64,000 bases of DNA, taken from sequence record LR877332. The stretch is one strand, 5' to 3'. Position 1 is the first letter of the stretch; each line of letters begins with the position of its first letter. Of this stretch, positions 1 through 64,000 are shown one piece after another. The DNA is from Shigella phage vB_SsoM_JK08. Made by a program: the position numbers and the translations under genes. Below the pieces are notes generated by a model, which worked only from the letters and a program-made list of their open reading frames with translations, made no database searches and was not told the origin of the DNA.

Positions 1-305
1 CAATTTCTAAACATCTCATGCTCTACTGGAATCGTATAATAAAATAACTGTAAGTCTTTATTACTAGAATATTTAAATACACCTAGGTCTTCTAGAAGGT
101 CTGGATTATAATTGCTAAAACCGGTCTCTTCTAAGCATTCTCTTTTTGCAGCTTCCAGTGCATTCAAATCAGAACTTTCTACGCGGCCCTTTGGAATATC
201 CCAGCGATGTGCCATCATTCCAGGCTTACGAGAACCAGTAACCCGACCCATAAATAAATCTTTATCTTCTGTCATAAAGATAATACCAGCTGATAGTGTT
301 TTCAT
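1..305 (-). CDS. nudE: Nudix hydrolase NudE (T4 e.1), 3' end cut by window edge
   Basis: Minus-strand reading frame runs off the window start, ATG at 303-305; translation contains a Nudix box (GRVESSDLNALEAAKRECLEETG). The plus ORF 112..327 in the track is antisense to it. Confidence 0.8.
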   Translation of the reverse strand, partial: MKTLSAGIIFMTEDKDLFMGRVTGSRKPGMMAHRWDIPKGRVESSDLNALEAAKRECLEETGFSNYNPDLLEDLGVFKYSSNKDLQLFYYTIPVEHEMFRN

Positions 306-790
306 TTTAATTTCCTGCATTCAGTGATAAAGTTATTTAAATTTTGAGTATATTTCTTTTCATCAAAAATCTTTTGTTGTCTGCGTAAACGCCATGGCAT
401 TTCAATGAACATACGCCATATTCCTGATAATACTGCTGCTGTAAAAATATTAACAAGTATAGTTAAAAGAACCCAATCTCCTATTCTGTCCATTGGATTT
501 TTTATAAAAAAGTAAAATACGAACGATGATATAGGAAGACTAATGATATACCACAGAAGAACCTTCTTATCTGTGAACCAATCAGCATTCGTTAACTTAG
601 CGCGACCGTTTTGAATACATACGAACTTATCATCTGTTACAGTAAATGGCTTAGCTGCTTGATATCCCATTCTAAACTCCCTAATCAACAAATTTTTCAT
701 ATCTTCGGAACAACCATTCCAGTCAACTCTATCAACTGAAATGCCATCATCCCCATCATCTAAATCATACCAGCGAGTTTTTAAAATCAT
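302..790 (-). CDS. small membrane protein, paralog family member A
   Basis: 162 aa ORF with hydrophobic segments; ATGA overlap with nudE start; C-terminus ...FITECRKLK shares the motif seen in the next three genes. Confidence 0.6.
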   Translation of the reverse strand: MILKTRWYDLDDGDDGISVDRVDWNGCSEDMKNLLIREFRMGYQAAKPFTVTDDKFVCIQNGRAKLTNADWFTDKKVLLWYIISLPISSFVFYFFIKNPMDRIGDWVLLTILVNIFTAAVLSGIWRMFIEMPWRLRRQQKIFDEKKYTQNLNNFITECRKLK

Positions 791-1149
791 TTAATTTTCC
801 TACAATCACTCACAAACTCTTTCATTGACTCATTTTCAATATAAGACATGTAGCTATTATATTCTTTTAATTGTATTTTGTAATCCTTTTTTCTTTGCCA
901 ATTTATTTTAAAATTATCATAATGAAAATATAACATGGTACCAAAGAATGAAAATAATGAAATCGCTATAGTAAAACGAAGTTCACTCCAAACCTCTGTT
1001 ATAATTACTGTGCCGTCGATATTTAAAATAAAACAGTCAATTAACAATCCAATAAGACTACCCGCAAGAGCTGTAAATACTGATACAGCAAGAATTAATA
1101 GTGCCTCAGGAAACGAATATTTGACTTTATTTAGTTTTGGCTTTTGCAT
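787..1149 (-). CDS. small membrane protein, paralog family member B
   Basis: 120 aa, two hydrophobic helices, C-terminus ...MKEFVSDCRKIK; stop overlaps downstream start; AGGAAA Shine-Dalgarno of next gene lies inside its last codons. Confidence 0.6.
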   Translation of the reverse strand: MQKPKLNKVKYSFPEALLILAVSVFTALAGSLIGLLIDCFILNIDGTVIITEVWSELRFTIAISLFSFFGTMLYFHYDNFKINWQRKKDYKIQLKEYNSYMSYIENESMKEFVSDCRKIK

Positions 1150-1523
1150 CGTGATTCCTTAACAAATTTCATAATTTCATCAAATTCATACATATCTAGC
1201 TTAAGCTGGTGTTCCTTTTTAATCTTTTTACACTGAGCTTTCCAATCACGTACACGTTTACGATAATGTCTTCCTTGATACCAGTATCCTACCCAATTTA
1301 CGGGTACTAATAAAAGTGGAACTATTAATGGAAGAATTAGCATTAACACAAGTATTTCGCCAGAATCAATATCAGTCATAACATCTAAAACACCTCCAAT
1401 AATCAATAGAATTACAAATGATATGAGTATAACAGGACCTATTAACACATCAGTAGAAATTATCTGACGCTTTGGTTCATACTTCACAGGTTTACTTGGA
1501 AGGTATAGTGATGGTTTTGACAT
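1131..1523 (-). CDS. small membrane protein, paralog family member C
   Basis: Track ORF 1131..1544 begins at TTG; first ATG (MSKPSL) at 1523; very hydrophobic core; C-terminus ...MKFVKESRCKSQN. Confidence 0.55.
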   Translation of the reverse strand: MSKPSLYLPSKPVKYEPKRQIISTDVLIGPVILISFVILLIIGGVLDVMTDIDSGEILVLMLILPLIVPLLLVPVNWVGYWYQGRHYRKRVRDWKAQCKKIKKEHQLKLDMYEFDEIMKFVKESRCKSQN

Positions 1524-2106
1524 ATTCTCTACATTCCTTAACAAATTTTTCTAGTAATAAATCACTTTCAAAATTGGGATTTTCTACAAATTTATCAAAA
1601 AGATCATCAACAATAGTTAAGATATTCTTTTTACTAAGAATACGTTTATTTTCATGCTTCGTTTCAGAATCAACTATAAGAGTAAAGAAATATTTCTTGC
1701 CCTGAAATTTTACAGTAGTATCAATATAAAATAAATTTGACTTTTGTAAATTACGTTTAAACCATGCGTCACTTAAACTATAAACACCGAGATAATCAAA
1801 ATCGTCGTTTAAATAACAAACCGTCCATTCAGGAGAAATGAAATCAGTAAATTCAACATCAAAATCACACGTCAATGAATGAATTGATTCAATACTGTTA
1901 ATGAGTATTCCAGGACGTATTAAAGACTTTTTACCTCTAGAAAATCTTCCGGAAAGGCTTTCATCAGTTTCATATGAAGACCCCCAATAGTAATTACGTC
2001 CTTCTGCCATGCGTTTAAGAGCATTTAGTAATTGGTCTGGAACATCAACCTGTCTTTGGAACTCTTCAAACATTGAATTGAAATCACTTTGCATTTTCAT
2101 TTTCAT
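1492..2106 (-). CDS. hypothetical protein
   Basis: 204 aa ORF; C-terminus ...EKFVKECREYVKT carries the same junction motif and overlaps the start of the downstream gene. Confidence 0.6.
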   Translation of the reverse strand: MKMKMQSDFNSMFEEFQRQVDVPDQLLNALKRMAEGRNYYWGSSYETDESLSGRFSRGKKSLIRPGILINSIESIHSLTCDFDVEFTDFISPEWTVCYLNDDFDYLGVYSLSDAWFKRNLQKSNLFYIDTTVKFQGKKYFFTLIVDSETKHENKRILSKKNILTIVDDLFDKFVENPNFESDLLLEKFVKECREYVKTITIPSK

Positions 2107-2147
2107 TCCTATTTACTCCAAGTATAAGGGGCCGAAGCCCCTTATCA

Positions 2148-2741
2148 TTATTTCAGAGAATTAATGTATTCCTGAACATCGGCAGAGGTAGTTTCAACCC
2201 CAGAAATATTACCGTTAAAGGTTTCAACTCGAGCAAGGGTATCTTCAATATCAACCTTAGTCAGTGCTGCAATTTCAACTACATCATCAGCAGTACTAAT
2301 TCCAAGGGCATTTGCTGCACGAGTTTCACGGATATATTCCAATTTAACCGCAAGTTCTTGACGAGCATCATCTAACTCAACTACTTTCTTGGCGATTTCA
2401 ATTCGCATTTCAGCATAACCGTCAGCCTTAGTAGTCAACTGCTCAGCTGTTCGACGATATAGTAAACCGAGTTTAGCATGCATTGTTACATCTTGGCCTT
2501 CGGAAAGAAGTTTACGAATTTCACGCTCTTTTGATTCGGCCTGTCGATTCTTTTCGATAACAAGTTCACGAATACGTTTTTCTTCGTTAATAGATTTAAC
2601 AGAAGCAGTTTTTAGATCTTTAATTTTATCAAGTAGTTTTGCTGCTGCAGCAGTATACTGTTCTTCGACAGATAGATTTTTAGCCATAGCAGAACCAAGT
2701 TTAGTGCGAATAAACTCAACAATTTTCTTCAGTGTGTTCAT
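2148..2741 (-). CDS. coiled-coil protein, possibly PspA/IM30-like
   Basis: 197 aa, charged heptad-like sequence throughout, amphipathic N-terminus; promoter-early stem-loop immediately upstream. Confidence 0.6.
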
Positions 2742-2807
2742 AGTATTTCCTTAGGTTAATTGAGATTTAAAATCCGTAGGAGTATAATACTCTATCGTCA
2801 AATTATA

Positions 2808-2842
2808 GGCTCATAATATCTCAATCATGAGCCTGCGTAAAC
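2808..2842 (-). promoter_or_regulatory. early promoter with stem-loop (PeSL-like)
   Basis: On minus strand GTTTAC -35, about 18 nt spacer, TATTAT -10 embedded in inverted repeat GGCTCAT...ATGAGCC; upstream of gene 2148..2741. Confidence 0.5.
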
Positions 2843-3106
2843 TTATTTCATATTATTGAAATATTCTTCTGCGATTTCGTCGTTATCATGGTAAACTTTA
2901 GAAGACAGTTTAACATAACCTTCTGCTGTGAACATATTAATCACAACTTTTACAGTATACCACTGACCGTCTTCATTACCCATTACTGCGTAAGTTTCAA
3001 ACATCGGATGATCAGGACCGATAACTTTAATATCATTCACTGTACGACCGAAATCTTCTGAAACGCATTTCATAAAGAAGTTGAACAGTTCGCCGTAATT
3101 ATCCAT
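2843..3106 (-). CDS. hypothetical protein
   Basis: Start set at ATG 3104-3106 (MDNYGELF) with GGAG 8 nt upstream; the longer track ORF to 3226 lacks a ribosome-binding site. Confidence 0.5.
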   Translation of the reverse strand: MDNYGELFNFFMKCVSEDFGRTVNDIKVIGPDHPMFETYAVMGNEDGQWYTVKVVINMFTAEGYVKLSSKVYHDNDEIAEEYFNNMK

Positions 3107-3149
3107 TTCATTCTCCAAGTTGTTTTCTGTATCAGTAGTTGATAGTTGT

Positions 3150-3178
3150 ATAGTACCATGGAAGAACAGAGATGTAAA
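3150..3178 (-). promoter_or_regulatory. early sigma70-like promoter
   Basis: Minus strand TTTACA, 17 nt spacer, TACTAT; preceded by TTTCACAAA block shared with the ipI-locus promoters. Confidence 0.45.
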
Positions 3179-3335
3179 CAGTTTTGTGAAAAAATTTTTA
3201 GGGAATTCTAGGGCAGGGATGGGCAATTAAAGGATAGGATAATATATTATAAAGGGTATAAACTAAATGATGCCTAGAGAGGTCCAGAAAGGCCTAGATA
3301 CCAAAAAGCCCTATCATTTAGATAGGGATTTAAAA

Positions 3336-3899
3336 TTATTTACCTAGTTTACTTATTATAGCTTCTGCAGCAGCTTTTAGCTTAGATGCAGTGTTAATAC
3401 GATTTTTAATTTCAGTATACGCATCGCCAAGAACATCAAGGCTATCAGAATAAACACTTACACTATTGCGTTCGCTATTTGAAATAGAACCTTTAGTTTT
3501 GCGGTCAAAATCGGTGTACACGTCTTGAAGATCGCGGGCTGCCTTCTTTGCATCATCCAATGCATCAAGAGCTTTATTCAAAGCATTAACGTATTTTTTA
3601 GTGTCGAACATATTCTTAGAAATTTTAACAGGTGCGCGTTCAGGAGTAGCTAACACAGATTTAGGAACCTGAGCGCCAGATGCCAATTTCTTAGAAATTT
3701 TGAAAAATGCTTTATTGAATTTATTTTCTTGACTCATTGTAAAAGAACTATTATCGATGTTGTACATTTCAATAGCTTTAGCTTTCCACTTAAGAAAATC
3801 GCCGCGGTCTTTTGGGTCCAATTGGAAGAATACTTTAGTAAGATCTGCTTCAGATGGTAATTTTGCTGCTTCGGTTAAAAATTCGGCATAGGTTTTCAT
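3336..3899 (-). CDS. internal-protein-like capsid-targeted protein
   Basis: 187 aa; N-terminus MKTYAEFLTEA matches the T4 internal protein capsid-targeting sequence MKTYQEFIAEA, with a protease-type LTE site. Confidence 0.6.
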   Translation of the reverse strand: MKTYAEFLTEAAKLPSEADLTKVFFQLDPKDRGDFLKWKAKAIEMYNIDNSSFTMSQENKFNKAFFKISKKLASGAQVPKSVLATPERAPVKISKNMFDTKKYVNALNKALDALDDAKKAARDLQDVYTDFDRKTKGSISNSERNSVSVYSDSLDVLGDAYTEIKNRINTASKLKAAAEAIISKLGK

Positions 3900-3989
3900 T
3901 TAAAATCCTTGAAATAATTTATCGGTTGGTTATTAATTATTTATTACTTTGTTACTATCCGTAACAGCGTTATCCGAGTGATTCAAACT

Positions 3990-4016
3990 AAAAAGCCCCA
4001 ACCTTTCGGTCGGGGC
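3990..4016 (-). terminator. rho-independent terminator
   Basis: GC-rich hairpin GCCCCGACCGAAAGGTTGGGGC followed by U-run on the minus strand, just after the stop of gene 4025..4498. Confidence 0.6.
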
Positions 4017-4024
4017 TAAGAATG

Positions 4025-4498
4025 TCATTTGATTTGTTTAGCAGACCAAATGCGGTCTTTAATAATTTTTTGGATGTCTTCAACATACTCAAGAGAGTGA
4101 ACATGTGGATTATCTTTGAAACTATAAGCACGGGCTAACTTTTGGCCTTCGGTTTTGATTACTAAAAGCTCTTTAAGGATAGCTTCATATTTGGAGATAA
4201 TTCCTTTAACAATATTTTTCTCTTGTGTGACTTTAGGATCTTCTTTAGGAGCAGGTTTACCTGAAGCCTTTGCAAAAGCAGCTCCAGTAGCAACTAAACT
4301 TTTCCAAGCCATACTAACTGCATTCCCTGTAAATCCTTCGGCTTTCATATCACGAGCAAATTGGAATCGTGATTCATCGGAAGCATCTTTATAGGAATAT
4401 TTACCCGCGGCAATGGCAGCTTTTGCAACAGCTTGAATTTCAGTGCTAGATGCTTCATTTAACACCGCTTCATTTAAAAATTGAGTATATGATTTCAT
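4025..4498 (-). CDS. internal-protein-like capsid-targeted protein
   Basis: 157 aa; N-terminus MKSYTQFLNEA resembles the capsid-targeting sequence; late promoter TATAAATA directly upstream. Confidence 0.6.
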   Translation of the reverse strand: MKSYTQFLNEAVLNEASSTEIQAVAKAAIAAGKYSYKDASDESRFQFARDMKAEGFTGNAVSMAWKSLVATGAAFAKASGKPAPKEDPKVTQEKNIVKGIISKYEAILKELLVIKTEGQKLARAYSFKDNPHVHSLEYVEDIQKIIKDRIWSAKQIK

Positions 4499-4534
4499 CT
4501 TATTTCCTGTTTTAATTCGGGGTTTTAATATACT

Positions 4535-4542
4535 TATTTATA
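4535..4542 (-). promoter_or_regulatory. T4-type late promoter TATAAATA
   Basis: Exact TATAAATA on minus strand about 37 nt upstream of ATG 4498. Confidence 0.55.
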
Positions 4543-4544
4543 CT

Positions 4545-4571
4545 AAAAAGCCCCAACCTTTCGGTCGGGGC
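4545..4571 (-). terminator. rho-independent terminator after tRNA/stable RNA cluster
   Basis: Same hairpin sequence as at 3990-4016, followed by U-run on minus strand. Confidence 0.6.
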
Positions 4572-4625
4572 TAAGCCTTGCGGCAACCTTGTCGGGGTTC
4601 CACCTTCTAAGGCAAGTGTTTGTAC

Positions 4626-4780
4626 GAAACGCCGGGATTCGAACCCGGTTATTAAGCAGTTGACGCTACTCAATATTTTTAAAAGGCCATATCTCGACCA
4701 TATCCGAACGTTCCGTCAAAAACGCTACTCGGCTTACGGCAAAGATATTTCCTCGAATCGATAATTCGGTGCGCCGTTTC
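4626..4780 (-). ncRNA. tRNA-like stable RNA (T4 species 1/2 RNA-like)
   Basis: 3' part folds as T-arm (CCGGG TTCGAAT CCCGG) closed by GAAACG/CGTTTC acceptor-like helix enclosing about 150 nt; lies just downstream of tRNA-Arg as in T4. Confidence 0.35.
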
Positions 4781-4888
4781 TGCTGTGATATAAGGGGACA
4801 TTAACAAAACATAAAGATTTATTAATACCAGTCCTTAAACAGGGAACATCAGTCCGACGACTTGCCGGTAGCGACCCGGCTTCTTGTC

Positions 4889-4964
4889 TGGTCGAGGCAG
4901 TAGGGATCGAACCTACGACCCAGGACTTAGAAGGTCCTTGCTCTTCCTTCTGAGCTATGCCTCG
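4889..4964 (-). tRNA. tRNA-Arg (anticodon TCT), CCA encoded
   Basis: Manual cloverleaf: acceptor CGAGGCA/TGCCTCG, D-stem GCTC/GAGC, anticodon stem AGGAC/GTCCT with loop CTTCTAA, T-loop TTCGATC. Confidence 0.85.
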
Positions 4965-4968
4965 TATT

Positions 4969-5043
4969 TGGCGGACGTGATAGGATTCGAACCTATAACC
5001 AATCGCTTAACAGGCGATCGCTCTGCCATTGAGCTACACATCC
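4969..5043 (-). tRNA. tRNA-Asn (anticodon GTT), CCA encoded
   Basis: Cloverleaf: acceptor GGATGTG/CACGTCC, D-stem GCTC/GAGC, anticodon loop CTGTTAA, T-loop TTCGAAT. Confidence 0.8.
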
Positions 5044-5047
5044 AAAT

Positions 5048-5134
5048 TGGTGGGGAGTGGTGGAGTCGAACCACCCGAGTCGCAATGACAATGAATTTAC
5101 AGTCCACACCGCTACCTCTACGGGATAACTCCCC
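5048..5134 (-). tRNA. tRNA-Tyr (anticodon GTA), long variable arm
   Basis: Acceptor GGGGAGT/ACTCCCC, anticodon loop CTGTAAA, long variable arm, T-stem GGTGG/CCACC; D-arm and anticodon stem less canonical. Confidence 0.6.
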
Positions 5135-5143
5135 AAATTAATT

Positions 5144-5218
5144 TGGTGGCCCTGGGTGGAATTGAACCACCATCTGGCGATTATGAGTCGCTTGCTTGAA
5201 CCTTCCAGCTACAGGGCC
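5144..5218 (-). tRNA. tRNA with anticodon CAT (Met, or Ile if lysidine-modified)
   Basis: Acceptor GGCCCTG/CAGGGCC, anticodon loop CTCATAA, T-loop TTCAATT; occupies the position of T4 tRNA-Ile. Confidence 0.75.
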
Positions 5219-5219
5219 T

Positions 5220-5295
5220 TGGTGCTGATTGACGGAATCGAACCGCCGACCTTCTCATTACAAGTGAGTTGCTCTACCTACTGAGCTAAATCAGC
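5220..5295 (-). tRNA. tRNA-Thr (anticodon TGT)
   Basis: Acceptor GCTGATT/AATCAGC, D-stem GCTC/GAGC, anticodon loop CTTGTAA, T-loop TTCGATT. Confidence 0.85.
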
Positions 5296-5300
5296 AAAAC

Positions 5301-5390
5301 TGGCGGAGGCGATAGGATTTGAACCTATGAGTCGCCGGAGCGACTGCCGGTTTTCAAGACCGGTGCATTAAACCACTCTGCCACGCCTCC
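5301..5390 (-). tRNA. tRNA-Ser (anticodon TGA), long variable arm
   Basis: Acceptor GGAGGCG/CGCCTCC, anticodon stem CCGGT/ACCGG with loop CTTGAAA, variable-arm helix AGTCGC/GCGACT, T-loop TTCAAAT. Confidence 0.85.
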
Positions 5391-5392
5391 AG

Positions 5393-5466
5393 TCTCCGTG
5401 GCAGGATTTGAACCTACGACATTCTGCTCCCAAAGCAGACGCTCTACCAAACTGAGCTACACGGAG
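5393..5466 (-). tRNA. tRNA-Pro (anticodon TGG), CCA not encoded
   Basis: Acceptor CTCCGTG/CACGGAG, D-stem GCTC/GAGC, anticodon stem TCTGC/GCAGA with loop TTTGGGA. Confidence 0.85.
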
Positions 5467-5476
5467 TAAATTAAAT

Positions 5477-5550
<74 letters not shown>

Positions 5551-5555
5551 AAATT

Positions 5556-5642
5556 TGGTGCGAGAAGTGGGACTCGAACCCACAAGGAAATCATTCCGCA
5601 GCATTTTAAGTGCTGTGCCTTTACCAATTTGGCCATTCTCGC
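5556..5642 (-). tRNA. tRNA-Leu (anticodon TAA), long variable arm
   Basis: Acceptor GCGAGAA/TTCTCGC, anticodon stem CAGCA/TGCTG with loop CTTAAAA, T-loop GTTCGAGT; one nt from tRNA-Gln. Confidence 0.85.
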
Positions 5643-5643
5643 G

Positions 5644-5716
5644 CTGGGAATAAAGGACTCGAACCTTTGCATCCTGGAATCAAAATCCAGTGCCTTACCA
5701 ACTTGGCTAATTCCCA
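5644..5716 (-). tRNA. tRNA-Gln (anticodon TTG), CCA not encoded
   Basis: Acceptor TGGGAAT/ATTCCCA, anticodon stem CTGGA/TCCAG with loop TTTTGAT, T-stem AAAGG/CCTTT. Confidence 0.85.
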
Positions 5717-5813
5717 ATTATTAACAAAGGCTCTTAAGCAAGAACCCTTGATGATAGAGGGTATTAATCAGTGCGATATGAGTTAATAATAACAAATAAT
5801 TCTTAAAGCATAT

Positions 5814-6101
5814 TTACCATTTATAATAATACATATTTACGATGCATTCAAGACCCAAAGGATTCTTGAAAATATCATATTCAAGAGGACCTTTTTCTGT
5901 TTCAATAAAGAAATCAAAATTTACTGTATTAAATTTACGTTCTTCCTTCACTAATTTAACTTGAGAAGATGAACGGTCAATGTAAACCTTTTCAACTTCA
6001 AAACATGTTAAAATGCCATAATCATCAATCAAAGCTTTAGCCGCGTCTTGATCATATTTATATCCATTTTCAATGGATGATACTTTCGCATAAAGAATCA
6101 T
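5814..6101 (-). CDS. hypothetical protein
   Basis: 95 aa ORF with ATG start, abutting gene 6104..6502. Confidence 0.5.
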   Translation of the reverse strand: MILYAKVSSIENGYKYDQDAAKALIDDYGILTCFEVEKVYIDRSSSQVKLVKEERKFNTVNFDFFIETEKGPLEYDIFKNPLGLECIVNMYYYKW

Positions 6102-6103
6102 TA

Positions 6104-6502
6104 TCAGCCTTCATCAACAATAGTGTGAGTATTAGCATTTACGATTTGCCACCAATCAAAGCGATTAGAATCCATCGGTTTGTTTTCATTTTCTTTGATA
6201 ATGTCACGGAGTTCATCTTCAGAGAATGCTTTAGCAATTAAATCGGTATACCCACCACGGGGATAATAATTATCACCTGCAAACAAAAGGAAATTTACCT
6301 TCCCGGAAGCAACATATGCTTCCTTAGGATACTTGTTTCCTGCGTGGTCAACCACTTCAATATAACGGTAAGGAATATCGGTTCTTTCAACCCATTGCCA
6401 TGCCGCCGCAGGGGAATCGAAAGCATCTACACCTAAACGATTATCTTCATCTTTAGACGGATTATTTTCGTAATCCGCATATACATAATATTCAACGTTC
6501 AT
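6104..6502 (-). CDS. hypothetical protein
   Basis: 132 aa ORF, ATG at 6500-6502, stop overlaps start of upstream gene (ATGA). Confidence 0.5.
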   Translation of the reverse strand: MNVEYYVYADYENNPSKDEDNRLGVDAFDSPAAAWQWVERTDIPYRYIEVVDHAGNKYPKEAYVASGKVNFLLFAGDNYYPRGGYTDLIAKAFSEDELRDIIKENENKPMDSNRFDWWQIVNANTHTIVDEG

Positions 6503-6687
6503 TATTCACCTTTAGAAATTTTATCCATAACAATAGCAATTAAACCAATTAAAAATGCTACTACAAGTGAAAACACATTTTCTGCTGTAGTCAATAATCC
6601 ACATATAAATCCAACAAACATTGAAAAACTAAAAGCGGAAGCAGAAATTGCAATAGCAACATTTCGAATTAATTCACAACGTTTCAT
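6502..6687 (-). CDS. small hydrophobic membrane protein
   Basis: 61 aa, almost entirely one or two transmembrane helices; GAGGAG ribosome-binding site; PeSL promoter upstream. Confidence 0.5.
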   Translation of the reverse strand: MKRCELIRNVAIAISASAFSFSMFVGFICGLLTTAENVFSLVVAFLIGLIAIVMDKISKGE

Positions 6688-6706
6688 TTTATTCTCCTCA
6701 GTAGTA

Positions 6707-6744
6707 GATAGGGTAATAGTATCACTACCCTATCTAAAAGTAAA
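6707..6744 (-). promoter_or_regulatory. promoter-early stem-loop (PeSL) cassette
   Basis: Minus strand TTTACT -35, 17 nt spacer, TACTAT -10 inside perfect inverted repeat GATAGGGTA...TACCCTATC. Confidence 0.55.
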
Positions 6745-6745
6745 C

Positions 6746-6979
6746 TTATTTTTTACGAAAAATTGATTTATTTTCTGCTGCCCATTTTTCAATAACTGCA
6801 GCAGGACCAGTAACAACAATTTTATCACCGTAATCTTCTGCGGCGAGTTGACCGAAATTATCTAATGCATCACGAAGAACTCCATGAGGCATTTCACCCA
6901 TTTTATCTTTCTTGCCAGTGTAAATAAACTCAACTTTTACATCAGCAGTTTCAGCAATAAATTCTTGGTAAGTTTTCAT
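6746..6979 (-). CDS. internal-protein-like capsid-targeted protein (ipI-locus cassette)
   Basis: Start chosen at MKTYQEFIAE (ATG 6977-6979), identical to the T4 capsid-targeting sequence; the track ORF starts 4 codons earlier at 6991. Confidence 0.55.
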   Translation of the reverse strand: MKTYQEFIAETADVKVEFIYTGKKDKMGEMPHGVLRDALDNFGQLAAEDYGDKIVVTGPAAVIEKWAAENKSIFRKK

Positions 6980-7005
6980 TTTGATTTCCATTTGGTTTTG
7001 TTTTG

Positions 7006-7042
7006 ATAGGGTAATAGTATCACAACTAAAACCCTATGTAAA
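7006..7042 (-). promoter_or_regulatory. promoter-early stem-loop (PeSL) cassette
   Basis: TTTACA, 17 nt spacer, TACTAT with inverted repeat TAGGGT...ACCCTA; adjoining 30 nt block GTAAACAACTTTGTGAAATTATTTTAAATC repeated at 7367-7396. Confidence 0.55.
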
Positions 7043-7055
7043 CAACTTTGTGAAA

Positions 7056-7313
7056 TTATTTTAAATCTTCTAATCGTTTCTTCATCTTAGAACCATTTTT
7101 AGCAATTTCTCCTGCATCGGAGCATAATGCTAAAAGTGCTTTAACTTTAGTTTGGTCTCCTTTAAAAGATGAAGGATCGACCGCAGCAGCAAGTTCTTTA
7201 ATACGAGAGAAAAGACGCTCAGCTTCAGCTAAAGCCATTCCAAGCTTTACTTCCATACCGTGGGAAGATTCGGTGATAGTAGTTTTTGTAGCAAACTCTT
7301 TGAAAGTTTTCAT
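7056..7313 (-). CDS. internal-protein-like protein at the ipI position
   Basis: 85 aa, N-terminus MKTFKEFATK resembles the capsid-targeting sequence; sits next to 57B where T4 has ipI. Confidence 0.55.
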   Translation of the reverse strand: MKTFKEFATKTTITESSHGMEVKLGMALAEAERLFSRIKELAAAVDPSSFKGDQTKVKALLALCSDAGEIAKNGSKMKKRLEDLK

Positions 7314-7335
7314 TTTTATTTTCCTAATTAATTTT

Positions 7336-7373
7336 GATGAGGTAATAGTATCACTACCTCATCAGTATGTAAA
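7336..7373 (-). promoter_or_regulatory. promoter-early stem-loop (PeSL) cassette
   Basis: TTTACA, 17 nt spacer, TACTAT inside inverted repeat GATGAGGTA...TACCTCATC, immediately after 57B stop. Confidence 0.55.
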
Positions 7374-7386
7374 CAACTTTGTGAAA

Positions 7387-8071
<685 letters not shown>

Positions 8072-8072
<1 letters not shown>

Positions 8073-8797
8073 TATAGTACCTTTAGTGTATTTTTAATTT
8101 TAGAAAAAAGTTCTTCAAGAGAACCATCGTTTGTAATTACTAAATCGCCATCACGAATTGGCAATCCAGCTTCTGTAATATGTGTATCATTGGATTTTTG
8201 ACCAGGACGAACTACATGAATTACTGTAGCACCCATCGCCCTAGCCGCATCCATTTCATGATCTTGACGGGTATCAGGAACGATATAATAATCATAACCT
8301 GAGTTAAATTTATCAAGATAATCTAAAGCAAATAATTTTACCCAGTACATGCGGTCGAAGTTATTAACAATCAAATCCGTACCTAGGGCTTGCATCAGAC
8401 GACGGACTGACCATTGATCTTCAATATTATTTATAACGTCAATAATCTTGTTAAATGCTACGGAATTAACTGATTCTTGTCCTTCGTCATCAAAAACAAA
8501 CACACCTTTAATTGGGCTTTTACCATTAAGATAGCAAAATGCTTGTTCCATAATCGTGATTACTTCTAATTTAGTTAGATTTAAATTAGTCTCACGATCA
8601 TAGTCAATTCCTTCAAACTCTTTACGAGTTAAGCAAGGATAGTCGGTATTTGCTGCAAATACTCCCCATGCATAAGCCAATGCATCCTTAATAGGACCAG
8701 CAAGTTGGTATTTAACTGCAGAATAATTGCTCATGATAAAATCAGCAGTAGTATCTTTTCCACTACGCTTTACACCGCTTAAAAAGATTAGTTTCAT
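8072..8797 (-). CDS. 1: deoxynucleoside monophosphate kinase
   Basis: 241 aa, P-loop GVKRSGKDT near N-terminus; length and position match T4 gp1. Confidence 0.9.
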
Positions 8798-8846
8798 ATG
8801 TTTCTCCTCAAATTTAGTTAAGATTATAACACATGAAACTGAAGCA

Positions 8847-9377
8847 TTAAACTTCCGCTATAATTTTTCCATCTTTTTCTACTTGAAAATACGTATAAGG
8901 AATCGTTGCTGTACATACTAAAGCCGGGTCTGAATCTTCTGTGTAGCTAAATTCTACTTCAGATAGGTCAGAAACCCAAGGCTTATAAAAATTTATTGAC
9001 ATCACGATTTCAGTTTTGCTATTATCTAAAATGTAAAGCGTAATGTATTCAGGACCTGTTTTTTGGGCAGTATTTTCACCTGTAAGATAGTTGCTAGTTC
9101 CTAGCATCCATTCATACATTCCTATCCATGACTTAAGTTCTTCATCAACTATAAATCTCACGATGAGTGGATCGTACTCAAATGTAGCACCTGGACGTTG
9201 TGCTCGGCCCAGTCCAAACGGCCCAGTCACGGTATCAGTAACAGGTATTCTAATTCCTGGAATAGGAACTGACTGAGCATTTAAAGTAAAAGCAGATGTA
9301 GTATTACTATGTGGTATTGATACTACAAAGTTAGTTGTATTTGCTTGGTTAAAAATTTGTTGCAGTGCTTGCGACAT
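8847..9377 (-). CDS. 3: gp3 tail tube terminator / sheath stabiliser
   Basis: Start moved to ATG 9375-9377 (GAGGA ribosome-binding site), giving 176 aa as in T4 gp3; the track ORF extends to a TTG at 9458. Confidence 0.8.
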   Translation of the reverse strand: MSQALQQIFNQANTTNFVVSIPHSNTTSAFTLNAQSVPIPGIRIPVTDTVTGPFGLGRAQRPGATFEYDPLIVRFIVDEELKSWIGMYEWMLGTSNYLTGENTAQKTGPEYITLYILDNSKTEIVMSINFYKPWVSDLSEVEFSYTEDSDPALVCTATIPYTYFQVEKDGKIIAEV

Positions 9378-9483
9378 ATATTCCTCATAATGCTTTATAA
9401 CTGTTGGTGGTATAATGGGTCTAAGTCCCTTCCATTCAATTCCATTTAGAACAAACAACAGAAAAGAATGGAAGATAATAGAA

Positions 9484-10308
9484 TTAGATATTTGACCAGA
9501 CTTTGTTTGCAGAGAAACGTTTTCCTTTTGAAACGAACTGCTGAAGTGGCATTAACACAACGTTCGCCCAGTCTTTCGGGGCGATTTCAACAAGGCTACC
9601 CATAATATTACCAGGTATATATGCCTTAATCATTTGGTCTGCACCCCTAAATCCTTTCACTTGACTCCAATCAATTTTTAATTTCGTTTTATTAGTAATA
9701 GTAGGTGTATTTGCATATTGCTTTAAAAGCTCTTCTAGAAACTGTTGACGAGCTTTAGGTGGAATATAGTGCAAGTTCAATCCGTACATTAAATTATGCT
9801 TACCTAAACCAAGGTAAATTATCAAAGGAAATTTATCCCAGTAAGGAAGAGTTTCCTTGTGTTTAGCATCATAAGCAAAAGCATATATTCGTCCCGGCTG
9901 CGGGCGAACAACTTTATGTCCTTTTACTTGCTTAATAGTTTCAGCAAACCACTTTCTGGTTTTATTATTAATTGCTGCGCCTTCATTACGAATTTTATCG
10001 CGCAATGTTTGTCTGAATGAATTTATCATAAGCAGTTGTCTTTCTTGCTTATTGAGTTTATTCATTGGTTTTGATTCAAGCTTTTGAATCTTTTCAGCCG
10101 TTTTAATTCCTGAAGCATATTTTGACATTGCTGAAGTAAACGTAGAGTATTTGATTCCTCTTTCTTCAGCAAATTGCTTTCCTGTCATTCCTTTTGCTTT
10201 GGCCTTTTTATATTCAAGACCTATCTGAATCCATTTCTTTTCGTTTAATGATTGCTTAACCTTTGGAACTTGGGGAGTGCTTTCATTAATTATTTGAAAA
10301 ATAGCCAT
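9484..10308 (-). CDS. 2: gp2 DNA end protector
   Basis: 274 aa, length and order match T4 gp2. Confidence 0.85.
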
Positions 10309-10760
10309 TATGCCCCCTTAAAGCCAAGAGCTCGTAATCCATCTTCTGTCAGAATTCTAAATTTTATTCCACGCTTTTCAGCTAAAGCTTGCGCTGCTTT
10401 CCATTTGTCGGTATTAACAGAATATGTATAAATTTCATTCATAAATCTTTTCTTCGCTGCGGTTGTTAGATGTGCTGGTTTAACTGGTGGTTGTGTTTCT
10501 TTTTTAGGTTTTATTTCAATAAAAAATTCTTGTCCAGAAGAATCTTTCATCCAAATATCCATGAAGTATCTACGTTTTTTCCCTTCTGCATTACAAAAAT
10601 AAGGAATTACTGCTGTTTCACTACCCCATGCAATAATTTCTGGATTTTTATCTAACCATTCAAAAAAGAATTTTTCCCAATTTGATCTATACGTAATTTT
10701 TTTAGGGTCACCTCTATACTTTGATATATTTTTAGGAACCCATTTTCCAGAATATGCCAT
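10308..10760 (-). CDS. 4: gp4 head completion protein
   Basis: 150 aa, length and order match T4 gp4; stop overlaps gp2 start. Confidence 0.85.
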
Positions 10761-10771
10761 TGGATTCTCCT

Positions 10772-10779
10772 TATAAATA
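10772..10779 (+). promoter_or_regulatory. late promoter TATAAATA for gene 53
   Basis: Exact TATAAATA about 30 nt upstream of ATG 10808. Confidence 0.6.
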
Positions 10780-10786
10780 GATAATA

Positions 10787-10794
10787 TATTTATA
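10787..10794 (-). promoter_or_regulatory. late promoter TATAAATA for genes 4-2-3
   Basis: Exact TATAAATA on minus strand about 27 nt upstream of gp4 ATG 10760; divergent from the gene 53 promoter. Confidence 0.6.
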
Positions 10795-10807
10795 AACAGG
10801 AGGGCCC

Positions 10808-11398
10808 ATGCTCTTTACATTTTTTGATCCGATTGAATATGCGGCCAAAACGGTGAATAAAAACGCGCCGACTATTCCTATGACAGATATTTTTAGAAAC
10901 TATAAAGACTATTTTAAACGCGCTCTTGCGGGATACCGCTTACGTACTTATTATATCAAAGGTTCACCACGCCCGGAAGAATTAGCAAATACTATATATG
11001 GAAATCCACAGTTGTATTGGGTTTTATTGATGTGTAATGATAATTATGACCCGTATTATGGATGGATTACTTCACAAGAAGCAGCTTATCAAGCATCTAT
11101 ACAAAAATACAAAAATGTAGGTGGAGACCAAATAGTATATCATGTGAATGAGAACGGTGAAAAATTTTATAATTTAATATCATACGATGATAATCCATAT
11201 GTTTGGTATGATAAAGGTGATAAAGCTAGAAAATATCCTCAATATGAAGGAGCACTTGCTGCTGTTAATACGTATGAAGATGCTGTTCTTGAAAATGAAA
11301 AACTTCGTCAAATAAAAATAATAGCAAAATCAGACATTAATTCATTTATGAACGACCTTATACGTATAATGGAGAAATCTTATGGAAATGATAAGTAA
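10808..11398 (+). CDS. 53: gp53 baseplate wedge protein
   Basis: 196 aa, length and position match T4 gp53. Confidence 0.85.
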   Translation: MLFTFFDPIEYAAKTVNKNAPTIPMTDIFRNYKDYFKRALAGYRLRTYYIKGSPRPEELANTIYGNPQLYWVLLMCNDNYDPYYGWITSQEAAYQASIQKYKNVGGDQIVYHVNENGEKFYNLISYDDNPYVWYDKGDKARKYPQYEGALAAVNTYEDAVLENEKLRQIKIIAKSDINSFMNDLIRIMEKSYGNDK

Positions 11399-13109
11399 TA
11401 ACCTTAATTGGTTTGTTGGTGTTGTTGAAGATAGAATGGACCCATTAAAATTAGGTCGTGTTCGTGTTCGTGTGGTTGGTCTGCATCCACCTCAAAGAGC
11501 ACAAGGCGATGTAATGGGTATTCCAACTGAAAAATTACCATGGATGTCAGTTATTCAACCTATAACTTCTGCAGCAATGTCTGGAATTGGAGGTTCTGTT
11601 ACTGGACCGGTAGAAGGAACTAGAGTTTATGGTCATTTTTTAGACAAATGGAAAACTAACGGAATTGTCCTTGGCACGTATGGTGGAATAGTTCGCGAAA
11701 AACCGAATAGACTTGAAGGATTTTCTGACCCAACTGGGCAATATCCTAGACGTTTAGGAAATGATACTAATGTATTAAACCAAGGCGGAGAAGTAGGATA
11801 TGATTCGTCTTCTAACATTATCCAAGATAGTAACTTAGACACTGCAATAAATCCCGATGATAGACCACTATCAGAGATTCCAACCGATGATAATCCAAAT
11901 ATGTCAATGGCTGACATGCTTCGCCGTGATGAAGGATTAAGACTAAAAGTTTATTGGGATACTGAAGGATATCCGACAATTGGTATTGGTCATCTTATCA
12001 TGAAGCAGCCAGTTCGTGATATGGCTCAAATTAATAAAGTTTTATCAAAACAAGTTGGTCGTGAAATTACTGGAAACCCAGGTTCTATTACGATGGAAGA
12101 GGCGACGACTTTATTTGAACGTGATTTGGCTGATATGCAACGGGACATTAAATCACATTCTAAAGTAGGACCAGTCTGGCAAGCTGTCAACCGTTCTCGT
12201 CAAATGGCGTTAGAAAATATGGCATTTCAAATGGGTGTTGGCGGTGTAGCTAAATTTAACACAATGTTAACTGCTATGTTAGCCGGAGATTGGGAAAAAG
12301 CATATAAAGCCGGTCGTGATTCATTGTGGTATCAACAAACAAAAGGCCGTGCATCCCGTGTTACCATGATTATTCTTACGGGGAATTTGGAATCATATGG
12401 TGTTGAAGTGAAAACCCCAGCTAGGTCTCTATCAGCAATGGCTGCTACTGTAGCTAAATCTTCTGACCCGGCTGACCCTCCTATTCCAAATGACTCGAGA
12501 ATTTTATTCAAAGAACCAGTTTCTTCATATAAAGGTGAATATCCTTATGTGCATACAATGGAAACTGAAAGCGGACATATTCAGGAATTTGATGATACTC
12601 CTGGGCAAGAACGATACAGATTAGTTCATCCGACTGGAACTTATGAAGAAGTATCACCGTCAGGAAGAAGAACAAGAAAAACTGTCGATAATTTGTATGA
12701 TATAACCAACGCTGATGGTAATTTTTTGGTAGCCGGTGATAAAAAGACTAACGTCGGTGGATCAGAAATTTATTACAACATGGATAATCGTCTTCACCAA
12801 ATAGATGGAAGCAATACAATATTTGTACGTGGCGATGAAACTAAGACAGTTGAAGGCAATGGAACTATCCTAGTTAAAGGTAATGTTACTATTGTAGTTG
12901 AAGGTAATGCTGACATTACAGTTAAAGGAGATGCTACCACTTTAGTTGAAGGAAATCAAACTAACACAGTAAATGGAAATCTTTCTTGGAAAGTTGCTGG
13001 GACAGTTGATTGGGACGTTGGTGGTGATTGGACAGAAAAAATGGCATCTATGAGTTCTATTTCATCTGGTCAATACACAATTGATGGATCGAGGATTGAC
13101 ATTGGCTAA
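11382..13109 (+). CDS. 5: gp5 baseplate hub / cell-puncturing protein with lysozyme domain
   Basis: 575 aa; N-terminus MEMISNNLNWFVGVVED; lysozyme-like segment DEGLRLKVYWDTEGYPTIGIGH; C-terminal VxGxxxxx beta-helix repeats. Confidence 0.95.
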   Translation: MEMISNNLNWFVGVVEDRMDPLKLGRVRVRVVGLHPPQRAQGDVMGIPTEKLPWMSVIQPITSAAMSGIGGSVTGPVEGTRVYGHFLDKWKTNGIVLGTYGGIVREKPNRLEGFSDPTGQYPRRLGNDTNVLNQGGEVGYDSSSNIIQDSNLDTAINPDDRPLSEIPTDDNPNMSMADMLRRDEGLRLKVYWDTEGYPTIGIGHLIMKQPVRDMAQINKVLSKQVGREITGNPGSITMEEATTLFERDLADMQRDIKSHSKVGPVWQAVNRSRQMALENMAFQMGVGGVAKFNTMLTAMLAGDWEKAYKAGRDSLWYQQTKGRASRVTMIILTGNLESYGVEVKTPARSLSAMAATVAKSSDPADPPIPNDSRILFKEPVSSYKGEYPYVHTMETESGHIQEFDDTPGQERYRLVHPTGTYEEVSPSGRRTRKTVDNLYDITNADGNFLVAGDKKTNVGGSEIYYNMDNRLHQIDGSNTIFVRGDETKTVEGNGTILVKGNVTIVVEGNADITVKGDATTLVEGNQTNTVNGNLSWKVAGTVDWDVGGDWTEKMASMSSISSGQYTIDGSRIDIG

Positions 13110-13119
13110 TATACTTCCA

Positions 13120-13638
13120 ATGAGCGCTGATTTAGGAGAATCCATGGAAGGTTCTTCTATCGACGTCACCTTTACCGCTCAATTAGAAACAGGTGAAACG
13201 TTAGTATCTATAAATATAACTAGTTACGAAGAAACTCCTGGGGTTTTAGTAGAAGAAAATCGCTTATACGGAACATATGAATCTGTGTTTGGATTTGGAA
13301 ATGACGCGTTGAAATATCGTTTAGGCGATGAATTTAAAACTGCTGCTTCATGGGAAGAACTTCCTACTGATTCTGATACTCAGTTGTATTTATGGAAAGC
13401 TCCTCAAAACCTCCAGAAGACATTCACTTACGAAGTAACATTAATATATGACTACCAAGAACAAAGTGAATCTGGAGGTTCTGGCAGTAATTCTAGGTCA
13501 TCTTCTGATACTACTGAACCGACAGATCCTCCTGCTCCAGTAAGAAAAACTCTCGTTAAAAATTATACTAAAACTATAGTTGGAAATTGGAGTCGTTGGG
13601 CTAATAAATTAAGAAGCTATGTGTATGAGAGGTCATAG
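13120..13638 (+). CDS. 5.1: gp5.1-like hypothetical protein
   Basis: Start set at first ATG after gp5 stop (MSADLGES); the track ORF begins at a TTG inside gp5. Confidence 0.6.
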
Positions 13639-13932
13639 ATGTCAGGATTAAGTTATGATAAATGTGTTACTGCTGGTCATGAAGCATGGCCTCCAACAGT
13701 TGTGAATGCTACACAAAGTAAAGTATTCACTGGAGGAATTGCTGTTCTCGTAGCAGGTGATCCAATTACAGAACATACAGAAATTAAAAAGCCATATGAA
13801 ACACATGGCGGAGTGACACAACCCAGAACTTCTAAGGTATATGTCACTGGAAAGAAAGCCGTTCAAATGGCTGATCCAATATCATGCGGTGATACTGTGG
13901 CTCAGGCATCATCTAAAGTATTCATTAAATAG
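13639..13932 (+). CDS. 5.4: gp5.4 PAAR-repeat spike tip protein
   Basis: 97 aa, same length as T4 gp5.4, immediately after 5.1. Confidence 0.8.
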
Positions 13933-13940
13933 GATTTAAA

Positions 13941-15923
13941 ATGGCAAATACCCCTGTAAATTATCAATTAACAAGAACAGCAAATGCTATTCCCGAGATA
14001 TTCGTCGGGGGTACGTTTGCTGAAATAAAACAAAACCTCATTGAATGGCTTAATGGCCAAAATGAATTTTTGGATTATGATTTTGAAGGCTCAAGATTAA
14101 ACGTTCTGTGTGACCTTTTAGCTTATAATACATTGTACATTCAACAGTTTGGTAATGCTGCTGTGTATGAAAGCTTTATGCGTACTGCTAACTTACGAAG
14201 TTCAGTTGTTCAAGCTGCACAAGATAACGGATATTTACCTACTTCAAAATCCGCTGCGCAGACCGAAATTATGTTAACATGCACCGACGCATTGAATAGG
14301 AATTACATTACTATTCCTCGCGGAACTCGCTTTTTAGCATATGCAAAAGATACTTCTGTTAATCCATATAACTTCGTTTCTACCGAAGACGTTATTGCTA
14401 TTCGTGATAAAAATAACCAATATTTTCCGCGTTTAAAATTGGCCCAGGGACGTATAGTAAGAACTGAAATCATTTATGATAAATTAACACCTATTATCAT
14501 TTATGATAAAAATATTGATAGAAACCAGGTTAAATTATACGTTGATGGAGCAGAATGGATTAACTGGACAAGAAAGTCAATGGTTCATGCTGGTTCTACA
14601 TCGACAATTTACTACATGCGTGAAACTATTGATGGAAATACTGAATTCTATTTTGGTGAAGGTGAAATTTCTGTTAATGCTTCTGAAGGAGCTTTGACCG
14701 CTAATTATATCGGAGGTCTTAAACCTACTCAGAACTCTACGATTGTTATTGAGTACATCAGTACTAATGGTGCTGACGCGAACGGAGCAGTCGGATTTTC
14801 ATACGCAGATACATTAACAAATATAACTGTCATCAATATTAATGAAAATCCAAACGATGACCCAGATTTTGTTGGGGCAGATGGCGGCGGTGATCCAGAA
14901 GATATTGAGCGTATCCGCGAATTGGGTACTATTAAACGCGAAACCCAGCAACGCTGCGTAACTGCGACTGACTATGATACATTCGTTTCAGAGAGATTTG
15001 GTTCTATTATTCAAGCAGTTCAGACTTTCACTGATTCTACTAAACCTGGTTATGCATTTATTGCTGCTAAACCTAAATCAGGTCTGTATTTAACTACTGT
15101 ACAGCGTGAAGATATTAAAAATTATCTCAAAGACTATAATTTAGCTCCTATTACGCCATCAATTATTTCTCCTAATTATCTTTTTATTAAGACTAATTTA
15201 AAAGTCACATATGCTTTAAATAAGCTGCAAGAATCCGAACAGTGGCTCGAAGGTCAAATAATTGATAAAATTGATCGTTATTATACCGAAGACGTAGAAA
15301 TTTTTAATTCATCTTTCGCTAAATCTAAGATGTTGACATATGTAGATGATGCAGATCATTCTATCATTGGCTCATCAGCGACAATTCAAATTGTTCGTGA
15401 AGTACAAAACTTCTATAAAACGCCTGAAGCAGGTATTAAATACAATAATCAAATAAAAGATTGTTCTATGGAATCTAATACGTTTTCATTTAATTCTGGA
15501 CGAAAGGTTGTAAATCCTGATACTGGTTTAGAAGAAGATGTATTATATGACGTTCGCATAGTATCAACAGACCGAGATTCTAAAGGAATTGGTAAAGTTA
15601 TTATTGGTCCATTTGCTTCTGGCGATGTTACAGAAAATGAAAACATTCAGCCATATACAGGCAACGATTTTAACAAATTAGCAAATTCTAATGGACGCGA
15701 CAAATACTATGTTATCGGTGAAATAAATTATCCAGCTGATGTGATTTATTGGAATATCGCTAAAATTAATTTAACATCTGAAAAATTTGAAGTTCAGACC
15801 ATCGAATTATATTCTGACCCAACCGATGATGTTATCTTTACTCGCGACGGTTCACTGATTGTATTTGAAAATGACTTACGTCCACAATACTTAACTATCG
15901 ATTTGGAGCCTATATCACAATGA
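13941..15923 (+). CDS. 6: gp6 baseplate wedge protein
   Basis: 660 aa, matches T4 gp6 length and order. Confidence 0.9.
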   Translation: MANTPVNYQLTRTANAIPEIFVGGTFAEIKQNLIEWLNGQNEFLDYDFEGSRLNVLCDLLAYNTLYIQQFGNAAVYESFMRTANLRSSVVQAAQDNGYLPTSKSAAQTEIMLTCTDALNRNYITIPRGTRFLAYAKDTSVNPYNFVSTEDVIAIRDKNNQYFPRLKLAQGRIVRTEIIYDKLTPIIIYDKNIDRNQVKLYVDGAEWINWTRKSMVHAGSTSTIYYMRETIDGNTEFYFGEGEISVNASEGALTANYIGGLKPTQNSTIVIEYISTNGADANGAVGFSYADTLTNITVININENPNDDPDFVGADGGGDPEDIERIRELGTIKRETQQRCVTATDYDTFVSERFGSIIQAVQTFTDSTKPGYAFIAAKPKSGLYLTTVQREDIKNYLKDYNLAPITPSIISPNYLFIKTNLKVTYALNKLQESEQWLEGQIIDKIDRYYTEDVEIFNSSFAKSKMLTYVDDADHSIIGSSATIQIVREVQNFYKTPEAGIKYNNQIKDCSMESNTFSFNSGRKVVNPDTGLEEDVLYDVRIVSTDRDSKGIGKVIIGPFASGDVTENENIQPYTGNDFNKLANSNGRDKYYVIGEINYPADVIYWNIAKINLTSEKFEVQTIELYSDPTDDVIFTRDGSLIVFENDLRPQYLTIDLEPISQ

Positions 15924-18900
15924 CAGTAAAAGCACCTTCAGTCACTAGTCTCAGAATTTCCAAGTTATCCGCAAATCAGGTGCAAGTACGCTGGGATGAC
16001 GTTGGTGCTAATTTCTACTATTTTGTAGAAATCGCTGAGACAAAAACGAACTCGGGGGAAAATCTCCCGAGTAATCAATACAGATGGATTAACTTAGGAT
16101 ATACTGCAAATAACAGCTTCTTTTTTGATGATGCTGACCCATTGACATCATACATTATCAGAGTAGCTACAGCTGCGCAAGATTTTGAGCAGTCTGATTG
16201 GATTTATACCGAAGAGTTTGAAACTTTTGCTACAAATGCTTATACATTTCAAAACATGATTGAAATGCAATTAGCCAATAAATTCATTCAGGAAAAATTT
16301 ACTCTTAATAATTCTGATTATGTTAATTTTAACAATGACACTATAATGGCTGCATTGATGAATGAATCATTTCAATTCAGCCCATCGTATGTTGATGTTT
16401 CATCAATAAGTAATTTTATTATTGGTGAAAATGAGTATCATGAAATACAAGGTTCTATTCAGCAAGTATGTAAGGATATTAACCGAGTTTATTTGATGGA
16501 ATCAGAAGGAATTCTATATCTTTTTGAGCGCTATCAACCTGTAGTTAAAGTATCCAATGATAAAGGACAAACCTGGAAAGCCGTAAAGCTCTTCAATGAC
16601 CGTGTAGGATATCCTTTATCTAAGACAGTATATTACCAATCTGCGAACACAACATACGTTCTAGGATACGACAAGATTTTCTATGGCCGTAAATCGACTG
16701 ACGTTAGATGGTCAGCAGATGATGTCAGATTCAGTTCGCAGGATATAACATTTGCTAAACTTGGCGACCAGTTACATTTAGGATTTGATGTAGAAATCTT
16801 TGGTACTTATGCGACTTTACCAGCGAATGTATATCGTATAGCTGAAGCCATTACTTGTACGGATGATTATATCTATGTTGTTGCCAGAGATAAAGTTAGA
16901 TATATAAAAACGAGCAATGCACCTATAGATTCTGATCCATTATCTCCAACATATTCGGAAAGGCTATTTGAATCTGATACAATGACTATAACTGGAAATC
17001 CTAAAGCAGTATGCTATAAAATGGATTCTATTGGTGATAAAGTTTTTGCTCTTATTATCGGTGAAGTTGAAACATTAAATGCTAATCCTAGAACGTCAAA
17101 AATAATTGATTCTACTGATAAAGGAATATATGTTTTAAATCATGACACAAAAACGTGGAAAAGAGTTTTTGGCAACACTGAAGAAGAAAGAAGACGTATT
17201 CAACCTGGGTATGCGAATATGTCAACTGATGGTAAATTAGTTTCTCTATCTTCGAGTAATTTTAAATTTTTAAATGATAACGTTGTTAATGACCCTGAAA
17301 CTGTAGCAAAATATCAGTTAATCGGTGCCGTTAAATATGAATTTCCTCGTGAATGGTTAGCTGATAAGCATTATCATATGATGGCATTTATAGCAGATGA
17401 AAAGTCTGATTGGGAAACTTTTACGCCTCAGCCAATGAAATACTACGCAGAACCGTTCTTTAATTGGTCTAAAAAATCTAACACACGCTGTTGGATAAAC
17501 AACTCTAATAGAGCTGTAGTAGTTTATGCTGATTTAAAATACACTAAAGTTATAGAAAATATTCCGGAAACATCACCAGATAGATTAGTTCATGAATACT
17601 GGGATGATGGTGATTGTACGATAGTAATGCCAAATGTTAAATTCACGGGATTTAAAAAATATGCGTCTGGGATGCTTTTTTATAAATCTTCTGGTGAAAT
17701 AATTTCTTATTATGATTTTAACTATCGTGTGAGAGATACAGTAGAAATTATTTGGAAGCCGACTGGAGTATTTTTAAAAGCATTTTTACAAAACCAAGAG
17801 CATGAGACTCCTTGGTCGCCAGAAGAAGAGCATGGATTAGCTGACCCTGATTTAAGACCATTAATTGGCACAATGATGCCTGATTCTTATTTGTTGCAGG
17901 ATTCGAATTTTGAGGCATTTTGTGAAGCATATATTCAATATCTTTCTGACGGATACGGAACTCAGTATAATAATTTACGAAATTTAATTCGTAATCAGTA
18001 TCCACGAGAAGAGCATGCGTGGGAATATTTGTGGTCAGAGATATATAAAAGAAACATTTATTTAAATGCTGACAAACGTGATGCTGTTGCAAGATTTTTT
18101 GAATCACGTAGTTATGATTTTTATTCTACTAAAGGAATTGAAGCATCATACAAATTTCTTTTTAAAGTTCTTTATAATGAAGAAGTTGAAATTGAAATTG
18201 AATCTGGGGCTGGTACTGAATATGACATAATCGTTCAATCTGATTCTTTGACTGAAGATTTAGTAGGACAAACGATTTATACAGCCACAGGAAGATGTAA
18301 TGTTACTTATATAGAAAGAAGTTATTCTAATGGTAAATTGCAATGGACCGTAACTATTCATAATCTTTTGGGAAGATTAATTGCTGGTCAAGAAGTTAAA
18401 GCAGAAAGACTCCCTAGTTTTGAAGGCGAAATTATTCGTGGAGTTAAAGGAAAGGATTTGCTTCAAAACAATATAGACTATATTAATAGAAGTAGATCAT
18501 ACTATGTAATGAAAATTAAATCCAATTTACCTTCTTCCCGCTGGAAATCTGACGTTATTCGTTTTGTTCATCCAGTAGGATTTGGATTTATAGCAATTAC
18601 CCTTTTAACGATGTTTATTAATGTTGGTTTAACTCTTAAACATACAGAGACTATAATTAATAAATACAAAAACTATAAATGGGATTCTGGATTGCCTACT
18701 GAATATGCTGATAGAGTAGCTAAATTAACTCCAACCGGTGAAATTGAGTATGATTCAGTAACAGGCGAAGCAATTTATGAGCCTGGCCCAATGGCTGGTG
18801 TAGAATATCCTCTTCCTGATGACTATAATGCTGAAAATAATAATTCAATATTTCAAGGTCAATTGCCGTCTGAACGACGTAAATTAATGAGTCCCCTATT

Positions 18901-19018
18901 TGATGCTTCTGGAACAACATTTGCGCAATTTAGGGATTTAGTTAATAAACGTCTAAAAGATAATATAGGAAATCCAAGAGACCCTGAAAATCCAACACAG
19001 GTTAAAATAGATGAATGA
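15920..19018 (+). CDS. 7: gp7 baseplate wedge initiator
   Basis: 1032 aa, matches T4 gp7 length and order; overlaps gp6 stop. Confidence 0.9.
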   Translation: MTVKAPSVTSLRISKLSANQVQVRWDDVGANFYYFVEIAETKTNSGENLPSNQYRWINLGYTANNSFFFDDADPLTSYIIRVATAAQDFEQSDWIYTEEFETFATNAYTFQNMIEMQLANKFIQEKFTLNNSDYVNFNNDTIMAALMNESFQFSPSYVDVSSISNFIIGENEYHEIQGSIQQVCKDINRVYLMESEGILYLFERYQPVVKVSNDKGQTWKAVKLFNDRVGYPLSKTVYYQSANTTYVLGYDKIFYGRKSTDVRWSADDVRFSSQDITFAKLGDQLHLGFDVEIFGTYATLPANVYRIAEAITCTDDYIYVVARDKVRYIKTSNAPIDSDPLSPTYSERLFESDTMTITGNPKAVCYKMDSIGDKVFALIIGEVETLNANPRTSKIIDSTDKGIYVLNHDTKTWKRVFGNTEEERRRIQPGYANMSTDGKLVSLSSSNFKFLNDNVVNDPETVAKYQLIGAVKYEFPREWLADKHYHMMAFIADEKSDWETFTPQPMKYYAEPFFNWSKKSNTRCWINNSNRAVVVYADLKYTKVIENIPETSPDRLVHEYWDDGDCTIVMPNVKFTGFKKYASGMLFYKSSGEIISYYDFNYRVRDTVEIIWKPTGVFLKAFLQNQEHETPWSPEEEHGLADPDLRPLIGTMMPDSYLLQDSNFEAFCEAYIQYLSDGYGTQYNNLRNLIRNQYPREEHAWEYLWSEIYKRNIYLNADKRDAVARFFESRSYDFYSTKGIEASYKFLFKVLYNEEVEIEIESGAGTEYDIIVQSDSLTEDLVGQTIYTATGRCNVTYIERSYSNGKLQWTVTIHNLLGRLIAGQEVKAERLPSFEGEIIRGVKGKDLLQNNIDYINRSRSYYVMKIKSNLPSSRWKSDVIRFVHPVGFGFIAITLLTMFINVGLTLKHTETIINKYKNYKWDSGLPTEYADRVAKLTPTGEIEYDSVTGEAIYEPGPMAGVEYPLPDDYNAENNNSIFQGQLPSERRKLMSPLFDASGTTFAQFRDLVNKRLKDNIGNPRDPENPTQVKIDE

Positions 19019-20015
19019 TTCAAGTGTTATCTATCGTGCGATAGTTACTTCAAAATTTAGAACAGAAAAAATGTTGAATTTTTATAATTCAATTGGAAGT
19101 GGTCCGGATAAAAACACTATCTTTATCACATTTGGAAGATCAGAACCGTGGTCATCAAATGAAAATGAGGTGGGCTTTGCCCCACCTTATCCAACCGATT
19201 CTGTATTAGGCGTAACTGACATGTGGACGCATATGATGGGAACAGTAAAGGTTCTTCCATCAATGCTTGACGCAGTTATTCCTCGTCGAGATTGGGGAGA
19301 TACTAGATATCCGGATCCATACACATTTAGAATTAACGATATTGTAGTGTGTAACTCAGCTCCTTACAACGCTACTGAATCAGGCGCAGGCTGGTTAGTA
19401 TATCGTTGTTTAGATGTTCCTGATACTGGAATGTGTTCAATCGCATCTTTAACTGATAAGGATGAATGCCTTAAATTAGGCGGAAAATGGACACCTTCTG
19501 TTAGGTCAATGACTCCTCCTGAAGGTCGAGGAGATGCTGAAGGAACAATTGAACCTGGGGACGGGTATGTATGGGAATATCTTTTTGAGATTCCACCCGA
19601 TGTATCTATAAATAGATGCACGAATGAATATATTGTGGTTCCTTGGCCTGAGGAATTAAAAGAAGACCCGACTAGATGGGGATATGAAGATAATCTCACT
19701 TGGCAGCAAGATGATTTTGGATTAATTTACCGGGTTAAGGCAAATACTATCCGTTTTAAAGCATATTTAGATTCAGTTTACTTTCCTGATGCTGCATTGC
19801 CAGGAAATAAAGGATTTAGACAAATATCAATAATCACAAATCCTCTTGAAGCTAAAGCTCATCCAAATGACCCAAATGTTAAAGCTGAAAAGGATTATTA
19901 TGATCCAGAAGATTTAATGAGGCATTCGGGCGAAATGATTTATATGGAAAATAGGCCACCTATTATCATGGCAATGGATCAGACAGAAGAAATCAATATT
20001 CTGTTTACATTTTAA
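19011..20015 (+). CDS. 8: gp8 baseplate wedge protein
   Basis: 334 aa, matches T4 gp8. Confidence 0.9.
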   Translation: MNDSSVIYRAIVTSKFRTEKMLNFYNSIGSGPDKNTIFITFGRSEPWSSNENEVGFAPPYPTDSVLGVTDMWTHMMGTVKVLPSMLDAVIPRRDWGDTRYPDPYTFRINDIVVCNSAPYNATESGAGWLVYRCLDVPDTGMCSIASLTDKDECLKLGGKWTPSVRSMTPPEGRGDAEGTIEPGDGYVWEYLFEIPPDVSINRCTNEYIVVPWPEELKEDPTRWGYEDNLTWQQDDFGLIYRVKANTIRFKAYLDSVYFPDAALPGNKGFRQISIITNPLEAKAHPNDPNVKAEKDYYDPEDLMRHSGEMIYMENRPPIIMAMDQTEEINILFTF

Positions 20016-20020
20016 ATTAA

Positions 20021-20046
20021 GGGAGCCCATGGGCTCCCTTTTTCTT
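20021..20046 (+). terminator. rho-independent terminator after gene 8
   Basis: Hairpin GGGAGCCCATGGGCTCCC followed by TTTTTCTTT. Confidence 0.6.
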
Positions 20047-20054
20047 TATAAATA
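20047..20054 (+). promoter_or_regulatory. late promoter TATAAATA for gene 9
   Basis: Exact TATAAATA about 26 nt upstream of ATG 20079. Confidence 0.6.
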
Positions 20055-20078
20055 CTATAAACTCATAAGGAAACCGCT

Positions 20079-20945
20079 ATGTTCATTCAAGAACCAAAGA
20101 AATTGATTGATACCGGCGAAATTGGTAACGCTTCTACTGGTGATATCTTATTCGACGGTGGTAATAAAATTAATAGTGATTTTAACGCAATTTATAATGC
20201 GTTTGGCGATCAGCGTAAAATGGCAGTAGCAAATGGCACTGGAGCAGATGGTCAAATTATCCATGCTACTGGATATTATCAAAAGCACTCTATCGCGGAG
20301 TACGCAACTCCAGTGAAAGTTGGCACTAGACATGATATTGATACCTCTACTGTAGGTGTTAAAGTTATTATTGAAAGAGGAGAACTTGGCGATTGTGTTG
20401 AATTCATTAACTCTAATGGATCAATATCAGTTACTAATCCTTTAACGATTCAGGCTATTGATTCAATTAAAGGCGTTTCAGGTAATTTAGTAGTAACTAG
20501 CCCATATAGTAAAGTAACTTTACGCTGTATTTCATCTGATAATTCTACATCGGTTTGGAATTATTCTATTGAAAGTATGTTTGGACAAAAGGAATCACCA
20601 GCTGAAGGTACATGGAATATTTCTACATCCGGATCAGTTGATATTCCACTATTTCATCGCACTGAATACAATATGGCTAAATTGCTAGTTACGTGCCAAT
20701 CAGTAGATGGAAGAAAAATTAAAACAGCAGAAATAAATATTCTTGTGGATACTGTTAATTCAGAAGTTATTTCTTCTGAGTATGCTGTCATGAGAGTTGG
20801 AAATGAAACAGAAGAAGACGAGATTGCTAATATTGCATTTAGTATTAAAACCAACTATGTAACGGCGACTATAAGTTCTTCTACCGTTGGCATGAGAGCA
20901 GCAGTTAAAGTTATCGCTACGCAGAAAATCGGGGTGGCTCAATAA
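20079..20945 (+). CDS. 9: gp9 baseplate wedge / long tail fibre socket
   Basis: 288 aa, matches T4 gp9. Confidence 0.9.
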   Translation: MFIQEPKKLIDTGEIGNASTGDILFDGGNKINSDFNAIYNAFGDQRKMAVANGTGADGQIIHATGYYQKHSIAEYATPVKVGTRHDIDTSTVGVKVIIERGELGDCVEFINSNGSISVTNPLTIQAIDSIKGVSGNLVVTSPYSKVTLRCISSDNSTSVWNYSIESMFGQKESPAEGTWNISTSGSVDIPLFHRTEYNMAKLLVTCQSVDGRKIKTAEINILVDTVNSEVISSEYAVMRVGNETEEDEIANIAFSIKTNYVTATISSSTVGMRAAVKVIATQKIGVAQ

Positions 20946-22750
20946 TGAAACAAAATATTAATATCGGTAATGTTGTTGATGATGGTACCGGTGACTACCT
21001 GCGTAAAGGTGGTATAAAAATAAATGAAAACTTTGATGAACTTTATTATGAACTTGGCGATGGAGATGTTCCATATTCAGCCGGTGCCTGGAAAACTTAT
21101 AATGCTTCATCTGGTCAAACATTAAAAGCTAAGTGGGGAAAATCATACGCTATTAATACCTCTTCTGGAAGAGTAACTTTACAACTTCCTAAAGGAACTG
21201 TTAATGATTATAATAAAGTAATTAGAGCTAGGGATGTATTTGCAACATGGAACATTAATCCAGTTACTTTAGTAGCTGCTTCTGGAGATACAATTAAAGG
21301 GTCGTCATCATCGGTTGAAATTAATACTCAATTTAGTGATTTAGAGCTCGTTTATTGCGCTCCAGGACGTTGGGAGTATGTCAAAAACAAACAAATTGAC
21401 AAAATTATTAGTTCAGATATTAGTAATGTAGCACGTAAAGAATTTTTAGTCGAAGTTCAAGGACAAACGGACTTTTTAGATGTTTTCCGCGGAACTAGCT
21501 ATAATGTTAATAACATCCGAGTAAAACACCGTGGTAATGAATTATATTACGGCGATGTATTTAGTGAAAACAGTGACTTTGGCTCTCCTGGGGAAAATGA
21601 AGGAGAATTGATTCCTCTTGATGGATTTAATATTAGGTTAAGACAGCCTTGTAATATTGGTGACACTGTTCAAATTGAAACATTTATGGATGGTATATCA
21701 CAATGGAGAAGTTCATATACAAGACGCCAAATAAAAGTATTAGATTCAAAATTAACGTCAAAAACTTCTTTAGAAGGAAGTATTTACGTTACTGATTTAT
21801 CAACAATGAAATCAATTCCATTCTCTGCATTTGGATTAATTCCTGGAGAACCTATTAATCCTAATTCTCTTGAAGTTCGTTTTAATGGAATTTTACAACA
21901 ACAAGCTGGAACAGCAGGATATCCTCTGTTTTTGTGTGAAGGTGCTAACTCAGATACGCAAGCAGGATGTATATCTCTTGGTGGTGAATGGAAAGAATCG
22001 AACACAGATTATTCTATAGAATATGAAGATGGAAAACCTGTCAGTCTTTTATTTGATAGAAAATTTGAATCAGGTGATATAATCGTTATAACATGGTTTA
22101 ATAATGATTTAGGAACTCTTTTAGAAAAAGATGACATTATTGAATTAACTGATGACCGTTATGTTAGTAAAGGATCATCTACTGAAGTTACTGGGGATGT
22201 AGCCTTAACAGATTTTGATAAAATCGGTTGGCCAAATGTTGAAAAAGTTGATTCTTATACTAGAACGTATAATTCAATATCATCTATTTTCGATAGCATT
22301 TATCCCGTAGGTTCAATTTATGAAAATGCTATAAACCCAAATAATCCGGTGACTTATATGGGGTTTGGTTCGTGGAAATTATTTGGTAAAGGACAAGTTT
22401 TAGTAGGATGGAATGATGATGTTACGGATCCAAACTTTGCTTTAAACAATAATGATTTAGATTCTAGCGGAAATCCTTCACATACTGCCGGTGGAACAGT
22501 TGGAACAACATCGGTGACACTTGAGAACGCAAATCTTCCTGCGACTAAAACTGATGAAAAAGTTTTAATTGAAGATGAAAACGGATCAGTTATTATTGGA
22601 GGTTGTCAATATGACCCAGACGAAACTGGTCCTATATATACAAAATATCGTGAAGACTACGCAACAACAAACTCTTCACATACTCCTCCTACTAATATTA
22701 GTAATATTCAACCGTCTATTACTGTATACCGTTGGATAAGGATTGCATAA
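20945..22750 (+). CDS. 10: gp10 baseplate wedge protein
   Basis: 601 aa (T4 about 602), ATGA-type overlaps with genes 9 and 11. Confidence 0.9.
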
Positions 22751-23409
22751 TGAGTTTACTTAATAATAAAGCGGGAGTTATTTCCCGCTTAGCAGATTTT
22801 CTTGGTTTTAGAACTAAGAAAAATGATATTTCGGTTATGAATAATCAGCCAGTAGGCGCTGTAACAATTTCACAAATAGCAAAAGGTTTTTATGACCCGA
22901 ATGTAGAATCTGCTATCAATGATGTTAGAAATATGGCAGAGCAACCGGTTGGAGCTGTATTAGTTAATATAAGCGGCGTATCTCCTACTGGCGTGCAACA
23001 AACCGACTATTGGTCATTTGAAGGAACTGTTACTGATACTTCAGTCAAATCAGGTGACCCAGTTATTGTTAACATGTTTGGTATTCCAGTTAAAGCTACT
23101 AATGGAATGACTTCAATTGAATTTACTAGTGCCGTTAGAATAGCTCTACAGGAAATGGTTGTAAAATTTATTGCAATTGATTCATTTGAAGACCATCCTA
23201 CCATAGGAAATAAAATACAAGTTAAGTATTTAGATAACCAAGAACATATCTTAGAACAATACTCTGATAAAGGAATTACTTTCAAACAGGAAATAATTTC
23301 TCCTTCTAAACCTGGGTATGGAACTTGGCAATTATTAGGTGCGCAAACTGTTACGCTAGATAGTCACACACAACCTACAGTATTTTATTATTTTGAGAGA
23401 ATAGCATGA
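22750..23409 (+). CDS. 11: gp11 baseplate wedge / short tail fibre attachment
   Basis: Start at ATG 22750 overlapping gp10 stop gives 219 aa as in T4; the track ORF starts 6 codons earlier. Confidence 0.85.
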
Positions 23410-24129
23410 GTAACAATACATATCAGCACGTATCAAATGAATCAAAATATGTTAAATTCGATCCTACTGGATCGAATTTTCCTGGCACTGTTACGACAGT
23501 ACAGTCTGCATTCCCGAATGTAGAATCTGCTATCAATGATGTTAGAAATATGGCAGAGCAACCGGTTGGAGCTGTATTAGTTAATATAAGCGGCGTATCT
23601 CCTACTGGCGTGCAACAAACCGACTATTGGTCATTTGAAGGAACTGTTACTGATACTTCAGTCAAATCAGGTGACCCAGTTATTGTTAACATGTTTGGTA
23701 TTCCAGTTAAAGCTACTAATGGAATGACTTCAATTGAATTTACTAGTGCCGTTAGAATAGCTCTACAGGAAATGGTTGTAAAATTTATTGCAATTGATTC
23801 ATTTGAAGACCATCCTACCATAGGAAATAAAATACAAGTTAAGTATTTAGATAACCAAGAACATATCTTAGAACAATACTCTGATAAAGGAATTACTTTC
23901 AAACAGGAAATAATTTCTCCTTCTAAACCTGGGTATGGAACTTGGCAATTATTAGGTGCGCAAACTGTTACGCTAGATAGTCACACACAACCTACAGTAT
24001 TTTATTATTTTGAGAGAATAGCATGAGTAACAATACATATCAGCACGTATCAAATGAATCAAAATATGTTAAATTCGATCCTACTGGATCGAATTTTCCT
24101 GGCACTGTTACGACAGTACAGTCTGCATT
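22896..24129 (+). repeat. perfect direct tandem duplication, 2 x 617 bp
   Basis: Copy 22896-23512 is repeated at 23513-24129 with no mismatch seen by eye; the track ORFs 23007..23285 and 23624..23902 are identical and offset by exactly 617. Confidence 0.85.
23406..24026 (+). CDS. chimeric ORF: N-terminal 35-36 residues of gp12 fused in frame to C-terminal about 170 residues of gp11
   Basis: 206 aa; starts at the gene 12 ATG inside copy 1 and crosses the duplication junction (...TTVQSA|FPNVESAIN...) into the gene 11 3' half; ATGA-coupled on both sides. Confidence 0.5.
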
Positions 24130-25573
24130 ATCAAAAATAAGTAATATCGGCGTAAATGGTATTCCTGATGCAACTATGGAAGTTAAAGGAATAGCAATGA
24201 TTGCATCAGAGCAAGAGGTTTTAGATGGAACAAATAATTCTAAAATCGTTACACCAGCTACATTAGCAACAAGATTATTGTATCCAAATGCTACTGAAAC
24301 TAAATATGGTTTAACGCGCTATTCAACAAATGAAGAAACATTAGAAGGCTCAGATAATAATTCATCAATAACGCCGCAAAAACTGAAATACCATACTGAT
24401 GATGTGTTCCGAAATAGATATTCATCTGAGTCATCAAACGGGGTTATTAAAATATCATCTACGCCTGCGGCTTTGGCTGGTGTTGATGATACTACGGCGA
24501 TGACTCCGCTAAAAACCCAAAAACTCGCAATAAAATTAATTTCACAAATAGCTCCTTCCGAAGATACTGCATCAGAATCTGTGAGAGGTGTGGTTCAATT
24601 ATCAACTGTTGCGCAAACTCGTCAAGGAACTCTCCGCGAAGGATATGCAATTTCTCCGTATACCTTTATGAATTCTGTTGCAACACAAGAATATAAGGGT
24701 GTTATACGTTTAGGAACACAATCGGAAATTAACAGTAATTTAGGAGATGTTGCAGTAACAGGTGAAACACTAAATGGTCGAGGAGCTACTGGTTCTATGC
24801 GTGGAGTAGTTAAATTAACGACGCAAGCCGGTATTGCCCCTGAAGGTGATAGTTCTGGAGCATTAGCGTGGAACGCAGATGTAATTAATACGCGTGGTGG
24901 ACAAACTATTAATGGTTCTTTAAATTTAGACCATCTTACAGCAAATGGAATTTGGTCACGCGGTGGAATGTGGAAAAATGGCGATCAACCTGTTGCCACT
25001 GAAAGATATGCGTCCGAACGAGTTCCGGTTGGAACTATTATGATGTTTGCGGGTGATTCAGCACCTCCAGGTTGGATTATGTGTCATGGTGGAACCGTGT
25101 CAGGTGACCAATTTCCTGATTATAGAAACGTAGTTGGAACAAGATTTGGTGGCGATTGGAATAATCCTGGCGTTCCTGATATGCGGGGTCTTTTCGTCAG
25201 AGGAGCTGGCACAGGCGGTCATATTTTAAATCAACGAGGACAAGATGGTTATGGAAAGGATAGACTTGGCGTAGGATGTGACGGAATGCATGTTGGTGGT
25301 GTTCAAGCACAACAAATGTCATACCATAAACACGCCGGTGGTTGGGGGGAACATAACAGAAGTGAAGGCCCATTTGGCGCGTCTGTTTATCAAGGATATC
25401 TTGGAACTAGAAAATATGCCGACTGGGATAATGCTTCATACTTCACTAATGATGGATTTGAATTAGGCGGACCGAGAGATGCCCTTGGTACACTTAATCG
25501 TGAAGGATTAATTGGTTATGAAACTAGACCATGGAATATATCATTAAACTATATTATTAAAGTTCATTACTAA
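24023..25573 (+). CDS. 12: gp12 short tail fibre
   Basis: 516 aa (T4 527); Gly-rich C-terminal receptor-binding region. Confidence 0.9.
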
Positions 25574-25582
25574 GGATTACAA

Positions 25583-27040
25583 ATGATTGAATTAAAAGAT
25601 TTACCTTTTGTTGATAGCGTTCCTGATGAAGGTCAGGAACGTATTTCATGGATTAAAAATGGTGAAGAAATACTAGGAGCTAGCACTAAGTATGGAAACG
25701 ATGGATCAATGAATAGACCAATTGTTTCCGTGTTTAAAAATGTTGAGGTTCTTGACGAAAATATAGGAATTCTTAAAACTGCCATTGAAACATCGCAGAA
25801 AGATATTAAAACAATTCAAGGAGTTTTAGATGTATCAGGAGATATAGAAGCACTATCGCAGATCAGTGTTAATAAAAATGACATATCAAATTTAAAGACA
25901 CTTACTAATGAACACACTGATATATTAACTGGAACTAATAATACAGTTGACAAAATTATTGCTGATATAGGTCCATTTAATGATGAAGAAAACTCTGTTT
26001 ATAGAACAATTAGAAATGATTTATTGTGGATTAAACAAGAACTAGGGCAATATTCTGGCCAAGACATTAACGGTCTTCCTGTTGTTGGTAATGCTAGCAC
26101 AGGAATGAAACATAGAATAATAACAAATAGTACATTATTATCTTCACAAGGCATTCGTTTAAGTGAATTAGAAAATAAATTTACTGAATCTGACGTAGGA
26201 TCATTGACGGTTGAAGTTGGTAAATTACGCGATGAACTTGGTAATAAACCAGTAGATTTTGGACCAAATATTTATAATAGATTAAACACTATAGATGATA
26301 AACAAACTTTAATAAATTCTGATATAGCAGAAATTAAATCTTCTATTGGATACCCAGAAAATGTTTCTATAATAACAGAAATTAATAATAACAAAAGTAG
26401 CATTGAATCTATTAATAATGAATTAAATCAGAGTGAAGGTGTTAAACAGCGCTTAACGGCTATTGAAACTTCTATAGGTTCAGATGATATTCCTTCTAGT
26501 ATTAAAGGAAAAATTAAAAATCACACAACTTCTATTGAGTCTTTAAACGGAATTGTTGGTGAAAACACTTCGTCTGGTTTAAGAGCGAATGTTTCGTGGT
26601 TAAATCAAATTGTTGGAACTGACTCCAGCGGAGGACAACCGTCTCCTTCTGGATCTCTATTAAATAAAGTTTCAGTGCTTGAAGGAGAAGTTTCAGTTTT
26701 AAACAATAATGTTCAAAATATACAAGTTGAAATAGGAAATAATAGAACAGGAATTAAAGGTCAAGTTATTGAACTTACTTCACTTATAAATGGAAATAAT
26801 CCTGACGGATCAACTGTTGAAGAACGAGGATTAACTAATTCTATAAAAACGAATGAAACTAACATTGCGGCAGTCACGCATGAAGTAAATACAGCTAAAG
26901 ACAATATATCCTCTTTACAGAGCAGCGTTCAAGCTCTACAAGAAGCAGGTTATATTCCTGAAGCTCCAAAAGATGGCCAAGCTTACGTTCGTAAAGACGG
27001 CGAATGGGTACTACTTTCTACCTTTTTATCACCAGCATAA
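25583..27040 (+). CDS. wac: fibritin (whisker antigen control)
   Basis: 485 aa coiled coil ending in foldon [27 protein letters not shown]. Confidence 0.95.
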
Positions 27041-27071
27041 CATGGGGCCGCAAGGCCCCAAAGGATTTTAA

Positions 27072-28773
<1,702 letters not shown>

Positions 28774-28814
28774 TAAATATTATAAACTAATTAAAGCCCA
28801 GATTAGGAGAAATC

Positions 28815-31952
<3,138 letters not shown>

Positions 31953-31983
31953 ATATATTAAAGCATATTAAAGAGGATTAAAA

Positions 31984-33963
31984 ATGACTTTATTATCTCC
32001 GGGCATTGAGCTCAAAGAAACTACGGTTCAAAGCACCGTGGTTAATAACTCTACTGGTACAGCAGCTTTGGCCGGTAAATTCCAGTGGGGTCCTGCTTTT
32101 CAGATTAAACAGGTTACAAACGAAGTAGATTTAGTTAATACTTTTGGTCAACCTACAGCTGAAACTGCTGACTATTTTATGTCTGCAATGAATTTCTTAC
32201 AATATGGAAATGATTTGCGAGTTGTGCGCGCTGTCGATAGAGATACCGCTAAAAACTCATCTCCGATTGCTGGTAATATTGAATACACAATTTCTACCCC
32301 AGGTAGTAACTATGCGGTTGGAGATAAAATCACGGTCAAATATGTTTCAGATGATATTGAAACTGAAGGTAAAATCACCGAAGTAGATGCTGATGGAAAA
32401 ATCAAGAAAATTAGTATTCCTACTGCAAAAATTATCGCTAAAGCGAAAGAAGTCGGTGAATATCCAACACTAGGTTCTAACTGGACTGCGGAAATTTCTT
32501 CGTCTTCCTCTGGTTTAGCTGCAGTAATAACTCTTGGAAAAATTATTACTGATTCTGGTATTTTATTAGCTGAAATTGAAAATGCTGAAGCTGCTATAAC
32601 AGCTGTTGATTTTCAGGAAAATCTTAAAAAATATGGAATTCCAGGAGTAGTAGCTCTTTATCCAGGCGAATTAGGCGATAAAATCGAAATCGAAATCGTA
32701 TCTAAAGCTGATTACGCGAAAGGCGCTTCTGCATTACTCCCAATTTATCCAGGTGGTGGTACTCGTGCATCTACTGCCAAGGCAGTGTTTGGATATGGAC
32801 CGCAAACTGATTCACAGTACGCTATTATAGTTCGTCGCAATGATGCTATTGTTCAAAGCGTTGTTCTTTCAACTAAGCGTGGTGAAAAAGATATTTACGA
32901 TAGTAACATCTATATCGATGACTTTTTCGCAAAAGGCGGCTCAGAATATATTTTTGCAACTGCACAAAACTGGCCAGAAGGCTTCTCTGGAATTTTAACT
33001 CTGTCTGGTGGATTATCATCAAATGCTGAAGTAACAGCAGGAGATTTAATGGAAGCTTGGGACTTCTTTGCTGACCGTGAATCTGTTGATGTTCAACTGT
33101 TTATTGCGGGTTCTTGTGCCGGTGAATCTTTAGAAACAGCATCTACTGTCCAAAAACACGTCGTTTCAATTGGGGATGCTCGCCAAGATTGCTTAGTATT
33201 GTGCTCTCCTCCGCGTGAAACTGTAGTTGGAATTCCTGTAACTCGTGCAGTAGATAATTTAGTTAACTGGAGAACTGCGGCAGGTTCATACACTGATAAT
33301 AACTTTAATATCAGTTCAACCTATGCAGCAATCGACGGCAACTACAAATATCAGTATGACAAATATAATGATGTGAATCGTTGGGTTCCATTAGCAGCTG
33401 ATATTGCCGGTTTATGCGCGAAAACTGATAACGTTTCTCAGACTTGGATGTCTCCAGCTGGTTATAATCGTGGTCAGATTCTTAACGTTATTAAACTTGC
33501 TATTGAAACTCGCCAAGCTCAGCGCGACCGTTTATATCAAGAAGCTATCAACCCAGTAACTGGTACAGGTGGTGATGGTTACGTATTGTATGGTGATAAA
33601 ACAGCTACTTCTGTTCCTTCTCCATTTGATCGTATTAACGTTCGTCGTCTGTTTAATATGTTGAAAACGAATATCGGACGTAGTTCAAAATATCGTTTGT
33701 TCGAATTAAACAACGCGTTTACTCGTTCATCATTCCGCACAGAAACTGCCCAATACTTACAGGGAATTAAAGCTCTCGGTGGAATTTATGAATATCGTGT
33801 AGTTTGCGATACAACAAATAACACTCCGTCAGTAATTGATAGAAATGAGTTTGTTGCAACATTCTACATTCAACCGGCTCGTAGTATAAATTATATCCAA
33901 CTTAATTTCGTCGCAACTGCTACTGGTGCAGATTTTGATGAGTTAACTGGTCTTGCAGGTTAA
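31984..33963 (+). CDS. 18: gp18 contractile tail sheath
   Basis: 659 aa, matches T4 gp18. Confidence 0.95.
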   Translation: MTLLSPGIELKETTVQSTVVNNSTGTAALAGKFQWGPAFQIKQVTNEVDLVNTFGQPTAETADYFMSAMNFLQYGNDLRVVRAVDRDTAKNSSPIAGNIEYTISTPGSNYAVGDKITVKYVSDDIETEGKITEVDADGKIKKISIPTAKIIAKAKEVGEYPTLGSNWTAEISSSSSGLAAVITLGKIITDSGILLAEIENAEAAITAVDFQENLKKYGIPGVVALYPGELGDKIEIEIVSKADYAKGASALLPIYPGGGTRASTAKAVFGYGPQTDSQYAIIVRRNDAIVQSVVLSTKRGEKDIYDSNIYIDDFFAKGGSEYIFATAQNWPEGFSGILTLSGGLSSNAEVTAGDLMEAWDFFADRESVDVQLFIAGSCAGESLETASTVQKHVVSIGDARQDCLVLCSPPRETVVGIPVTRAVDNLVNWRTAAGSYTDNNFNISSTYAAIDGNYKYQYDKYNDVNRWVPLAADIAGLCAKTDNVSQTWMSPAGYNRGQILNVIKLAIETRQAQRDRLYQEAINPVTGTGGDGYVLYGDKTATSVPSPFDRINVRRLFNMLKTNIGRSSKYRLFELNNAFTRSSFRTETAQYLQGIKALGGIYEYRVVCDTTNNTPSVIDRNEFVATFYIQPARSINYIQLNFVATATGADFDELTGLAG

Positions 33964-34002
33964 TTGATTATGGGGCTTCGGCCCCTATTCTCGAGGAAAC
34001 AA

Positions 34003-34608
34003 GTGATTATTTCTAAGTTTGTTACAATAAAACCAAGAAATCATTCAAAAATGTGGTCGACAATTCTGGGATATAAAGTATCATATCATGATACAGTATC
34101 TGTTCCAATAGAATTAATGCCAAAGAATAGTAATAAAATAGTTGACGCTAAATGTGATTTGTGTGGTATTAAATTTAGTAGAAGCATTCAGCTTTTAAAT
34201 AGAACACCCACGCATGCATGTAGAAAATGTAGCATTAAACAAGTTGCTATTAAAAATTCGGAAGTTCAATCTGGAATAAGTAGACCATGGCAAAGAGGTG
34301 ATAAACATCCTCGATGGACTGGTAAAAGAAAAGAGTTTGCATTATATGCTAGTAGAGTTCATTCTATAACTAAGTCAGCTAAAATAAGAAAAATCTGGTC
34401 AAAATGGCCAAATGCTGATAAAATAGGAGTGTGTGGTGTAGAAGGTGCTTACCAACTTGATCATAAGGTATCTATCAAATATGGATTTGATAATTTAATT
34501 CCGCCGGAAATTATAGCAAGCGTAAAAAATTTAGAAATAATCACTTGGGAATCTAACCGAGAAAAGTCAAAAAGAAATAGCGTAGATCTTTGGGATTTAC
34601 TAGAATGA
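34003..34608 (+). CDS. HNH homing endonuclease (mob-like)
   Basis: Zn-ribbon CDLCG...CRKC and HNH core YQLDHKVSIKYGFDNL...WESNREK; start uncertain (GTG 34003 with GAGGA ribosome-binding site, or ATG 34051); the track start 33964 is a TTG overlapping a hairpin. Confidence 0.65.
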   Translation: MIISKFVTIKPRNHSKMWSTILGYKVSYHDTVSVPIELMPKNSNKIVDAKCDLCGIKFSRSIQLLNRTPTHACRKCSIKQVAIKNSEVQSGISRPWQRGDKHPRWTGKRKEFALYASRVHSITKSAKIRKIWSKWPNADKIGVCGVEGAYQLDHKVSIKYGFDNLIPPEIIASVKNLEIITWESNREKSKRNSVDLWDLLE

Positions 34609-34634
34609 TTCTAAAGGCCTGTTTCGGCAGGCCA

Positions 34635-34642
34635 TATAAATA
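34635..34642 (+). promoter_or_regulatory. late promoter TATAAATA (distal copy)
   Basis: Exact TATAAATA just after the hairpin following the HNH gene. Confidence 0.5.
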
Positions 34643-34693
34643 CACTATATCCTTAATTCTTTAATTCTATATGCCCTAGGTTAAACATAGGGA

Positions 34694-34701
34694 TATAAAT
34701 A
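34694..34701 (+). promoter_or_regulatory. late promoter TATAAATA for gene 19 (proximal copy)
   Basis: Exact TATAAATA 15 nt upstream of ATG 34716. Confidence 0.6.
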
Positions 34702-34715
34702 CTACAGAGGCTAAT

Positions 34716-35207
34716 ATGTTTGTAGATGATGTAACACGAGCGTTTGAATCTGGTGATTTTGCTCGACCTAACTTATTCCAAGTAGAAATTTCTTATCTTG
34801 GACAAAATTTTACATTCCAATGTAAAGCCACTGCTTTACCAGCTGGTATTGTAGAAAAAATTCCAGTCGGATTTATGAACCGTAAAATTAACGTAGCAGG
34901 CGATCGTACATTCGATGACTGGACTGTTACAGTAATGAACGATGAAGCTCATGATGCTCGCCAGAAGTTTGTTGATTGGCAAAGCATTGCTGCTGGTCAA
35001 GGAAACGAAATTACTGGTGGAAAACCTGCAGAGTATAAAAAGAGCGCTATTGTTCGTCAATATGCTCGTGATGCTAAAACAGTAACAAAAGAAATTGAAA
35101 TTAAAGGTCTGTGGCCTACTAACGTGGGTGAACTTCAATTAGATTGGGATTCAAACAATGAAATCCAAACCTTTGAAGTAACTCTTGCTCTCGATTATTG
35201 GGAATAA
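34716..35207 (+). CDS. 19: gp19 tail tube protein
   Basis: 163 aa, matches T4 gp19. Confidence 0.9.
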   Translation: MFVDDVTRAFESGDFARPNLFQVEISYLGQNFTFQCKATALPAGIVEKIPVGFMNRKINVAGDRTFDDWTVTVMNDEAHDARQKFVDWQSIAAGQGNEITGGKPAEYKKSAIVRQYARDAKTVTKEIEIKGLWPTNVGELQLDWDSNNEIQTFEVTLALDYWE

Positions 35208-35239
35208 AATGAATGGGGAGAAATCCCCATCCTGCTTAA

Positions 35240-36864
<1,625 letters not shown>

Positions 36865-36865
<1 letters not shown>

Positions 36866-37104
36866 TGGAAGGTTTAATTGAAGCTATTAAATCAAACGAC
36901 CTCGTAGCCGCTCGTAAATTATTTGCTGAAGCCATGGCTGCAAGAACGACTGATTTAATTAAAGAAGAAAAAATCGCTATCGCTCGTAATTTCTTAATCG
37001 AAGGTGAAGAACCTGATGACGAGGATGATGACGAAGACGAAGATAGTGATGATAAAGACGACAAAAAAGACAAAGACTCTGACGAAGACGAGGATGATGA
37101 ATAA
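36865..37104 (+). CDS. 67: gp67 prohead core protein
   Basis: 79 aa with strongly acidic D/E-rich C-terminus; position between 20 and 68. Confidence 0.85.
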
Positions 37105-37529
37105 TGCTTCTGATCCCTGAAACTCATGAATTAGTTCTCGAGAATGTCGAAGCACTTATTCCTGAAGCACAGGGTCGCTTTGACGAATTGTCTTCTGCTT
37201 TAAATAAAGACGATATAAATACAATTGTCGAGAATATGCTTGATGATGAAACTGATTTAGCGGTTGCATTAGCTTCTATTAATGAAAATATGCCGTTAAA
37301 TGAATTTATCGTTAAACATGTTTCTGCCCGTGGTGAAATTACTCGCACTAAAGATCGCAAAACCCGCGAACGTAATGCATTTCAAACTACCGGGTTGTCT
37401 AAAGCAAAACGTAGACAAATTGCTCGTAAAGCTACCAAAACGAAGATTGCCAATCCAGCAGGTCAATCTCGTGCTCAGCGTAAGCGTAAAAAAGCTCTTA
37501 AACGCCGTAAAGCATTAGGATTAAGCTAA
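37104..37529 (+). CDS. 68: gp68 prohead core protein
   Basis: 141 aa, basic C-terminus, matches T4 gp68. Confidence 0.85.
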
Positions 37530-38167
37530 TGAATGAACCCCAATTACTAATTGAAACTTGGGGTCAACCTGGCGAAATTATTGATGGCGTACCAATGCTT
37601 GAATCTCATGATGGAAAAGACTTAGGTTTAAAACCGGGTTTATACATCGAAGGAATATTCATGCAAGCGGAAGTCGTCAATAGAAATAAACGTCTTTATC
37701 CAAAACGTATATTAGAAAAAGCGGTAAAAGACTATATTAATGAGCAAGTTTTAACTAAACAAGCTCTCGGAGAATTAAATCATCCTCCACGCGCTAATGT
37801 TGACCCGATGCAAGCCGCTATCATTATAGAAGATATGTGGTGGAAAGGAAATGACGTATACGGACGAGCTCGTGTTATTGAAGGTGACCACGGTCCTGGA
37901 GATAAATTAGCAGCTAATATTCGTGCCGGATGGATTCCAGGAGTTTCTTCTCGTGGATTAGGTTCATTGACTGACACAAATAAAGGTTATCGTATCGTAA
38001 ACGAAGGATTCAAATTAACTGTAGGTGTTGATGCAGTATGGGGTCCAAGTGCTCCAGATGCATGGGTAACTCCTAAGGAAATTACAGAATCACAGACGGC
38101 GGAAGCCGATACAAGTGCCGATGACGCCTATATGGCTCTCGCAGAGGCCATGAAAAAAGCGTTATAA
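37529..38167 (+). CDS. 21: gp21 prohead protease
   Basis: 212 aa, matches T4 gp21. Confidence 0.9.
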   Translation: MNEPQLLIETWGQPGEIIDGVPMLESHDGKDLGLKPGLYIEGIFMQAEVVNRNKRLYPKRILEKAVKDYINEQVLTKQALGELNHPPRANVDPMQAAIIIEDMWWKGNDVYGRARVIEGDHGPGDKLAANIRAGWIPGVSSRGLGSLTDTNKGYRIVNEGFKLTVGVDAVWGPSAPDAWVTPKEITESQTAEADTSADDAYMALAEAMKKAL

Positions 38168-38170
38168 ATA
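38163..38170 (+). promoter_or_regulatory. late promoter TATAAATA for gene 22
   Basis: Exact TATAAATA spanning the gp21 stop, about 27 nt upstream of ATG 38198. Confidence 0.6.
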
Positions 38171-38197
38171 TTATTATCTAAACAACAGGACTACAAA

Positions 38198-39007
38198 ATG
38201 CTTAAAGAACAACTGATTGCCGAAGCGCAGAAAATTGATGCTTCCGTTGCTCTTGATAGTATTTTCGAATCAGTTAATATTTCTCCGGAAGCAAAAGAAA
38301 CTTTCGGCACTGTATTCGAAGCTACCGTCAAGCAGCACGCCGTTAAATTAGCTGAATCTCATATCGCTAAAATTGCTGAAAAAGCAGAAGAAGAAGTAGA
38401 AAAAAATAAAGAAGAAGCAGAAGAAAAAGCTGAGAAGAAAATCGCTGAGCAAGCTTCTAAATTCCTTGACCATCTTGCAAAAGAATGGCTCACTGAAAAT
38501 AAATTAGCAGTAGATAAAGGTATCAAAGCCGAACTGTTTGAATCCATGCTTGGTGGATTGAAAGAGCTCTTCGTTGAACACAACGTTGTTGTTCCAGAAG
38601 AATCAGTTGATGTTGTAGCTGAAATGGAAGAAGAACTGCAAGAACATAAAGAAGAATCAGCTCGTCTGTTCGAAGAACTCAATAAGCGTGACGCATATAT
38701 CAATTATGTGCAGCGTGAAGTGGCATTGAGCGAAAGTACTAAAGATCTGACTGAGTCTCAAAAAGAAAAAGTCTCTGCTCTGGTCGAAGGTATGGATTAT
38801 TCAGATGCATTCTCAAGTAAATTGAGTGCAATCGTAGAAATGGTGAAGAAATCTAATAAAGATGAAAGCACTATTACTGAGAGTATAAATACTCCTGATA
38901 CTGAAGCAGCCGGACTGAATTTCGTCACTGAAGCTGTAGAAGATAAATCTGCACAAGGTGCAGAAGATATTGTAAGTGTATATGCGAAAGTCGCATCTCG
39001 TTTCTAA
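38198..39007 (+). CDS. 22: gp22 prohead scaffold core protein
   Basis: 269 aa, highly charged coiled coil, matches T4 gp22. Confidence 0.9.
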   Translation: MLKEQLIAEAQKIDASVALDSIFESVNISPEAKETFGTVFEATVKQHAVKLAESHIAKIAEKAEEEVEKNKEEAEEKAEKKIAEQASKFLDHLAKEWLTENKLAVDKGIKAELFESMLGGLKELFVEHNVVVPEESVDVVAEMEEELQEHKEESARLFEELNKRDAYINYVQREVALSESTKDLTESQKEKVSALVEGMDYSDAFSSKLSAIVEMVKKSNKDESTITESINTPDTEAAGLNFVTEAVEDKSAQGAEDIVSVYAKVASRF

Positions 39008-39025
39008 TTTTAAAGGTTAACACAA

Positions 39026-40591
39026 ATGACTATCAAAACTAAAGCTGAACTTTTGAACAAATGGAAGCCATTACTGGAAGGTGAAGGTTTACCGGAAATT
39101 GCTAATAGCAAACAAGCGATTATCGCTAAAATCTTTGAAAACCAGGAAAAAGATTTCCAGACAGCTCCGGAATATAAAGACGAAAAAATTGCTCAGGCAT
39201 TCGGTTCTTTCTTAACAGAAGCTGAAATCGGTGGTGACCACGGTTACAATGCTACCAACATCGCTGCAGGTCAGACTTCTGGAGCAGTAACTCAGATTGG
39301 CCCAGCTGTTATGGGTATGGTACGTCGTGCTATTCCTAACCTGATTGCTTTCGATATTTGTGGTGTTCAGCCAATGAATAGCCCGACTGGCCAGGTATTC
39401 GCACTGCGTGCAGTATATGGTAAAGACCCAATCGCTGCTGATGCTAAAGAAGCATTCCACCCAATGTATGGTCCAGATGCAATGTTCTCTGGTCAGGGTG
39501 CTGCTAAGAAATTCCCAGCTCTGGCTGCTAGCACACAAACCAAAGTAGGTGATATCTATACTCACTTCTTCCAGGAAACTGGTACTGTATATCTGCAAGC
39601 TTCTGCTCAAGTAACAATTAGTTCTACTGCAGATGATGCAGCTAAATTAGATGCTGAAATTAAGAAACAAATGGAAGCTGGCGCATTGGTAGAAATCGCT
39701 GAAGGTATGGCTACTTCTATCGCTGAACTTCAGGAAGGTTTCAACGGTTCTACCGATAACCCATGGAATGAAATGGGCTTCCGTATCGATAAACAAGTTA
39801 TCGAAGCTAAATCTCGTCAGCTGAAAGCTGCTTACTCTATCGAATTAGCACAAGACCTCCGCGCTGTTCACGGTATGGATGCTGATGCTGAACTGTCTGG
39901 TATTCTGGCTACCGAAATTATGCTGGAAATCAACCGCGAAGTTGTTGATTGGATTAACTACTCCGCTCAGGTTGGTAAATCTGGTATGACCCTGACTCCG
40001 GGTTCTAAAGCTGGTGTATTTGACTTCCAGGACCCAATCGATATTCGTGGTGCTCGCTGGGCAGGTGAATCCTTTAAAGCTCTGTTGTTCCAGATTGACA
40101 AAGAAGCAGTTGAAATTGCTCGTCAGACTGGTCGCGGCGAAGGTAACTTCATTATCGCTTCCCGTAACGTAGTTAACGTTCTGGCTTCAGTTGATACCGG
40201 CATTTCTTATGCTGCACAAGGTCTGGCTACTGGCTTTAACACTGATACTACCAAGTCAGTATTTGCTGGTGTTCTGGGTGGTAAATACCGTGTATATATC
40301 GACCAGTATGCTAAACAGGATTATTTCACCGTAGGTTATAAAGGTCCGAACGAAATGGATGCTGGTATTTACTATGCTCCATATGTAGCTCTGACTCCGC
40401 TGCGTGGTTCTGATCCGAAGAACTTCCAACCGGTAATGGGATTCAAAACTCGTTACGGTATCGGTATCAACCCATTTGCAGAATCCGCTGCTCAGGCTCC
40501 GGCTTCTCGCATCCAGAGCGGTATGCCTTCTATTCTGAATAGCCTTGGTAAAAACGCTTACTTTAGACGTGTATATGTTAAAGGTATCTAA
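39026..40591 (+). CDS. 23: gp23 major capsid protein
   Basis: 521 aa, matches T4 gp23; biased codon usage typical of a highly expressed gene. Confidence 0.95.
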   Translation: MTIKTKAELLNKWKPLLEGEGLPEIANSKQAIIAKIFENQEKDFQTAPEYKDEKIAQAFGSFLTEAEIGGDHGYNATNIAAGQTSGAVTQIGPAVMGMVRRAIPNLIAFDICGVQPMNSPTGQVFALRAVYGKDPIAADAKEAFHPMYGPDAMFSGQGAAKKFPALAASTQTKVGDIYTHFFQETGTVYLQASAQVTISSTADDAAKLDAEIKKQMEAGALVEIAEGMATSIAELQEGFNGSTDNPWNEMGFRIDKQVIEAKSRQLKAAYSIELAQDLRAVHGMDADAELSGILATEIMLEINREVVDWINYSAQVGKSGMTLTPGSKAGVFDFQDPIDIRGARWAGESFKALLFQIDKEAVEIARQTGRGEGNFIIASRNVVNVLASVDTGISYAAQGLATGFNTDTTKSVFAGVLGGKYRVYIDQYAKQDYFTVGYKGPNEMDAGIYYAPYVALTPLRGSDPKNFQPVMGFKTRYGIGINPFAESAAQAPASRIQSGMPSILNSLGKNAYFRRVYVKGI

Positions 40592-40606
40592 TCTTTGACG
40601 ATTTAA

Positions 40607-40636
40607 GGGACCTTCGGGTCCCTTTAGTTGTTTTTA
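40607..40636 (+). terminator. rho-independent terminator after gene 23
   Basis: Hairpin GGGACCTTCGGGTCCC (UUCG tetraloop) followed by T-rich tract. Confidence 0.65.
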
Positions 40637-40639
40637 TGG

Positions 40640-40647
40640 TATAAATA
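40640..40647 (+). promoter_or_regulatory. late promoter TATAAATA for gene 24
   Basis: Exact TATAAATA about 28 nt upstream of ATG 40675. Confidence 0.6.
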
Positions 40648-40674
40648 AATCATATAAACCAAAAGGAAAGCGCA

Positions 40675-41958
40675 ATGGCTAAAATCAACGAACTTCTGCG
40701 CGAATCAACCACAACGAATAGCAACTCAATCGGTCGCCCAAATCTCGTTGCTTTGACTCGCGCTACCACTAAATTAATATATTCTGACATTGTAGCAACG
40801 CAAAGAACTAATCAACCTGTTGCTGCTTTTTATGGTATCAAATACCTTAACCCGGATAACGAATTTACATTTAAAACTGGTGCTACTTACGCTGGCGAAG
40901 CTGGGTATGTAGACCGAGAACAAATCACAGAATTAACAGAAGAGTCTAAATTAACTCTCAATAAAGGCGATTTATTCAAATATAATAATATCGTTTATAA
41001 AGTATTAGAAGATACACCATTTGCTGATATTGAAGAAAGCGATTTAGAATTAGCTCTTCAGATTGCAATCGTTCTTTTAAAGGTTCGTTTATTTTCTGAT
41101 GCTGCAGTAACAAGCAAATTTGAAAACTCTGATAGCGAAATTGCGGATGCTAGATTCCAGATTAATAAATGGCAAACCGCAGTTAAATCTCGTAAACTTA
41201 AAACTGGCATCACAGTTGAATTAGCACAAGATTTAGAAGCAAACGGATTCGATGCTCCTAATTTCTTGGAAGATTTGCTTGCAACTGAAATGGCGGATGA
41301 AATCAATAAAGATATTCTGCAGTCTTTGATTACAGTATCAAAACGCTATAAAGTTACAGGAATTACTGATACTGGATTCATTGATTTGAGTTATGCATCT
41401 GCACCTGAAGCTGGTCGTTCATTATACCGAATGGTGTGTGAAATGGTTTCACATATCCAGAAAGAATCAACTTATACAGCAACGTTCTGTGTTGCTTCAG
41501 CTCGTGCCGCTGCGATTCTTGCTGCATCAGGTTGGTTAAAACATAAACCAGAAGATGACAAATATCTTTCACAAAATGCCTACGGGTTCTTAGCTAATGG
41601 TTTACCGCTTTATTGCGATACCAACAGTCCATTAGATTATGTAATCGTTGGCGTAGTAGAAAATATTGGTGAAAAAGAAATTGTTGGATCAATTTTCTAT
41701 GCTCCGTATACAGAAGGTCTTGACTTAGATGACCCTGAACATGTAGGTGCATTTAAAGTTGTAGTTGATCCAGAAAGTTTGCAGCCATCTATCGGTTTAT
41801 TAGTTAGATATGCTTTATCTGCAAATCCTTACACTGTAGCAAAAGATGAAAAAGAAGCAAGAGTAATTGATGGTGGAGATATGGATAAAATGGCGGGTCG
41901 TTCAGATTTGTCTGTTTTATTAGGTGTTAAGCTACCAAAAATTATCATTGATGAATAA
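40675..41958 (+). CDS. 24: gp24 capsid vertex protein
   Basis: 427 aa, matches T4 gp24. Confidence 0.9.
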   Translation: MAKINELLRESTTTNSNSIGRPNLVALTRATTKLIYSDIVATQRTNQPVAAFYGIKYLNPDNEFTFKTGATYAGEAGYVDREQITELTEESKLTLNKGDLFKYNNIVYKVLEDTPFADIEESDLELALQIAIVLLKVRLFSDAAVTSKFENSDSEIADARFQINKWQTAVKSRKLKTGITVELAQDLEANGFDAPNFLEDLLATEMADEINKDILQSLITVSKRYKVTGITDTGFIDLSYASAPEAGRSLYRMVCEMVSHIQKESTYTATFCVASARAAAILAASGWLKHKPEDDKYLSQNAYGFLANGLPLYCDTNSPLDYVIVGVVENIGEKEIVGSIFYAPYTEGLDLDDPEHVGAFKVVVDPESLQPSIGLLVRYALSANPYTVAKDEKEARVIDGGDMDKMAGRSDLSVLLGVKLPKIIIDE

Positions 41959-41961
41959 AAC

Positions 41962-41988
41962 AAAGGGACCGAAAGGTCCCTTTTTATT
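41962..41988. terminator. bidirectional rho-independent terminator between 24 and rnlB
   Basis: Hairpin AAAGGGACCGAAAGGTCCCTTT flanked by A-run and T-run. Confidence 0.6.
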
Positions 41989-42992
41989 TAACTTACCAAT
42001 TCAATCCAAGCCGGACGAAGTACATCTTGTACCATTTTAACTAATTCCTTCTTAATCAAAGAAGGATTATCCGCTTGAGTTAGAGTAATACCTTCACGAG
42101 AAGTTTCTTCCAAAATATCTTGAACAGTTAGCCCCATCACCTTTCCAAAATCTTTTGGACCAATTTCACCAATTTTAGAAATAACGTTATTTACTCGGTT
42201 CAGTGTAACGTAACAAGCTAAAATTCCAACCAATTTGTTATCAGCTTCTGACAGTTCAACTTTAGCTTTAATAGGCTTATCAGACTTTTTCTTTTCACTA
42301 AATTTAGAGTTCTTGCATTTGATAGCTACGCGATTGCCATTAGGCATCCAAGAAGGATAACAAGGTTTCAATACATATCCTTCAGCGGTAAATACTTCGC
42401 CTTTTACTTCAGCATTCCAAACGCATTTATTTGCATCAACTAATCCAGCATGGTCTACCGTAAAATTATAATCCTGGACGACAGAATCTAAATCATTTGG
42501 CAATTTAATAAGTTCTTCAAATTTACCGCGACCTAAAAGTGGAGCCATTTTAAATTTAAATGTATTACAAAATGATTCCATCATATAATCATCGACATAA
42601 GTCACATCACCACTTTCTGTAGTGACAATAATGTCAAATACATAAAAATCTTTATCACCATAATCAACATTCTTCTGAATGCCAGGTCCAGCGAATTCGC
42701 CAAAGACTTGATAAGATACAACCGCTGAGGTTTCCATAATATCTTGTACTGCTTTAATAGAATCTTCGTAATTCTTTAGAATAATTTCATACCCAAAGAA
42801 ATCTTCAGCAGGAAGAATTGGTCCAGTACGTTTAGCGCAAGTTACTTTATCACGCTCAATAATCAATGAGAAATTTGTGCCGTGAATCTTTTCACGAGCT
42901 ACCCACTCCCCACCAGTCAATCCCAAGCTATAAAGTTTTTCAATAAATTTAGAGTTGTAATGATTTTCAAGACTGCTATACTTTTTAAACAT
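41988..42992 (-). CDS. rnlB: RNA ligase 2
   Basis: 334 aa; ligase motif I lysine in EKIHGTNFS; same length and position as T4 Rnl2. Confidence 0.9.
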
Positions 42993-43001
42993 AATTAATC
43001 C

Positions 43002-43280
43002 TCAAAATGTAATTTCTAACCAATCACCATCACGCTGATCACTATTGACTTTAAAGCTGAATCCTTCTTTTCTCAGCCAATCACCAATTTCTTCAGTAAT
43101 CAATTTATCACGAGCAATACAATAATAACTAAAATGCGTTTTACCTTGTTCAGCTGCTTTATTAGCAAGTTCCGAAAAATCTTTAATAAAACATTCTAGT
43201 TTAAACTGTTTACTTTTAAGTGCTTTTTCTCGCAATTGATTAGCAAAAGATTCATTTTCATAAAGATCATACTGTTCCAT
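43002..43280 (-). CDS. 24.2: hypothetical protein (24.2-like)
   Basis: 92 aa ORF at the T4 24.2 position. Confidence 0.6.
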   Translation of the reverse strand: MEQYDLYENESFANQLREKALKSKQFKLECFIKDFSELANKAAEQGKTHFSYYCIARDKLITEEIGDWLRKEGFSFKVNSDQRDGDWLEITF

Positions 43281-43482
43281 TTTTCACCTTTTTATTGATA
43301 TGTCTTTTTCTATAGACGACTTTTTCTCGAGTTTCAAATTTATTCTTAGCAGTCATAGCTCGAGCCCATAATACAGCCACTTCTTTTGCCTGTAAGTTTA
43401 ATTCACGAGCAATTTCAATGAATGACTTTCCAGACTCATGAAGCGTAAACACCACAACCTCAGTTCTCATAATTAATCTCAT
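43267..43482 (-). CDS. 24.3: hypothetical protein (24.3-like)
   Basis: 71 aa ORF at the T4 24.3 position, overlaps 24.2 start. Confidence 0.6.
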   Translation of the reverse strand: MRLIMRTEVVVFTLHESGKSFIEIARELNLQAKEVAVLWARAMTAKNKFETREKVVYRKRHINKKVKNGTV

Positions 43483-43549
43483 GTTATCGAGTTGGTGCCA
43501 TTATATACATCATTTTCTGATTGTGTTTTGCGTGCTTTCAAAATGAAGA

Positions 43550-43567
43550 AAGGGGCCGAAGCCCCTT
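43550..43567 (-). terminator. rho-independent terminator after hoc
   Basis: Hairpin AAGGGGCTTCGGCCCCTT followed on the minus strand by a T-rich tract. Confidence 0.55.
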
Positions 43568-43571
43568 ATGA

Positions 43572-44990
43572 TTATGGATAGGTATAGATGATACCAGTTT
43601 CTAAAGCAGTTTTATGAATGATGTATCCATTACGCGATTCTTGGACATCAACTTCTGGATAGTCTTTAATCATCTTCTGAAGAGTGTAACGATGCAGGTA
43701 GTATTTACTATCTGGGTCGTCAGTTTTCCAATCTTTACCTTCTTCGGTCATTTTTTGGATTTCATCCATAACCCACCAACCGCACCAGATATAAGCTGAA
43801 GTACGATGTGGAAGAGGATGAACATAAGGTAGTTCACCTTCTGGTTCTGGAGCAACTTTATCAGTTACCTGAACTTGACCTTCTGCTGTAATAGTTTTGC
43901 TATCGTAATCAGTTGCAGTAACGACAGCAGTAACTTCAATAGTTTGACTTCCAACAGATGAGGTATCGACAGTATATACGTTAGTTGACCCTTCTACAGG
44001 AGAAGAATCTTTCTTCCATGAGTAAGTAATTTGTGCTTCTTCTGGAGCACCCGTAACATTAGCCGTAAATGTAGCCGAAGCATCTTGCTGAACGTTAATA
44101 GAAGGAGGAGTCAATGTAACCTGTGGATTCATTGTTTTCTTATTAACAGTCAATGATACTTCATTAGAAGTAACTTCCTTTTCATTGTAATTTTCTGCAG
44201 TTACTTGCGCTACACACTTAACTGTTTTAGCTCCAACTGTGGTAGGAGTATAGTTAAATGTAGTAGTAGTTTCTCCATCGACCAGAGAACCGTCAACATA
44301 CCACTGATACGTAGCAGACGCTCCTGGTGGCTGTGAATCCAAGGCAGCAGTAAATTGAACTGGGGTTCCAATTACTCCGGCAGCAGGATTAGCAGGAGTT
44401 ACGGCTAACGTAGTCGTCTGCGTCTTTTTATTAACAGTCAATGATACTTCATTAGAAGTAACGCTTAGTGCATCATAATCTGCCGCAGTTACTTGAGCTA
44501 CACACTTGATTTTTTTAACTCCGCTTGTGTCAGGAGTGTAATTGAATGTAGCGTCAGTTGCTTCGTCTACAGGAGAACCGTCAACGTGCCATTGATACGT
44601 AGCGTTTGCACCTGATGGCTGTGAAGCTAAGGCAGCGGTAAATTCAATTGGAGTTCCAATCACTCCAGCATCAGGGCTACCAGGAGTTACAGCTAAAGTA
44701 GTTGTTTGTGTCTTATTTTGAACTGTGATAGTTGTACTAATTTCTGCTGTTTCAGGTTCAGATTCTGCAACTTGATTGGTTGCAACTACTTTAATAGTCT
44801 TTTGACCGGCAGGTCCTTTTAGTACATAACTAAAAGTTGCTGACGTTTCTTCCTGTGGAGCGTCGTCTACAGTCCAAGCATATGTAATAGGTCCATCTCC
44901 AGTTTGACCACTGGGTGTAGCAGTAAACTGCTGAGTCTGATCTATAACTCCAGTAGGTGTTTTAGGAGTTATATCAACTGTAAAAGTCAT
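43572..44990 (-). CDS. hoc: Hoc outer capsid decoration protein, enlarged
   Basis: 472 aa (T4 376); tandem Ig-like modules with recurring motifs (ATYQWxVDGSxVD); conserved C-terminal capsid-binding segment. Confidence 0.85.
   Translation of the reverse strand: MTFTVDITPKTPTGVIDQTQQFTATPSGQTGDGPITYAWTVDDAPQEETSATFSYVLKGPAGQKTIKVVATNQVAESEPETAEISTTITVQNKTQTTTLAVTPGSPDAGVIGTPIEFTAALASQPSGANATYQWHVDGSPVDEATDATFNYTPDTSGVKKIKCVAQVTAADYDALSVTSNEVSLTVNKKTQTTTLAVTPANPAAGVIGTPVQFTAALDSQPPGASATYQWYVDGSLVDGETTTTFNYTPTTVGAKTVKCVAQVTAENYNEKEVTSNEVSLTVNKKTMNPQVTLTPPSINVQQDASATFTANVTGAPEEAQITYSWKKDSSPVEGSTNVYTVDTSSVGSQTIEVTAVVTATDYDSKTITAEGQVQVTDKVAPEPEGELPYVHPLPHRTSAYIWCGWWVMDEIQKMTEEGKDWKTDDPDSKYYLHRYTLQKMIKDYPEVDVQESRNGYIIHKTALETGIIYTYP
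44140..44715 (-). repeat. internal tandem duplication of an Ig-like domain within hoc
   Basis: Two adjacent blocks of about 95 codons nearly identical at protein level and sharing long identical nucleotide runs (for example TTATTAACAGTCAATGATACTTCATTAGAAGTAAC twice). Confidence 0.7.
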
Positions 44991-44999
44991 AAGTTATCC

Positions 45000-45680
45000 T
45001 TATTTTAATGTTACGAAAGAAGAGTTGCGTGTTTCACGAATTAAAACTGATCCGTCACGGTTAATGTAATAAATTAAGCTAAATAAAGTTTGGTGTGCTG
45101 ACGCATGTTCAAAACTAGTTGGGTGAGATTTCCAATCAGGAGTTTCAGCAATCCATTGATAAATCCACCAAGGAACAGTACAGAATCCTGGATTTTTTCC
45201 AATCAACTGAAGATTCGGGCTAAAGTTTTCCGGAAGAGTAAATACAGACGGCTTTTCAGATTCAATAATCTCAGCTACAGCTTGTTCAAACTTTTCTTCA
45301 ACAAACGGAGTGTCTTCAATCAAAACTGAGGTATTTTCAGAAATTTTATCCGTTTCTACTACTTCAATTTTAATGTCAGATTTAACCGGAGAATCAATCA
45401 AAAGTGCTGCTTCTGGATTGACTTCTTCATCGTCATATTTTAATCCCTCTGCGGCATCAGCAGCATCAATTAAGTCTTTAATAGATAACCCATCAGTCTC
45501 CGGCATAGGTTCACTAGCGAGCTTCTGGAGGGCTTCTTCAATATCAACAACGATATTATCAAAAGATTTATTCTTTTTGACCTTTATACCAAACTGTTCA
45601 GCATATTCAGCTAATTTAGCTTTAGCTTCTTTATTATCATCAAGAGCCTTCAGCTCTGCAATATAATCTTTATCTATCAT
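45000..45680 (-). CDS. inh: Inh inhibitor of prohead protease
   Basis: 226 aa, same length and position as T4 Inh. Confidence 0.8.
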   Translation of the reverse strand: MIDKDYIAELKALDDNKEAKAKLAEYAEQFGIKVKKNKSFDNIVVDIEEALQKLASEPMPETDGLSIKDLIDAADAAEGLKYDDEEVNPEAALLIDSPVKSDIKIEVVETDKISENTSVLIEDTPFVEEKFEQAVAEIIESEKPSVFTLPENFSPNLQLIGKNPGFCTVPWWIYQWIAETPDWKSHPTSFEHASAHQTLFSLIYYINRDGSVLIRETRNSSFVTLK

Positions 45681-45729
45681 AATATTTCCTCAGTATAAAT
45701 ATAGATATATTTATTACTCGGAAAATAGT

Positions 45730-46347
45730 ATGTACCACTTTGTATATGAAACAACAAATCTAATAAATGGTAAAAAGTATATAGGAAAACACTCTACTGA
45801 TGACTTGAATGATGGTTACCTTGGTTCCGGTAAGGCAATTCAGCAGGCTATAAAGAAATATGGTGAAAACAATTTCTCTAGAACAATACTAAAAGAGTTT
45901 AAAACTTCTGAAGAAGCGTACATGTATGAAGAAGAAATTATAACTCCTGAACTAATAAAAAGCAAAAATTATTATAATATGAAACCTGGTGGAATTGGTG
46001 GAATTGTTATGACTACAGAGGTTATAGCAAAGATGAAAGAATCTTCCGCTAAAAGATTTGAAAACTCACCAGGCACGGTATTAGGTAAAACTTGTTACAC
46101 TAATGGAACTAAAAATATTTTTATTAAACCTGGAGAACTTGTTCCAGAAGGATTTGTAAAAGGGATGGTTCATCCTAATAGAAAGTCCAGAAAAGGATGT
46201 AAAGTCAAACCGACTACCACAGGAACTTTTTGGGTCAATAATGGCGCAATAAATAAATTAATACAACCAGACGGTATTATTCCCGACGGATTTATTAAAG
46301 GTCGTCTCATGAAAAGAGATTCTAAAGGCAAATTTAGTAAGGCATAA
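45730..46347 (+). CDS. segE: GIY-YIG homing endonuclease SegE-like
   Basis: N-terminal GIY-YIG module (HFVYETTNLINGKKYIGKHS...GYLGSG); between inh and uvsW as T4 segE. Confidence 0.8.
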   Translation: MYHFVYETTNLINGKKYIGKHSTDDLNDGYLGSGKAIQQAIKKYGENNFSRTILKEFKTSEEAYMYEEEIITPELIKSKNYYNMKPGGIGGIVMTTEVIAKMKESSAKRFENSPGTVLGKTCYTNGTKNIFIKPGELVPEGFVKGMVHPNRKSRKGCKVKPTTTGTFWVNNGAINKLIQPDGIIPDGFIKGRLMKRDSKGKFSKA

Positions 46348-46349
46348 TT

Positions 46350-47858
46350 ATGGATATTAAAGTACATTTTCACGACTTCAGTCATGTACGCATCGATTGT
46401 GAAGAGAGCACATTCCACGAATTAAGAGATTTCTTTTCGTTTGAGGCCGATGGATATAGATTTAATCCTCGCTTCAGATATGGCAACTGGGATGGACGAA
46501 TCCGTCTGTTAGATTATAATCGCCTTCTTCCATTCGGCTTAGTCGGGCAAATTAAAAAGTTCTGTGATAACTTTGGCTATAAAGCCTGGATTGACCCACA
46601 GATTAACGAAAAAGAAGAATTATCAAGAAAAGATTTTGATGAATGGCTTTCTAAATTAGAAATCTATTCAGGAAATAAAAGAATTGAACCGCATTGGTAT
46701 CAAAAAGATGCAGTGTTCGAAGGATTAGTTAATCGTCGTAGAATTCTTAATCTTCCAACATCCGCTGGTAAATCGTTAATTCAAGCTTTGCTTGCGCGAT
46801 ATTATTTGGAAAATTATGAAGGTAAAATTCTTATCATTGTTCCAACAACTGCTCTAACAACTCAGATGGCTGATGACTTCGTTGACTATCGTTTATTCAG
46901 TCATGCAATGATAAAGAAAATTGGTGGCGGAGCATCAAAAGATGATAAATATAAAAATGATGCACCAGTCGTTGTTGGTACATGGCAAACTGTAGTAAAA
47001 CAACCGAAAGAATGGTTCTCACAGTTTGGAATGATGATGAATGATGAATGCCATCTTGCTACAGGAAAAAGTATTTCATCCATCATATCAGGTTTAAATA
47101 ACTGCATGTTCAAATTCGGTTTGTCTGGTTCATTACGTGATGGCAAAGCTAATATCATGCAGTATGTTGGAATGTTCGGTGAAATATTTAAGCCAGTAAC
47201 GACCTCTAAATTAATGGAAGATGGACAAGTAACTGAGTTAAAAATTAATAGTATTTTTCTTCGCTATCCCGATGAGTTCACTACTAAATTAAAGGGAAAA
47301 ACTTACCAAGAAGAAATAAAAATTATTACTGGGCTTAGTAAAAGAAATAAATGGATCGCTAAATTAGCTATTAAGCTTGCACAAAAAGATGAAAACGCTT
47401 TTGTCATGTTTAAACACGTATCGCACGGTAAAGCTATTTTCGATTTAATTAAAAATGAATACGATAAAGTTTATTACGTATCAGGGGAAGTTGATACCGA
47501 AACCCGCAATATAATGAAAACCTTAGCTGAAAACGGTAAAGGAATAATTATAGTAGCTAGTTATGGTGTATTTTCTACTGGTATTTCAGTTAAAAATCTG
47601 CATCACGTTGTTTTAGCACACGGTGTTAAATCTAAAATTATTGTATTGCAAACAATAGGTCGCGTATTACGTAAACATGGTTCTAAAACAATCGCAACAG
47701 TCTGGGACCTCATAGATGACTGTGGTGTCAAGCCAAAATCTGCTAATACTAAAAAGAAATATGTTCACTTGAACTATCTTTTAAAACACGGCATTGATCG
47801 TATTCAGCGCTACGCAGATGAAAAATTTAATTACGTAATGAAAACAGTTAATTTATAA
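46350..47858 (+). CDS. uvsW: UvsW DNA helicase
   Basis: 502 aa; helicase motifs (PTSAGKS Walker A, DECH box); matches T4 uvsW. Confidence 0.9.
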   Translation: MDIKVHFHDFSHVRIDCEESTFHELRDFFSFEADGYRFNPRFRYGNWDGRIRLLDYNRLLPFGLVGQIKKFCDNFGYKAWIDPQINEKEELSRKDFDEWLSKLEIYSGNKRIEPHWYQKDAVFEGLVNRRRILNLPTSAGKSLIQALLARYYLENYEGKILIIVPTTALTTQMADDFVDYRLFSHAMIKKIGGGASKDDKYKNDAPVVVGTWQTVVKQPKEWFSQFGMMMNDECHLATGKSISSIISGLNNCMFKFGLSGSLRDGKANIMQYVGMFGEIFKPVTTSKLMEDGQVTELKINSIFLRYPDEFTTKLKGKTYQEEIKIITGLSKRNKWIAKLAIKLAQKDENAFVMFKHVSHGKAIFDLIKNEYDKVYYVSGEVDTETRNIMKTLAENGKGIIIVASYGVFSTGISVKNLHHVVLAHGVKSKIIVLQTIGRVLRKHGSKTIATVWDLIDDCGVKPKSANTKKKYVHLNYLLKHGIDRIQRYADEKFNYVMKTVNL

Positions 47859-47883
47859 GGGCTTCGGCCCTTTGGAGAAAAAG

Positions 47884-48114
47884 ATGTTACTAGAATTTAA
47901 ACAATTTCTTTATGAAGCTTCTATTGATGAATTTATGGGTAAAATTGCCTCTTGTCAAACATTAGAAGGTTTAGAAGAACTTGAAGCTTATTATAAGAAA
48001 AGAGTTAAAGAAACTGAATTAAAAGATACTGATGACATCTCAGTCAGAGATGCTTTGGCAGGAAAAAGAGCTGAATTAGAAGATTCAGACGATGAAGTAG
48101 AAGAAAGCTTTTAA
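47884..48114 (+). CDS. uvsW.1: UvsW.1
   Basis: Start at ATG 47884 with GGAG upstream gives 76 aa as in T4; the track start 47872 is a TTG. Confidence 0.7.
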   Translation: MLLEFKQFLYEASIDEFMGKIASCQTLEGLEELEAYYKKRVKETELKDTDDISVRDALAGKRAELEDSDDEVEESF

Positions 48115-48169
48115 ATTAAAAAAGGCCCAACCAAAAAGGAAGGGCCAAAACTATAGACTAAAGGTCACA

Positions 48170-48337
48170 CTATAGCAAAAGTTGCGTTTCATTTAATTGT
48201 TCTTCCGAACTTTCTGAAACTGGTAGTTCTTTAATGTAATTATAGCAAGGCCCAGGATGTACAGGACCTTTGTCTGTTTCAACAACCAATGCAGAATCGA
48301 TTGGAGTTTTACAGACAACACAAATCTTATCTGACAT
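48170..48337 (-). CDS. small Cys-containing protein (uvsY.-1-like), absent from ORF track
   Basis: 55 aa (MSDKICVVCKTP...GPCYNY...), below the track size cutoff; strong ribosome-binding site GAGGAG 7 nt upstream of ATG 48335-48337. Confidence 0.5.
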   Translation of the reverse strand: MSDKICVVCKTPIDSALVVETDKGPVHPGPCYNYIKELPVSESSEEQLNETQLLL

Positions 48338-48365
48338 GATTGTCTCCTCTGAATTATATATCTAT

Positions 48366-48590
48366 TTATACAACTCTCATATGCATATCAATGCCCATAT
48401 CTTTAGAATAAAAATATTCATCAAGATATCCGGCAAATTTTCCTTTAATATAAAGAACATCTTCACCGCACGGGTGGTCGGCCAGGATACGAATATCCTG
48501 ACGCTTAAGATTATGCTTTTTCATTAAGAATTGAATTTCCGTTTCAAATTCTTCTTCATAATTAAAAGCATCATCAATGCTATATCTCAT
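48366..48590 (-). CDS. uvsY.-2: hypothetical protein (uvsY.-2-like)
   Basis: 74 aa; stop/start overlap with uvsY. Confidence 0.6.
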   Translation of the reverse strand: MRYSIDDAFNYEEEFETEIQFLMKKHNLKRQDIRILADHPCGEDVLYIKGKFAGYLDEYFYSKDMGIDMHMRVV

Positions 48591-49003
48591 TATTTTCCAG
48601 CCTCAAATGCTCGCATGTCTTGAATATGCTTAATAGCAAATCCACGTGATTTAATAGCATCAAGAGCTCCGCTACAGAAATCTAATAAAATCCCCCAATA
48701 CTGTAACGAGGTATCAACCTTTAAAACATCCTTATCAGCTGATAGAACTGTCTTCATTTCTGATTTCTCGTAACGATCCATACTAAATTCATCACCATCT
48801 CCTCGTCCCGAGTAGTAGTCTAATTTAGCTTTAAGAGCAACTTTTTTCTGTGCATCAATTCTAAGCATTTCCTTTTTAATACTTGAATGCTTATTAAGCC
48901 ATTTACTATATAACATCACATTATTAGCTGCTTCATACTGTAATTTAGTCGAATCTATAAATACATCTTTCTTCAATTCTTCTTGAAGATCTTCTAATCT
49001 CAT
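48590..49003 (-). CDS. uvsY: UvsY recombination mediator
   Basis: 137 aa, same length and position as T4 UvsY. Confidence 0.9.
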   Translation of the reverse strand: MRLEDLQEELKKDVFIDSTKLQYEAANNVMLYSKWLNKHSSIKKEMLRIDAQKKVALKAKLDYYSGRGDGDEFSMDRYEKSEMKTVLSADKDVLKVDTSLQYWGILLDFCSGALDAIKSRGFAIKHIQDMRAFEAGK

Positions 49004-49069
49004 ATTGTTCTCTATTCAATTGTTATTGGATGGACTTAGATTCATTATACCACGTTTATACGTGAAGCA

Positions 49070-49468
49070 TTATACTCTATTACTGGAAGCCAGTTGTAGT
49101 TTTATTTGCTCAATATCATCAGGGTTATCGATGACTGAAAAGCGTATTTCTACTATCAAAGTATAATCATCATAAACCGGTATTACATTAACTGCTAATT
49201 TATCAATACGTGGCTCATAGTTTCTTACTGCGCTTTCGATATTACGCTCAACCGTGTCAGCAGTAAGAGGAGTCATATTCTCAAAAAGTTGGTCAGATAA
49301 ATCGCATCCAAATTCAGGGTCAAACGGTCTTGAACCTTTTCTTGTTGTAATAATTCCTAAAAGACTATTTTTAATTGACCTTAATCCAAGTGATCTTGAA
49401 ACGTCTTTGTTCCAATCCATTTTCATCTCTGGGTCAATATCAGAATAAAGCTTATTAATATTTGCCAT
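49070..49468 (-). CDS. 25: gp25 baseplate wedge protein
   Basis: 132 aa, matches T4 gp25. Confidence 0.9.
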   Translation of the reverse strand: MANINKLYSDIDPEMKMDWNKDVSRSLGLRSIKNSLLGIITTRKGSRPFDPEFGCDLSDQLFENMTPLTADTVERNIESAVRNYEPRIDKLAVNVIPVYDDYTLIVEIRFSVIDNPDDIEQIKLQLASSNRV

Positions 49469-50094
49469 TACAATAGCTCAAAGAATTCTTTGAGTCCTCT
49501 TATTACATGAGCGTGAGTTTTTCCACACTCTGGACATTTAATTGGAACAGCCAAATAAACAGTAGGCTTTAAAAGCATATCTTTTATAGCTACAATATCT
49601 GACTCTGCGATGATAGAATATAAATCTTCCAGTTCTTTTTCATTTAAGTCTTCAACTGGAATGCTTTCACCGTTAGCATGAATCGTTTCTATACATGATA
49701 CTATCATGTGGGCTATATTTTTATCATCAAAAATTTTAGGGTAATGGAATTTAATTTTAATGTCACCCAGTGTATACCAGAGGTCTTCTGGTGCATCTAT
49801 TTGTGTATGTAATAGATTTATATGGGTTGGTATTTCAGTTCCACAGGTGCACTTCCAGGAGTTTTCGTGATTAACTTCTCCAAGAGAATGCGCCCATAAA
49901 TGAATCAGTAATAGTTCTGATTCTTGGCGGTTTAAATCTTTTGCATTTGTACAGTCTTTGATTAGCTTTTTAACAATCTCTTCTACTGAACCATTCTTTT
50001 TAGCAGTAATAAGTTCTAGATATTCTTTAAGAGTAAATGCGCGACAGTTGATTATTTTAGAACCAACTCTCACATCAAATTTGTATTCATACAT
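49468..50094 (-). CDS. 26: gp26 baseplate hub protein
   Basis: 208 aa, matches T4 gp26. Confidence 0.85.
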
Positions 50095-50115
50095 ATTTAG
50101 CTCCTTTATTTATCA

Positions 50116-50123
50116 TATTTATA
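50116..50123 (-). promoter_or_regulatory. late promoter TATAAATA for genes 26-25
   Basis: Minus-strand TATAAATA about 22 nt upstream of ATG 50094; overlaps the plus-strand promoter within palindrome ATTTATAAAT. Confidence 0.55.
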
Positions 50124-50127
50124 AATA
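50120..50127 (+). promoter_or_regulatory. late promoter TATAAATA for gene 51
   Basis: Exact TATAAATA about 18 nt upstream of ATG 50145. Confidence 0.55.
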
Positions 50128-50144
50128 GAATAAAAGGAGCATCT

Positions 50145-50897
50145 ATGGCAAACATTATTCGTTGTAAATTACCAGATGGTGTTCATCGTTTTAAACCATT
50201 TACGGTAGAAGATTATCGAGATTTTTTGTTAGTTCGAAACGATATAGAACATCGGTCACCACAAGAACAAAAAGAAGTAATTGCTGATTTAATTGCTGAT
50301 TATTTTGGAGACTATCCAAAGACTTGGCAACCATTTATATTTTTGCAGGTATTTGTAGGTTCAATAGGTAAAACTAAAGTACCGGTCACATTTGTATGTC
50401 CAAAATGTAAAAAAGAAAAGACAGTTCCATTTGAAATATATCAAAAAGAATTAAAGGAACCTGTTTTTGATGTAGCTAATGTTAAAATTAAATTAAAGTT
50501 TCCTTCTGAGTTTTATGAAAATAAAGCAAAGATGATTACTGAAAATATTCATTCTGTTCAAGTAGATGAAATATGGTATGATTGGAAGGAAATTAGCGAG
50601 TCCAGTCAAATAGAACTAGTTGACGCCATCGAGATAGAAACATTAGAAAAAATTCTCGATGCAATGAATCCTATTAATTTAACATTGCACATGTCGTGTT
50701 GTGATAAGTACATTAAAAAATACACTGATATAGTAGATGTGTTTAAGCTATTAGTTAATCCAGATGAGATATTTACTTTTTATCAAATTAATCACACGCT
50801 TGTAAAAAGTAATTATAGCTTAAATTCAATAATGAAAATGATTCCTGCCGAGCGCGGATTCGTATTAAAACTGATTGAGAAGGATAAACATCAATGA
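50145..50897 (+). CDS. 51: gp51 baseplate hub assembly protein
   Basis: 250 aa (T4 249), position matches. Confidence 0.85.
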
Positions 50898-52066
50898 GTA
50901 TGTTACAACGTCCTGGATATCCAAATCTCAGCGTTAAATTATTTGAGAGTTATGACGCTTGGAGTAATAATAGATTTGTTGAATTAGCTGCTACTATTAC
51001 CACATTAACTATGCGTGACTCTCTTTATGGTCGAAATGAAGGAATGCTGCAGTTTTATGATTCTAAAAACATCCATACAAAAATGGATGGAAATGAAATA
51101 ATTCAGATTTCTGTAGCTAATGCAAATGATATTAATAATGTTAAAACACGAATTTATGGATGTAAGCATTTTTCCGTGTCAGTAGATTCAAAAGGCGATA
51201 ACATCATTGCTATTGAATTGGGAACTATTCATTCTATAGAAAATCTTAAATTTGGTAGACCATTTTTCCCTGATGCCGGTGAATCTATAAAAGAAATGCT
51301 TGGTGTCATTTATCAAGACCGTACATTATTAACTCCAGCAATAAATGCTATAAATGCTTATGTTCCTGATATTCCATGGACTAGCACATTTGAAAACTAT
51401 TTGTCATATGTCAGAGAAGTTGCTCTAGCTGTAGGAAGTGACAAATTTGTATTTGTATGGCAAGACATCATGGGAGTTAACATGATGGACTATGATATGA
51501 TGATAAATCAAGAACCATATCCAATGATTGTAGGTGAGCCAACTTTAATAGGTCAATTCGTCCAAGAATTGAAATATCCATTAGCATATGATTTTGTTTG
51601 GTTGACTAAATCAAACCCGCATAAACGTGATCCAATGAAAAATGCTACTATCTATGCTCATTCATTTTTAGATTCTTCATTACCAATGATTACTACAGGA
51701 AAGGGTGAAAACTCTATTGTAGTGTCAAGGTCAGGTGCTTATTCTGAAATGACTTATAGAAATGGATATGAAGAAGCTATTCGTCTTCAGACTATGGCGC
51801 AATATGACGGCTATGCTAAATGTTCTACTGTCGGTAATTTTAACTTGACTCCTGGCGTTAAAATTATTTTTAATGATAGTAAAAACCAATTTAAAACAGA
51901 ATTTTACGTTGATGAAGTTATTCACGAATTATCAAATAATAATTCCGTAACTCATCTATATATGTTCACTAATGCAACGAAACTGGAAACAATCGACCCA
52001 GTTAAGGTTAAAAATGAATTTAAATCTGATACTACCACTGAAGAAAGTAGTTCTTCCAATAAGTAA
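50894..52066 (+). CDS. 27: gp27 baseplate hub protein
   Basis: 390 aa (T4 391). Confidence 0.9.
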
Positions 52067-52547
52067 TAAAGAAGTTTCTATTCCTAAGATGGGTCTTAAA
52101 CATTATAACATTTTAAAAGATGTTAAAGGTCCTGATGAAAATTTAAAACTTCTTATTGATTCTATTTGTCCGAATTTATCACCGGCAGAAGTTGATTTCG
52201 TTTCCATTCATTTATTGGAATTTAATGGAAAGATTAAATCCCGTAAAGAAATAGATGGTTATACTTATGATATTAATGACGTTTATGTATGTCAAAGATT
52301 GGAATTTCAATACCAAGGAAATACATTTTATTTTAGACCTCCTGGAAAATTTGAACAATTTTTAACTGTAAGCGATATGTTATCCAAATGCTTGCTTAAG
52401 GTCAATGATGAAGTTAAAGAAATTAATTTTCTTGAGATGCCAGCATTTGTTTTAAAATGGGCAAATGATATTTCTACAACTTTAGCAATTCCTGGCCCTA
52501 ATGGTCCAATAACCGGAATTGGCAATATTATTGGATTATTTGAATGA
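52014..52547 (+). CDS. 28: gp28 baseplate hub distal subunit
   Basis: Start at ATG 52014 with AAGG upstream gives 177 aa as in T4; the track start 51972 is 14 codons earlier inside gp27. Confidence 0.75.
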
Positions 52548-54316
52548 AAAAGCCACAAGAAATGCAAACGATGCGTAGAAAAGTTATTTCAGATAATAAA
52601 CCAACACAGGAAGCGGCTAAATCCGCTTCTAATACTTTATCTGGTCTTAATGACATTTCTACAAAATTAGATGATGCTCAAGCTGCCTCTGAATTAATAG
52701 CTCAGACTGTTGAAGAAAAATCAAATGAAATAGTTGGAGCAATTGATAACGTTGAAAGCGCAGTAAGTGATACTACTGCCGGTTCTGAGTTAATTGCCGA
52801 GACTGTTGAAATTGGCAATAATATCAATAAAGAAATAGGCGAATCACTCGGAAGCAAATTAGATAAATTAACGAGTTTATTAGAACAAAAAATTCAAACA
52901 GCTGGAATTCAACAGACTGGAACGAGTTTAGCAGTAGTAGAAAATGCTATTCCTGTTAAAGTCGTCGAGGATGATACAGCTGAATCTGTGGGTCCTTTAT
53001 TACCGGCTCCTGAAGCAGTTAATAATGATCCTGATGCTGATTTTTTCCCTACTCCTCAGCCAATTGAACCAAAACAAGAGTCTCCAGAAGAGAAGCAAAA
53101 AAGAGACGCATTTAACTTAAAATTATCTCAAGCTTTAGATAAATTAACAAAGACAGTTGATTTCGGATTTAAGAAATCTATTTCAATTACTGATAAAATA
53201 TCTAGCATGCTATTTAAGTATACCGTCAGTGCTGCTATTGAAGCTGCTAAAATGGTTGCATTGATAATGGCTGTTGTTATTGGAATAGACCTGCTGATGG
53301 TTCATTTTAAATACTGGTCAGATAAATTTTCAAAAGCCTGGGATTTATTTAGCACTGATTTTAAAACTTTCTCAAGCGAAACAGGAACTTGGGGCCCTTT
53401 ATTACAAAGCATCTTTGAATCTATTGATGAAATTAAAAAGTTCTGGGAAGCTGGAGATTGGGGCGGATTAACAGTAGCTATTGTTGAAGGGCTTGGAAGT
53501 GTTCTTTATAATTTAGGAGAGCTTATTCAATTAGGTATGGCTAAATTATCTGCAGCAATTCTTCGAGTCATTCCTGGCATGAAGGATACTGCTGATGAAG
53601 TAGAAGGAAGAGCATTAGAAAATTTCCAAAATTCTACTGGAGCATCTCTTAATAAAGAAGACCAAGAAAAAGTAGCAAATTATCAAGATAAACGAATGAA
53701 TGATGATCTTGGCCCAATAGCAAAAGGATTAGACAAAATTGCGAACTGGAAAACTCGTGCATCTAACTGGATTCGTGGTGTAGATAATAAAGAAGCATTG
53801 ACTACTGACGAAGAACGCGCAGCAGAAGAAGAAAAATTAAAACAACTTTCACCGGAAGAAAGAAAAAATGCTTTAATGAAAGCTAATGAAGCTCGTGCTG
53901 CGATGATTCGTTTTGAAAAATACGCTGATTCAGCTGATATGAGCAAAGACTCGACAGTTAAATCAATTGAAGCTGCTCATGAAGACCTTAAAAAACGAAT
54001 GAATGATCCGGATTTAAATAATTCACCAGCAGTTAAAAAAGAACTTGCTTCTAGATTTGCTAAAATTGATGCCACTTATCAAGAGCTCAAGAAAAATCAA
54101 CCTGAAGCAAAACCTGAAACTTCTGCTAAATCACCAGAAGCAAAACAGGTCCAGGTGATTGAAAAGAACAAAGCACAACAAGCTCCTGTTCAACAAGCAT
54201 CTCCTTCAATCAATAATACTAATAATGTTATTAAGAAAAATACTGTCGTTCATAATATGACACCTGTCACAAGCACAACTGCTCCTGGTGTATTTGGTGC
54301 GACGGGAGTTAATTAA
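52544..54316 (+). CDS. 29: gp29 tail tape measure / baseplate hub protein
   Basis: 590 aa, matches T4 gp29. Confidence 0.9.
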   Translation: MKKPQEMQTMRRKVISDNKPTQEAAKSASNTLSGLNDISTKLDDAQAASELIAQTVEEKSNEIVGAIDNVESAVSDTTAGSELIAETVEIGNNINKEIGESLGSKLDKLTSLLEQKIQTAGIQQTGTSLAVVENAIPVKVVEDDTAESVGPLLPAPEAVNNDPDADFFPTPQPIEPKQESPEEKQKRDAFNLKLSQALDKLTKTVDFGFKKSISITDKISSMLFKYTVSAAIEAAKMVALIMAVVIGIDLLMVHFKYWSDKFSKAWDLFSTDFKTFSSETGTWGPLLQSIFESIDEIKKFWEAGDWGGLTVAIVEGLGSVLYNLGELIQLGMAKLSAAILRVIPGMKDTADEVEGRALENFQNSTGASLNKEDQEKVANYQDKRMNDDLGPIAKGLDKIANWKTRASNWIRGVDNKEALTTDEERAAEEEKLKQLSPEERKNALMKANEARAAMIRFEKYADSADMSKDSTVKSIEAAHEDLKKRMNDPDLNNSPAVKKELASRFAKIDATYQELKKNQPEAKPETSAKSPEAKQVQVIEKNKAQQAPVQQASPSINNTNNVIKKNTVVHNMTPVTSTTAPGVFGATGVN

Positions 54317-54324
54317 GGAATAAT

Positions 54325-55419
54325 ATGGCAATTGTTAAAGAAATAACTGCTGATTTAATTAAAAAGTCCGGTGAAACAATTTCAGCCGGACAGAGTACTA
54401 AATCAGAAGTAGGAACTAAAACATACACAGCCCAGTTTCCAACTGGGCGTGCTAGTGGTAATGACACTACAGGGGACTTCCAGGTAACAGATCTATATAA
54501 GAATGGATTATTATTTACTGCATACAATATGTCATCTAGGGATTCTGGAAGTCTTAGAACGATGAGATCTAACTACTCTTCTTCATCTTCGAGTATTTTA
54601 CGTACAGCCAGAAACACTATCAGTAATACAGTATCAAAACTATCAAATGGACTAATATCAGATAATAATTCAGGAGCAATAAGTAAAGTTCCTGTTGCAA
54701 ATATTCTTTTACCTAGATCTAAATCTGACGTCGATACGTCATCACATAGATTTAATGATGTTCAAGATAGTCTTATTACAAAAGGTGGAGGTACTGCTAC
54801 TGGTGTGCTAAGCAATATGGCTTCAACCGCAGTATTTGGAGCGCTGGAAAGTATAACACAAGGTATAATGGCTGATAATAATGAACAGATTTATACGACA
54901 GCCAGAAGCATGTACGGCGGTGCTGAAAATAGAACTAAAGTGTTCACTTGGGATTTGACTCCGCGCTCAACAGAAGATTTAATGGCTATTATTAATATCT
55001 ATCAGTATTTTAACTATTTTTCTTACGGTGAAACTGGTAAATCTCAATATGCTGCTGAAATAAAAGGATATTTAGATGAGTGGTACCGTTCTACTTTTAT
55101 TGAGCCGTTAACTCCAGAAGATGCAGTTAAAAATAAGACGTTATTTGAGAAAATGACATCGAGTTTAACTAACGTTCTTGTAGTTTCAAACCCGACAATT
55201 TGGATGGTGAAAAACTTTGGTGCAACATCTAAGTTTGATGGAAAAACGGAAATATTCGGTCCATGTCAAATCCAGAGTATCAGATTTGATAAAACACCTA
55301 ATGGTAACTTTAACGGATTAGCTATTGCTCCAAATCTCCCTAGTACATTTACTCTCGAGATTACTATGAGAGAAATTATCACGTTAAACCGTGCTTCTTT
55401 ATATGCGGGGACTTTTTAA
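54325..55419 (+). CDS. 48: gp48 baseplate-tail tube junction protein
   Basis: 364 aa, matches T4 gp48. Confidence 0.9.
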   Translation: MAIVKEITADLIKKSGETISAGQSTKSEVGTKTYTAQFPTGRASGNDTTGDFQVTDLYKNGLLFTAYNMSSRDSGSLRTMRSNYSSSSSSILRTARNTISNTVSKLSNGLISDNNSGAISKVPVANILLPRSKSDVDTSSHRFNDVQDSLITKGGGTATGVLSNMASTAVFGALESITQGIMADNNEQIYTTARSMYGGAENRTKVFTWDLTPRSTEDLMAIINIYQYFNYFSYGETGKSQYAAEIKGYLDEWYRSTFIEPLTPEDAVKNKTLFEKMTSSLTNVLVVSNPTIWMVKNFGATSKFDGKTEIFGPCQIQSIRFDKTPNGNFNGLAIAPNLPSTFTLEITMREIITLNRASLYAGTF

Positions 55420-56384
55420 TGTATTCTTTAGAGGAATTTAATAATCAAGCAATAAACGCAGATTTCCAACGTAATAATATGTTCAGCTGTGTTTTTGCTA
55501 CAACTCCATCAACTAAAAGCTCTTCGTTGATAAGTTCAATTAGCAACTTTTCTTATAATAACTTGGGCCTAAATTCAGATTGGTTAGGATTAACTCAAGG
55601 CGATATTAATCAGGGAATTACTACGCTAATTACAGCTGGCACACAAAAACTGATAAGAAAATCAGGGGTTAGTAAATATCTTATTGGTGCCATGAGTCAA
55701 CGTACAGTTCAAAGTTTATTAGGCTCATTTACAGTTGGTACATATTTAATTGACTTCTTTAACATGGCATATAACTCATCTGGATTGATGATATACTCTG
55801 TAAAAATGCCAGAGAATAGATTATCCTATGAAACTGACTGGAACTATAATTCTCCTAATATTCGTATAACTGGGAGAGAATTAGACCCTTTGGTTATTTC
55901 ATTCAGAATGGATTCAGAAGCTTGTAACTATCGTGCAATGCAAGACTGGGTTAACGCTGTTCAAGACCCAGTAACTGGATTGCGTGCTTTGCCGCAAGAT
56001 GTCGAGGCAGATATTCAGGTTAATCTTCATTCTCGCAATGGATTACCACATACTGCGGTGATGTTCACTGGATGCATTCCAGTGTCCGTAAGCGCTCCTG
56101 AGTTATCATATGATGGAGATAACCAAATAACTACATTTGATGTTACTTTTGCGTATAGAGTGATGCAGGCTGGAGCAGTTGATAGACAAGCTGCCATTGA
56201 ATGGCTTGAATCTGCTACTATAAATGGTATTCAAAGCGTTCTCGGAAATAGTGGAGGTGTTACTGGACTATCTAATTCGCTTTCACGACTTAGTAGATTA
56301 GGGGGAACTGCAGGAAGCATTTCAAATATTAATACTATGACAGGAATTGTCAATTCGCAAAGTAAAATATTAGGAGCAATATAA
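55419..56384 (+). CDS. 54: gp54 baseplate-tail tube initiator
   Basis: 321 aa (T4 320), ATGA overlap with gp48. Confidence 0.9.
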   Translation: MYSLEEFNNQAINADFQRNNMFSCVFATTPSTKSSSLISSISNFSYNNLGLNSDWLGLTQGDINQGITTLITAGTQKLIRKSGVSKYLIGAMSQRTVQSLLGSFTVGTYLIDFFNMAYNSSGLMIYSVKMPENRLSYETDWNYNSPNIRITGRELDPLVISFRMDSEACNYRAMQDWVNAVQDPVTGLRALPQDVEADIQVNLHSRNGLPHTAVMFTGCIPVSVSAPELSYDGDNQITTFDVTFAYRVMQAGAVDRQAAIEWLESATINGIQSVLGNSGGVTGLSNSLSRLSRLGGTAGSISNINTMTGIVNSQSKILGAI

Positions 56385-56387
56385 CAA

Positions 56388-56417
56388 TGGGGACCTTTCG
56401 GTCCCCATATTTTTATT
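56388..56417 (+). terminator. rho-independent terminator after gene 54
   Basis: Hairpin TGGGGACCTTTCGGTCCCCA followed by TATTTTTATTT. Confidence 0.65.
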
Positions 56418-56703
56418 TACGGAATGAAATGAAAGCAGCAACTGAAGCAACTAAACTGTCTTCAATATAAACTTCAATTTTTACCGGAGCTTCTGACTCA
56501 AATTTACCTGTTACTACACCCTGAAAAATACTTTCAGTCTGTTCTGGCTTTGAAAAATTTTCAGAAGGAAAAATTCCGAACTTTTTATCTGTTCCAAAAA
56601 TTTTGATAAATTCATCGTAAACTGCTTCATTAAAAGCATTATCAGCAGGAATAACGCCTTCAACTACAAGTTCTTGACCTAAAAAGCGCAAAGAAGATTT
56701 CAT
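56413..56703 (-). CDS. hypothetical protein (alt-downstream ORF)
   Basis: 96 aa ORF directly after the alt paralogs on the minus strand. Confidence 0.55.
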   Translation of the reverse strand: MKSSLRFLGQELVVEGVIPADNAFNEAVYDEFIKIFGTDKKFGIFPSENFSKPEQTESIFQGVVTGKFESEAPVKIEVYIEDSLVASVAAFISFRK

Positions 56704-56763
56704 TTTGTGTTCCTCATGTTATGTCAGTAAGACTACTATAACACAACACGAGGGACTTGTAAA

Positions 56764-58821
56764 CTACATCTTGAACTTTTTAGACATTCCGTTGATGTTA
56801 ACCAAAGAAGCTAAGATTTGAGAAACTTCGTTTTCCTCTTCTTTTGATTCTTCTACAAGGAATTGATTAAATCCAGCCATTGGACGAACTTCACCAGTTT
56901 CCATCAAATGATCGCCATCATATACTGATTCTTCTAATTGCTCAGAAGGAGGAACGATTGTACCTTCGATTAGATACTTGTTATAAGCAGTTTCTTTCAT
57001 AAAGTAAGTACTTACTTTATTAATCTTCAGTAAAATTCCACGCGGTAGAATAACTTCAGCTTCTGATGGAAATCCTGATAAATGACCCGGAACGATAACT
57101 TTGATTCGCTCAGCTCCTTTAATTACCATACCCACGCTAGTTTCAGCATCTTCATTAGCATATGTAGAATGACTACCCATATGCATCAAATCTTCTGCAT
57201 CAACGGAACCTTCTCCTTCACCAGAAAATACTGCACCGGAATCATCTAGAGCCATATAGTTTTTACCATGCTCGCCGAAGATATTTGGTTTAAGCGATGT
57301 AGATACGAAGTTCTTGAAATAGAACATTTTGTTTTCAATGTTATGACGCAAAGTTTTAAAGGTAACTTCTTGTCCGCGATAAAGCGTAGTTCCTGGAGGA
57401 AGAACTGAACCTTTAGCGAATGCAGAATCCAACGTCTCGATGTGCTTAATAGCTCGTTCCATATATTCTTCACGGGTAGAATCTGGTTTACCCAAAAGGA
57501 ACGAGTTCATTTCAACATATGAATCTGCACAATAATCTTCAATTACATCAGATTCGGCCTGAGTCAGTCCTTTTGGAGTTACTTCAGTGCTTGCGTATTC
57601 ATATGCCTTGGCAGCAGATTCATTAATCAATTTATAAATGCCATTCATGACAAATTGAATAATAGCTGTCTTTTCATCTGGCGTAGCTTTAGAACCTTTA
57701 ACTAAATCATTAATAATTTTCTTAATAACATCAAAGCTATTAGAAATATTAATGTCAGCAAGATCGCTTAAAATTTTATCAGTTTTATAATCAAAGAATT
57801 CTTTATTCTTTAAATATTCTTGAGAACCTTGATATGTTATATCGCTCTGCAACTTGATAGATGGATCACGTAAACGTGCATGGGCCAATGCAATATGATT
57901 TCGGAAGCTTTCTAGTTCATAATCGTTAGATTTAAAACGAGAAGCACTTCTCATACCACCGATAGCTCCTTTGCTGAAGTTTGAACCAATCTGGATAACG
58001 CCAGAGTTCATCGGACCTTCTGCTTTATATACCGGAACTTTAGATTCAAACTCTTGATATTTCTTAGCAGCGAAGCTATCACCCTGAAGCGAAGCATCAA
58101 CAGTAGAATATTGAGCTTGTGCTGCTAATCGACGACTAATTTTAGTTTTCTGAATAACAGCTTGGTCCGTGCGCTTATCATTTTCTAAAGCAATAGAAGC
58201 AGCAACAGCAACAGCTTTAGGAACAGCATTTCCTGTTTTAACGTCTACATAAACATCACCGACCTTTGATTCAACTTTTGTGAATAACTCAGTTGAAATA
58301 GGAGGTACACCTGGAATGTCTTCTAAATTGGCATTTTTACGGTAAACCATAATATATGCATACTTTTTATCATAGTCCCAGATTTCCTTTAAAAGAACAT
58401 ATCGACCTGCTCCTTTAGTACGTACTAAACGGTCAGCAATAACTTGCATTTGACGAGCAGCGCCATTTGTTTTACTTTTTAGTACGCGGAATAAGCATGC
58501 ATCAATTTTATACTGTTTCATTGTTTGAAGAGCAGTATCAAAAACAGCGTTAATGACGCCAATTGGATTTCCACCCAAGTTTCTAAGTTTAACCAGTGAT
58601 AATTTCTCGTTGACACCTATCATTACGATATGCATCATTTTATCGCCCGGCTTAACGTTTTTATTTGTATCACCTCCAGAGGTGTATGTACAAAATCTAA
58701 ATCCAGGAAGCACGCTTTCTTCGCCGGCTTGAATAGCAAAAATTTGAGGTATTTTATGCTTAGGATTTAAGTTAACAACCGGCGCCGAAGCGCCGTCAAA
58801 TAATTCTGTAATAAGTTCCAT
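56764..58821 (-). CDS. alt: Alt-family mono-ADP-ribosyltransferase, paralog 1
   Basis: 685 aa (T4 Alt 682); N-terminus MELITELFD; C-terminal ART signature: R in TLYRGQ, STS in FVSTSL, ExE in EAEVILPRG. Confidence 0.85.
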   Translation of the reverse strand: MELITELFDGASAPVVNLNPKHKIPQIFAIQAGEESVLPGFRFCTYTSGGDTNKNVKPGDKMMHIVMIGVNEKLSLVKLRNLGGNPIGVINAVFDTALQTMKQYKIDACLFRVLKSKTNGAARQMQVIADRLVRTKGAGRYVLLKEIWDYDKKYAYIMVYRKNANLEDIPGVPPISTELFTKVESKVGDVYVDVKTGNAVPKAVAVAASIALENDKRTDQAVIQKTKISRRLAAQAQYSTVDASLQGDSFAAKKYQEFESKVPVYKAEGPMNSGVIQIGSNFSKGAIGGMRSASRFKSNDYELESFRNHIALAHARLRDPSIKLQSDITYQGSQEYLKNKEFFDYKTDKILSDLADINISNSFDVIKKIINDLVKGSKATPDEKTAIIQFVMNGIYKLINESAAKAYEYASTEVTPKGLTQAESDVIEDYCADSYVEMNSFLLGKPDSTREEYMERAIKHIETLDSAFAKGSVLPPGTTLYRGQEVTFKTLRHNIENKMFYFKNFVSTSLKPNIFGEHGKNYMALDDSGAVFSGEGEGSVDAEDLMHMGSHSTYANEDAETSVGMVIKGAERIKVIVPGHLSGFPSEAEVILPRGILLKINKVSTYFMKETAYNKYLIEGTIVPPSEQLEESVYDGDHLMETGEVRPMAGFNQFLVEESKEEENEVSQILASLVNINGMSKKFKM

Positions 58822-58824
58822 GAT

Positions 58825-60876
58825 TTATCCTTGAACGAACTTGTAAGGCATGTTTGCAATATCTATGCAAGACGCAATAATTCCAAGAGATGATTCTACT
58901 TTCTGTTTAACATTTGATGAAACAAATGATGCAAAGTCAACTCTATCTTCTATATCACCTGTCATTGTAACTACTTCGCCGGTTTCCATTAGACGGTCAC
59001 CGTCATAAATTACCGATTCGGTGAGTTCTTCTGTGGTCATAACTTCAGCTTGAATAAGCTTGTTGTTAGTTTTAACTGTTCCATCATTGTAAGATGCATC
59101 GGTTATTTTATTAACTTTGACCATTAATCCACGTGGCAAAATGACTTCCATTTCATTTGAAGGTGCTAAACTTCCACCTGGTAAAACAACATTGACTTTA
59201 TCAGCCCCAGTAATAACCCATCCAATTCCAACTAAATTATCGCTAGAATTTACTAGTCCTTCATCAGTTTTATCAATAGAAACACTTAAACGCTTTTCGT
59301 CTGGTAAAACACCCACAGATGAATCAGTCATCCAGGTACCAAAAATATTTGGATATAATGATGTTGACACAAAATTTCTAAAATAAAAAACTCGATTTTT
59401 TACCAGTGCTTCATATATTGAAGGTAACATTCGTTGTGAACGATACAAAGTAATACCTTTTGGTAATCGTTCACCATTTTTAAAGGCAGAATCTAAATTA
59501 TCAATAGCTTTTTCTATATCAGATGCTGTCAAAATACTTGTACGCTCATCTGGATTATATAATCCCAAAAGAGCGTTATTTATGTCTACATATCCTGAAC
59601 TTACGTATTCACGAATTCCGCGTTTTTGTGCCGGTGTGTATTTAGATGAATCTTTATTTTCGACTATAGGATGTAGTGACCATCCAGCGGTAAGAGCATA
59701 TCCACGCAATTCTCTTCGAATAATCTTTGTTTTTATTGCATTCCAAGAATTTTGTACTAACTCATTCGCAGCATCTTGATTTAAATGCGAATGCTTGTTA
59801 ATGTTTCTTTCTAACCAAGCACCTTTATATTTTTCTAAAGTATCATCAACTATAGAAGCAATAGTTTCTAAAGTTTTTATTGAAGTAATAGATTCTTTTC
59901 GTAATCTTTCTAAAGCTTTATTTTTTATTTCTGCATTAACATCAGATTCTTTATCTTCAGGAATTATAGAAGCTTCTCTGAATGCCATTCCAGCTGTAAC
60001 ACTACTAAGAGCATTCTCTAATGCAAATCCTGAAGTAGAAATAACAGTTAATTCATTAGCGTCAGAAATTAAAGGAGCGTCAGCAGGTTTATTTAATTCT
60101 GCTGCTGAAGCCTCAAATTTTTGAAACATCGGCGTTTCAAATCTAGAAGATTCCAATGATTGACTTTGCGCAATTGCTCTACGGGAAATTTTAACTTTAA
60201 CGATTACAGCTTGGTCAGAACGTTTATCATTTTCTTGCGCAATAGATGCTGCAATTGCCTCATTTTTAGTTACTTGAGCTCCAGTATCTTTATTGATATA
60301 AACATCACCGACCTTCGATTCAACTTTAGTAAAGAGCTCGGTACTAATTTCTGGAACTCCTGGAATGTCTTCTAGTGATACATTTTTGCGATGTATAAGA
60401 ATATATGCATACTTTTTATCATAATCCCAGAGTTCCTTAAGAAGGACGTATCTGCCACCTGAACGACTACGGATAAGTCTATCAGCAATAACTTGAATTT
60501 GTCGAGCTTGACCAGCGGTTTTAGACTTAAGAATACGGAGCATACAAGCATCAATTTTATATTGACGCATTGTTTGCATTGCAACAGTAAAAACTGAATT
60601 GATATAATTAATTGGGCTTGGCCCAAGACCTTTCAATTTAGCAATTGAACCTTTAGCGGTTAATGTAAAAGGAACAATATGCATCATTTTATCGCCCATT
60701 TTTAAATCGCGATTAGTATCACCTCCAGATGTATAGGTACATAAACGAAAGCCTGGTTGTTCAATTGCATCATCAACATGAACTGAAAAAATTTGCGGTA
60801 TTTTCTTCTTTGGATTTAAGTTTGTAATCGGAAGAGTAGTATCTTCGTCAAATAATTCTGTAATAAGTTCCATCAT
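58825..60876 (-). CDS. Alt-family mono-ADP-ribosyltransferase, paralog 2
   Basis: 683 aa; N-terminal region closely similar to paralog 1, central region divergent; ART signature: R in TLYRSQ, STS in FVSTSL, ExE in NEMEVILPRG. Confidence 0.85.
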   Translation of the reverse strand: MMELITELFDEDTTLPITNLNPKKKIPQIFSVHVDDAIEQPGFRLCTYTSGGDTNRDLKMGDKMMHIVPFTLTAKGSIAKLKGLGPSPINYINSVFTVAMQTMRQYKIDACMLRILKSKTAGQARQIQVIADRLIRSRSGGRYVLLKELWDYDKKYAYILIHRKNVSLEDIPGVPEISTELFTKVESKVGDVYINKDTGAQVTKNEAIAASIAQENDKRSDQAVIVKVKISRRAIAQSQSLESSRFETPMFQKFEASAAELNKPADAPLISDANELTVISTSGFALENALSSVTAGMAFREASIIPEDKESDVNAEIKNKALERLRKESITSIKTLETIASIVDDTLEKYKGAWLERNINKHSHLNQDAANELVQNSWNAIKTKIIRRELRGYALTAGWSLHPIVENKDSSKYTPAQKRGIREYVSSGYVDINNALLGLYNPDERTSILTASDIEKAIDNLDSAFKNGERLPKGITLYRSQRMLPSIYEALVKNRVFYFRNFVSTSLYPNIFGTWMTDSSVGVLPDEKRLSVSIDKTDEGLVNSSDNLVGIGWVITGADKVNVVLPGGSLAPSNEMEVILPRGLMVKVNKITDASYNDGTVKTNNKLIQAEVMTTEELTESVIYDGDRLMETGEVVTMTGDIEDRVDFASFVSSNVKQKVESSLGIIASCIDIANMPYKFVQG

Positions 60877-60896
60877 AGCCTCTCTAGTGTTTATTC

Positions 60897-60904
60897 TATT
60901 TATA
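60897..60904 (-). promoter_or_regulatory. late promoter TATAAATA for the alt paralogs
   Basis: Minus-strand TATAAATA about 21 nt upstream of ATG 60876, directly after a hairpin. Confidence 0.55.
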
Positions 60905-60926
60905 AAATTAAAGGCCCGAAGGCCTT
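60905..60926 (-). terminator. stem-loop / weak terminator
   Basis: Hairpin AAAGGCCTTCGGGCCTTT followed by a short U-run on the minus strand. Confidence 0.4.
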
Positions 60927-61114
60927 TAATAATCTAGTGGTAAGAGAGTACGGTATATTTCAAACTTTGGACCTTTTTCATAGGCATCAAATGTTTCTGT
61001 GAATTTATTATAAGCGTATGCATCTACAAATTCGAGAATGACTTGTGATACAGAAGTAGAAACATCTCCACCTTCTTTTTGAGCAATGACAATTGTTTCT
61101 AAGTAAGCTTTCAT
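60926..61114 (-). CDS. hypothetical protein
   Basis: 62 aa ORF with ATGA overlap to the ligase gene stop. Confidence 0.5.
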   Translation of the reverse strand: MKAYLETIVIAQKEGGDVSTSVSQVILEFVDAYAYNKFTETFDAYEKGPKFEIYRTLLPLDY

Positions 61115-62574
61115 AAACCAGTTACCTCATGAAAATCACCAAATACATCCTCGAATGTATTAGCTTTAGTTTTATCTTCACGCAAACGAATCGCAATCGG
61201 AAGAAATAATTTAACGTAATCAGTGCGGCCATCAGATTTTAACCAACCGTTGCATTCGCACTCTAGAATTTTTCCAATATAATAATTTTGGTTTTCCATA
61301 ATGCGAGTACGGTCAAGTTCATGCGATTTTACACCGGCTTTATCTTTTAAGCCTGAACCAGCATTTACTTTAATTTTTCCACACTCTGACTCAAGAATAA
61401 ATCCACCTGCTTTAGTAGGGTCTTTACGGTGAGGATAAATTCCTACAATTTTTAAATCAACATCAATTACTTCTTTAAATTTATAGAGATTTTTTGAACG
61501 AGCATTTTCCCATAATCCATCGATATTTTTGAGAATAATACCTTCAAGACCTTGGTCAATATACTTTTTATAAATTACCTTGGCTTCGTCTAGGTTATTT
61601 ACTACCTGGTTTTCAATTAAAATTACTTTATCATAGCCTGATGTCATTTGTTCTAGTTTAGAAAAACGTACATCATATTTCAAACGAAATGCAGGAAGAC
61701 CGTATATTTCTACCAACGGTACATAATCCCAGACCTGAAACTTCATGCATTGTGCTTCTTTTTCAGAAATGGTTCCCTTTAAAGATTTATTGGCGATGCC
61801 ATTAGATGCAGTACGTGATTCAGCTACTTCGGCGAATTCTTTAGCTTTACTGTTTTCAGGATAAGCATCAAAAAGAAAATCTAGGCCTTCTGGCTCCTTT
61901 TCAACTTGCTCATGGTATACCAATTCGCCATCAATTAACACGCCTTCTGGATGAATCTGGCGGGCTTCAGCGGTCATTTTGATTAATTCTTCCTTAAGAA
62001 GATCTAATCCTAGATATTCATTACCAGCTCGTGATAAAAGACGAACGTCATCTAATTCATCACCTCTGACTTCGGCAAAGCACCGAGCTCCATCAGCTTT
62101 TAACTGGGCAAAGGCTGGAAATTTGATATTCTTATTAATGCCTTTTTCATCATAAGAACTTGCGAGCATTTGAGGTTGTTCAGGAATTAAACCTGGCCAA
62201 ACTTTGTTTGCAATAGATACTGAAGCACCACATTCAAGGTCTCGCATCATCACTCGACGCAAAACTTCAACATCATCTTTTTTACCGTCAGTAATATAAC
62301 CTACTAATTCCTCAATTGCCGCATTTCCGGTCAATTTTCGAGTAGCTAACGTGAATTCAATGAAGTCAAGCATATCGGTAATAGTCAGCATTCCAAAACT
62401 CTGGGTAGCAATACCAGGTTTAGGCCATTTCTTGATATAATACTGTAACCCACGAGAATAAGTCAGACGATATACTCGTTTAAGCAATTCATTATCTTTA
62501 TTCTTTTCAAGAATTGCTTGCTTCTGCTTAGTTGAACCAATAGATGCTATTTCGTTCAGAATTTTAAGAATCAT
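61111..62574 (-). CDS. 30: ATP-dependent DNA ligase
   Basis: 487 aa as in T4 gp30; adenylation motif KADGARC. Confidence 0.95.
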   Translation of the reverse strand: MILKILNEIASIGSTKQKQAILEKNKDNELLKRVYRLTYSRGLQYYIKKWPKPGIATQSFGMLTITDMLDFIEFTLATRKLTGNAAIEELVGYITDGKKDDVEVLRRVMMRDLECGASVSIANKVWPGLIPEQPQMLASSYDEKGINKNIKFPAFAQLKADGARCFAEVRGDELDDVRLLSRAGNEYLGLDLLKEELIKMTAEARQIHPEGVLIDGELVYHEQVEKEPEGLDFLFDAYPENSKAKEFAEVAESRTASNGIANKSLKGTISEKEAQCMKFQVWDYVPLVEIYGLPAFRLKYDVRFSKLEQMTSGYDKVILIENQVVNNLDEAKVIYKKYIDQGLEGIILKNIDGLWENARSKNLYKFKEVIDVDLKIVGIYPHRKDPTKAGGFILESECGKIKVNAGSGLKDKAGVKSHELDRTRIMENQNYYIGKILECECNGWLKSDGRTDYVKLFLPIAIRLREDKTKANTFEDVFGDFHEVTGL

Positions 62575-62840
62575 TGTTCATCCTTTAGAGTTTGGTTTAC
62601 AGCTCTATTATAAATCAATTCATCATTAAGCTCAGTCAAAGACCTGTGGTACGTGGTTCTAACTTTATTTCCTTGCATCCAGTGCTTGACGTAAATGAAA
62701 CCTTGCTCTACACATTTTTTAAAAATTCGTTCGTCTTTTTGAGCTCGGAATTCTGGATTGCATCTAAAAAATTGATTTACGTGACCGTAATCACGTGTAG
62801 TATTACCTTCATTTTCATAAATAGTGTGAACAACAAACAT
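62571..62840 (-). CDS. 30.1: hypothetical protein (30.1-like)
   Basis: 89 aa ORF overlapping ligase start. Confidence 0.6.
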   Translation of the reverse strand: MFVVHTIYENEGNTTRDYGHVNQFFRCNPEFRAQKDERIFKKCVEQGFIYVKHWMQGNKVRTTYHRSLTELNDELIYNRAVNQTLKDEQ

Positions 62841-63694
62841 TAGAATGCTCCTTGGAAAATATTATCACCACTACCACTAGTAAGTCTATTAAAATACCCT
62901 GCGTCGCCAGGCTTAATATAACTCCACGTATGGAATGGATGCATCTGATGTGAGTGTGTATAATATGGATGATATGGATTATAAGGATTAAATCCAGGAG
63001 TTCTCCAAGTAGTGTTCCAACGAAAAGAATCGTTTTTAATCATCTTCTCAATTACATCTTTTATAACTTTTTCACTATCAAAACTTTCTTTATTTTCCTT
63101 CGATGGAAAAAGCTTATTCTCTACATCATTCCATGTATAAACTCGCTGTGCAGTTTTTGGAATACTGTCACGTTCCCCTCGAGCCATCCAATAAACAGGA
63201 ACATTTAATATTTCACTTGCGTGATCGCAGTGGTGAGCGAGATCGTCAATATAACAAATTACGTTATATTTTTCTTTTGCCTTTTTGAACAACTCTTCTT
63301 TTGAAGAATCATGACCACACATCAGTACTTCTGAGAAGGCACCAGGAAAAAGAGCATTCAAATTAAATTGACGATTCAGCAGAGCGTCAATAGAATCACC
63401 CAATGCTGTAACAGCTACAAAATTATAATCTTCTTTTAATTTGTTAATTACACACAGGGCATCTTTATATGGAGACAAGTATCGAATAAAATCCGAACGA
63501 TTGTATTTTTCAATTAGCTTAACGCCAAGTTCTTCATCGCAATTAAATAGTTTACCAGGAGAAATAAATTTCTCATCCTGGATCATTTTTAAAATATGTT
63601 CTAACGGAAGATTATATTTCTGAGCAAAATAAGGAAGGCCTGATTGCCAGCTTAAACATACTCCATCAATATCAGTTAAAATAGTAGGCTTCAT
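62840..63694 (-). CDS. 30.2: HAD-superfamily-like protein (30.2-like)
   Basis: 284 aa; N-terminal motif ILTDIDGV resembles HAD motif I (hhhDxDG). Confidence 0.65.
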   Translation of the reverse strand: MKPTILTDIDGVCLSWQSGLPYFAQKYNLPLEHILKMIQDEKFISPGKLFNCDEELGVKLIEKYNRSDFIRYLSPYKDALCVINKLKEDYNFVAVTALGDSIDALLNRQFNLNALFPGAFSEVLMCGHDSSKEELFKKAKEKYNVICYIDDLAHHCDHASEILNVPVYWMARGERDSIPKTAQRVYTWNDVENKLFPSKENKESFDSEKVIKDVIEKMIKNDSFRWNTTWRTPGFNPYNPYHPYYTHSHQMHPFHTWSYIKPGDAGYFNRLTSGSGDNIFQGAF

Positions 63695-64000
63695 AGAGAG
63701 TCTCTTAATAGGTTTAACACATCAATAAATTCAGCTTCGGTTAGTATTGTATCATCTTTTGTTAGACCACTAGCCATGCTGTGCTTCAAAACTTTTCCTT
63801 TCGAGGCTTGTAATGCATCACGGAAGCCCTTGTTTTGGATCGCTGCTTCAAAATATGCATTTGTGTATAATTCTTTCCACGCCGGGGAGTATCTTGAAAA
63901 TGGAACTCCAAGCCAGAAGAGGGTCCCACGGTCCTGAGCTCTTGCATAAGACCTTCCAGCTTGTTGGGCGGCAAGCCCGGATAACCCAAATATACGACGT
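63691..64000 (-). CDS. hypothetical protein (30.3-like), 5' end beyond window
   Basis: Manual translation gives an open minus-strand frame from the window end to TGA 63691-63693, overlapping the 30.2 start; it is a different frame from the track ORF 63786..63989. Confidence 0.5.
   Translation of the reverse strand, partial: RRIFGLSGLAAQQAGRSYARAQDRGTLFWLGVPFSRYSPAWKELYTNAYFEAAIQNKGFRDALQASKGKVLKHSMASGLTKDDTILTEAEFIDVLNLLRDSL

What the first reader, a model, noticed from the sequence alone, without database searches (positions are those of the whole stretch)
33964..34715. HNH endonuclease gene inserted between tail sheath (18) and tail tube (19) genes, with a doubled late promoter
A roughly 200 aa ORF with a zinc ribbon (CDLCG...CRKC) and an HNH core (QLDHKVSIKYGFDNL...WESNREK) occupies the position where 18 and 19 are normally adjacent. 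The region between it and gene 19 contains a hairpin and two exact TATAAATA motifs 59 bp apart (34635 and 34694), as if the gene 19 late promoter was duplicated by the insertion. The annotated start is uncertain because a GC hairpin overlaps the first codons.
Basis: partly seen in the sequence, partly recalled or inferred. Interest (0 to 1): 0.5.

Follow-up and report, generated by a model that had tools for sequence, protein, structure and literature searches.

The report
Mobile nuclease gene between tail genes
A T6-type phage carries an optional, probably self-spreading nuclease gene (ORF19.1) between its tail sheath and tail tube genes; the two late promoters next to it were there before the gene arrived, and its mRNA seems to fold back on its own start codon to keep the nuclease scarce.

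Summary
The sequence features are real. There is a 201-aa ORF (GTG 34003 to TGA 34608) with CxxC…CxxC and a DH…N…N motif, three hairpins, and TATAAATA at 34635 and 34694.

- Both promoter motifs and the downstream hairpins are identical in phages without the gene, T4 included. The insertion did not duplicate them.
- The first hairpin lies upstream of the true GTG start, not across it.

The insert is 644 bp (33964-34607) and replaces 8 bp of the empty site. Among about 500 close relatives, roughly 380 are empty, 69 carry this allele and 49 carry a second allele with a swapped N-terminal domain. Diverged homologues lie next to the sheath gene in all 26 loci inspected. Alleles do not track phage genera.

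This is T6 ORF19.1, deposited in 1994. I found no functional study.

New here: a conserved long-range mRNA helix pairs the ribosome-binding region and start codon with the catalytic-motif codons about 540 nt downstream. Compensatory changes and frozen synonymous codons support it.

Verdict: an uncharacterised free-standing HNH-type homing endonuclease. Moderate interest.

The parts
31984..33963 (+). Gene 18 (tail sheath, 659 aa), the conserved left flank.
   Evidence: ORF list. Annotated as tail sheath in all matching phage records.
33870..33915 (+). Hot spot of mostly synonymous polymorphism in the last 94-49 nt of gene 18. One haplotype is linked to this allele. It contains a near-consensus late promoter, TATAAATT, at 33885-33892. 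It is a candidate co-converted or target region; that is inference only.
   Evidence: 22 variable sites in 46 nt, against about 1 in 8 elsewhere in the flank. The exact 50-mer occurs in 66 records, against 69 carriers of this allele. TATAAATT found.
33964..34607 (+). The inserted cassette (644 bp). It replaces the 8 bp TACGGTGC found in empty-site phages.
   Evidence: Alignments of filled and empty sites.
33972..33985 (+). Hairpin 1, GGGGC-UUCG-GCCCC, brought in with the cassette. It supplies a hairpin directly after the gene 18 stop codon.
   Evidence: -10.8 kcal/mol. A different GC-rich hairpin occupies the same place in every diverged homologue locus shown.
33993..33996 (+). Shine-Dalgarno sequence GAGG of ORF19.1, 6 nt upstream of the GTG.
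   Evidence: Read directly from the sequence. It is paired in the predicted long-range structure.
34003..34608 (+). ORF19.1 coding sequence (201 aa, GTG start, TGA stop). The N-terminal domain has a CxxC…CxxC finger (codons at 34153, 34162, 34219, 34228). The C-terminal half is an HNH-like nuclease domain.
34459..34566 (+). HNH (DH…N…N) core: D153-H154 (34459-34464), N176 (34528-34530), N185-R186-x-K188 (34555-34566).
33964..34025 (+). 5' side of the long-range mRNA helix. The core is 34000-34025, across the GTG and the first 7 codons. Outer segments are 33964-33969, 33988-33993 and 33995-33997, which include the SD.
   Evidence: Inverted repeat of 26 nt, 92% complementary. Present in the MFE and centroid of the 677-nt RNA, z = -7.7.
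34522..34570 (+). 3' side of the long-range helix. It lies in the codons for V174-K-N-L-E-I-I-T-W…N-R-E-K, the catalytic motif.
34616..34633 (+). Hairpin 2, GGCCUGU-UUCG-GCAGGCC, a pre-existing part of the 18-19 intergenic region.
   Evidence: -12.8 kcal/mol, 0 of 200 shuffles fold as well. Identical in T4 and fPS-2.
34635..34642 (+). Distal TATAAATA late-promoter motif, pre-existing.
34694..34701 (+). Proximal TATAAATA late-promoter motif of gene 19, pre-existing. It is annotated as a predicted late promoter in phage fPS-2.
34716..35207 (+). Gene 19 (tail tube, 163 aa), the conserved right flank.

Best explanation
ORF19.1 is a free-standing homing-endonuclease-type gene.

The protein has two parts. 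An N-terminal module of about 90 aa carries a CxxC…CxxC treble-clef-like zinc finger and presumably reads the DNA target. A C-terminal ββα-metal (HNH, 'DH…N…N') domain presumably nicks or cuts DNA. The inferred roles are H154 as general base and D153/N185 as metal ligands.

Inferred mode of spread: in a mixed infection the enzyme damages genomes that lack the gene, somewhere near the gene 18/19 junction. Recombinational repair from the carrier genome then copies in the 644-bp cassette together with short flanking tracts.

The cassette has no late promoter of its own. It would be transcribed by read-through from the gene 18 late promoter (31948). It brings its own UUCG hairpin, so gene 18 still ends in a hairpin, and it leaves the two gene 19 promoters untouched.

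Translation appears to be held down by a conserved long-range mRNA helix. The 5' UTR, SD and GUG start (33964-34025) pair with codons 174-189 (34522-34570). Initiation would then be possible mainly before the 3' arm is transcribed, or while a ribosome is unwinding it.

Shown by computation: the anatomy, the presence/absence polymorphism, site constancy, allele incongruence with phage taxonomy, residue conservation, fold similarity, and conservation and covariation of the helix. Inferred: nuclease activity, the target, homing, and the regulatory effect of the helix.
For: **Optional gene with exact boundaries.** In the phage collection, 69 records carry this allele, 49 carry a second allele, and about 380 near-identical records have the empty site TAA-TACGGTGC-ATTCTAAAGG.

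**Constant site.** Homologues of 25-68% identity lie next to the sheath gene in all 26 loci inspected. They sit directly downstream of it in 25, with gp19 following in 24 of those; phiM12 has another gene there. Phage 17-11 reads 19-19.1-18. The loci span Gaprivervirus, Dhakavirus, Karamvirus, Gelderlandvirus, Jiaodavirus, Ceceduovirus, Acinetobacter phages, Sinorhizobium phiM12 and metagenome contigs. Records hold one copy each: 239 places in 238 records.

**Alleles do not follow genera.** A versus B inside Tequatrovirus is 53% aa identical with 99-100% identical flanks. PSD9 versus Bp7, both Dhakavirus, is 34% with 99% identical flanks. B versus CkP1 (Karamvirus) is 68%.

**Modularity.** The A and B alleles share the 5' UTR and the nuclease half at 92-100% nt identity but differ (about 45%) across 34019-34385. 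Distant members fuse the same C-terminal domain to HTH repeats, NUMOD3 or DUF7487.

**HNH features.**
- D153, H154, N176 and N185 are invariant in 39 sequences, as are R186 and K188. D153, H154, N176, N185 and K188 are at least 90% conserved in 144.
- The AF2 model (pLDDT 89.5) has β-β-α across these residues.
- BFVD hits include viral proteins named HNH or homing endonuclease.
- Sub-threshold Pfam matches: HNH_4 in 15 and HNH in 7 of 144 members.
- PHROG gives weak homing-endonuclease and HNH hits.

**Long-range helix.**
- In the window, 25 of 26 positions pair.
- In 17 homologues down to about 42% aa identity, 19-24 of 26 pair, against a maximum of 13-17 in control registers.
- 77% of cells are paired, against 33-47% when the partner is slid. 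The covariation score exceeds all 500 shuffles. Double compensatory changes occur at three pairs (AU→UA, UA→CG, CG→GC), and G·U wobbles are tolerated.
- Independent MFE folds put the start codon on the same partner in 15 of 19 mRNAs.
- The whole-RNA folding z-score is -7.7.
- Synonymous codons are frozen in the arms: 0.89 against 0.67, p = 4e-5.
Against: - No sequence-profile method places the protein in a curated HNH family. Pfam and NCBIfam give nothing above threshold. A PDB profile search returns only spurious LRR hits. Foldseek against the PDB finds nothing. hhalign against the HK97 gp74 HNH family gives probability 7%, although it does align DH with DH and N176 with the family's Asn.
- No cleavage site is known. 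The polymorphic haplotype in gene 18 is linked to the allele but is also found, exactly or nearly, in some empty genomes (EC101, typing phage 7, RB14). It therefore does not define a protected target.
- Repeated loss of an old resident gene could produce part of the presence/absence pattern.
- The helix is restricted to the GTG-start subclade. More distant, ATG-start members lack it in this register.
- The control statistics can be inflated by relatedness and by deriving the structure from one member.
Confidence: 0.65

Rival explanations
1. The gene is a resident accessory nuclease that serves the phage and is simply lost often; it is not a self-spreading element. Possible roles would be excluding competing phages, degrading host DNA, or assisting DNA packaging as the terminase-associated HNH proteins of cos phages do.
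For: The best structural matches include the packaging-associated GVE2 HNH (5h0o) and nicking enzymes. The gene lies one gene away from terminase gene 17. Its position is the same in very distant phages, which vertical descent could also explain.
Against: About 77% of close relatives, including T4, lack it. Alleles are incongruent with genus, and two or three deeply diverged alleles coexist within single genera on 99% identical flanks. T4-type terminase carries its own nuclease (established knowledge). The family is modular with swapped DNA-binding domains, as homing endonuclease genes are. Note that an exclusion function would not be exclusive of homing.
Confidence: 0.15
2. The inverted repeat (34000-34025 with 34522-34547) acts at the DNA level, for instance as a recombination substrate or as a site the enzyme itself recognises. 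Alternatively it is a by-product of two conserved peptides (VIISKF and NLEIITW), and not an mRNA structure at all.
For: Both peptides are conserved, so first and second codon positions are constrained anyway. The repeat lies within the parts that the A and B alleles share.
Against: Third-position pairs are also kept, and synonymous codons are frozen only in the arms. Compensatory synonymous double changes occur: ATT→ATC with GAA→GAG, and A→T at -1 with ACT→ACA. G·U pairs are tolerated, and these would be A·C mismatches on the other strand or in DNA. The helix extends into the untranslated leader in different ways in different members.
Confidence: 0.1
3. The ORF is an inactive relic of a former homing endonuclease, carried along passively.
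For: Many phage homing endonuclease genes decay. No curated HNH model recognises the protein.
Against: The ORF is full length in 232 of 238 records. The catalytic-motif residues are invariant or nearly so across 144 diverse members. A regulatory RNA helix is kept under selection.
Confidence: 0.07
4. One reading: the insertion duplicated the gene 19 late promoter.
For: There are two exact TATAAATA motifs 59 nt apart, next to the insert.
Against: Both motifs and all sequence between them are identical in the empty-site phages T4, fPS-2, RB18, EC101, PYps5T and typing phage 7. Only 10 nt (ATATAAATAC) are shared between the two copies. The insert ends 27 nt upstream of the distal motif.
Confidence: 0.02

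Closest known systems
T4 Mob proteins (MobA-E), free-standing HNH homing endonucleases; MobE is the studied case (Edgell, Gibb and Belfort 2010, PMC2988022).
   Same: Both are free-standing genes in an intergenic gap between conserved T-even genes, of the HNH class, sporadically distributed among close relatives, and expressed as part of longer transcripts.
   Different: [quoted passage not shown] ORF19.1 has the reverse order: zinc-finger module first, nuclease last. It is not matched by any curated HNH model. There is no detectable sequence relationship.
SegH and Hef, which replace mobC and mobE at the same loci in T4 relatives. This rests on Sandegren et al. 2005 (PMC1275590), which I saw only as a title in a reference list; the content is from my own knowledge.
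   Same: Different endonuclease genes or alleles occupy one fixed intergenic locus in different close relatives. That parallels the A, B and empty states at the 18/19 locus.
   Different: Here the alternatives are diverged alleles of one family that share the nuclease half, not unrelated families. No activity data exist for ORF19.1.
I-HmuI-type HNH homing endonucleases of Bacillus phages, and HNH nicking enzymes (Gme HNH 4h9d, T5 SciA 9qgx).
RBS-sequestering hairpins that restrict translation of I-TevI, I-TevII, I-TevIII, segB and Aeh1 mobE (PMC2988022, section on translational regulation).
   Same: In both, the mRNA structure covers the ribosome-binding region of a phage homing endonuclease gene carried on long read-through transcripts.
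   Different: The known cases are local hairpins, relieved by a late promoter placed inside the hairpin. Here the partner lies about 540 nt downstream, inside the gene's own catalytic-motif codons. No late promoter lies between the arms. In spirit this is closer to the long-distance interaction that controls replicase translation in RNA phage MS2 (own knowledge).
[not shown]
   Same: It is the same gene at 98.5-99% aa identity.
   Different: The records call it a hypothetical protein, with occasional automatic labels such as 'HNH endonuclease', 'homing endonuclease', 'head morphogenesis protein', 'holin' or 'type II restriction endonuclease'. I found no functional study in the literature that could be searched.

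Membership tests
HNH / ββα-metal nuclease superfamily | Two β strands followed by an α helix, forming the metal finger. | tested here: met
   [not shown]
HNH / ββα-metal nuclease superfamily | A conserved His (general base) at the end of β1, an Asn in the hairpin, and an Asn or His metal ligand on the helix. | tested here: met
   D153-H154, N176 and N185 are invariant in 39 homologues and at least 90% conserved in 144 diverse members.
HNH / ββα-metal nuclease superfamily | Recognition by curated sequence models or by profile-profile comparison. | tested here: inconclusive
   Pfam and NCBIfam give no hit above threshold for the window protein. HNH_4 and HNH appear only as weak hits in 15 and 7 of 144 members. 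hhalign against the HK97 gp74 family gives probability 7% and E 0.005, but with DH and Asn aligned. The PDB profile search returned only LRR artefacts.
HNH / ββα-metal nuclease superfamily | Metal-dependent DNA cleavage or nicking. | not testable with these tools
   This needs an enzyme assay.
Free-standing homing endonuclease gene | Presence/absence polymorphism at one precise intergenic site among otherwise near-identical genomes. | tested here: met
   69 records carry allele A, 49 carry allele B and about 380 are empty. The boundaries are identical.
Free-standing homing endonuclease gene | A gene history incongruent with that of the host genome. | tested here: met
   Allele lineages are shared across genera, and several lineages occur within one genus on 99% identical flanks.
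Free-standing homing endonuclease gene | The enzyme cuts the gene-less allele near the insertion site, and the gene is over-inherited in mixed infection. | not testable with these tools
   There is only an indirect hint: a haplotype block and a synonymous hot spot at 33870-33915 linked to the allele.
T4 Mob family (MobA-E) | [quoted passage not shown] | tested here: not met
   In ORF19.1 the nuclease motif is C-terminal (residues 150-190) and the zinc-finger module is N-terminal. There is no Pfam HNH_3 match. The Mob architecture is taken from PMC2988022.
I-TevI/mobE-type hairpin control of translation | A local hairpin that buries the SD, with a late promoter inside it that yields an unblocked late transcript. 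| tested here: not met
   Local hairpin 1 ends 7 nt before the SD. The SD and start codon are instead buried by a partner about 540 nt away. There is no TATAAATA between 31948 and 34635. It works like this mechanism but is not the same device.
Terminase-associated HNH of cos phages (HK97 gp74, GVE2 HNH) | The gene is adjacent to the terminase genes, universally present in its phage group, and required for packaging. | tested here: not met
   ORF19.1 is separated from gene 17 by gene 18 and is absent from about 77% of close relatives. The profile comparison with the gp74 family is not significant.

The most novel reading that the evidence does not exclude
ORF19.1 stands for a large HNH-like nuclease family that no curated model recognises. 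The profile search found 6,411 50%-identity cluster representatives at E ≤ 0.001. Its T4-type members home to the sheath/tube junction across many phage genera and exist as competing specificity alleles, with a swapped N-terminal domain on a shared nuclease half.

Their expression would be self-limited by a long-range helix between the translation start and the codons of the catalytic motif. Each mRNA would then be translated only briefly, before the 3' arm is made or while a ribosome is crossing it. That would be a new kind of translational governor for a selfish nuclease. It would also tie the protein's N-terminus, its GTG start codon and the codon choice in its active site to one RNA structure.
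Probability: 0.4. Interest if true: 0.55.

Novelty: new member of a known kind. Interest (0 to 1): 0.4.

Why it matters
Free-standing homing endonucleases shape which markers survive when T-even phages co-infect a cell. They also mark boundaries of recombination between phage genomes. This one sits between two core structural genes that are often used as phylogenetic markers, and it is common in sequenced Tequatrovirus phages, many of them isolated for therapy: 118 of about 500 records. Yet it is nearly always labelled 'hypothetical' or mislabelled.

Three things would follow if the reading holds. Naming it correctly would improve annotation. The A, B and empty alleles offer a natural system for studying how these enzymes change target specificity. 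The long-range start-codon helix, if it works as proposed, would add a new way in which a toxic selfish gene keeps its own dosage low without disturbing the neighbouring late genes.

Tried and rejected
- **Promoter duplication by the insertion.** Rejected by the empty-site alignment.
- **TTG 33964 or ATG 33970 as the start.** Rejected. The upstream extension is not conserved and merely reads through the hairpin.
- **Sequence-based proof of HNH membership.** Pfam, NCBIfam, PDB hmmsearch with the full-length and C-terminal profiles, Foldseek against the PDB, and hhalign against the HK97 gp74 family were all negative or below threshold. The LRR hits are a chance resemblance of 'IGxIxNLQxLxWxxN' to the LRR consensus.
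- **AFDB Foldseek.** The library was unavailable.
- **Intrinsic terminators.** None were found in 33800-34800; the hairpins lack a U-tract.
- **Rfam.** Nothing relevant.
- **A protected target site in gene 18.** The haplotype is linked to the allele, but there is no fixed difference between filled and empty genomes. It is therefore kept only as a candidate.
- **Bp7 'HNH endonuclease' as an HNH reference.** It turned out to be GIY-YIG/NUMOD3-like.
Full report
**What the window is.** The region is 99.9% identical to Escherichia phage vB_EcoM-fFiEco06 and 98.6% identical to phage T6. It belongs to a T4-type phage of the genus Tequatrovirus. The local gene order is 17 (terminase, 30120-31952), 18 (tail sheath, 31984-33963), the ORF in question, 19 (tail tube, 34716-35207) and 20 (portal, from 35279).

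**Checking the observation.**
- TATAAATA occurs at 34635 and 34694. The window has 23 copies against 9.7 expected, and no shuffle reached 23.
- There are stable hairpins. Two are UUCG-tetraloop hairpins: GGGGC-UUCG-GCCCC at 33972-33985 (-10.8 kcal/mol) and GGCCUGU-UUCG-GCAGGCC at 34616-34633 (-12.8 kcal/mol). A third, weaker one overlaps the proximal promoter.
- The coordinate 33964 is only the mechanical TTG of the ORF list.

**The insertion and the 'doubled promoter'.** I aligned filled genomes (this window, T6, PP01, PST, JoYop; and W143 and Sf22 with a variant) against empty ones (T4, fPS-2, RB18, EC101, PYps5T, typing phage 7).
- The filled genomes have 644 bp (655 in the variant) where the empty ones have the 8 bp TACGGTGC.
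- From ATTCTAAAGGCC (34608) onwards all genomes are essentially identical, with 2 variable sites in the first 150 nt. That stretch includes hairpin 2, both TATAAATA motifs and the gene 19 start.
- The only repeat between the two promoter copies is the 10-mer ATATAAATAC.
- The promoter pair is therefore an old property of the 18-19 spacer, not a scar of insertion.
- The cassette has no TATAAATA of its own. The nearest one upstream on this strand is the gene 18 promoter at 31948, so expression must depend on read-through.
- The cassette brings its own hairpin, which restores a hairpin right after the gene 18 stop codon. Every diverged homologue locus shown has a different GC-rich hairpin in that position.

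**Distribution.**
- In the phage collection, 69 records have this allele ('A'). 49 have a second allele ('B', as in RB3, RB6, RB7, W143 and Sf22). About 380 records at 90% identity or more have the uninterrupted T4-type junction.
- A and B are about 92% identical up to 34018, only about 45% identical from 34019 to about 34385, and 95-100% identical thereafter. They share the leader and the nuclease half but have different N-terminal domains.
- tblastn finds homologues in 238 phage records, one copy each.
- In all 26 loci inspected the gene lies next to the sheath gene. In 25 it is directly downstream, and in 24 of those gp19 follows; Sinorhizobium phiM12 has another gene there. The loci span Gaprivervirus, Dhakavirus, Karamvirus, Gelderlandvirus, Ceceduovirus, Acinetobacter phages and a dozen metagenome contigs.
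- The exception in gene order is Klebsiella phage 17-11, whose record reads 19, 19.1, 18.
- Alleles do not follow phage taxonomy. A is closer to VR7 and myPSH1140 (59-62% aa) than to B (53%). B is closer to CkP1, S16 and PSD9 (59-68%). PSD9 and Bp7, both Dhakavirus with 99% identical sheath C-termini, have alleles only 34% identical.
- Taken together, these points are the signature expected of a site-specific mobile gene: a fixed site, optional presence, deep allelic lineages shared across genera, and swapped domains.

**What the protein is.**
- Curated libraries do not recognise it. Pfam and NCBIfam give nothing above threshold. PHROGs files it under phrog_5104, 'unknown function', with weak hits to homing-endonuclease and HNH families.
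- The family is large: 6,411 50%-identity representatives at E ≤ 0.001.
- Across 39 close and 144 diverse members, the near-invariant positions are four cysteines (C51, C54, C73, C76) and D153-H154, N176-L177, W182 and N185-R186-x-K188.
- An AlphaFold model built on the family alignment is confident (pLDDT 89.5). It places H154 at the end of strand 150-154, N176 at the start of strand 177-181, and N185 on helix 182-190. That is a ββα arrangement with a short helical insertion.
- Foldseek against viral models finds family members, DUF7487 proteins and proteins named HNH or homing endonuclease.
- Among 144 members scanned singly, DUF4379 (treble-clef finger) is the commonest weak Pfam hit (25 members). 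HNH_4 (15) and HNH (7) come next. Some members carry NUMOD3 or HTH repeats in front of the same C-terminal domain.
- Against this, Foldseek against the PDB, PDB profile searches and hhalign against the HK97 gp74 family (probability 7%) are not significant.
- I therefore accept 'HNH-like ββα-metal nuclease' on motif plus fold. I mark sequence-profile membership as inconclusive and activity as untested.

**Flanks.** The last 94-49 nt of gene 18 (33870-33915) hold 22 variable sites in 46 nt. Nearly all are synonymous, and they form at least four haplotypes. The exact A haplotype occurs in 66 records, matching the 69 A carriers. B carriers have their own haplotype. However, one empty phage shares the B haplotype and some empty phages are within two changes of the A haplotype. 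This may be a co-conversion tract or a target-site polymorphism, but the data do not decide. The A and B haplotypes also create a near-consensus late promoter, TATAAATT, at 33885.

**A conserved long-range mRNA helix.**
- The repeat scan showed a 26-nt inverted repeat, 92% complementary. One arm is 34000-34025 (CAA-GUG and the first seven codons). The other is 34522-34547 (codons VKNLEIITW).
- Folding the whole 677-nt cassette RNA gives -174 kcal/mol against -136.7 ± 4.9 for shuffles (z = -7.7).
- Both the MFE and the centroid contain this helix. It is extended by UUGAUU/AGUCAA, UUCUCG/CGAGAA and GGA/UCU, so the whole leader, SD and start codon (33964-34025) pair with 34522-34570.
- In the homologous register, 19-25 of 26 positions pair in 17 homologues down to about 42% aa identity. 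Control registers give at most 13-17.
- On a 19-sequence alignment, 77% of cells pair, against 33-47% with slid partners. The covariation score exceeds all 500 shuffles. Three pairs show double compensatory changes, two of them between synonymous third positions or leader bases: Ile ATT→ATC with Glu GAA→GAG, and -1 A→U with Thr ACU→ACA. G·U wobbles are tolerated, which points to the sense-strand RNA.
- Independent folding of each mRNA pairs the start codon with the same I180/T181 codons in 15 of 19.
- Synonymous codon choice is frozen in the arms. The commonest-codon fraction is 0.89 there against 0.67 in 60 other conserved columns (p = 4e-5). For example, L177 is TTA in 15 of 16 sequences, while L152 and L200 use five or six codons.
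- The helix is confined to the GTG-start subclade. More distant ATG-start members lack it in this register, although some (Ci1, P0007) pair their start region with a nearby alternative site.
- Rfam has no matching family.

**How it most likely works.** The gene is transcribed late as the tail of the gene 18 message. The protein combines a zinc-finger DNA-reading module with a DH…N…N nuclease. It damages phage genomes that lack the gene, and repair copies the cassette in. All of this is inferred by analogy with characterised T-even free-standing endonucleases (PMC2988022).

Translation is kept low because the finished mRNA buries its own SD and GUG in a helix with the codons of the catalytic motif. 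Initiation would be possible mainly during the seconds before the 3' arm is transcribed, or while a ribosome is crossing that arm. RBS sequestration is well known for I-TevI, I-TevII, I-TevIII, segB and Aeh1 mobE. Those, however, are local hairpins relieved by an internal late promoter. The arrangement here is long-range, and no promoter lies between the arms.

The gene is therefore a new, uncharacterised member of a known kind. The refutation of the promoter-duplication idea makes that part of the finding ordinary. The long-range helix is the one element that a specialist might find unexpected.

Noticed in passing
window 45730-46347 (+): A 205-aa ORF matches Pfam SegE_GIY-YIG (E 6.6e-9) and GIY-YIG. 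It lies upstream of a 502-aa ORF, where T4 has segE by my recollection. This phage therefore carries at least one further free-standing homing endonuclease gene.
   Followed up: partly
window 33870-33915 (gene 18, 3' end): A cluster of 22 mostly synonymous variable sites in 46 nt forms at least four haplotypes among close relatives. The haplotypes linked to the A and B alleles contain TATAAATT (33885-33892), one mismatch from the late-promoter consensus. The T4 haplotype does not.
   Followed up: partly
L007 3769-4350 (phage Bp7) and L022 3747-4328 (vB_EcoM_005): A second optional ORF lies between gp19 and gp20. It is annotated 'HNH endonuclease', but its only Pfam hits are weak and below threshold: SegE_GIY-YIG and NUMOD3. 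In Bp7 the portal gene is annotated as two pieces just downstream.
   Followed up: partly
L106 1615-2211 (metagenome contig carrying P0002): A 198-aa ORF with a faint NUMOD3 hit sits between gp19 and the next gene. This is another likely endonuclease gene one intergenic gap further on.
   Followed up: no
L111 1-420 (ENA contig, 168.7 kb): The terminase large subunit upstream of gene 18 is called as 938 aa with a faint LAGLIDADG_3 hit. This may be an intein or an endonuclease insertion in gp17.
   Followed up: no
L025 (Klebsiella phage vB_KpnM_17-11, MW239157): All on one strand, the gene order is 20-67-68-21-19-19.1-18-15. The ORF19.1 homologue therefore lies downstream of gp19 and upstream of gp18. 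This is either a real rearrangement or an assembly problem. Coordinates in other Klebsiella phage records (match at 3917-4534) fit the usual sheath-first order, but I did not inspect those records.
   Followed up: partly
L006 about 2455-2500 (VR7) and L009 about 2455-2500 (Acinetobacter phage Tonic): The hairpin between gene 18 and the ORF19.1 homologue has TATAAATA in or next to its loop (GCGCGTATGATATAAATACGCGC and GGCTCTCTATAAATAAAAATATAGAGAGCC). This recalls the promoter-in-hairpin arrangement of I-TevI-type control. The window's own hairpin has no such motif.
   Followed up: no
L119 (Salmonella phage S16, HQ331142): The homologue is annotated only as a 106-aa 'gp100.1' starting at an internal ATG. 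The reading frame from the GTG homologous to 34003 stays open at least as far as the catalytic motif.
   Followed up: partly
window 34608-34760: The 18-19 spacer and the first 45 nt of gene 19 are more conserved among close relatives than the flanking coding sequence: 2 variable sites in 150 nt across 12 genomes.
   Followed up: no

Follow-up and report, generated by a model that had tools for sequence, protein, structure and literature searches.

Results

The hoc locus

The window, a stretch of 64,000 nucleotides from Shigella phage vB_SsoM_JK08 (LR877332), carries on its minus strand a gene that, judged by homology and genomic setting, is the hoc gene of a T4-type (Tequatrovirus) phage (Table 1). 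Hoc is a non-essential decoration fibre that stands in one copy at the centre of each gp23 hexamer in the T4-type capsid. A phmmer comparison of the window protein with T4 Hoc (PDB 5vf3_Z, 376 aa) returned an E-value of 5.4e-210, with homology over the whole length including the C-terminal domain. Window residues 1-190 and 273-472 pair with T4 residues 1-190 and 177-376, the two stretches being collinear, and exactly one module is skipped. The original prediction that Hoc measures 472 aa here against 376 aa in T4 is thereby borne out. In nucleotide sequence the gene and its homologue in Escherichia phage U115 are 99.2% identical, and 678 phage records contain a match to the window gene, nearly all of them from Tequatrovirus.

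Genes are arranged in the order gp24, rnlB, 24.2, 24.3, hoc, inh, (segE), uvsW, as read from the window ORFs and from the annotated loci of U115, fPS-65 and T4. In this late head-gene region hoc is flanked by 24.3 and inh (hoc.1), with the same ORF order as in T4, U115 and fPS-65. Upstream of hoc and in the same orientation, inh stops 9 nt short of it, a layout from which we infer that the two genes would be co-transcribed. At the other end of hoc, the predicted hairpin terminator corresponds in position to annotated terminators of fPS-65 and vB_EcoM-G28. A scan of positions 43300-45800 for sigma-70 promoters returned fewer sites than shuffled sequences did, and no perfect T4 late-promoter motif (TATAAATA) was found on the hoc strand upstream of inh. 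This motif is enriched in the window as a whole (23 observed vs 9.7 expected), and one perfect copy at 45694-45701 on the plus strand, just upstream of a segE-like ORF, faces segE and uvsW. A 61-aa ORF on the plus strand (43614-43799) lies wholly within hoc. Broken hoc genes in some deposited phages fit the non-essentiality of Hoc; those of MZ501066.1 (FriedrichMiescher) and P0119 (BYEP02) are consistent with dispensability in laboratory propagation, or with sequencing errors.

Table 1. Features of the hoc locus, with window coordinates and the evidence for each.
Feature	Position	Strand	Evidence
hoc CDS, 472 aa + stop	43572..44990	-	ORF list; stop codon 43572-43574
Ig-like domain D1 (aa 1-93), distal fibre tip	44712..44990	-	module split and translation; AlphaFold2 beta-sandwich, pLDDT ~90
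Repeat module A (aa 94-189), first D2-type Ig/PKD-like module	44424..44711	-	tandem repeat; Pfam PKD, BiPBP_C, Ig_2
Repeat module B (aa 190-285), second D2-type Ig/PKD-like module	44136..44423	-	tandem repeat; best Pfam PKD stretch aa 196-265
Ig-like domain D3 (aa 286-378)	43857..44135	-	Pfam Ig_3 and I-set at aa 289-373; AlphaFold2 beta-sandwich
C-terminal capsid-binding domain (aa 379-472)	43575..43856	-	aligns with T4 Hoc 281-376
35-nt exact repeat, 3' end of module A (GTTACTTCTAATGAAGTATCATTGACTGTTAATAA)	44428..44462	-	twin in module B
35-nt exact repeat, second copy, 3' end of module B	44140..44174	-	identical to the module A copy
inh (hoc.1), prohead protease inhibitor	45000..45680	-	ORF list; annotated in U115, fPS-65, T4
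Hairpin terminator, AAGGGGCTTCGGCCCCTT then T-run	43550..43567	-	directly after hoc stop

Domain architecture and capsid-binding residues

Several lines of evidence place an N-terminal string of Ig-like beta-sandwich domains in the window protein. Pfam returned PKD, Ig_3, Ig_2 and I-set matches over residues 100-373. The AlphaFold2 model, built from a 30-sequence alignment, contains four beta-sandwich modules with a pLDDT of ~90 over residues 1-378, followed by an alpha/beta C-terminal domain of low confidence; at a pTM of 0.53, the inter-domain geometry of this model is not reliable. Searched with Foldseek, the model matched strings of Ig domains (Dscam, ICAM-5 D1-D4, NCAM) and the Hoc protein of RB49 (3shs). 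Like T4 Hoc, the protein is acidic, with a pI of 4.45 overall and of 4.05-4.55 for single modules. Its D1 is identical to that of U115 (100% nt) and 85% identical to that of T4, and its D3 is nearly identical to T4 D3.

The residues by which T4 Hoc contacts gp23 are Y293, H295, R300, W309, W310, D313 and E355-S-R-N-G359 (Fokine et al. 2023, PMC10385173). All of them are present in the window protein with an offset of +96 (Y389, H391, R396, W405, W406, D409 and E451-G455). They are also invariant in the 30-sequence alignment.

The segment that has no partner in T4 Hoc belongs to a tandem repeat. A repeat search detected a 288-nt unit twice, at 44134-44421 and 44422-44709, with 78% identity, and TRF reported 44140-44714 with a period of 288 and 79% matches. 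The two modules, A and B, agree at 225 of 288 nucleotides (78.1%) and at 71 of 96 amino acids (74%), and their codons show 23 synonymous and 25 non-synonymous differences. The differences cluster at module residues 11-14, 22-23, 33-36, 42-54, 61-68 and 77-83, which probably form loops. Since D1 and D3 are only 29-35% identical to A or B, these two modules are each other's closest paralogues. The extra length of Hoc had been ascribed to one added Ig-like module paralogous to its neighbour, and the Pfam matches, the AlphaFold2 model, the T4 alignment and the module comparison all agree with this. As to the modules themselves, the claim of two adjacent units of about 95 residues holds in size and arrangement (96 aa and 288 nt each, in tandem), and fails where it calls them nearly identical. 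Nor does the DNA share the long identical runs that had been described: only two exact runs of at least 12 nt exist, the longest of 35 nt and the next of 13 nt.

Module number varies among Tequatrovirus phages

Comparison of Hoc length across related phages returned forms of 376, 472, 568 and 664 aa, which correspond to Tequatrovirus hoc genes with 1, 2, 3 or 4 D2-type modules; in the protein database we found relatives of 376, 472 and 567-570 aa. Genes with more than one module were counted with a 42-aa peptide that spans the module-module junction (E <= 1e-5) and that the single-module proteins of T4, T2 and fPS-65 match only partially. A full match, indicating at least two modules, was present in 245 phage records, or ~36-41% of the 594-678 records with hoc, and an even sample of the similarity ranking agreed with this, containing 22 long and 28 short hoc genes.

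Clustering of 156 modules from 113 cluster representatives sorted them into three main types, namely A, B and the T4-like type T, which includes a subtype T'. Their arrangements were T (59), A-T (24), A (12), B (6), A-T-B (4), A-T-T (3), A-B (3) and T-B (1). Wherever types are combined in these 113 classified representatives, A comes before T and B, and T before B; the census of module order drew on the 120 proteins that top the similarity ranking to the window protein and is biased accordingly, and it was spot-checked with 8 further loci.

Among the closest known systems, T4 Hoc (PDB 5vf3 chain Z, 8t1x) is encoded by the same gene at the same locus and in the same orientation. It lacks the additional 96-aa D2-type module that gives the 472-aa window protein four Ig-like domains, and its only D2 module belongs to type T and includes an A-like patch (DYDALSV). 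RB30 Hoc (AY101183, AAM52483.1) also has 472 aa and carries two tandem 288-nt modules in the same position, and its depositors annotated five domains and noted that an 'intragenic repeat led to appearance of additional immunoglobulin-like domain'. The two genes are 88.9% identical overall at the nucleotide level; RB30 is A-T, its module 2 being 89% identical to T4 D2, whereas the window is A-B, the rarer arrangement. U115 shares the A-B arrangement. The Hoc proteins of EC101, ESh36 and UGKSEcP1 are A-T'-B (568 aa); their A and B modules are 97-100% identical to those of the window, and the number of modules differs. The four-Ig Hoc is thus a common allele that is annotated in GenBank and already known in substance. 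A literature search returned no specific paper on the RB30 repeat, nor on module order or polarity.

Escherichia phage slur03 (LN881728.1; locus excerpt 221-2215) has a 1995-nt hoc gene whose 664-aa product contains four D2-type modules arranged A-T-T'-B, compared with A-B in the window; this is the longest Tequatrovirus form that we found. Escherichia phage moskry (MN850651.1), filed as Mosigvirus, encodes a 472-aa A-T Hoc that is very Tequatrovirus-like, with a 'repeat_region' annotated over the modules, which suggests that hoc has moved between genera or that the genus assignment of this phage is questionable.

Direction of change in the module array

Three-module genes allow the direction of change to be approached. 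From module A to the stop codon, U115 hoc equals the EC101 three-module gene minus one in-register 288-nt unit, with 0 mismatches over 1140 nt, and the deletion starts at offset 249-272 of EC101 module 1, within the conserved 3' boundary that contains the 35-nt repeat stretch. For the same interval of the window, the best fit is EC101 minus 288 nt from offset 297-302, which is 9-14 nt into module 2. Seven mismatches remain, all of them in a C-terminal patch at 43632-43719. Apart from this patch, only five nucleotides near the A|B junction (44415-44439) distinguish the window from U115, as would be expected if the crossover had fallen at different points in the two genes.

Module B of the window differs from EC101 module B at just two sites, gene positions 570 and 576 (window 44421 and 44415; G at both). 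Both variants are synonymous, and both carry the state of the EC101 middle module (module 2). The most parsimonious recent event in the window lineage would therefore be the shortening of a three-module allele by one module, rather than a gain, although this reading of the window rests on the two diagnostic synonymous nucleotides (44421, 44415), and a short gene-conversion patch at A|B would look the same.

Related events appear to have left traces elsewhere. The sole module of fPS-65 (locus excerpt 3280-3567) is of A type over its first 20 nt and of B type thereafter, and the first module of U115 (locus excerpt 4280-4855) ends with the 3' variants of the EC101 middle module. Both features mark separate deletions of 288 nt that had their crossovers at different points. 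Across 55 unique single modules, 14 are chimeras that begin as A and continue as another type, and one has the reverse polarity; a predominance of A-then-other is the outcome expected if deletions join the start of an upstream A to the remainder of a module further downstream. Internal patches of A type occur in 13 of the 55, and four modules are mosaic several times over. Modules or alleles therefore also exchange sequence by gene conversion, and deletions in tidy succession do not account for the whole history.

The C-terminal patch at 43632-43719 holds seven differences from both U115 and EC101 within 88 nt, the rest of the 3' half of hoc being identical. It changes E424D and M441I, D424 being the T4 state, and it looks like a small recombination patch.

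An alternative route to a two-module allele is unequal exchange between an A-bearing and a B-bearing gene during mixed infection, which would make the window form a gain and not a loss from a three-module gene. The necessary partners exist, since 12 and 6 of the 113 classified cluster representatives are single-module A and B alleles, respectively. T4-type phages recombine freely, and the window is itself mosaic, with a segE insertion and its T4-like flanks set in a U115-like background. However, the first 9 nt of module B carry two T' variants and not the B or A states, which would not be expected from the plain joining of an A to a B module. Moreover, many single-module alleles are A-to-B or A-to-T chimeras, and the supposed donors would thus themselves derive from arrays. 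We regard this route as improbable, and loss from a three-module array remains our preferred reading.

Age of the A and B modules

The original prediction had explained the additional domain by a recent in-gene duplication. By the method of Nei and Gojobori, dS between A and B is 0.64 and dN is 0.165. The non-repeated parts of the window gene differ from T4 hoc by a dS of 0.18-0.32, and each module differs from its counterparts in other phages by a dS of at most 0.06 to 0.12. Module A is 100% and 99.7% identical at the nucleotide level to module 1 of 3 in EC101 and UGKSEcP1, respectively; for module B the corresponding values are 99.3% with module 3 of 3 in EC101 and 98.6% with the sole module of Yersinia phage fPS-65. 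Such near-identical counterparts at the same relative position elsewhere, together with a dS of 0.64, indicate that the duplication behind A and B is old. On this sequence evidence the two modules are old paralogues that predate the diversification of the sampled hoc alleles.

It follows that a recent in-gene tandem duplication, by which a T4-like three-Ig Hoc would have become a four-Ig Hoc in this lineage, is very hard to maintain. Its appeal lies in the geometry of the repeat, because the modules are tandem, in frame, exactly 288 nt long and each other's closest paralogues. A duplication of that kind should leave near-identical copies with little synonymous divergence that are absent from close relatives, and none of this was found. 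Instead, A and B are more divergent at synonymous sites than the window and T4 are outside the repeat, each copy has a 99-100% identical counterpart at the same relative position in other phages, the multi-module form is common to ~245 records, and the junction bears the signature of a lost middle module. We rejected the proposal on the strength of the dS values and the orthologous modules in other phages, and the claim of recency falls with it.

Expansion of the repeat by the assembler, giving a wrong module count, can be dismissed as practically excluded: nothing speaks for it beyond the general risk with tandem repeats. Between the two copies there are 63 mismatches in 288 positions and no identical run longer than 35 bases, so that ordinary read lengths cannot collapse or expand them. 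In addition, the reading frame is unbroken, AlphaFold2 folds each of the four modules with confidence, the 1419-nt gene recurs at 95-99% identity in many independent genomes, and the same architecture is present in hundreds of independently assembled genomes.

Discussion

Our analysis makes it likely that the window gene encodes a Hoc fibre whose D2 array, one of a family with 1-4 modules in fixed order, is changed by unequal recombination, and that the window allele is most simply read as a contracted A-T'-B gene. According to this model, the D2 position in Tequatrovirus would be a short array of one to four 288-nt modules that run in the order A, then T or T', then B. Homologous recombination is frequent in T4-type phages during replication and mixed infection. 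Conserved module boundaries, including the 35-nt stretch that is identical in A and B of the window, could serve as the crossover substrate, and unequal, in-register homologous recombination between them would add or remove whole modules while leaving the reading frame and the Ig fold intact. The window allele would then be an EC101-like A-T'-B gene that lost one 288-nt unit through a crossover 9-14 nt into T' and B.

A wider proposal is that D2 is, in general, an ordered cassette array (A, T, T', B) of 1-4 modules that is repeatedly reshaped by in-register unequal crossover at conserved boundaries, with many three-Ig Hocs as well as the window form being contractions, and that fibre length and adhesive repertoire are thereby a rapidly tunable trait at the population level. 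We put this forward tentatively, as something a little short of an even prospect.

T4 Hoc forms 155 acidic fibres of ~180 A that promote dispersion and weak adhesion to bacterial surfaces and to mucin glycans (PMC10385173, PMC9958956). With four Ig-like domains instead of three, the acidic fibre of the window phage would be expected to reach ~40-45 A beyond the ~180 A of T4, which is longer by roughly a quarter, and to present an additional variable face through which it could adhere weakly to the bacterial surface or to mucin glycans. The anchoring to the capsid should stay unchanged.

Variation in the number of Ig-like domains is itself published, with Hoc homologues reported to contain 1 to 10 of them (Fokine et al. 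2023, PMC10385173). Because the window form is also a common, annotated allele, the feature is real but ordinary. The Ig strings compared in that study, together with RB49 Hoc (PDB 3shs), span distant genera, whereas the case described here concerns variation among close alleles of one genus within one defined module family. What is mildly new is only the ordered module array and the evidence pointing to a repeated origin of shorter forms by deletion.

The alleles nevertheless have uses beyond their own history. T4 nanoparticle vaccines use Hoc as their main display platform, and Hoc is also the proposed mucus-adherence factor of T4-type therapeutic phages. These roles give the natural allele series some practical relevance: forms with 1-4 modules are a ready-made set for the effects of fibre length and module type on adhesion, dispersion and immunogenicity. 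The array is, in addition, a small and clean example of a change in domain number by unequal crossover, and it cautions against reading 'longer than T4' as 'derived from T4'.

Beyond inh, the window contains an insertion of ~635 bp (45718-46352) relative to U115, fPS-65 and UGKSEcP1. Within it, a 205-aa ORF on the plus strand (45730-46347) is 99% identical at the nucleotide level to the homing endonuclease annotated in the inh(hoc.1)-uvsW spacer of T4, the segE position; segE encodes a GIY-YIG homing endonuclease (PMC2330249). Positions 45450-46500 of the window are 99-100% identical to T4, whereas the D1 region of hoc (44700-45000) is 100% U115-like and only 82-89% T4-like. From its sequence, the insertion looks like homing of segE, with a short co-conversion tract, into a U115-like genome.

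Follow-up and report, generated by a model that had tools for sequence, protein, structure and literature searches.

Alt and Alt.-2, a tandem pair of predicted ADP-ribosyltransferases in a Tequatrovirus genome

Layout of the alt locus

The window, a 64-kb stretch of DNA from Shigella phage vB_SsoM_JK08 (LR877332), contains two minus-strand open reading frames (ORFs) separated by a 3-nt gap: alt (copy 1; 58825..60873, or to 60876 from the first ATG) and alt.-2 (copy 2; 56764..58821, 685 aa, stop codon included), which encodes a full-length Alt-family ADP-ribosyltransferase. An earlier note on this DNA had placed ORFs of 683 and 685 aa at 58825..60876 and 56764..58821, and both lie exactly there. 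The start of alt is more likely the second ATG (60873), giving 682 aa with the stop codon included in the coordinates, because phage a15 and the RefSeq entry of T4 are annotated in this way and a GAGAGG Shine-Dalgarno sequence (60880-60885), 6 nt ahead of this ATG, fits it. The pair was known before: published Tequatrovirus genomes match the window at 100% identity, and both genes are already annotated in them as "Alt-like".

A late promoter of the T4-type consensus, TATAAATA (60897..60904, minus strand), stands alone ahead of the pair, as had been claimed; a motif scan found no other minus-strand match within 10 kb, and the window has more copies of the motif than expected (23 vs. 9.7). Directly before this promoter, and overlapping the stop codon of alt.1, lies the hairpin AUUAAAGGCC-UUCG-GGCCUUUAAU followed by UUUUAU (60907..60930, minus strand; -13.5 kcal/mol, z = -3.3 by RNA folding), which is absent from the list of a consensus terminator scan and is probably the terminator of the upstream gene 30/alt.1 transcript. 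At the junction of the two genes (58822..58832, minus strand), the sequence AAGGA (58828-58832) overlaps the alt stop codon TAA (58825-58827), which is followed after 3 nt by the alt.-2 ATG (58819-58821); AAGGA lies 6 nt 5' of this ATG, an arrangement that would fit translational coupling. Since other signals are absent, the two genes are probably cotranscribed. Directly past the alt.-2 stop codon, an early-promoter-like site (TTTACA-17-TATAGT; 56735..56763, minus strand) matches 10 of 12 consensus positions with TG present, a consensus match only; it precedes alt.-3 (56413..56703, minus strand), which encodes a 96-aa DUF5498 protein (PF17602, E 1.4e-64) and is the conserved downstream neighbor of the alt array in the phages L009 and L010, in T2 and T6, and in Dhakavirus. 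The position of the alt genes is likewise conserved, between alt.1/DNA ligase and alt.-3/gene 54 on the ligase strand.

Paralogues with similar ends and divergent bodies

Alt is by sequence a T4-type Alt, a predicted NAD+:arginine mono-ADP-ribosyltransferase: it is 99% identical to T4 Alt and matches the family profile phrog_802 over its full length (E 1.3e-262) and Pfam PF03496 with 120.9 bits (gathering score 23.4). Alt.-2 matches PF03496 with 72.0 bits and phrog_802 over residues 1-685 of 685 and profile positions 2-674 of 674 (E 2.9e-256). PF03496 was the sole match for both copies in a local Pfam scan; PF26846 (Tevenvirinae_ADPRT) is annotated on relatives, namely a 99%-identical protein and the genes of L009-L011. 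The two copies are paralogues with 41% identity (BLASTP, E 1e-158), and the earlier description of a similar N-terminal region and a divergent middle holds: after near-identical starts (MELITE|LFD), identity is ~67% over residues 1-237, 10-20% from residue 238 to ~430, and 20-53% in the moderately conserved ADP-ribosyltransferase (ART) part.

The R/STS/ExE signature said to be intact in both proteins reads LYR478, STS503-505 and E574-M-E576 in Alt, and LYR482, STS507-509 and E587-A-E589 in Alt.-2. The Arg, both Ser and both Glu residues are invariant in a family alignment of 21 sequences, the Thr nearly so, and the catalytic motifs are kept in 11 paralogues across three genera-level groups. 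Loss of a catalytic residue, or two copies identical apart from noise, would have spoken against the initial description; the alignment showed neither. An ExE motif implies arginine specificity within the R-S-E clade, whose ART fold is also predicted here, and both copies are thus placed as predicted enzymes in the T-even Alt family (PHROG 802) and in the R-S-E clade of mono-ADP-ribosyltransferases. In T4 Alt, the exchange E577A (683-aa numbering, corresponding to E576) is catalytically dead, which makes the second Glu of ExE essential by experiment (PMC11404850).

The copies differ most in their central helical region and in the loops beside the active site; between STS and ExE, the substrate-facing segments are set apart by indels and by their composition. 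Structure prediction, which had been suggested for the central regions, gave the same all-helical architecture in both copies rather than different folds, as judged from secondary-structure patterns in models of only moderate confidence (mean pLDDT 73.7 and 68.1, from shallow alignments of 20-21 sequences).

Both proteins can be divided into an N-terminal module, a variable body and a C-terminal tail (all coordinates on the minus strand). In Alt, the alpha/beta N-terminal module (aa 1-237; 60163..60873) contains ITE-6 (E6 codon 60856-60858) and is 100% identical to that of RB32 Alt despite the differing middle. The body (59017..60162) comprises the helical central region (~aa 238-410) and the ART domain (~aa 411-619), with the codons of R478 at 59440-59442, S503 at 59365-59367, E574 at 59152-59154 and E576 at 59146-59148, and ends in the protease site LTE-619 (59017-59019). 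The 63-aa tail (58828..59016), of low pLDDT in the model, is identical in T4-type and RB32-type Alt. In T4 Alt, cleavage was mapped after ITE-6 and LTE-619, and the tail is a propeptide cut off by the prohead protease gp21 (PMC5694885).

In Alt.-2, the N-terminal module (aa 1-237; 58111..58821) also contains ITE-6 (E6 codon 58804-58806), followed by a body (56929..58110) of helical central region (~aa 238-420) and ART domain (~aa 421-631), with the codons of R482 at 57376-57378, S507 at 57301-57303, E587 at 57061-57063 and E589 at 57055-57057; the body ends in LEE-631 (56929-56931). The (L/I)-x-E motifs of gp21 are thus present at both ends of the protein, aligned with those of T4 Alt and in family-invariant columns, and the structure model shows disorder around residue 631. 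The 54-aa tail (56767..56928), a putative propeptide, aligns with that of T4 Alt, has a pLDDT below 50 at residues 629-663, and carries the conserved motif YDGDHLMETGEV, in which Y634, D635, G636, D637, E641, G643 and E644 are invariant columns of the family alignment.

Distribution, the T4 remnant and exchange of bodies

The tandem pair is the normal state of the genus, found in T2, T6, RB32 and ~400 records, and laboratory T4 is the exception. alt.-2 is intact in T2, T6 and RB32 and occurs in ~400 phage records at a minimum of 90% identity. Alt itself is dimorphic (T4-type in ~174 records, RB32-type in ~320). As for alt copy number, which had been proposed for a check, two genes are normal in Tequatrovirus, three occur in the tandem arrays of Dhakavirus, and two metagenomic phages carry a single chimera each. 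Compared with the RB32 orthologue and two orthologues from IMG/VR, alt.-2 has dN/dS values of 0.025, 0.020 and 0.041, respectively (51 synonymous and 5 nonsynonymous differences to RB32), and 0.12 compared with a 74%-identical orthologue; by these substitution patterns, alt.-2 is a functional gene under strong purifying selection, with no sign of decay.

In T4, the ORFs alt.-1 and alt.-2 (61 and 67 aa) are colinear with residues 1-56 and 62-117 of the full-length protein. The T4 copy of the gene is frameshifted and is missing the 1,699 bp between two 9-bp direct repeats ACTTTTTAG, the upper of which (58474..58482, plus strand) marks the deletion endpoint and the lower of which lies at 56775..56783 (plus strand); in a blastn comparison of T4 (NC_000866) with the window, the matches overlap by 9 nt at the junction. 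The T4 ORFs are taken as the leftover of a full-length gene after a 1.7-kb deletion between the repeats. Database notes offer a partial duplication in T4 (an old one, of which alt.-1 and alt.-2 are relics according to the RefSeq note) or an insertion in RB32; these are countered by Dhakavirus, which has a full-length orthologue of the alt.-2 body, so that the deletion is assigned to T4.

This orthologue is the third and final gene of the tandem alt array in Dhakavirus and corresponds to alt.-2 in both the central and the catalytic part: the alt.-2 body shares 46% (central) and 57% (ART) identity with it, vs. 15% and 35% with the Alt of its own genome. It keeps the Arg and the ExE motif, with S-A-S in place of STS. 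The two lineages of bodies therefore appear to have been separate since before the split of Tequatrovirus and Dhakavirus. Mosaic genes were found in both genera and in the metagenomic phages. RB32 Alt and T4 Alt are 100% identical at both ends but diverge in the middle; in the alt array of the Dhakavirus phage 04086, the second gene combines a Dhakavirus N-terminal module and tail (~92-100% nucleotide identity) with an enclosed ART cassette that shares 83-94% identity with that of Tequatrovirus RB32 alt; and the single genes of the metagenomic phages L010 and L011 join an Alt N-terminal module to an Alt.-2 body at different crossover points (nt 546-558 and nt 657-669). These mosaics suggest that the N-terminal module and the tail form a genus-specific frame, within which catalytic cassettes are swapped.

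A proposed role for Alt.-2 and comparison with known systems

We interpret the locus as a late operon of two genes, each encoding an effector enzyme that is packaged in the head and injected, with distinct or partly overlapping targets, and give this reading a probability of roughly 60%. T4 Alt is present in ~40 copies per head and leaves with the DNA on ejection (PMC9958956, PMC9026906, PMC5694885), and its ADP-ribosylation target is Arg265 of RNA polymerase alpha (PMC2988021). A literature search for Alt.-2 found one relevant paper with a one-line remark on paralogy, and neither experimental data on the protein nor a virion proteome naming it; its packaging, cleavage, injection, activity and targets are accordingly proposed by analogy with Alt. 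Late in infection, one transcript from TATAAATA would run through both genes, with the ribosome-binding site of alt.-2 overlapping the alt stop codon. Both precursors would be taken into the prohead core by their similar N-terminal modules and tails, and gp21 would trim both ends, past ITE-6 and past LTE-619 in Alt or LEE-631 in Alt.-2. The mature enzymes of ~68-70 kDa would remain in the head, be injected along with the DNA into a new host cell, and there mono-ADP-ribosylate arginines from NAD+, like other R-S-ExE enzymes. Alt would modify Arg265 of RNA polymerase alpha and other host proteins; Alt.-2 is most likely a second injected arginine ADP-ribosyltransferase whose host targets differ from those of Alt or coincide with them only in part, because its central helical region looks unrelated and its active-site loops are different. 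Over evolution, the frame would have served delivery and the central and ART body would have been the exchangeable cassette. The expanded or split target range suggested at the outset is supported, as an interpretation, by purifying selection, the old separate lineages, and the divergent central region and loops.

A less probable alternative is that Alt.-2 is redundant and merely adds to the dose of Alt, being packaged and active on the same targets, chiefly Arg265 of RNA polymerase alpha, and kept only for raising or securing the injected activity. Family, catalytic motif, operon and processing motifs are all common to both proteins, and natural phages exist with the Alt.-2 body alone (the chimeric genes) or with Alt alone (T4), so that each body by itself seems sufficient for a viable phage; the chimeras imply that either body is dispensable, which also counts against our preferred reading. 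However, the bodies, so dissimilar within one genome, are each conserved across genera at 46-65%, and two distinct lineages kept for so long under purifying selection would be unexpected for simple dosage; the segments between STS and ExE also differ. T4 Alt is nonessential, so the viability of single-gene phages tells little about targets. T4 without alt.-2 still grows well, another point against our preferred reading, and any benefit would thus be conditional.

Somewhat more doubtful still is an antidefense role, in which Alt.-2 would act on an immunity protein or toxin of the host and not on its machinery for transcription or translation, while cassette swapping would mirror an arms race with host defenses. 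Exchange of cassettes between genera, the dimorphism of Alt and arrays of one to three genes resemble conflict-driven diversification, and the neighboring alt.-3 gives escape mutants from the CmdTAC defense in T4 (PMC11618068). Against this, Alt.-2 varies very little within Tequatrovirus (396 of ~402 records at a minimum of 95% identity), its dN/dS of 0.02-0.04 is not a signature of ongoing diversifying selection, and none of the present data indicate a defense target. A reading of copy 2 as a duplicate in decay, or as mainly a structural core protein whose catalysis is now irrelevant, is close to refuted: T4 lost the gene without obvious cost and its RefSeq note speaks of relics, but hundreds of genomes carry the ORF intact at the same low dN/dS, with the signature in invariant or near-invariant family columns and its Arg and ExE kept in Dhakavirus.

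Among known systems, Alt.-2 resembles T4 Alt in locus and operon and in having the N-terminal module, the helical middle, the R-S-ExE ART domain, the C-terminal tail and both gp21 motifs, and differs in sequence (41% identity overall, ~15% in the central region) and in the insertions between STS and ExE. It is the same gene as alt.-2 of RB32, RB14, T2 and T6 (98.5-99.3% amino acid identity; RB32 99%, T2 99.1%, T6 98.7%), located in RB32, T2 and T6 at the same place between alt and alt.-3, and its relatives are labeled in databases as "Alt-like RNA polymerase ADP-ribosyltransferase" or [quoted passage not shown]. In RB32, T2 and T6, however, it is paired with a 697-aa alt allele (~71% identical), whereas the window has the T4-type allele. 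The Dhakavirus arrays (UGJNEcP3, phage 04086) share the locus between ligase/alt.1 and alt.-3/gene 54, and UGJNEcP3 also the 3-nt spacers; they differ in having three genes rather than two and genus-specific N-terminal modules, which share 42-47% identity with the modules in the window. Paralogues of alt in 44RR and RB49 were noted by Nolan et al. 2006 (PMC1524935). To these records the present analysis adds the purifying selection on alt.-2, its kept protease motifs, the orthology of its body in Dhakavirus and the cassette-swapping frame.

The bacterial R-S-E ART toxins (Vis, C3, iota/CDTa/CPILE-a, VIP2, Certhrax) are more distant, with 14-27% identity, and a sequence search of the PDB detected no relatives of the Alt copies; these toxins rely on secretion or a binary-toxin pore rather than delivery from the phage head, and the Alt proteins carry ~400 extra N-terminal residues. 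Head-packaged fusions of MuF and ART domains have been described (PMC9503650). A Pfam scan reported no MuF domain in the Alt copies, and the Alt frame differs from MuF effectors and polymorphic toxins in also having a C-terminal propeptide. No cognate immunity gene lies beside the alt genes, nor would one be expected; the 3-nt gap holds no ORF and the small neighbors are only the conserved alt.1 and alt.-3, and the locus is therefore not classed as a polymorphic toxin system. The resemblance is one of evolutionary behavior rather than membership: a constant frame with exchange of the enzymatic cassette by recombination within the conserved part, as seen in the mosaics of RB32 Alt, the second gene of 04086 and L010/L011, and an organization in tandem arrays.

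Organization and distribution of the tandem alt genes

The two Alt-type genes lie in tandem on the minus strand, at 58825..60876 (copy 1, alt; 683 aa, beginning MMELITELFD) and 56764..58821 (copy 2, alt.-2; 685 aa, beginning MELITELFD). The ORF listing confirmed these coordinates, which had been given in the earlier note, and BLASTP aligned the two products end to end at 41% identity (E 1e-158), bearing out their full-length paralogy. Copy 1 probably starts at its second ATG (60873), giving a protein of 682 aa, because this start is annotated in phage a15 and in RefSeq T4 and the spacing of GAGAGG fits. The 3-nt gap between the genes is exact, with the copy 1 stop codon TAA at 58825-58827 and the copy 2 ATG at 58819-58821; AAGGA is found 6 nt upstream of the latter. 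The late promoter proposed to be shared by both genes, TATAAATA at 60897-60904 on the minus strand, was recovered as the sole minus-strand copy within 10 kb, and the window contains more of these motifs than expected (23 vs. 9.7). Internal promoter or terminator signals in alt and alt.-2 were set aside, as a sigma-70 scan of both genes returned 20 promoter-like sites against 18.8 expected, which is background, and the two terminator-like matches within their coding sequence are weak.

Upstream of the pair, alt.1 (60926..61114, minus strand; 62 aa) is recognized by PF24647 ("Phage_blade"), a recent Pfam family, at E 1.9e-29, and its stop codon falls within a 10-bp hairpin (60907-60930, -13.5 kcal/mol) immediately before the alt late promoter. 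Directly after alt.-2 follows alt.-3 (56413..56703, minus strand; 96 aa, DUF5498), with an early-promoter-like TTTACA-17-TATAGT of its own (56735..56763, minus strand) right behind the alt.-2 stop; alt.-3 is the constant downstream neighbor in all alt arrays examined, those of Tequatrovirus, a divergent relative, and Dhakavirus. A strong bidirectional hairpin at 56387..56408 (both strands; ATGGGGACC-GAAA/TTTC-GGTCCCCAT, 9 pairs, 6 of them G-C) sits between the convergent alt.-3 and gene 54, and is likely a terminator for both directions.

Yersinia phage PYps5T and Escherichia phage a15 (both Tequatrovirus) match the 4.9-kb region at 100% identity, and in a15 both genes are annotated as "Alt-like RNA polymerase ADP-ribosyltransferase." Copy 1 corresponds to T4 Alt (99% identity) and copy 2 to the gene named alt.-2 in RB32 and RB14, which is also intact in T2 (99.1% identity) and T6 (98.7%). 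The census was taken from identity bands in the phage collection, as the five related loci in IMG/VR are too few for one. It places copy 2 in 402 records at amino acid identities of at least 80% (396 of them at least 95%), and DNA coverage reaches at least 80% of the whole region in 390 of the 529 matching records. Copy 1 is dimorphic across the genus: The T4 type (at least 90% identity) occurs in approximately 174 records and an RB32-type Alt of 697 aa, approximately 71% identical to the T4 type, in approximately 320. The tandem pair is already present in GenBank/RefSeq (a15, RB32, T2, T6, and hundreds more), so that its finding here is confirmatory; in the literature, we found no functional or proteomic work on Alt.-2, the sole relevant mention being a one-line note.

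Conservation zones, catalytic motifs, and predicted structure

A similar N-terminus followed by a divergent middle had been described for the two proteins, and the global alignment agrees: Identity is approximately 67% over residues 1-237 (N-module), falls to 10-20% with numerous gaps from residue 238 to ~430, and is 20-53% in the C-terminal part. Both copies show end-to-end matches to the Alt family in PHROG, and both hit the ADPrib_exo_Tox family (PF03496), copy 1 with 120.9 bits and copy 2 with 72.0 bits at a Pfam gathering score of 23.4. The R / STS / ExE signature is indeed intact in both, at R478 and R482 (aromatic-Arg), 503-505 and 507-509 (Ser-Thr-Ser), and 574/576 and 587/589 (Glu-x-Glu) of copies 1 and 2, respectively. 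Across 21 family members with identity down to 43%, the Arg, both Ser, and both Glu are invariant and the Thr nearly so, and the motifs are also kept in 11 paralogs from Tequatrovirus, one divergent relative, and Dhakavirus. In T4 Alt the second Glu is essential by experiment, as E577A (683-aa numbering) is inactive (PMC11404850).

No PDB chain matched the copy 2 sequence at E <= 0.01, and the fold was therefore assigned through predicted models. AlphaFold, run on shallow alignments of 20-21 sequences each, gave a mean pLDDT of 73.7 for copy 2 and 68.1 for copy 1. One plan is predicted for both, with an alpha/beta module to approximately residue 215, an all-helical region to approximately 410-420, the ART domain, in which an insert between STS and ExE is modeled at low confidence, and a disordered C-terminal tail. 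Different folds in the central regions were considered and found unsupported by the models, each of which has 7-8 helices there in a series that corresponds to the other's.

In T4, Alt resides inside the head in approximately 40 copies and leaves it with the ejected DNA (PMC9958956, PMC9026906), and the prohead protease cuts it after ITE-6 and LTE-619, shedding 63 C-terminal residues (PMC5694885). The start of copy 2 (MELITE/LFD) is identical to that of Alt, and LEE-631 occupies the aligned, family-invariant position, followed by a conserved YDGDxLMETGE motif; because of these shared features, we infer that Alt.-2 would be packaged and processed as Alt is.

Exchange among alt genes and the deletion in T4

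In Dhakavirus phages this locus holds three alt genes in tandem (phage UGJNEcP3, L015 2861-9124; phage 04086, L014 7097-13648), and the 3-nt spacers of the window's pair are also found in the UGJNEcP3 array. The body of alt.-2, comprising the helical central region and the ART domain, is closer to the last Dhakavirus copy (46% identity in the central region, 57% in the ART domain) than to Alt of its own genome (15% and 35%). The N-modules, unlike the bodies, group by genus, with 68% identity between paralogs within Tequatrovirus and 52-97% within Dhakavirus (67-89% within UGJNEcP3), but 40-47% between the two genera. From these segment-wise identities it follows that the body lineages are older than the genus split.

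The second alt gene of 04086 (L014 9001-11082), compared with RB32 alt (L003 904-2997), is a three-part mosaic: Nucleotides 1-700 are approximately 92% identical to the Dhakavirus counterpart, nucleotides 1200-1900 hold an ART cassette with 83-94% nucleotide identity to the Tequatrovirus gene, and the last 200 nt, from 1900 onward, are again 96-100% identical to the Dhakavirus counterpart. These identities suggest that the two genera have recently exchanged the catalytic cassette. The first alt copy of the same phage has an unrelated C-terminal tail without the YDGD...METGE motif, and the annotated N-terminus of its third is shorter and differs in sequence (MPIFILK...), perhaps because the start was mis-called or the gene is truncated.

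The T4-type and RB32-type Alt proteins have 100% identical N-modules and near-identical tails around divergent middles. Two metagenomic phage contigs (L010 5001-7055, Logan SRR24155011; L011 5001-7061, Logan SRR19633722) each encode a single alt gene between alt.1 and alt.-3, a chimera in which the 5' part, the Alt N-module, is 100% Alt and the remainder 97-100% Alt.-2 body. The switch points differ (nt 546-558 and nt 657-669), indicating two independent unequal crossovers between tandem paralogs. In our reading, the N-module and C-tail would be a constant frame, into which the central/ART body fits as an exchangeable cassette; the frame may be either homogenized within a genome or coadapted to the phage's own capsid core.

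Downstream of alt, T4 has a pair of small ORFs, alt.-1 (61 aa) and the T4 alt.-2 (67 aa), which align in order with copy 2 (residues 1-56 and 62-117). Their paralogy to alt, and a full-length duplicate in phage 44RR, are already public through Nolan et al. 2006 (PMC1524935). Alignment of NC_000866 with the window (blastn) revealed that T4 lacks 1,699 bp between 9-bp direct repeats (ACTTTTTAG, window 56775-56783 and 58474-58482) and also carries a frameshifting indel. Database notes speak of "an old duplication of the first part of alt" for T4 and of an "apparent insertion in alt.-2" for RB32 and T6; both were discarded in favor of a deletion in T4, given the flanking repeats and the full-length Dhakavirus ortholog of the alt.-2 body. 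The deletion was confirmed on this wild-type T4 genome and not on the T4 clone MZ375356 alone, a laboratory deletion mutant with a 109-aa gene 30.2 that is not wild type outside the alt region. Gene 30.2 (62840..63694, minus strand) encodes 284 aa in the window; its product in T2, T6, and wild-type T4 has 278-281 aa.

Selection on alt.-2 and its putative targets

By the Nei-Gojobori method, dN/dS of copy 2 is 0.025 against RB32 (51 synonymous and 5 nonsynonymous differences), 0.020 and 0.041 against two IMG/VR orthologs, and 0.12 against a 74%-identical ortholog; the value for T4 Alt against the window's Alt is 0.05, so that constraint on copy 2 is no weaker than on Alt.

The sequence itself establishes how the operon is laid out, that the catalytic and processing motifs are intact, that purifying selection acts, and that evolution has been mosaic. 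By homology, the late promoter would transcribe both alt and alt.-2, both proteins would enter the prohead core and be trimmed by gp21, and, once ejected into the host, both would perform NAD+-dependent arginine ADP-ribosylation. The main target of Alt is Arg265 of RNA polymerase alpha (PMC2988021). An expanded or split target range had been supposed in the earlier note; the target set of Alt.-2 would differ from that of Alt, given that two distinct bodies have long been maintained and that their differences are concentrated centrally and flanking the active site.

In a tentative reading, with a probability of about 0.4, the alt locus would be a recombining array of injected effectors, in which a genus-specific frame (N-module and C-terminal propeptide) makes any cargo fit the capsid core of the phage that carries it and central/ART cassettes are swapped within and between genera. 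Alt.-2 would then be an ancient separate lineage with a host target of its own other than RNA polymerase alpha, maybe a defense or stress-response protein, overlooked because T4 is a natural alt.-2 deletion mutant. It is possible that Alt.-2 provides simple redundancy or dosage of Alt, which the viability of single-gene phages favors; such a role fits poorly with ancient, separately conserved body lineages. An anti-defense effector would be one form of the different-targets reading. The movement of cassettes at the locus hints at it, as does the adjoining alt.-3, whose C-terminal extension mutants in T4 escape the CmdTAC defense system (PMC11618068); alt.-2 itself is uniform across the genus, however, which speaks against a continuing arms race on this gene. 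A decaying duplicate or pseudogene is essentially excluded by dN/dS and motif conservation.

The mapped T4 deletion, the naturally occurring chimeras, and the cross-genus pattern of frame and cassette may be new, if modest, comparative results. The frame-and-cassette layout also suggests which parts of Alt might serve to bring foreign enzymes into T4-type heads, and the target of Alt.-2, once identified, would widen the picture of immediate host takeover. Alt is the textbook case of host reprogramming by a phage enzyme that enters with the DNA, and nearly all experiments on it were performed in T4. The phage behind most of this work is, by the present analysis, a natural deletion mutant of the sister enzyme. 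Most of its wild relatives, among them the classical phages T2 and T6, encode under strong selection, and may also inject, a second one.
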